Shown piece by piece: positions 1 to 64,000 of a stretch of DNA of 64,000 bases. How positions within the stretch are numbered: the first letter of the stretch is position 1; each line of letters opens with the position of its first letter. A program made the position numbers and the translations under genes. Origin of the DNA: Magallana gigas. Its lineage: Eukaryota. The stretch is from assembly GCF_963853765.1 (NCBI RefSeq), contig NC_088858.1, forward strand, positions 2,790,001 to 2,854,000, written 5' to 3'. The notes beneath the pieces are model-generated. The model saw only the letters and a program-made list of their open reading frames with translations, was not told where the DNA came from and made no database searches.

Positions 1-24867: not shown

Positions 24868-25360
24868 TTGATAAAGGGAATTCAAGTTTTAAAAAATGCA
24901 GGACCAGCCTCTTCCAAAGAGGGATTCTGTGTATTTAGAATTATTGAAAACTGATTTGTTGGTATTAATAAAAAAAAAAAAACTCCCGTCTTTTGAGAAT
25001 TAGGCAGGCATAGATTTATAAAACCTGTTTGACCAGAAAAGCTGCAACTTGTGTGGAAGGGTCCTCAGGTATAGTGTAAATGCAAGTTTGTTCAAAGCAT
25101 GATCTCCGGGGGAAGGGTGAGGCCGGCATCGGGAAATTTCATACGGCCATGAATAAATGGGAAAAAGTTCTTCTCCAAAACTGAAACAACAAAAATGGGA
25201 CCAATCTTCAACATAAGAATATGTAGAAAACATTGAAAACATGTTTAAACAAGATTATTATCCAGAGACTTTGTATTTGATTAATAAATTTGAGTTAACG
25301 TTATCGCTGTAAAAAAATATAGTTACTCAGGTGAGCGATGTTTCCCCTGGGCCTCTTGTT
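24868..25360 (+). mobile_element. 3' part of a Helentron/HINE-type non-autonomous element
   Basis: Ends CTCAGGTGAGCGATGTTTCCCCTGGGCCTCTTGTT, the same end type as at 39128 (minus) and 49730. The 5' boundary is approximate. Confidence 0.55.
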
Positions 25361-25651
25361 ATCTTCAAAATCTTTGACAATGGATGATAAAATTCTGTTA
25401 AATTATCGAAACAAAAATGTTTTAGTTTTTATAGCAATAAAAATAAAAGGAATTTCGAACAAAGATGTTGAATAAACCTATCTTGTCTACATTTCGGCGA
25501 TTAGACTCACCGAACTTAACGAAACAATATGGCAGCGCCCATGCAAATTGAAAACATTACGGTCACGATTGAAAATTCAATTCTATGAAAAGTTTTAATA
25601 ACAAATGTTACTAGAGTCCGTGAATAGTTAGTTGCTGTAACACTTTTTATT

Positions 25652-28600
25652 ATGGGTAGTAGAAATTTGTGTCAGTTGAAAACGCGCTTGGAAAGGCATT
25701 TCTTGCGTAACGTATTAAAGAGGAAATTCGGGCACAGTCATCAATGTTATTCAAAAAAGGATGAAAATATTATGAATGTCTTTGACAGAAAAGCAAAGCG
25801 GCTTCAGAGAGATAGATCAACCACGTTACCAAATTTTGAAGAATCACAATATGTAAAGGAAGAGGTAAAGGCTTAAATCTTGTAAATATGCTGATAATTT
25901 ACACTGTCAATTAATTTAATTCCCCTCTTTCCTCTCTTTGTCATCTTATATTTACTCTTTTTACTAAAAGGTGAAAATGTAAAGACTCCATTATAATCCC
26001 ATACAGTCAACCAATTGGCAGTATCATTAAATTTATTGTATTCGGAGCAAATCTTTCTTAGACCTATACTTATTTATAAGGATTCATCTTTACCTTTCAG
26101 ATTGGATACAGAACATATGATAGACTCTTGGACATAAAAAGGTACTTAGAAGATAGATCTGTGATATAAATTGCTGTTTATTATTAGTTTGAGACTCTCT
26201 CATCTTTGACACAGGTTGCACTACAGGAAAACATCATTACAGCTCTTTAACATGAAGTTGAAGTGATATTCATTCTCCAAAGTCTTGAATAATGTAAACT
26301 TGTCAGATATACTTAAGGGTTTAATCTTGTTCAAAAATTGAGGAGATATCTTGTCATGACAAATCCAAACATATTAATGTTTAGCTTTTAGTAAAGGATG
26401 AAAATAAACTCTATGAACTTCTAAAAGTTTGTTGTAGACAGAACTTGAAAACACCAAACATCAAAGTCTCTCTAACCACTTCTATTAAATGATTCTATTT
26501 TGAATGTATTGTAATGTTTTTTTTGTATTTCATTATTTGAAAGTTAATTCTGCTTTTTTGATTTGTACATTGTATATTTCAGGGTTGTCTCTAAGCCTCG
26601 GGGGCGGGGAATTCCTCCGCCTATAATGACGAAATTACCCAGCTATTATTGCATTTCAAACATAATTTAGCTATTAGCTAAACCCCCAGACCCCCCTTCT
26701 ACTCTATAATTTCTTCCTTCTACTTCAATTTTAAGAGACAACCCTGTATATTTCTAATTCTTGATTTTTTTTTTTTAAATTTTGCATGCTGTAATGTATC
26801 TTTCATTGAATTGTATTTGACAGAGAATTTGATGTGGCAGTGGATTTGGGCTGTGGTCTGGGCTATGTCTCTCGACACATCACAAAGGACACCGCTAAAC
26901 TTATATACCAGTGTGAAATGTCAGAAAAATTACTGGTAAGTCAGCCCTCAAATCTAAGTGTTAGTAAGCTCAGCTACCAACAAATTTTCTGCTTTAGAAT
27001 TTGACATCTAATGTTATTTATAGTTTGTCCATCCTTATTTTAAATTAAATTAAAATTGTCAGAAATAGGACAATAAGGTGTAAGTTTCTTACTTGAATAT
27101 GTATGATTCTCAATATGTTTTCAATATTTCTGTGGAATAAATAAAATTTAGATGGCCCAATTGTTTGTGAATTTTTGGGGAACACCTAACACACTTTACA
27201 TCCTCTTTTCTTCATAATTCATTGAAACCGATCCACAAGAACCTGTAAAATCAAAGAAAATTTCAAAATATTGTGGTTGGGAAATTACTTGTTTGATTGT
27301 TGGTTTCTATTTTTAGAAAAAGGCAGAGGTTTCTCCAGAGGTACCCACACATAAGCTGATTGTTGATGAAGAGTTCTTGCCCTTTAAAGATAAATCTCTA
27401 GATGTAGTTGTTAGTAGTCTAAGGTAATCTCATCCAATAGAGCTGTGTGACTATATCTTGTATCTGTTATTTTCCTTTCAAACTATTTCCTTTTTTGATG
27501 TCAGATTTATAGTTGTTCGTTCTAATTGGACAATTTGCTCCTGCATTACAGCTTACACTGGGTGAATGATCTCCCTGGCTGTTTTAAAGCCGTATGTATC
27601 CAATTGTTTCTTAAGTTTATAATTACTATCACTAAAGAAGCAAAAAACCATAGAGATGTTAACTTTTTATTGAATTAAGTGAACTAAGTGTTATGATTGC
27701 TTGTGTTGTGAACAGGTCCAGAAATCACTGAAGCCTGACCGCCCGTTTATCGGGAGCATGTTTGGTGGGGATACCCTCTTTGAACTCAGGGTCTCACTAC
27801 AGTTAGCAGAACAGGAGCTACAAGGGGTCAGTACCAGTCTATACTTCAAAACTTTTCATTCTAATACATGTACCAAAAACCACTGTTGGAAACCCATGGT
27901 CGGTCTTGCTTTTAGGTAAGAGAAGAGAGATCGACTGTGGGTTTTCGACTATGACCCAAAACTAAGAAATAAGATCTTTATTTTATGAAGTTCAATTAGC
28001 TCATTTTCTATAAATGACAACACTTGCACATTTAAAATTATATGTACTGTAAATAACTAGCCTATTAAATCTATCCATAGATTACTGTACTTATTTGTTT
28101 TACAGGGGATAAGTCCACACATTTCTCCATTTACTGATGTCCGGGATCTAGGAAACCTTTTAAATCGTGCTGGATTCACTATGTTAACTATAGTAAGTCT
28201 TCTACATTCATCACTGAAATTTAAAAACCAATTAATGATGTCATTAACAGTATTTCTGATTCTGTTATTTTGGCACCGAGGGTGATACACTATGTAATCT
28301 ACATGTATATTTTTGTCATCGATAAACACGGTGGGTTCTTATGCTAAATAACATGGAAAGGCAAGTTCAAAATAAATTCCTTATAATTACAGGATGTTGA
28401 TGAAGTAAAATCCTCATACGATGATATGTTATCCTTAATGATGGATTTAAAAGGTAATGAATTAGTTATACCCTGGTTAATATTTATCTCCTATTTGAAA
28501 TAAATGCAGTGTAATTTAGAAAGAATCTTATCCTCAAATTAAGTTTTTTTCATTTTGGCCAGGTATGGGTGAAAATAACTGTGTCTGGACTAGGAGACCC

Positions 28601-29167
28601 ATGCTTCATCGCAACACCATAGAATTAGCAGAGAAAAAATACCGAGGTAAAAATATGATTTTTGAAAAAATATGAAAATTTCAAAATGGGGAAAAATAGA
28701 ATGCAAGAAGAGTGTTATCTTTACTAGCTAAGGGTGATAATCTGCTCCTAAAACTAAGGGGAAAAAATTGAAAAATATAATTACCGTAGTTGAGAGAGCA
28801 TTGATTAAATAAACAGGTTGATGAAATAAATATGTCCTGTATGTATTTGTAGAAATGTACAGCACAGAAGAGGGACTAGAAGCTACTTTCCAGATTGTAA
28901 ATTTCATTGCCTGGTCTCCTGATCCTTCTCAGGTAAACTGGTTGACAGTCAATGACAGATGAACTTTCAGTATGTTGTCACATCAAACTTTCTGTAAACC
29001 TTCCTGAAACTTAATACTTTATGTTTTGTTATCAGCCCAAACCTCTACAGAGAGGATCTGCCAAGTTCTCCTTGAAGGACATCGAGAGGATCGATGAGCT
29101 CACCAAGGATGTCAAATCCCTTGAAGAGGAACTGGACAAGGGATTAAATCCCAAAAAGGATAAATAA
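25652..29167 (+). CDS. NDUFAF5: Arginine-hydroxylase NDUFAF5, mitochondrial complex I assembly factor (~355 aa)
   Basis: Exons 25652-25864, 26101-26141, 26824-26935, 27317-27423, 27552-27591, 27716-27826, 28106-28192, 28393-28453, 28563-28646, 28853-28932, 29036-29167 (1068 nt). Motifs [20 protein letters not shown] (SAM-binding motif I), [60 protein letters not shown]. Confidence 0.95.
26580..26746. mobile_element. 167-bp MITE with CAGGG ends and a 7-bp flanking direct repeat
   Basis: TIRs CAGGGTTGTCTCT / AGAGACAACCCTG; TATATTT at 26573-26579 and 26747-26753. Confidence 0.75.
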
Positions 29168-29885
29168 CTTTGTGGCATTAATCAGGGATTAAGTTGATTC
29201 AGCATGGAAGATTTATTGAACAGGAGTATAGACATGTACTCAGTACTACATACTGTATGTGCATCTTGTGACACTGTAGATTGCATTCATCAAGTACATG
29301 GAAAAAACTACTGTGAATTTCTAAAGGGCATGCTATTACTCTGTTTCAGGAGTTTAATATGACTGGAACCATAGGACATGAATATAAAATTTTGTTATGA
29401 TTGCAGGGACAGTATTTTAAAGATTGAGGATTTAAACATTTACATGTCAATAATGAAATAAAAAATTCAAATAAGGCACAAAGATTATTTTAATGAATTT
29501 GTTAATTTGTTTCATTGTGTTATCTATGCTCGGGTACAATGTAGTTACGTGTACAGGACTGATTTTCTTGACACACAAATCCTTGTTGTCACTGTGGAAC
29601 TTGAAGCTAACATGGCTGCCTATCACTCTGTGACTGTTGAGCTGGGTCAGTGTTTAATATTGAAATCTGCATCTGCTGGCGGATTTTTACGTTACCCAGA
29701 AGTCATTTCATACTGCTCATCTCATTCACTGAACTCTTTTATCACACCCTACTGGTCAGTTCTACTTGACACAGAATAGAGTAGGTCATTTGGTCATTCA
29801 CTGTACTCGAGTGCTGACTTCCTGGGATTAACTGTCGAATTCTGAGCAAGAAGCTGTTTCATCGCTTGCGTTGGAGGATATCATT

Positions 29886-32800
29886 TCATACAGGCATGCC
29901 CAACATGGTGAAGGATTTCCCTGGAATCCCCCCTGTTGGTAGTCTAGACATGACAACCTACGACCAAAGAAATCAGCCATTATATGACATACATATACAT
30001 GTAAATACCGGTATCTTTCATGTCAGATTAACAAATTTCTGAGTAAAGGTTACCATATATATTACACTGTATTATGTATAAATAAAATTTGTTAGTTTAA
30101 ACATGTAAAATAATTTCACACTTGTTTTGTCTATTCCTTAAGTTATTCCTCTCATTAAATTACATGTCAATTAACTTCTTTCTAATGAAATTAAATGATG
30201 CTTAAATTCAATATGTACCTTGGGTTTCTTGAGTGAGGAGGACATATACCCCACACACAGGCTGTCTGTGGTGTGGCCCCACAATACCTCTGCTGTAATG
30301 AAAGGAGTTTTAAAAAATCATAAAATAAGGATGGTGAGCAGAGAACACAAAGAAACTATAACATATAAATAACTTCTCATCTAAAGAAAGGTGTTAAAAA
30401 TATCATTAAATAATAACAGTGAACAGTAACTGAAACTATAACAGGTAAAATTTACCGTAAATAATATTTGTATCATGGATGGTCAGTGTATCATGTAGGT
30501 CAAGGCAACATTGTATATGATACTGTGAAATCATTAGATTTCGTGGTGGCTCATTTTTCGTGGAATTCGTGGGTACCTCTCATCCACGAAATAACATCCA
30601 TCACGAATTGATGAATTAGGGTAATAAAGTCATATTCCCTTTTGTAGATATATATGAATACACGAAATTACGTCCCCACGAACCTGTAAAATTTAAGTCA
30701 TCCACGAAAATTGGCCCCCACGAAATTTAATGATTCCACAGTACATGATGGAGTATGATAATTCATCAAGGTGATTATATGGTTACTGTGCTTTGTATAA
30801 TTTAGAATCTTGATCATTAATATTTCAGTTATAAACATATTTTATTTTTACATGTAGAAGTATGTAAATTATCATTATTGTTCATTACTTAAATTGTTAG
30901 AATTGCTGAATTTAAACAGCAGGCCTAGGTAGACCTACTCCAACACCTGTAATTAGTGTTGTGTCACACCTGTGATGTTTTTACCTGTGTTATCTTCATT
31001 GTGGACCAGAGCCAGAACCCCAGCATACTTCTCCTCCTCCTCAGATAAAAACTCAGACTCTGTCAAAATAAATTTGTCTTAGAAAAATGATGTCTGAATA
31101 TCATAATTAACCCAATTCTTGTTGAATGCATTGCTCTTTGACTGGTCACCTATAACTTTGAAAAAATTTCACATATGGAGACATTTCCTGATAAATAAAC
31201 CTTTCAATTTTCCTCTTGTATAGCGATATTTCAAGATGAACCTATCACTTGTGTATCCCATAGAAGTATCTACTGACATGATATTCTGTTTGAAGCCCTG
31301 AGACAGCCCCAGACTAGCATTTTATAAATTCTGCATGTGTATAATTAAAAATGAACCTTTTAGTTTTTATATCTTTTCGGAGTTTCTACTGACCTAGTAG
31401 ACTCTGTTTGAATCCCTGAGACAGCCCGAGGCTAGCGTTGTTCTCCCTCTGTATGGACATTGCACACTCCCGCGCCAGTACAGTCCTAATGATGTGCTCA
31501 CCACTACCTGTACAGAAGGCAGAGACTACAGTTACTGTCAGCCATGGGATTACAGACATAAGACAAAGTAGAAAGAACAAGATACCATGTATGTACAGAT
31601 CTATACAAATATAGATGTTGTACGATATTACTAATTAGGTTTGTTATTGTGGACTTTGCCGATGCCACAAATTTCTGTAAACAGTCAGTAACAAACCTAA
31701 TAAGTGTTGTTTTGTTCAGGATCTAATGTTTTAAATGTAAACAAACAAAAAATAATATATAACAATTAAATTCATAGCTTAATTCTCTGTTTTTTTACCT
31801 TCCTCGTCAGTCGTGTGTGCAAACCTGGATGCCATTGTAAGATCGTAATATAAGTCATGGACAGAGGGGGGTTACTCTAAATATTTTGGGGCTTAAAAAT
31901 TAAAGGTATGGTTGAACGTTTGTGTAAAAATTCAACTAAAATAACATTACATCCGCCATGTTGCCGTATAAATTTTGACACTCGCCATGTAAAGAAATTT
32001 ATAAGGCAATCATGTGGCGCGATTCATCCGTCTGAGGCAAAACAAAGAATTCTATATGTGCCATTGTTTACATCCAAAATTGTAATCCATGAAAAGCAAG
32101 AGTGACCCTATGTTTGAAACAAAAGTAATCGCTCCTTTATCTCCTTTTACCTGAAATGACTGCACTAACACCTTATTTTTACCTTAACAAACTGCTCCTA
32201 CAACTTATGTGTCATTTAAGTGACTGCTCCTTCACCTTCACCTTCACATTTGCCTGCAGTAACTAAACTAATACCTTATTTTTACCTGAGGTAACAGCTC
32301 ATACACATTTTTTAGCTCACCGAGACGAAGTCAGGGGGAGCTTATGCTATACCCTCGGCGTCGGCGTCGGCGTCGGTGTCGGCGTCGGCGTCCGGACCTG
32401 GTTAAAGTTTTTGTTGCAGGTCCTGTATCTAAGCTATTACTTGTCCTATCTTCACCAAACTTGCATGGATGATGCATCTGGACCTACTTATGGACTGGAA
32501 AGACTTGGATGCTGAATCTGAGTCCTAAATTTCAGATGCTGGAGGAGGTTAAGGTTGTTGGACCAGGTTAAAGTTTTTGTTGCAGGTGCCCTTTGATAGC
32601 AATATCTAAGTTACTGCAGGTCCGTACTTCACCAAACTTGCATGGATGGTGTGTCTTATGATACTGATGCACCAGACAGGCTTGAGTGCTGAATCTGAGC
32701 TATAGATTTCGGATGCTGGAGGAGGTTAAGGTTTTTGGAGCAGGTTAAAGTTTTTGTTGCAGGTGCCCTTTGATAGCAGGCTTGGGTGCTGAATCTAAGC

Positions 32801-35800
32801 TATAGGTTAAAGATGCTGAAGGAGGTTAAGGTTTTTAGAGCTGGTTAAAGTTTTCGTTGCAGGTGCCCTCTGATGATTATATCTTAGTTACTACTTGTCC
32901 TAACTTCACCAGACTTCCATGGATGGTGCATCTTATGATACTGATGCACCAGACTGGCTTGAATGCTGAATCTGAGCCATAGGTTTCGGATGCTGGAGGA
33001 GGTTAAGGTTTTTAGAGCTGGTTAAAGTTTTTGAAACAGTTGCCCTCTGATGATTATATCTTGATTATTACTTGTCCTAACTTCACCAGACTTCCATGGA
33101 TGGTGCGTCTTATGATACTGATGCACCTGACATGCTTGAATGCTGAGTCTGAGCCATAGGTTTCAGATGCTGGATATGGTTAAGTTTTTTGAAACAGGTC
33201 ACATGTTTAATAGATAATAGTACTATTTCAAACTTGTATAGTTGATTAAACTGTAATATGAATGAATCACAGAGGAAGCTTCAGATGCAGAGCTTGATCT
33301 CCATTATCAAGGATGCTTAAAAATATATCTTAGTTATTACAGGTCCTAACTTCACCAAACTTGAATGGATGGTGTGTCTTATGATACAGATGCACCTGAC
33401 ATGCATTGATGTTGAATCTGAGCCATATAGGTTGCGGATGCTGGAGCAGGTTAAGGTTTTAATTGCTAGTGCCCTCTGATGATGATATCTTAGTTATTAC
33501 TGGTCTGAACTTCACCAAACTTGCATGGAGATGCGCCTTATGTGTACTGATGCACTTGACAGGCTTGAATGCTGAATCTGAGCCATAGGTTTCGGATGCT
33601 GGATGAGGTTTAGTTTTTTTGGAACAGGTCACATGTTTTATAGATGATAGCTTGCATAGTTGATTTAACTATATTATAAATAAAACGCAGAGATTGCTTC
33701 AGGTGCAGAGCCTGATTTCCATTATCAAGGATGCTATGAAATCTCCTACCTCACTCAAACCTGCTCGATAGATAGATGTGTTTGTTGATAAATGATATAA
33801 CTTGATTCCTATGATATAGTATTGTATGGTATGAAACAATATTGTTTAATATGATACAATATAATATCATATGTAATATTATAAAAAGTTATATGATACG
33901 ATATGATATTGTATCAATTTTTTTGATATTTTATGTTATGATGTTGTATCATGATATCGTTATGTATAGTATTGTATATTATGATATAATATTGTATAAT
34001 ATTATATTGTATTATTAATTTATTATTTTATCACATGATACTATTACATAAGATATTGCAAAATATAATATTGTATCCTATGATACAATATTTTATATTA
34101 CATAATATTGTACCATATGATGATGTATAATATGATATTAGTTTCTGTAATATAGAATTATATCACATGAAATTGTATAATATGATACTGTAATATTATA
34201 TAATATCGTATTATACGATATTGTATAATATGATATTGGTTTATATATAATATTATATATAATCACATCACATGAAATTGTATTGTATGATATTGTAAAA
34301 TATATTATTGTATCATATGATACAATATGTATAATATAATATTGTATTATATAATATTTTACTTTATCACATAATATTGTATCATTTGATATGATACAAT
34401 GTTGTATCAAATTATATTGTATCATATTATGTATCAAAAATGATACAGTATCATACAATATTTTATATTAAACAATATTATATCATATGTTTCAATGTTA
34501 TGATGTATAGTAATTATGTAATATGATATTGTAATATAATACTATATTAATTTATATATTATGATATTGTATTATGTGATCAAATACAATAACATATAAC
34601 ACAATACAATGTCATATCATACGTTACAATATCATATCTCATCATTGTTTATTATGGTATTTTATTGTTTTATATGATATATGTTGTAAATATGATAGGA
34701 TGCAATATTCAATTTTATATTATTGTATTGATTAAAATATGAACATATGATTATCATACATTTTTTAAACAGATGATATACGATATTGTGTCAAAACAGA
34801 ATCCATGAATATCCAAGATCATAAAGTATGATTTTCATTTAATATGATAAAGGTGGTCTCATAAAGGTGAAGTCTCATAAGGGTGATGTCTCGTCTCGGT
34901 GAGCTTTGTAATCTGTGATTACCTATGTTTTTTATCTGAAGTAACTGCTGCTACACCTTATTGTAACCTGAAGAACTAGTAACTGCTAGTATCTGTTGCT
35001 ATACCTCATTGCTACCTGAAATACTAGTAACTGCTGCATCAACTTTTTTTTACCTAAAGTGTCTGCTTCTATTAGAATGTACTTATTTCACATAAAGTAA
35101 CTTTTACTACAATTTTTATTTACCTGAAGTAACTGCTCCTAAACTTTTTTTTCACCTAAAGTATCTGCTCCTTCACCTTATGTGTACCTTGCTTAATTAC
35201 TATATTTTTACCTTAATCAATAGCTTCATCACCATATTCATGTACATGTACTAGATTTTACCTGATGTTACTGCTACTAAACCTTGTAGCTATCCCTAAA
35301 CTTTATTTTTACCTGAAAGAACTGTTCCTACACCATATATTTACCTGAAGCAACTGTTTCTACAGCTGGGTTTTACCCGAAGTAACTGTTTTTACACTGA
35401 GTTTACCTAAAGTAACTGTTCCTACACCTGGTTTTTACCTGAAGTAACTGTTCCTACACCATATATTTACCTGAAGTAACTGTTCCTACCACCTGGTTTT
35501 TACCTGAAGTAACTGTTCCTACGCCTGGTTTTTACCTGAAGTAACTGTTCCTACACCTGGTTTTTACCTGAAGTAACTGTTCCTACACCTGGTTTTTACT
35601 TGAAGTAACTGTTCCTACACTTGGTTTTTACCTGAAGTAACTGTTCCTACACCATATATTTACCTGAAGTAACTGTTCCTACACCATATATTTACCTGAA
35701 GTAACTGTTCCTACACCTGGTTTTTACCTGAAGTAACTGTTCCTACACCTGGTTTTTACCTGAAGTAACTGTTCCTACACCTGGTTTTTACCTGAAGAAA

Positions 35801-38800
35801 CTGTTCCTACACTTGGTTTTTACCTGAAGTAACTGTTCCTACACCTGGTTTTTACTTGAAGTAACTGTTCCTACACTTGGTTTTTACCTGAAGTAACTGT
35901 TCCTACACCATATATTTACCCGAAGTAACTGTTCCTACCACCTGGTTTTTACCTGAAGTAACTGTTCCTACACCTGGTTTTTACCTGAAGTAACTGTTCC
36001 TACACCTGGTTTTCCTGGCCTCTGGTTGTAGGCCCAACATCCAGCACCATAAATGGCTGCCTGAAATCAAATACACATGTATGTTACAGAGTTTCTTAAG
36101 CATACGCCATTACTCATACATTAAAAAAATTAATGTACAGGTGTGTTTTTGTTTTATATCTTGCATTCATCTGGCCTCTCCGTGACTTGGTCTGATCTAT
36201 ATACATTTACCTAGCCCTGCTATGTCTAAACTTATCTAACAACCTACTGGTCCCAGCCTCCCTGGCTGTTTCAGTGAGATCCCCCCACTAGACACTGCTG
36301 ATGCTATGTTCCCTCTGGTATCCATGACAACAGCTCCCACGGTATCCTGAACAACATCCTTCTCCTCCTGCAGGTCCTCAATCTCCTCGCTTTTGTCATC
36401 ACTCTGAATGAAAATACTGCCATTAAAAATATTCCTTATACATGTATATTGGATAAAAACTGATCTATGAAAAAATGTATATGGTCCAAAACAACCTAAA
36501 CAAGCTAAAAAAAATATTAATTCACAATCTGTAAAGAGAAAAGTGCTGTAATCTTCTCATTTCCATTTCAAATAGTTTGAGAGTTATTGTATTCCTATTT
36601 TACCTGGTGATCTATCTTTCTTTTCTTGCTGACTTTCTGGTTATGAGAGTCAAGTTTTCTTTTGTGGTTATTGTATGTTTTCTGTGATTCATCTACACAA
36701 ATCAAATTCAAAAGACAGTATAACTCAACGCCAAAGAACATTATCAACAGTCATGATAACTTGATACCAAACATCAGTCAACAGTCATGTCAACTCAATG
36801 CCAAATACCCAGTAGTCAACAGTCATGTCAACTCAATGCCAAATACCCAGAAGTCAACAGTCATGTCAACTCAATGCCAAATACCCAGAAGTCAACAGTC
36901 ATGTCAACTCAATGCCAAATACCCAGAAGTCAACAGTCATGTCAACTCAATGCCAAATACCCAGAAGTCAACAGTCATTAACTAGATGCAAAATGAAAGA
37001 GAAAGAGAACTATGTACAATTAGGGATCACTTCCAAACTATTGGTACATGCTGTACTTCTGCATATTAAAAACTTATTTTAAAACAAATCCCTGCTATTC
37101 AGACAGGAATTGGGCACTCTGATTAAAATACAGATCTCTATAATAGCAAAAAGCAGATCAAGAGATCTGAGAAGAAGGCTTACATAGGCATTGCCTGCTG
37201 CCTATTCCATTTATGTAAATGTATTTTTGCATAATAAAATATGTTCAAATCAAATCAAATCAGATCTGAGGTCTACTGTCTTGTATTAACTACACTAGTC
37301 ACCTGTTATCAGGAGTCGAGGGTCCACCTTGTGTATCCCATTAGCCACGGCCCACTGGCTGGCTCCCTCTCCCACAAGAACACTGTGCAAAGTATTCATC
37401 ATATCATATATATATATGTCCAGATAAATCCAAAGATATCCAGAATTCATCATAAGATATCTTCTGTCAGTGTAAAACCCATATGGTCCCGTTATAGAGG
37501 AAATGGTGAATTGCAGATGATAGATTACACACGTTATTTGTTCACTGCTTCTAGAGATTTGGGAAATTGAGTAATAATTGAAATTCAATACACTTGATAT
37601 GAGCAAGATGCCCCATTTGTATGTACATTTACATGTATATGGATTTCTATCAAAATGCTCTTTATCTAAACTGGAAAAAATCAGCTTATATACTTATGAT
37701 AGGATTGAGATATTGGTTTGTACCTGGGATGCAGCCTCCCCAGGGATAACTTTTCCCCAAGCTGTCTGTTGATCAACATGGCCGACACCTCTATTGGGTT
37801 CTGGACACCTTGATAAATATAAAGATCACAATTTCATGTTTACTGCCTGAAATCAGTACCTCTAGTTTGTACCTCAAGCTGGCATACTTTTTAAATCAAG
37901 CTCAATCAATGATAGAATTTTGCAATATGTCACTCATTATATTTCTTGTTTGAACATAATCAGTAATGATTTCTTACCAGAAATGGCTCCGACAGCACCA
38001 AACAGGAGTTTCTTCCCCTCCATAATGGAGGCGTCACACTCCACACAACCTCTGATGTTTAAGCTAGAGCCGCGACCCGCATTGGTTAACTTAGAGTCCT
38101 AAAAATCAGTGTTAAATAAAGAAAACTTATAACTAGTGTACATCTCATAAAATGTAATTTGAAATAACACTAAATAATTAAAAAGAAATTGTTAATCCAT
38201 GTGATTATAATGCTACAAAACTTCTATGTATCTACTTGGAAAAATGTTTTATGCAGAGAAACAGTTCCAGGGACTATGAAGTACATGTATTGTATAAAAC
38301 TGTCTTGCATGCAGTAGCCTTTATGCTATAATTTTCTTTTGTCTGTCATTTGATTTCATTTTGACTGTATGCCAACATTGTGATGTCAATAAACCATTGA
38401 AAAAGAGAATACATGTTAACTTTACATGTTATAGTTCCCTATATGAATACAAATGGTTTTGATGTGAATGTTTCATTATTAATAAATTGAAGGAACATTT
38501 AACCACATTCCCCAATCTACCAATGAAAAACTTGAGGAATACCTCTAACAGTTTGACTGCCTCGGTCACACACTCCACAGCCTCTGAGCCCTTCTCTAAC
38601 ATGTGACACAAAATTACCGCACAATAGTACAACATGACTGCCAAAATAACAGAATAACAGTCAATTCGAAAACTATAATTGATTTTCAGTAAGTTTGCTT
38701 CAACATAGAAATTGAAGGTAGTCCATTAGCTGCACATTAAGTATTTTGTAAAGGACTGATCTTGTCTATATGTTGGTGGATTTACATGCATTCTTTAAAG

Positions 38801-40635
38801 TTTTCCAATTATGAAACAAAATACATGTATGTAACCTTTAAACAAATGGATTTACACAATGTCTTGTATGCCTCCTCCTTTTGTCTAGAGTGATACCCAG
38901 CACCTGGAGAAGGAAAAAGGAAATTGACAAAAAAAGCATATCTGAGAATAATGTATCATAACGATGCATCGCTTAATTTGGTTTTTCTCGAATTGACAGA
39001 AAAGACAGGCAAAGTAATGTCTGGATGTCTTCAGTTCATGGCAATGAAAATCATTACTTTTTAAGACAATAATACTCAAAACTTGCTTTAGGAAATCATT
39101 ATAACAATTTAAAACAACTTTTCAAAAATGAGAGGCCCATGGGTCACATTGCTCATCCAAGGGCAGAGCAGTTCCTACTTTCATCTATTATATCCCTTTC
39201 TTTGTCTTCAGTTTTTTAAATGTTTACATTAAACTCTTAAATTATCTTCACTTTACACTTTACACCTATTACTAAAACTGCCTGGTCCAATTTTATATTA
39301 AATAATGTTAATGCTTTTAAACAATGGTTATGCTGAGTATGTGTATAATAATAGACATTGCAGCAGTTTTCACGGTCAATATACAGCAATATTTCAATGA
39401 GGATCGAAGTAAAGTACAAAAATTTGTTTCCAATTAAAACAAACTTGACATAAATGTACCATGTTATTTTGTCCCATATTAAAATTCGCCACCGATATCA
39501 AGCGGGTATGATTATATCATAACTTTGAATTTGCTCTAAATAAAGGTCATATTGTTTTGCAGGCAAATCAAAAATAAACATGTTTACATTTTTTCCCTAA
39601 TGTTGTAGTTGTGAGATTTGTTTACAACTGATGCATATTATGCTGGTTGAATAAACTCCATCATACATGGGACAATACCAAACGGTTCCCTTTTTCTAAA
39701 CCTGCCCATGTTGCATTTGGTTTGTTTTTAAGTGTTCCCATAAAGATCAAAGGGTGTACAGTGACTTTGAATGATGTTTGAGGTATTAAGTGTCAAGATC
39801 ATATTAGATCACACGAAAAAACTTTTTTCAGAGCATATATATATATTTCTACTTGGCCCTATACTGCCCCTACTTCACATTTACAGAGCTTTTGGATTAA
39901 TGGTGTAGAGTGACTTTATATTTTGAACCAAGTCAATGTGAAGGTCAAAGCAGATCGATCTCTTTATAATCAGTTTCAGACTAAATTATTTCCCATTTGC
40001 TTAACCGTGCTTAGGTTGTATGTTAGGGGTAATGAGATTGAATTTAAAGTTTTATGCCATCTGGAAAATTTTTAAATTATAGGTCAAGGTCAAAACAAAA
40101 TTCTCTGAAATGCTTTTCATCCTATTGTCCATTATTTAAGAGGGGCCCTTTGAGATGGTCACCATCTCAGTGTTGTCTAGTTTTTATTTACTTTGAATAT
40201 TTCTAACTTTGAAAGGAGACCTATTCTGCTGGTGTAAAAAGGCTATAACTTTTTAAGACGATTGGTTTGTATGAAAAATTAATTGTTACTATTATAGCGA
40301 AAAATTTTGACCATGCAGCTTTAAGTACATGTTAAGAAACTATAATAAATATTTTGGGCCCTACTTTTTGGAGGGGGTGTCCAAAATAAAAGTCAACCAG
40401 AAGTAATAGTCAATTAGGAATCTTAATAACTGTTTCGGTAGACAGTAAGTCATGCTCAGGTGAGCTAAAAAGAAAAAAGATCGACTAAAATTATGCACGA
40501 TTTACCAACATCAAATCACTTTCGCATTACCTTACCACTCTAGTACTAACTTTTGGTTAAATACATGTGTGAAAACAAATGTAATAACTAAGAATAAGAA
40601 ATACCACAATGAACTGCGATGACATAGTTTGCCAT
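29886..40635 (-). CDS. TASP1: Threonine aspartase 1 (Taspase-1), Ntn-hydrolase (~363-370 aa)
   Basis: Exons 40635-40605, 38903-38836, ~38593-38543 (acceptor uncertain), 38098-37978, 37808-37724, 37382-37303, 36692-36604, 36403-36248, 36060-35985, 31507-31394, 31059-30985, 30292-30219, 29957-29886. Motifs AVHCGAGYHS, TNAG.GS.LN...VECDASIMEG, autocleavage site QD/TVGAV, SSGGISLKQPGRLG, GAGCWA, TSGSGEH, LWGHTTDSLCVGYM. Confidence 0.93.
30521..30743. mobile_element. ~220-bp MITE, TA TSD, CTGT..ACAG ends
   Basis: TACTGTGAAATCATTA / TAATGATTCCACAGTA; interior rich in CCACGA/TCGTGG. Confidence 0.75.
32308..34930 (+). mobile_element. ~2.6-kb Helentron-associated non-autonomous element (HINE-type) carrying a satellite-like array
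   Basis: 5' TTTTTAGCTCACCGAGACGA; (GGCGTC)n at ~32357-32392; tandem units of ~166-177 bp at ~32400-33700; AT-rich filler at ~33780-34780; 3' subterminal IR TCGTCTCGGTGAGCT (34891-34905) followed by the hairpin GTAATC-TGT-GATTAC (34908-34922). Confidence 0.8.
33780..34780. repeat. Extreme AT-rich low-complexity tract (ATATGATAC-like)
   Basis: Direct reading; lies inside the HINE. Confidence 0.85.
35335..36010 (-). repeat. 32-bp minisatellite whose monomer is the TASP1 exon end plus splice donor
   Basis: Minus-strand monomer CCAGGTGTAGGAACAGTTACTTCAG|GTAAAAA, ~21 copies. The terminal copy is the coding end of exon 36060-35985. Decayed copies at ~34930-35335 and ~32140-32300. Confidence 0.92.
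36770..36977. repeat. 38-bp minisatellite (~5.5 copies) in a TASP1 intron
   Basis: Unit AAGTCAACAGTCATGTCAACTCAATGCCAAATACCCAG. Confidence 0.92.
37172..37261 (+). mobile_element. 5'-truncated non-LTR retroelement 3' end with (TCAAA)n tail and 9-bp TSD
   Basis: Near-identical to 63144-63228; AGATCTGAG at 37163-37171 and 37262-37270; AATAAA before the tail. Confidence 0.75.
39128..40471 (-). mobile_element. ~1.3-kb HINE-type element in TASP1 intron 1
   Basis: Minus-strand start TTTTTAGCTCACCTGAGCATG at 40471; end ...GGATGAGCAATGTGACCCATGGGCCTCT at ~39130. Confidence 0.65.
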
Positions 40636-47865
<7,230 letters not shown>

Positions 47866-48709
47866 TAGAGCTAGAAACGATGGTTGTCATCGGCGACAAT
47901 GACAGAATGACTCTCTAACACGACGCAGTGACCCCCGGGTCACTACAGCATTGCCTTGTGCCAAGTACAGAGGGATTCCCCCTCCCCTGTACGTCATAAA
48001 CAGATAAACCGTGCAATTTATTGACACTATTACAAGGACTGTGTCCTTTTTATTAAAGATGATTTCATTTCATTCTTTTATGTGTGAAGTTTGATGTATG
48101 GTTGTAAGGATATGTGTAGTGAATGGACTTTGGACCTTTATCTTATCAGATATATGACGTACACTTTGTTATATATGTACATGTATGTGTGGATTTTGTG
48201 AATGCTATTTATGAATTGTTGTAGATGGTTAATAAATAAACATGCTATGAAACATGAAATGTGAACCTTTATCAGTAACAGCTTTAGGTGATGCAAGGAC
48301 TCTAACAAGATTAAGTTGTTTAGAACATTTTCAGGTACCGGTATACAAAAACAGAAAACAGGTTGATTGTTAACAAAGGGCTTTGTAAAATTTATTCTTA
48401 ATTAGCAGTTACATGTAAAAACCCTATTTTGATGAGTACTCTATTGTTAACAAATATACGTGTAGAAAATGTTATGAAAGGGTACTGTAGATTCCTTTAG
48501 TTATTTTACGCTTAATTTACACTTAATTCTGTGATTCAACTGTTTGGCATCAGATAGCGAGAACATAAAATCGTGAATGCCAAATTTTTATCATAACTTC
48601 ATTTAGTTTACATCTGGCCAAAAAATAAAAGTGAGATACTAAAAAACACAATGTGCTTCCTGCAATTTTACATGAATATTAATTCCTCACATTTAATTAG
48701 GAATTATTA

Positions 48710-49730
48710 GGGGCCAAATATGCAAAAAAAAAAAAAAAAAGCCAAATTTTTCAACAATGTCTTCTCTACTACCACACATGTGGGGAAAAAACTAAATGCA
48801 ATGATTATAATGTCCATGAAGCCCCCTTCTAAAATTGTGAAATTTATGATCCCAGGAATAGGCCAAAGGGTGGGGCCAATACGGCCATACAGTAAAATCT
48901 TTGAAAATTTTATTGTCTACTCCCATATTTGATTGAGAAAAACTAAATGCTTAGTTATGATGTCGATGAGGCCCTCTACTAAAATTGTGAAATTCATGAC
49001 CCCTGGGTCAGTGGTTCAAGCCCTAGAGTGGGGCCAATATATTCACATGTTGAAAATGTATTGATTTTCTGTACCACCACAGTTGTGGGAGATAAGGTCT
49101 GGGCCATGCATTGTTATTATGTTAATAATGTCCTGAAGTTAAATTGTGAAATTCAATGCCTAGGCAATTGGACAGTTCTGAAGTTGAGGCTTTTTATGGG
49201 AGGGGATGGGGTTTGATAAATATGACCATACATTGGATGTGTATTTTTACTTAGGGTAATAGTAATGTTTGTCATCCATAACAATTTTAATCCCATCTTA
49301 AAAACAACATGGTAAATTATCACTTGGCAATATTGAATTAAATGTGTTCTATTTGAGGAATTTATCTACTCGTAGAAAAAAGCTGTATTCATTTTATTTG
49401 CATTATAAATGCAACGTGAATATTATTATAGATTTACTATGAAGGGTTGCAGGTCTCTTATTACCAAAAGATTAAATTTTTGGCCCCTGGAGCAAATGCA
49501 TAGATAATCCGAGATTCCTCCGACTCTTGTAGCCCCCCCCCCCTCCCCATTTTTATGAAATAATGTTTTTCAAACATCAAGTAATAAAAGTGGCCAGGGG
49601 AACAGTCACATGAGTCTCAGATTAGGGTTTTGACCCATTATGAAGCTTAAAATGCAAACATGATACTCTGACATGTTAATCTAATGGCTTTGGTACTCAG
49701 GTGATCATCAAGGCCTGTGGGCCTCTTGTT
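48710..49730 (+). mobile_element. ~1-kb HINE-type element downstream of SEC23
   Basis: Internal ~150-bp repeats (GGGCCAAT...AAAATTGTGAAATT.ATGA.CCC); 3' end CTCAGGTGATCATCAAGGCCTGTGGGCCTCTTGTT. The 5' boundary is approximate. Confidence 0.6.
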
Positions 49731-50029
49731 TATCCAAATAAATGCTATTTATGAACTTGTTGTAGATGGTTATTAATTAACATGCTATGAAACATACACT
49801 GTGTGAAATTTAGACCTTTTTCAGCACCAACTTTAGGTAACATAAGGATTCTAACAAGATTAGCTTGTTGTGATGACTGACGACCATTTTCAGTTACCAT
49901 CACTTGTCGGTATATAAAAATCAAGACTATTTTTCCTACCTTTAGGTGGAGTGTAAACAAAGAGTTCCGCGAAAATCGGTAGCAATATATGTATGTGTAG
50001 AACCACAGATTTCTGTATATTGACCCTAC

Positions 50030-50431
50030 TGTTAACAAATGTTGTAGGATACTGGTAACCTGGGAGTTACATTGACCTTATGTTGTAGGATACTGGTAAA
50101 CTGGGAGTTACCTTGACCCTATGTTGTAGAATACTGGTAACCTGGGAGTTACATTGACCCTATTGTTAACAAATGTTGTAGGATACTGGTAAACTGGGAG
50201 TTACTTTGACCTTTTGTTGTAGGATACTGGTAACCTGGGAGTTACATTGACCCTATGTTGTAGGATACTGGTAACCTGGGAGTTACATTGACCCTATTGT
50301 TAACAAATGTTGTAGGATACTGGTAAACTGGGAGTTACTTTGACCTTTTGTTGTAGGATACTGGTAACCTGGGAGTTACATTGACCCTATGTTGTAGGAT
50401 ACTGGTAACCTGGGAGTTACATTGACCCTAT
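50030..50431. repeat. ~41-bp minisatellite (~9 copies), some units carrying a TTGTTAACAAA insert
   Basis: Unit TGTTGTAGGATACTGGTAACCTGGGAGTTACATTGACCCTA. Confidence 0.92.
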
Positions 50432-52116
50432 GATGCGAGGTTTAACTGTGATTTGGCTAAATGACCTACTTTACCAGTACATGTACTATTATATAAATGA
50501 TTTTCTGCATATTTCTTTCCAACCAAAAGTCAAATTAAGAGTCAATAAATGTTTGCTCAACCACCCACAATAATTACGGGTACTCTGATGTTCAAATTTT
50601 CCACAAGCAATCCATATTGAGAAATTCACATCTCTCCATAAATATTTTCAGAGCTCAAAGCAATAGTAAATGTACACTACACAGTGATACAGTACTGTAC
50701 ATACTGTGTACTCATTGCATGTTGTCAAATCTTGCACACTATTTGTAACAGGCATTTTCTCTTCTTCACTGAACTTTAATTTTGTATATTGTCCTTTGTT
50801 CCACACCGTTCTCTTCGTGATAAACTTCACAACACACCAACAGATTTTGACAATTTTATTTCAATCATAGTGCCTGCCTTCATTATTTTCAATCCATTCA
50901 AAACAACAATCACCCCTATACTTATTTATGGCATTACATGAATAATCAATAAATAATTGTTACATAATTATTATAACAGTGAATAATCTATCACATGATC
51001 AACAATCAAAAAATATTCACTCTTGAGTATACAAAAAGAAAAAGCAACATCTACCTACAGTGTATGTTCAAAAATTAAGTACTATTTAGCAGCTTAAAGT
51101 CACGGTTGGAAAAGATAGCGATTTTTTCATTTGCAGCAAATCAACGAAAATAAACTCCGCGAGTTTTTTTCCTGCTATAAAGTAAGTATGAAGTGGAAAT
51201 TATCTGAGACATATTAATACAGTACTCGTGCCTGCATTATAGCACCTTGCATCACCTGATGCCCACAGGTAAGCGCACCCATGACTGACAAGATTTCCCT
51301 GTGGCTGAATGCCATGTACATAATTATGTAATACCTTACATCAGCTACATATATATATGTCCACAGGTAATTGTTCATGTAACCAGTAGCCAGTTTCAAA
51401 CTATTACTGATACAGAATTCATGTAATGGACGATTTCTTACAAAAATCACAACACTTCAAGTACAATACACATTCTTCTGATATTGCTTATGGTTATTTA
51501 ATCCTCACTACTCCCTAGGAAGACAGAATCTAAGAATTCTTTATATAAATGGTTGATTGTAGTCTGTTTAACTGATAGAGAAGAGGAGGATAAGTTATGT
51601 CTTTGTATGTGTCAGGAATAACTAATTATCTATAACTATCAGAATTTCGTAAAATCAATTATACACACAATGTATGTATATGTACTAGACAATCAACCAA
51701 ATCTTGAGAGGATTTCAAAAAATATCAAAATACTTCATCGAACAAGGTACCCTGGAAATATCATATCAATAAGTACATCTGCAATTACAATCTTAATTCT
51801 CAATATTCAAATCAACAAAAATAGTTTCAAAAAATGTTAACATAAACTTTTGTCAGGGATAACAAAATTAGGTTTTGTTTTCTGGAGAATTTTATCAGGT
51901 CTTTGTAGAACAGACATTTAACATTTGAATTCTGACTTTCTTGGTCTACCATGCCTATCTTTTATACATACATGTTACATTTATCTGCCATAATTTCCTA
52001 ACAAATAAACAATTAAACTAGCATAGGTATCACAAGCATTTCAACAAGGTTCTTATTCTTCATGGATTTCACCAAAGATATTAAGTGAACAATAAGCTTA
52101 GTATACATTGTAAATA

Positions 52117-52290
52117 TCGTTATCCTTAGTGTACAGTGTAGCTATTGTTATCCTTAGTGAACAGTGTAGCTATTGTTATCCTTAGTGTAAAGTGTAGCTA
52201 TCGTAATCCTTAGTGAACAGTGTAGCTATCGTTATCTTTAGTATACAGTGTAGCTATCATTATCCTTAGTGTAAAGTGTAGCTATCGTTA
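52117..52290. repeat. 28-bp minisatellite (~6 copies) downstream of the CHP1 stop
   Basis: Unit TATCCTTAGTGTACAGTGTAGCTATTGT. Confidence 0.9.
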
Positions 52291-52576
52291 GAGAATGGTA
52301 GGGCAAGGAGATAGGGAATGTTAAGTTTATATCAATAAAAGACAAATGGATTTAACAAGTATGAATTATTTCATATTAAATTGGCATGAAATTCTGACCC
52401 GTAGCAATAAAGCTTGAATAAGCCACTCATAACAATAAAACAAAGCAAATTTGTATGACAAAAACAGGTGTAAGAAAACCTGAAAGTTTATCTGCATGAC
52501 AATGAAGAAGTATGTGTAGTTTGTGTCAACCTCAGCAGGAGGAGTAGAGTCTGGGAGTAATACAGAAAGTGCAGAA

Positions 52577-55415
52577 TCAGTGCAGGAAACGGATGCTCAT
52601 CTTCTGCTCCACATCCACTCTCTCCATCGCCTGAAAAGAACCAGCAGACATCTTTGAATTAGTGGCCATATGAATTTGAGAACTATATTGACATGGACAC
52701 CAAAACAAAGTCTTCCAATTTTGGAAGACTGTCCAAACATTTTCAATTTCTTTTAAACTAGCCTCTTGAGTTGATAACTGTATCATTAAAATCATAAGAG
52801 CAGGATCATTCCAGAATAAAAGAGAAACAACTAGAATAGAACATTCAGGCAAAAAAGTTCCACATGACTCAAGTATTCAGTTTTGTAAACAATATTATCA
52901 AACTGGGACTGACCTGTACAAACTCCTCGAATGAGATTTGGTTGTCTCCGTCTGTGTCTGCCTCACTGATTGTCCTGTCCGCGATGCTGCCCAGCTAAAA
53001 CAAGTTAACGCAGCAATAAATACACTCATGCAGTAAACAAATAATCAACATTTAAGAAATAAACAACGTTATTTAGTGAACATGGCGTTATGAATAGCAA
53101 TTGCTCTGTTGGCATATTCCATGATGCGCGCTAGCGCATCATGGAAAATATGCCTGCAGAGCAGTTGCTATTCATAACGCCATGTTCACTAAGTAATCGT
53201 TGTTTATTACTTATATTTGCATTTTACCACTCGCAAATACCCTGTATTAGCCTAGACCTTGACATTTAGCTATTACATCATTTTTAATTCACATAGATTT
53301 GTTAACAGAATCAATGATATGTTATAACAGTAATTCCTGTAAAATGTTATCAAAAACATGTTTTAATATTACATGTAAGTACGTCAATTTTAATGGAGTT
53401 GGAGAAAAACTCATGATGTATCGTATAGTGGTTTAAATGTATAACGTCATGGAAAAGTATATATAACGTTACACCTTTATGACGTCATAGTATACTGACA
53501 GAGCAATTGCGATTATAGAGAAATAATTGCAGCTCCTCCGTATGGGCTTACAGTGGGAAAGAACAATAGAAATGCAAATATAAAAATGTGGGAGAAAGAC
53601 GTGTGAACAGATTAAGCTGTTTAACGTCATTACCTGTTCCTCTGAAATGTTAGCCCCCACCATCATGTGCAGCACTGACAATAGCTCATCCTTAGATATC
53701 TTGTCATCGCCATCCAAATCGTACATCCGGAAAGCAACTAAAATAAAACATGATATGGTTTATCTATTAAATCAAATCATCAAATGTAATCTTTTCCTTG
53801 CTTATTGATTAATTTCTCAATATTGACACATCCTTATGCTAAAATTAAAAAGATGGATACATAAAAAGATAGAAGTACATGAAATATACAACAGGTGATN
53901 NNNNNNNNNNNNNNNNNNNNNNNNNNNNNNNNNNNNNNNNNNNNNNNNNNNNNNNNNNNNNNNNNNNNNNNNNNNNNNNNNNNNNNNNNNNNNNNNNNNN
54001 NNNNNNNNNNNNNNNNNNNNNNNNNNNNNNNNNNNNNNNNNNNNNNNNNNNNNNNNNNNNNNNNNNNNNNNNNNNNAGCTTTTCCTCTCTTGTGTTTAGT
54101 TTATTTTTGTTCTGGTTTGATTTTGTGGGACGGAACCTTGCCAACACTCGCATGAACTGTCTAAAGTTCACTGTCTCATTGTTACTGGAAAAAGAGAATT
54201 ACATGTAATACCCTGATTCAGGTTGAAATTAATATATTAATACAGATTGCCTTATGTTAAGATCTATAACTTTAAAACTGTTTGACCAGCTTTACATCTG
54301 TCAGCACGGAAGGATAAGCAGGCTTGAAATTATGACAAAGATTAATCAGAAGTGAAAAACTGGGTCCAATTAAACTGCTGAAGACTTATACAAGGTTAAT
54401 GTTTACTTATAATGTCATCTCCCTCATTTAGTAACTATTTAATGTAATCATATGATAGAGACAATTACAATTACCTCTCAGTAAAAAATGCATGCACAAT
54501 TCTGTCTCCTAGTGGATTAATAGCTAACTCTGGTATTCTGAGGAAATCTTCTCGACTGCAACATAACAAGCATAGGTACATTAGATTAAGTTAGTAGATT
54601 ATTAGTAGATTATTCATTGCAATATTGAACATTGATATGTCTTGTTATAGAAATAAAACAACAGTGTATACAATATGTTCCATACCTTATCTAATAAAGA
54701 TAATCAAGTTAATACATGTAACATATATTATATAATCTGTAACAGTTATAATTCCGTTACTTCATCATATACCGGTACTTCTAACTTGTTTTCATTTAAG
54801 ATACATAAATCATTCTGAAGCATCAACCAAGACTATGTATCAGTATGTGTATTTGTATTTGTTTAGCACAATATAGACAAAATTATCAATTCTTTGCAAA
54901 AACTTCTGAATCACCTTCTTCTCAACTCTGTAAGGTATGTAATTAATGAACCTGAATACTGGTCAGACAGTTTATACTCTCATAGTATAATAGTATATAA
55001 CTACATATGTCCCATGAATAAATATTAATGCATCTCATATAACTATCAAAATGAACTGGAATGAAATATGTTAATGGATAGATCATTCTTAATAATTTAG
55101 AAGCAAAGTTTACATATTATTACCTTAGGCATCCAATTGCTCCTTTATCCAAACTTGTAAATCTACTGTATAAGCGTACTATTTGATTGTGGGAAACTGT
55201 AAGTATATATAGAATGTAATTTTAAGTAGATGAGTGTAACAAATAACAGTAAATATAAACATGGGTGGAATTTTTATTATAACAGATAAGCCTAAATGCA
55301 GATCAATGGTCTTCTGAGTGTAAGACCAAGTTATAAATAATTACTCACATCCAGTCTCCGATTGTATTTCGTTTAATTCCGCTTCCTGAAGCTGAATAGA
55401 TGCTCTGCTGCCCAT
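52577..55415 (-). CDS. CHP1: Calcineurin B homologous protein 1 (EF-hand, N-myristoylation motif)
   Basis: Exons 55415-55349, ~55196-55124, ~54555-54476, 54184-(gap at 54076), 53737-53634, 52994-52914, 52630-52577. Peptides MGSRAS...ETGFSHNQIVRLYSRFTSLDKG, REDFLRIPELAINPLGDRI, NFRQFMRVLARFRP, AFRMYDLDGDDKISKDELL, VEQKMSIRFLH*. Confidence 0.95.
53053..53213. mobile_element. 161-bp foldback element in CHP1 intron 5
   Basis: TAAGAAATAAACAACG... / ...CGTTGTTTATTACTTA; centre ATGATGCGCGCTAGCGCATCAT. Confidence 0.8.
53900..54076. other. Assembly gap (177 N)
   Basis: Run of N; removes the end and donor of CHP1 exon 4. Confidence 0.99.
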
Positions 55416-55756
55416 TTTGATTAGGATTATCAAAGCACTAGACTGAAAAACAGCTGTCAAACCTGTGCATTCCAGGAAGAAAGGGGGGTAAGAAGGAAAT
55501 ATTATAGAAGGTCGATCCCGATTCGAAAAAAAAATCATTGTCAAAATATTCCTGTCCAAAACACCACTTATAAGTTTAAATTATATAAAACTCTAAAAGT
55601 ATGGAAATAATATGAGTAAATATGAAATATGAATGAAAGACAAAGCAGGAAATTCAAAAGAATCGGGCTCGATGTTCCATGTCACAGAGGATATTCGGTC
55701 TGAATGATATCGTGTGTGTGTCACAGACTTTATATTTTGTTTATTTTAATTAAGAC

Positions 55757-57408
55757 ATGATTCTAAGGCAACCGATTTGTCAGCTATGCAGACATAATGG
55801 TGTCAATCTCTTGTCACTTTCTTCTGTACGCGAAACAAGCAGAAGAAACATTTCTGTGGACTTTCAAGGGAGACCACAATTCAGAGAAAAATCCGAAATC
55901 GAAAAATTCCGATGGATGAGAGACAATTTTCCAAAGGTTTTCACAAAGATAGATTTATCTGTCCGGGAAACTCTTACGTGTGTAGACAAAATTCCTGTAT
56001 TTCACGGTGAATTTAACTATTTTTGGAAATTCGACAGTGAGAGAAAACTTGAAGATTGGGTTGTAACCTCAGATTCAGACAATAAGCAGGGGTTTACCCG
56101 AGCTTTCCTGGCTCTGAGTCGGAACAAAAGGGCACTGTTTTACGGGAACTTGTGTACTGATGTTCCCAAGGATGGAGAGCTGACACGAACAGGATACTGT
56201 CAACTGAGGAGTCCTGTCAACCCTGTATGTTTTCATCACAGACTTCTGTGGTTACCCACTAGTATAATAATAACACATGGCATCTAATTCTACATTGCAC
56301 AGTATTGGGTCTGTCAACCCTCTCTACCAGTACCTGTTCGCATGAATCTGTTTGCCAATAATTAATCCTATTAAAAAGAATAATTTTACTGGACAAGGCT
56401 ATGCTTAGCAGCGATAAACGAGGTCCATAGGACTATTGTCATTTTTATGATAGACTATTCTATCTACATAATCCTTGTTCACCCTATTTCTATCCCCTCT
56501 TTAAAAAGAGGAAAAAATTATCTTTAATCATTATTTTATTTTTTAACATTTTAGATCATATAAGGAGATGATAAGTTTTTAAAAAGCCGTACTCATAGAG
56601 AATATGGTGGATTTTTTTATATCATTAAATTAGTGTGTTGAGAAGTCAGCTACCTTAAACCTTCAGTAGTTTTAATCATAATACTAACAGTACCTATAAA
56701 TGAAAATTGCTATTCTAATTTTGATCTTTATCTTTTATACAAAGGCTTCTTAACTTCAAAGTTTTTTTTTTCTTTAATGATTAAGTTTTGCCCTATTTTC
56801 TTATTGCAGTCAGCCAGTCAAACCTATAACTGGTCTGATTTTACCCATCTAGTGATACGCATGAGGGGTGATGGGCGAACATACGGGCTGGGCTTACAGA
56901 AAAACTATAAGAGGACTCACCGCTTAGACTTTGCCATGGGTCTGACTGCGAATGACCAGTTCCACTACCCCATGTTTACTCGAGGAGGTCCATACTGGCA
57001 GACAGTCAAGGTACCATCCCATATGGATCATCTCTCTTAACTACTATTTCTAAACTAACAGAATTACTAAACAAAGAGAATTTTTGATGATGTTCAATAA
57101 CTCATAATTTCAAGGAAGTATTTTTAACAGCAGTCATGAATTCTGTTTCAGTACAATTGTGATTTCCTTTTCTTTTACAGATTCCATTCAGTAAGTTTTA
57201 CTTGAGTCACAAGGGAATAGTGCAGGATAAACAGGCTCCAGTCGAAACCTCGGAGATAGGATTCTTCTGTATCAATCTGATGGACAATGTGGATGGACCG
57301 TTCCACCTGGAAATTGACTATATAGCTCTTCTGAACGATCAGAATCACAAAGAGGAGCATGCTTACGAGCGCTACAGCCTGGAGGACCACGTGGTCAACG
57401 TTTACTGA
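55757..57408 (+). CDS. NDUFAF1: Complex I intermediate-associated protein 30 (CIA30), mitochondrial (~298 aa)
   Basis: Exons 55757-56224, 56810-57010, 57181-57408 (897 nt). Motifs WVVTSDSD...G, ALFYGNLCTDVPKDGELTRTGYC, IRMRGDGRTY, FTRGGPYWQTVKIPFSKF, DGPFHLEIDYI. Confidence 0.93.
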
Positions 57409-59191
57409 CGCCACAGATTCACTGTGTGGTGTTCTTTACTTATAATATACCAGTGGGGGTGTTTATTCTCAGTGACATAAACTGGTCATAAAATGTCAGT
57501 CTTACTGCTTTTATTTACTAACATCAGCTGTGTGGAATATGGATATATTTGTAATATATATTTGCAATCCCCAATCTGTTGCTGAATTTACTTTTCACAA
57601 TCAAATTGCATGTATATTACATGTACTACATATCATGTATAGTGTTAAGCCATTACTAATGACGAATAATAAGAATTTGTCAAAGTAACGAACTAAATAT
57701 ACCCAAATCAATGAGATTGAGACATTAAATATTTTGACACTCTACTGTACGTGATGCACAAGCCTACCGGTACCTGTGTATTGTTGTTACCAGTAATGAA
57801 ATCTATAGACAAAGTGCCAGAAGTGAAATCAATGTCAACTATAACAGTCCACAATTATGTCTTTCTGCTTCTAACATAAACCAAAATCAGATCGTATAAT
57901 GTAAATATTTGCAGAGTTGTTGCCTTTCTCAGTGAGATAAATAAAAACAAGATGCATTTTATATCATGGAAATAAATTTATTCTTCCTCTTTTGTAAATA
58001 ATATATTGTACTGTGCATAAATACTGTATATATAGTTAAGTAAATAGATCATACATGTAATATGTAATAATGAAATGCAGTATTAATACCCAATTAATAA
58101 ACATAAATTAAACAAAATTTGATTAAAAAATATTGAATATTTAATCTTGATTTGACATTTTAATGTAACACAATCTCAGACATTAACCAAGAATTTATGC
58201 CCCTCAGTACTATTATGCCCTACAAAAGCCATTCAGGAGATGCAGACTCCAATATAACTTATGTTCCTTGGAATTGCATGCAAATAAAAAAAATATTCCA
58301 TTGTAAAGTCTACATGATAATAGTACTTACAGCAATATGAGCTGTATTTTTTAGAATTTTGTTTTGCTGCAGAAACCTGCTTGTATGATAAGTCTGCATG
58401 TAACTTAAACTTATATGGTAAATAAAGTTTGAAAAATTCATATAGGAATACATGTACATAGCAAATCAATTTTTGTACAGGTCGACAACAATTCAATTTT
58501 GCTCCAATAAAGGCTTCTTAAAGGCCTTTCCCACAAAAATACAGCTTGCAGATATTTAAAACCATGATTTTTTTGGTAGTTTTAGAAGAAAAACACATTT
58601 TCGTAAAAAAAAATTTTAACATGAAAATTGCAGCTCATATTGCTTTAACCACAAAATGAAAAATATCAACTCATTAGTACCAGCTTGTGTTCTGTGTTTT
58701 GATCAAGCAAAAATTCAGGTGCAAAACAAGCCAGCAAGTAAAATGACATCAAAACATAAATTCTTATGATGTATTCTTTGCCAGTTCTCTAAAAGTCTTG
58801 ACAAAGGATAAAAGTAGTGTCCCTGGAAAATTGATAATTGTAACACAACACATTTCACAAAATGGAAGACAGACTCTGAGGTAATAATGTTTCACAACTG
58901 TACAGTGGAACATATATACTGGTGTGTATTGGGATTTTGCAGATGTAAGCATTAAATGTTACTGCAAGCTTTCAACATGTGTTCGTACGAGATTGCTAAG
59001 ACAGGACTCTTGATTGTCTGTATCCAGGTCATGTATAAAGACCCTACAAATTTTACCAGCCCCTGCCTAGCACCAAAAAGATACACGAATATTGATTTAA
59101 GTATCCAATATAAAAGTAGTCATCCTATATGTGCTAGGTTTGGGATTGTTCAGTTATACATGTACATTTATAACCATGCAAGCATGCTTTT

Positions 59192-59478
59192 AGCCAACAC
59201 ACAGTTTCGAACCAAGACTCGAAACAGAACCTGATTTACAGATTGACTGATTTGTGACTTGACTTAACCCACAGTTTATTGAGGAACTTTGCTCTCTAAA
59301 GTAAATTCAGCATACCAAGTAAATGTGTCTGTTTCAGCCAACACACAGTTTCGAACCAAGACTCGAAACAGAACCTGATTTACAGATTGACTGATTTGTG
59401 ACTTGACTTAACCCACAGTTTATTGAGGAACTTTGCTTTCTAAAGTAAATTCAGCATACCAAGTAAATGTGTCTGTTT
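59192..59478. repeat. 144-bp near-perfect tandem duplication
   Basis: AGCCAACACACAGTTTCGAACC... at 59192 and 59336; only one internal mismatch noticed. Confidence 0.9.
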
Positions 59479-60352
59479 TACAGCAAGCTGATTGGGTAAC
59501 ACAATAACAATGAATCATTAAAAACCTCTGGTGAAGCCAAGCTCATGTTATGGTAACTCACAACATATTCTGTTCCCGACAGTGGGATGAAATTTATTGG
59601 ACAAACAAATATGGCTATCAAATTAATATTTGTAAATCAAGGCATGCACAAAGATCACACTTTGCCAAACCAAACAAAAGTGCTTCCATGATACAAGGGA
59701 ATGTCACACTAATGCCAAGAAAACTGATAAAAATCAACAGTTTTGCTGCTGTTGTAAAGTAGCAAAGGATTTTTAAACAATGTATAAATTCTTGATCCAT
59801 TTACAATGAATCCATGGAATACATGTGAGAAATAAGTAAACGTTTTCACTTCTACATACATTGAAAGTCAGACGATCAGAGCTATACTAACAAATACCCA
59901 CCATAACAAACATTTTATGGACGTAAGTATTGTCCCCTGTATACATTATATCATTCACAATCTTTGGTTGTATCTCATTTTGTATTGTCTGGATTTCAAA
60001 AAGATCTAGTCTTTGAGGACATGTGATGCTATGCTCTGTGAATTTTGCTATGACATATGACACTATGCTCTGTGAATTATGCTGGGAAATATGATGTGAT
60101 GCTCTCTGGTTTATGCTGATATGTGTACAGATGAACAGCTTCCTCTACTGCCAGCAACAGAGGTCAAAGTACATCCTACTGAGGACTAAATTTATTATGC
60201 AGTGAAGAAAAGAATTAAATAAAATCATAACTGCTGAAAAGAAAATAAATAAAACCACATAGTATCACAGATATCTCCAAGATCCAGAGACGAGATCCAG
60301 CTTCCTAAGAGATTCTAGTAAACAAGTCCCGGGCCATTCTCCCGACCGTTCA

Positions 60353-63092
60353 CTACTTGGGGACATATCGCCGACACATGTAGTTTTGGCCCTCCTCCTT
60401 GACATAGCCGAACTTGGAGTAGAATGGCACCAGATTGTCCAGACATTCCAGTGACACCTTGTAACATCCCACCTTCTTGCTCAGCAGTGTCAGCACGTCA
60501 ACAAGTCTACAACAGAACACACACTCAGCAAACCGCAGTAGTGAGGTGTACTTACAGTCGTAAATCTCTATACAAAGTATCCACTTAAACTGACAGTCAA
60601 TTTGTACGGTAATAGAAATATTATCATTTTAACCAATTATTAAATTAACCTATGGGAAAATAGCATGGAAACTTTTGTCTTAGAAAAAGCTAGTTTATTT
60701 ATCTAAATTTTACATAGAAAAAGAAATGCTTTGTGTTGTTTTGAAATAATATATACAGTGAACCAAAATATTGGTATTTTCTGGAAAAGCTTTTTTTTTT
60801 AATCTGGCTAATTTCGCACACCTCACGACATTTTCTCAAATGAGAGTAAAAGTTGGTTGACAGTATTATACAGTACCTTGGTACTTATACTTACAGTTTG
60901 CCCAGCTGTTTTCCTTGATATGTACTATTCACAACCACATCTTCTATTCTTCCCCTCTTCACAAAAATGAGAAATTGATTAAAAATTTATTCACCACAAC
61001 ATTTGAATGTATCTGTGGCAGATATGATCAGTTATCACATATAAGTACACATGTATGAGTATTCATTGTTCTGATAATAAAATATTAGGGAATGCTGACT
61101 ATGAGCAGTTAAATGGAACCAAGGGTCCTTCACACCCCATGAATTAAACTTTTTATGTATGTGGCTCTAACATTGAAATAATGAAATTAAAATGTATTGT
61201 GAAATTACCTGTATTCATAAATGTTCAAGTATATATTTGTTTAACTTTGCAGTACAATGAATATACCCTCAGACTACTGACCTAGGCTACAGTCCATAAT
61301 TCCAATATAGAGAGAAATTTTATATGTAAGAATTGAAATACAATCTTGAAAATTTGTAAGATTTTTTTCTAAAATTGCTGTTCATTTTTTTAAATCAAAA
61401 CATTAGTTCGTGCTGATTTGAGAATCTTTTCTCAAAGCTGTTGTGGAGCCTTATTTCCCCTTCTATGCTATACTTAGTGTTTTATAGGTGTGTGTATCGC
61501 AGAAGTACCGGTACTTACAGATGCACACTGACGTATAAAGTGCATTTCTTTGACCAGTGTGGCGGATCCAACAACTTGATGGGTGACATCATCCTCTATC
61601 ACCACTGTGTAGTAGAGATTGGGTTGGGTCCTCACCATCGCTTGGAAGCGCTCTGAAATACCACAACAGGTCAAAATTATCTCCTTGATAAAGTATCAAA
61701 ATAAGATTATTAAGCTTTCATGATCTTAACTTATACAGGGACATGTTTCACAGCATTAAAATACTTCTGTGAAATAGAATATTTTTGTGTGATAAATAAG
61801 AATGTAGTTATTCAGCATTTTATTAAAATCTTCATTGATGGAGACAATCTACAAGCTGGTTTTTTGTATCAAACTATCACTTGAAAATCCAGACAGATTT
61901 TCTTTTCTTTTTTTCATCATGGTTGTCGGTTACCTTCGAACTGTTCATGAGAGATATCTCCAACCTTCGTCAGGTGTGCAAGAAGTGTCAGGTATCCTAC
62001 AAAATGGAAGAGAATGGCCGTCATCTTTGTGACAAAATGCAAAACGACAAGGAACAACAGACGGACAAAGTAACAGTATTGTTTACTACTAAAAATTTCT
62101 AAACCATTCAGTGGGCTACATTTTTCACCACTTCAAATTAACTCCATGTTCTCAAATATAGCATCTTTTCAACTTAAAAGCTGGAAGGTAGCGTTTATTA
62201 CAATGGAATACCTTGAAAATGATTACCTTTGTCAAAGTCTGACACACACAGTGGCCTCAGGGTGAGCCCATCCCCTGGGCGGGTGGGGCTGATTTCTGGT
62301 TTGTAGGTGGCACACTTCTGGTCCTCAAATGGAAGATCCTCCAAGAGCTGAGGGTCAAATAAAAAGACTTCCTCCACACCGTTCTGACAAAGAAAATTGA
62401 TCTTATTCATACCACTATAATGATCATAGATATTACATTGTAAAAGCAACTTAACCGCCCATTTCACAGTTCATTTTACTGTATAACCAACTGATATTGG
62501 TTAACAATTTTATTTTTGTGGTACATCCATCAAGTTCAAATCTGACTAGTCTAAATTGAAATAATTTAGAGAATCCTTGTACATCTCTGTGGTCTACAAA
62601 TTGTCAAGTCCATTATCCAGGTGTACATGTATCGTTAATTCAGCTTAATCTGGACCAAGTACCGGTACAGTAATTGGACTAATAATCCAGATGTCAAATA
62701 ATCTTGATGATTTGCCTTCCTCACCAATAGTAATGGAAACTCATTTTTTGTATGATCTTAAATATTCAAACATCACTGGTTCATTGATTCAGGTTCTCCA
62801 TTTATAATCTAAACAATTTAAAATGGAATAAAGTTTTCTGTTTATAATGAGATTCCGTTGTTCCTGAACTATCTCTATCAGAGATTTATAGCTACAGGTC
62901 ATGGATGTATCAATGCGACTGAACAGACTGCGCTATAGAACTTCTGATCTGATTTAATAGTCAATGAGTTTATTTTTACAAAAGTGATTCAGCAAGTGTC
63001 AACGTTTTATCAAAACATTACCACTACTTCTCAGGAGATATCAATATTACTGCACTGGTTCAGGAAGTATCAATACTATAGAACATTACCAT
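60353..63092 (-). CDS. GNPNAT1: Glucosamine-6-phosphate N-acetyltransferase (GNA1, ~190 aa)
   Basis: Exons 62383-62227, 61996-61934, 61652-61519, 60956-60895, 60506-60353. The start ATG is tentatively at 63092-63090, directly before a GTAATG donor (phase 0 fits). Motifs [41 protein letters not shown]...[23 protein letters not shown]. Confidence 0.92.
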
Positions 63093-63137
63093 TTTTTCAA
63101 AGAGTACCAACTTGTCAATGAATGCCGCAAACCATGA

Positions 63138-63238
63138 TATGGAGAAGGCTTACATATAATAGGCATTGCCTGCTGCCTAATCCATTTATGTAAATGTATA
63201 TTTGCATAATAAAATATGTTCAAATCAAAAAAAAAAAA
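63138..63238 (+). mobile_element. 5'-truncated non-LTR retroelement 3' end with poly(A) tail and 8-bp TSD
   Basis: Copy of 37174-37261; AACCATGA at 63130-63137 and 63239-63246. Confidence 0.75.
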
Positions 63239-63746
63239 AACCATGAACATTTGTTCAGGAATTATCAATGCTATAAACATATCACTAAACTTAATAAAAA
63301 AGTGTCCATACTACAGAACTACACACTCAGGAAGTTTCAATACTATAAGCAATTTACATAGAGTCAGGAATTTTCCTTACCAAGAGCTTTAGAACATATT
63401 ACTCTACTACTGATTTAGGAAGTATAATTAATGCTATTGATGGTCAGTAACTATAATCAATGCAATACAATTTTATCTGAACTAATTCACATGTACTATC
63501 AATTATTAGAATAGTAACGATAAACTATATCAATGTCAGATGGATTACCACTGATTCACTGAGTTTTGCATCAGAAGAAAAGACTGTAAGTCTTGAAGTC
63601 TTGAGATTTCCTAATGTGAAGATCAGACCAGTTGGGATATCGCAGTCTGATTAAAATCAGTTGTTCTGATACACTACTGCTCTCAAAAAAGGTAGCTATC
63701 AGAACGGCTGATCTTAATCAGATTGGGAATACCTGCACCAGAAATT

Positions 63747-63810
63747 AAGCTCTGTTGGTAGAGCATGTCTAGATTCAGGGGATCGGGGTTCAAATCCCTG
63801 TCTGGTCTGA
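63747..63810 (+). mobile_element. tRNA-derived SINE head
   Basis: AAGCTCTGTTGGTAGAGC (A-box-like) and GGGGTTCAAATCCC (B-box-like); no full cloverleaf. Confidence 0.55.
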
Positions 63811-64000
63811 GATTATTTCTCCCATCACAATATATTAGCTTGAGATATATTAAATTATAGGCTTTGACATTGTGTCACATCTTAAGCGTGTTCAGCAAAG
63901 CAGGTGCTCTTGAGGTGCTTGGGAACATAGGGAAATTGGGCAAGCAATGTAGCATCCACTCTGCTGAACATTATGAACAACTGGGACATTAAACGACAGA

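Follow-up and report, generated by a model that had tools for sequence, protein, structure and literature searches.

A minisatellite built from an exon end and its 5' splice site in oyster TASP1: most likely a tolerated repeat of a known kind

In the taspase-1 gene (TASP1) of the oyster Magallana (Crassostrea) gigas, the end of one exon and its 5' splice site are repeated as a minisatellite that runs into the following intron. We confirmed that this array is real. It originated from the exon, it is old and has turned over, and its most upstream donor is the one used in the dominant transcripts. The most likely explanation is that the array is a tolerated VNTR, a new case of a known kind of repeat. 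We assign a probability of about 75% to this reading, in which a gene-born, junction-spanning intronic minisatellite of the "mirage" type turns over and is tolerated with silent or nearly silent pseudo-donors.

Structure of the array and its host gene

We analyzed a 64,000-nt stretch of the M. gigas genome ("the window", from assembly GCA_963853765.1), and all coordinates refer to it. It carries RefSeq TASP1 XP_065945356.1 on the minus strand, adjoining Sec24. Pfam Asparaginase_2 matched two exons of this gene and its best PDB match was threonine aspartase 1 (taspase 1, 2a8i), which supports the assignment as a taspase-1 orthologue made in a preliminary description of the locus. Older C. gigas models of TASP1 are truncated or, in another part of the gene, include what looks like a retained-intron segment. 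The features of the locus are as follows.

36403..36248, minus: preceding TASP1 exon, with the catalytic DTVGAV motif (Pfam Asparaginase_2, E 9.3e-11; PDB match 2a8i)
36060..35985, minus: TASP1 coding exon of 76 nt, AAIYGAGCWAYNQRPGKPGVGTVTS plus G (translation; tblastn of oyster TASP1 proteins; mRNA contig alignments)
35306..36013, minus: well-preserved 32-bp minisatellite, 22 units (TRF; unit parse; core-motif search)
34906..35305, minus: about 12 decayed units, forming an old block together with units 19-22 and collinear with a congener contig, L007 (TRF; parse; alignment)
32314..34905, no strand assigned: transposon-like insertion of 2592 bp that splits the old array (termini check; TRF; comparison with the architecture in PMC7492417)
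32140..32313, minus: about 5 decayed units beyond the insertion, for example ...TTACCTCAGGTAAAAA (sequence; alignment)
31507..31395, minus: next TASP1 exon, (G)SGEHIIRTVLARECAMSIQRENNASLGLSQGFKQSLL, whose acceptor partners the array-side donor (tblastn; mRNA contig alignments)
31265..31321, minus: degenerate second copy of the end of the next exon and its donor region, some 125 nt inside the intron that follows (tblastn; alignment)

Sequence and translation placed the amplified exon, its donor GT (35984-35983, the first of the ladder) and the acceptor at 31507 exactly where they had been described. The intron that holds the array runs from 35984 to 31508 (4477 nt), and 31507 is the first base of the next exon. 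The catalytic Thr (DTVGAV) lies in the preceding exon; the amplified one codes for the lead-in to the TSGxGE loop.

TRF reported a 32-bp period with 22.1 copies and 89% matches over 35306-36013, and parsing the minus strand gave 22 units from 36009 to 35306. A 21-nt core of the unit was matched 24 times in the window, against 0 matches expected, and every match fell inside the array. Unit 1 consists of the last 25-29 nt of the exon plus GTAAAAA. The unit had been described as 25 coding nt plus the donor; exon end and donor are indeed its parts, but the homology between exon and array extends over 29 nt, as the four A's ahead of CCAGG match the unit too. GT is kept in 22/22 units and CAG/GTAAA (the slash marks the splice junction) in 17 of the 22. 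The roughly 21 good copies claimed to follow the authentic donor were all found: each has its GT, and 16/21 read exactly CAG/GTAAA, the sequence of the authentic donor. Units 2, 6, 8, 9, 14 and 15 are identical to unit 1 over the full 32 bp.

Identity to unit 1 is 88-100% for units 1-18, 84-91% for units 19-22 and far lower for later units. Decay with distance therefore holds in that the later units are more diverged, but it takes the form of a step from units 18/19 onward rather than a smooth gradient. Units 1-18 constitute a young block with partly higher-order structure, in which units 4-6 recur as 12-14 and units 3-4 as 17-18; its ordered variants (a GG insertion and TATGG, CCAAG or CAAG, and ATA forms) recur in multi-unit blocks.

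Decayed units extend to about 32140, as proposed, but the array is not continuous to that point, since the insertion at 32314-34905 lies between. This element is bounded by perfect 15-bp terminal inverted repeats and contains a (TCGGCG)n microsatellite (32355-32392), 177-bp tandem repeats (32450-33190) and an AT-rich segment; it is flanked by T/T without a target duplication. Cg_HINE elements are characterized by short subterminal inverted repeats, an end microsatellite, central tandem repeats, T-rich or TT insertion sites and no target duplication (PMC7492417). With inverted repeats, microsatellite, tandem repeats and a T/T site without duplication, the insertion resembles a Cg_HINE-like non-autonomous Helentron in its architecture. 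Elsewhere in the window (50019-50432) there is an array with a 41-bp unit that contains CTGGTAA strings and has no obvious adjoining exon.

Origin, age and turnover

Magallana, C. virginica, Ostrea and Saccostrea all keep the peptide PGVGT[VS]TSGSGEH, which can be aligned to the corresponding loop of other animals. Because the exon end is conserved across oysters, the array was derived from the gene and not the reverse; with the unit absent elsewhere in the window, the repeat goes back to genuine ancestral coding sequence. Capture of the exon end from a satellite or transposon was considered and rejected on the same two grounds, the confinement of the unit to this locus within the window and the conservation of the coding end across oyster genera.

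The introns of the congener contig L007 are about 84% identical to those of the window, and about 11 of its decayed units are collinear with window units 19-31 (the closest pair, u4 and w20, is 97% identical). The array is therefore old. The homogeneous young block is absent from L007, a short-read contig, and M. gigas has added this block of about 17 units itself. Between species, then, copy number has turned over on a large scale, with about 17 young units in M. gigas only when a single assembly of this species is compared with L007. The idea that L007 and two sequences, P0003 and P0151, represent a second M. gigas copy was rejected on two grounds: every named protein of M. gigas and M. angulata belongs to the window type, and Sec24 adjoins TASP1 in the window as it does in C. 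virginica and in copy A of S. echinata.

In the old units the donor core is conserved at 80% and the rest of the unit at 71% (Fisher p 0.005), but most of this gap is due to four positions at which the old units depart from the young consensus, and the donor core is not clearly better conserved than the remainder.

Repeats at TASP1 junctions were also found in other oysters. The 11.8-kb C. virginica locus contains 11 matches to its own donor motif compared with 1.64 expected under a shuffled null. Seven copies of this motif lie in the orthologous intron (619 nt) and an eighth in the next intron, and a 15-bp duplication sits directly at the donor. An ungapped 24-mer scan for each species' own unit in C. 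virginica and Saccostrea found nothing, with a shuffle null that is poor for repetitive sequence. No array is present at the array junction in the Saccostrea orthologues, whose annotation joins the same two exons. The S. echinata intron does contain, about 65 nt in, a single exact match to an 11-mer of the Magallana unit (rough chance estimate about 0.01), which is only suggestive of a relic of a Magallana-type unit. At the next TASP1 junction, one S. echinata copy has an array of about 10 copies of a 55-bp unit, and the M. gigas segment at 31265..31321 is the relic of a second junction duplication in the gene.

These observations are consistent with the following history. Tandem duplication of the segment comprising the exon end and 5' splice site would have started the array, and unequal exchange or replication slippage may have turned it over later. 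Selection on the protein (PGVGTVTS, the lead-in to the TSGxGE loop) would hold the exonic copy in place, and because selection fixes it, this copy would act as the master copy. New units would be born beside it while older ones drift off and decay, and the Helentron-like insertion later split one stretch of the old block. The preliminary description had the exon end evolving in concert with the array; the data fit the reverse better, namely a protein-constrained exon that reseeds the array. As a counterpoint to simple tolerance, the repeats at one and the same TASP1 junction in two genera, together with those at the next junction (Saccostrea and the Magallana relic), exceed the coincidences expected for a single gene under a purely random model.

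Splicing at the array and alternative explanations

The first donor was joined to the SGEH exon in 45/45 retrieved junction-spanning proteins, including the M. gigas RefSeq protein (P0265) and products of RNA-seq contigs. The M. gigas RNA contig L017 reads ...ACTTCAG/GTAGTGGTGAGCAC across the junction, and congener RNA contigs (L001-L006 and L010-L013) have the same join. In RefSeq, L017 and the congener contigs, then, normal mRNA is made from the authentic, most upstream site. No distal-donor isoform was present among the 45 junction-spanning products, and assembled contigs and RefSeq show dominant isoforms only; low-level NMD-sensitive products of donors 2 and 3 could be missed by such evidence. 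Reading past the first donor gives GKNQV and then a stop. As predicted earlier, use of any distal donor brings in this TAG, 18 nt beyond the first donor. Five proteins end in GKNQV-stop, all of them from unspliced contigs.

A different TASP1 junction is informative. At exon end 30985 the window carries a pair of donors spaced by 15 nt. In L017 a mutation has turned the first GT into AT, and splicing proceeds from the second donor, which lengthens the protein by 5 aa. Downstream donors can therefore work in M. gigas TASP1.

At the array, the spliceosome would take the most upstream donor, which is the sole one that keeps the frame, and because this donor is used the 21 downstream copies are probably pseudo-donors with little or no activity. 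If donor 2 or 3 were used on rare occasions, the transcript would run into the stop 18 nt past the first donor and would presumably be cleared by nonsense-mediated decay. We infer that the array as a whole is close to neutral. On the other hand, IFI6 and CBS, two human genes with comparable repeats, do use their two nearest pseudo-sites (PMC1557585).

That precedent also bears on the possibility that splicing at distal donors yields stop-containing, degraded mRNA, with copy number setting the ratio of productive to unproductive transcripts and hence TASP1 dosage. The 16 pseudo-donors that equal the authentic site over CAG/GTAAA, the six units fully identical to unit 1, the TAG to which all distal donors lead and the use of a downstream tandem donor in L017 would all suit such a role. 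It is nevertheless unlikely: distal donors appeared in 0/45 junction-spanning products, even strengthened pseudo-sites fail to compete with the upstream site in F7, congeners differ widely in copy number but share a conserved protein and junction, and the old units have no clear excess conservation of the donor core. Considerably less probable still is that the unspliced ladder serves as a landing pad that recruits U1 snRNP to the start of the intron, either suppressing premature cleavage and polyadenylation in an AT-rich 4.5-kb intron or reinforcing the definition of the short 76-nt exon. U1 does suppress intronic polyadenylation, many consensus-like U1 sites lie just downstream of the short exon, AATAAA-like strings occur in decayed units and old units preserve the donor core slightly better than the rest. 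This conservation signal is weak, however, and the Saccostrea orthologues make the same annotated join with no array at the junction. A cell-wide U1 "sponge" is implausible because about 20 sites in a single gene are few against the great abundance of U1.

Recursive splicing was also considered, in which the exon would join the AG of a distal unit, recreate the same donor and strip the array stepwise, leaving no trace in the mRNA. The sequence TTACTTCAG/GTAAAA has the juxtaposed 3' and 5' splice-site layout of ratchet points, and joining the exon to a unit AG would recreate exactly ...CTTCAG/GTAAAA. Although AG/GT is thus present, only 9/20 nucleotides ahead of the unit AG are pyrimidines, compared with the pyrimidine-rich ctctgccttctgtacag at the real acceptor, and known recursive splice sites sit in very long introns whereas this one is only 4.5 kb; we regard the idea as hardly credible. 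We think equally little of an assembly artefact, that is, over-expansion or mis-assembly of the homogeneous block. Assemblies are prone to errors where tandem units are nearly identical, and L007, a contig from short reads, lacks a homogeneous block, but variants that recur in order in multi-unit blocks are unlike the product of collapse or stutter, the block is flanked by orthologous decayed units, and a 0.7-kb array is far shorter than the long reads from which we assume the assembly was built.

Significance and comparison with known systems

For TASP1 itself the consequence of a tolerated array is probably small, as normal enzyme is produced. It was in mammals that the rule "most upstream donor wins" was established; in a distantly related animal, the oyster gene provides a clean, well-dated ladder of 22 nearly identical 5' splice sites, with a built-in readout in that any slip leads to a stop codon. 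As a VNTR within a gene, the array could also serve as a marker. Taken with the second TASP1 junction, the array suggests that minisatellites spanning such boundaries are frequent in oysters, as they are in amphioxus, another highly polymorphic, repeat-rich marine invertebrate; such commonness would bear on the origin of these repeats, on the evolution of introns and exons and on errors in gene models. That oysters carry donor-spanning minisatellites genome-wide, recurrently regenerated and undescribed in molluscs, is a broader claim that we consider doubtful. If true, it would imply either that 5' splice sites are mutational hotspots or that selection favors reiterated U1 sites or unproductive splicing that can be tuned, and the oyster would be a natural library of donor ladders for testing first-5'-splice-site choice.

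Literature searches on taspase and oyster, and on minisatellite, oyster and splice site, returned no description at this locus or in oysters. The preliminary description's statement that none was known thus stands for the locus but not for the kind of repeat, which is on record from human F7 and other genes (PMC1557585) and from the amphioxus mirages (PMC3087553, PMC3902484). Like F7 IVS7 and the mirages, the oyster array has head-to-tail units within about 10-160 bp, one of which spans the exon-intron boundary.

In humans, minisatellites whose first unit lies across an exon-intron boundary are known in F7, IFI6, CBS, LMNB2 and PDGFA; most use the authentic site only (PMC1557585). F7 intron 7 (IVS7) carries a 37-bp VNTR of 5-9 units, and minigenes showed that its pseudo-sites are functional, yet splicing takes place solely at the most upstream one (Borensztajn et al. 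2006, PMC1557585). The oyster array likewise has a first unit across the boundary and an authentic donor followed by identical pseudo-donors, with the most upstream used. In F7, loss of the upstream site activates the pseudo-sites, an effect to which the 15-nt tandem donor in L017 is the oyster parallel. The F7 unit, however, has 4 exonic and 33 intronic nt whereas the oyster unit has 25-29 exonic and at most 7 intronic nt, and the oyster array has at least 22 repeats plus about 17 decayed units where F7 has 5-9. The behavior of F7 is known from minigenes, that of the oyster array from sequence and transcripts.

IFI6 (6-16) intron 2 with 25 pseudo-sites and CBS intron 13 with 15-20 units (PMC1557585) resemble the oyster gene in having many reiterated donors behind an exon. 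In these two genes the two nearest pseudo-sites are used constitutively, whereas no such isoform was found among the retrieved oyster products, and distal use in oyster TASP1 would leave the reading frame and meet a stop at once. Short-distance tandem 5' splice sites, in which duplicated donors a few nt apart give alternative products, are the type to which the 15-nt donor pair at exon end 30985 belongs. In contrast, the 32-bp array is a long ladder of which each step is out of frame or contains a stop.

The amphioxus mirages in Adh3, troponin C, the globins BflGb6/9 and PGBD5 leave splicing undisturbed and are suspected to be a genome-wide habit, with both somatic and allelic instability demonstrated (PMC3087553, PMC3902484). 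They differ from the oyster array in phylum, in unit length (10 to 160 bp) and in including acceptor-side cases. As in the oyster, however, they are minisatellite-like boundary duplications, and their host is an invertebrate whose genome is highly polymorphic and rich in repeats; the mRNAs are normal although splice signals are repeated, and inner units are homogenized while edge units have diverged.

TASP1 locus and the repeated splice junction

Searching with the DTVGAV exon, whose best solved relative is human threonine aspartase 1 (2a8i), and then with the full-length match yielded oyster TASP1 proteins. The coding locus of the RefSeq protein "threonine aspartase 1 isoform X1 [Magallana gigas]" (P0265; assembly GCA_963853765.1, chromosome OY970750.1) is contained in the window base for base, at 41135..29386, and adjoins Sec24. 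The gene has 13 exons on the minus strand, from about 40635 to 29889, two upstream ones of which match Pfam Asparaginase_2 (E 9e-11 and 5e-9). The newer gene model has 369 aa, unlike older C. gigas models of the locus (P0279, P0280, P0294 and P0154), which are truncated (ending ...LLITGD) or carry an apparent retained-intron segment (RSSEQITCV...). The upstream continuation of an M. gigas RNA-seq contig of TASP1 (L017:1-746) maps in six spliced blocks to 43185-41025, annotated as Sec24 on the opposite strand to TASP1, a pattern that would fit long 5' UTR exons, read-through transcription or an antisense transcript.

Features of the amplified junction and other minisatellites in the window
36060..35985, minus strand: amplified TASP1 exon, 76 nt, ninth coding exon; 3' end ...CCAGGTGTAGGAACAGTTACTTCAG, then GTAAAAA
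35984..31508, minus strand: array-bearing TASP1 intron, 4477 nt
34905..32314: transposon-like insertion in the decayed part of the array, 2592 bp
36776-36978: 38-bp minisatellite, 5.3 copies, 99% identity, in the intron two introns upstream; touches no exon boundary
50019-50432: minisatellite with 41/134-bp periods, Sec24 gene region; the 41-bp unit contains CTGGTAA strings
52097-52290: minisatellite with 28-bp period, Sec24 gene region

The amplified exon had been described as catalytic. This is only loosely right: it codes for the lead-in to the TSGxGE loop, while the catalytic Thr sits in the exon before it. From 36009 (36013 by TRF) down to 35306 on the minus strand, its end and donor recur head to tail as a 32-bp unit (TRF: period 32, 22.1 copies, 89% matches, score 1104). 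We parsed the array into 22 units, seven of which (1, 2, 6, 8, 9, 14 and 15) are mutually identical. The 21-nt unit core has 24 matches in the 64-kb window, all inside the array, against 0.00 expected; the existence of the array lies far outside chance expectation.

The donor GT is intact in all 22 units. The donor reads CAG/GTAAA in 17 units, CAA/GT in two, CGG/GT in two and TAG/GT in one (slash, splice position). The authentic donor agrees with the CAG/GTAAGT consensus at 7/9 positions and is among the better donors of TASP1. As the preliminary description had read it, the sequence past the first donor continues GGT AAA AAC CAG GTG TAG, so that every distal donor leads to a premature stop (...TVTSGKNQV, then stop).

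Identity to unit 1, the most upstream, is 88-100% in units 1-18 and 84-91% in units 19-22, and the units from 23 onward, reaching about 34906, are badly decayed. Within units 1-18, whole runs of variant units reappear (units 4-6 as 12-14, units 3-4 as 17-18), which points to recent block duplications. About five further decayed units lie beyond the insertion, down to about 32140. The outer coordinates proposed for the decaying copies were therefore right, but two thirds of that interval is an unrelated transposon. Its termini are perfect 15-bp inverted sequences with no other occurrence in the window, and it is flanked by T/T with no target duplication. Inside it are a microsatellite of (TCGGCG)n, tandem repeats with a period of 177 bp (100 and 277 bp as well) and an AT-rich, low-complexity stretch of about 1 kb. 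Cg_HINE non-autonomous Helentrons of M. gigas have been described with the same architecture (PMC7492417), and by this architecture the insertion is Cg_HINE-like.

Origin, age and turnover of the array

The peptide PGVGT[VS]TSGSGEH is common to M. gigas, M. angulata, Ostrea edulis, Saccostrea and two more Crassostrea/Magallana species (the last two from RNA-seq only); its counterpart in C. virginica is PGIGTVTSGSGEH. The corresponding loop of other animals can be aligned with the oyster peptide, as in a chiton, which has ...GVAVSTSGCGEH. This conservation indicates that the exon end is ancestral coding sequence and that the minisatellite was made from the exon.

Young units (1-18) agree with the exon in having CC at unit positions 1-2 and GGAACAG, whereas old units (19 onward) have TA or AA at positions 1-2 and GGAGCAG. 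The recent expansion thus appears to have been seeded from the exon-proximal copy. In the simplest picture, the protein-constrained exonic unit would serve as a master copy, and new units would be born beside it.

In a congener, an unspliced contig of 2.2 kb (L007) whose introns share about 84% identity with the window has the same exon, and about 11 decayed units come immediately after it. By best matches these are collinear with window units 19-31 (L007 unit 2 with window unit 19, 4 with 20 at 97%, 6 with 22, 8 with 27, 9 with 29 and 12 with 31), which makes the array older than the split between the two species. From this alignment, about 17 units would have been gained in M. gigas since then. 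Alternatively, the young block could be missing from L007 because a short-read contig collapsed it; against this, the first and second L007 units are unique. The counterpart of the 38-bp minisatellite in L007 has apparently about one copy, since a single stretch of L007 is matched by several diagonals of the window.

In C. virginica the orthologous intron is 619 nt long and contains that species' own donor string, CAGGTATGACAAAG, seven times as decayed copies (L009:7100-7606), with an eighth match at 7910 in the next intron. The 11.8-kb locus has 11 matches against 1.64 expected, and 0/200 shuffles gave as many as 11. The matches take in a tandem duplication of 15 bp that lies at the donor itself. 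These repeats may share ancestry with the Magallana array or may have arisen independently. A (GA)24 microsatellite also lies within this intron. At the amplified-exon junction, both Saccostrea species have no array; one 11-mer relic of the Magallana unit, of doubtful significance, is found there. Taken together, the TASP1 array is a real, old and still-evolving donor-spanning minisatellite that looks well assembled.

Donor use, chance and function

In the RefSeq model P0265, the first donor is joined to the exon starting at 31507. In L017, whose identity to the window's exons is 98-100%, ...GGAACAGTTACTTCAG runs directly into GTAGTGGTGAGCAC at this junction, and the same joining occurs in ten more RNA contigs from two congeners. 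Among the 320 proteins collected, 45 span the junction and all 45 use the first donor. Five proteins ending in GKNQV-stop also keep the upstream intron, and so come from unspliced or genomic contigs. Distal-donor use was seen neither in RefSeq nor in the RNA contigs or the 45 junction-spanning proteins, although rare NMD-sensitive products could escape assembled contigs.

Two other exon ends of TASP1 bear on donor choice and on recurrence.

Further donor features of TASP1
30967-30990, minus strand, exon end 30985: tandem donor pair 15 nt apart, ACACAG/GTAAAAACATCACAG/GT
31321..31265, minus strand: decayed second copy of the next exon's end and donor in M. gigas, about 125 nt into the following intron
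L014:19283-19450: about three decayed copies of the same junction, S. echinata copy A
L008:22877-23441: 55-bp array of about ten copies, S. echinata copy B; last 44 exonic nt plus GTCAGTGACT, with 20-bp sub-duplications

At the tandem pair, the first GT is AT in L017 (1889-1945); the second donor is used and five residues are added in frame, the product being represented by P0275 (NTDKSITAEV). In this natural experiment, then, oyster splicing moves on to the following donor of the tandem once the first is lost. The duplicated end and donor of the next exon constitute a second junction-spanning repeat within TASP1. The two tandem TASP1 copies of S. echinata (JAVQLB010000002.1) are about 30 kb apart. 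Copy B is three residues shorter at the PGV..TSG site, has an intron of 4.9 kb there, and is annotated as a truncated protein of 263 aa; it may be a decaying paralogue.

The window contains about ten minisatellites, and the placement of the TASP1 array at a donor is not obviously beyond chance. For the arrays at 50019-50432 and 52097-52290, an adjoining exon was not evident. As a rough estimate, about 1% of arrays would start across a donor by chance, assuming seed units about 30 bp long, one donor every few kb and the window's array density. A hotspot or a function retains a modest probability, mainly because junction repeats recur within this one gene. Evidence that the pseudo-donors are under selection is weak. 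Across the old units of the two species, 80% of donor-core cells match, versus 71% of cells in the remainder of the unit (p 0.005), but most of this gap stems from four positions at which the young consensus differs. Stoichiometry makes a cell-wide "U1 sponge" effect implausible; regulatory readings of the array are possible and have no support so far. The most likely explanation, to which we give about three chances in four, is that the array is a VNTR which is tolerated and whose pseudo-donors are silent. Provided that the first donor prevails, arrays that extend into the intron behind a donor do no harm, and this would account for their persistence.

Comparison with known junction-spanning minisatellites

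The literature searches gave no paper on taspase in oysters and none on oyster junction minisatellites. In human F7, the pseudo-sites are functional yet never compete with the most upstream site, while in human 6-16 and CBS the two nearest pseudo-sites are used as well (Borensztajn et al., PMC1557585). Amphioxus "mirages" have been reported in Adh3, troponin C, globins and PGBD5; they leave splicing undisturbed, differ between haplotypes and are suspected to occur throughout that genome (PMC3087553, PMC3902484). In the F7 array, use of the next donor after loss of the first was shown experimentally, and the oyster pair at 30985 behaves in the same way. The oyster array shares with the F7 and mirage class every structural feature that could be tested here, and it is a new member of an already known kind of repeat.
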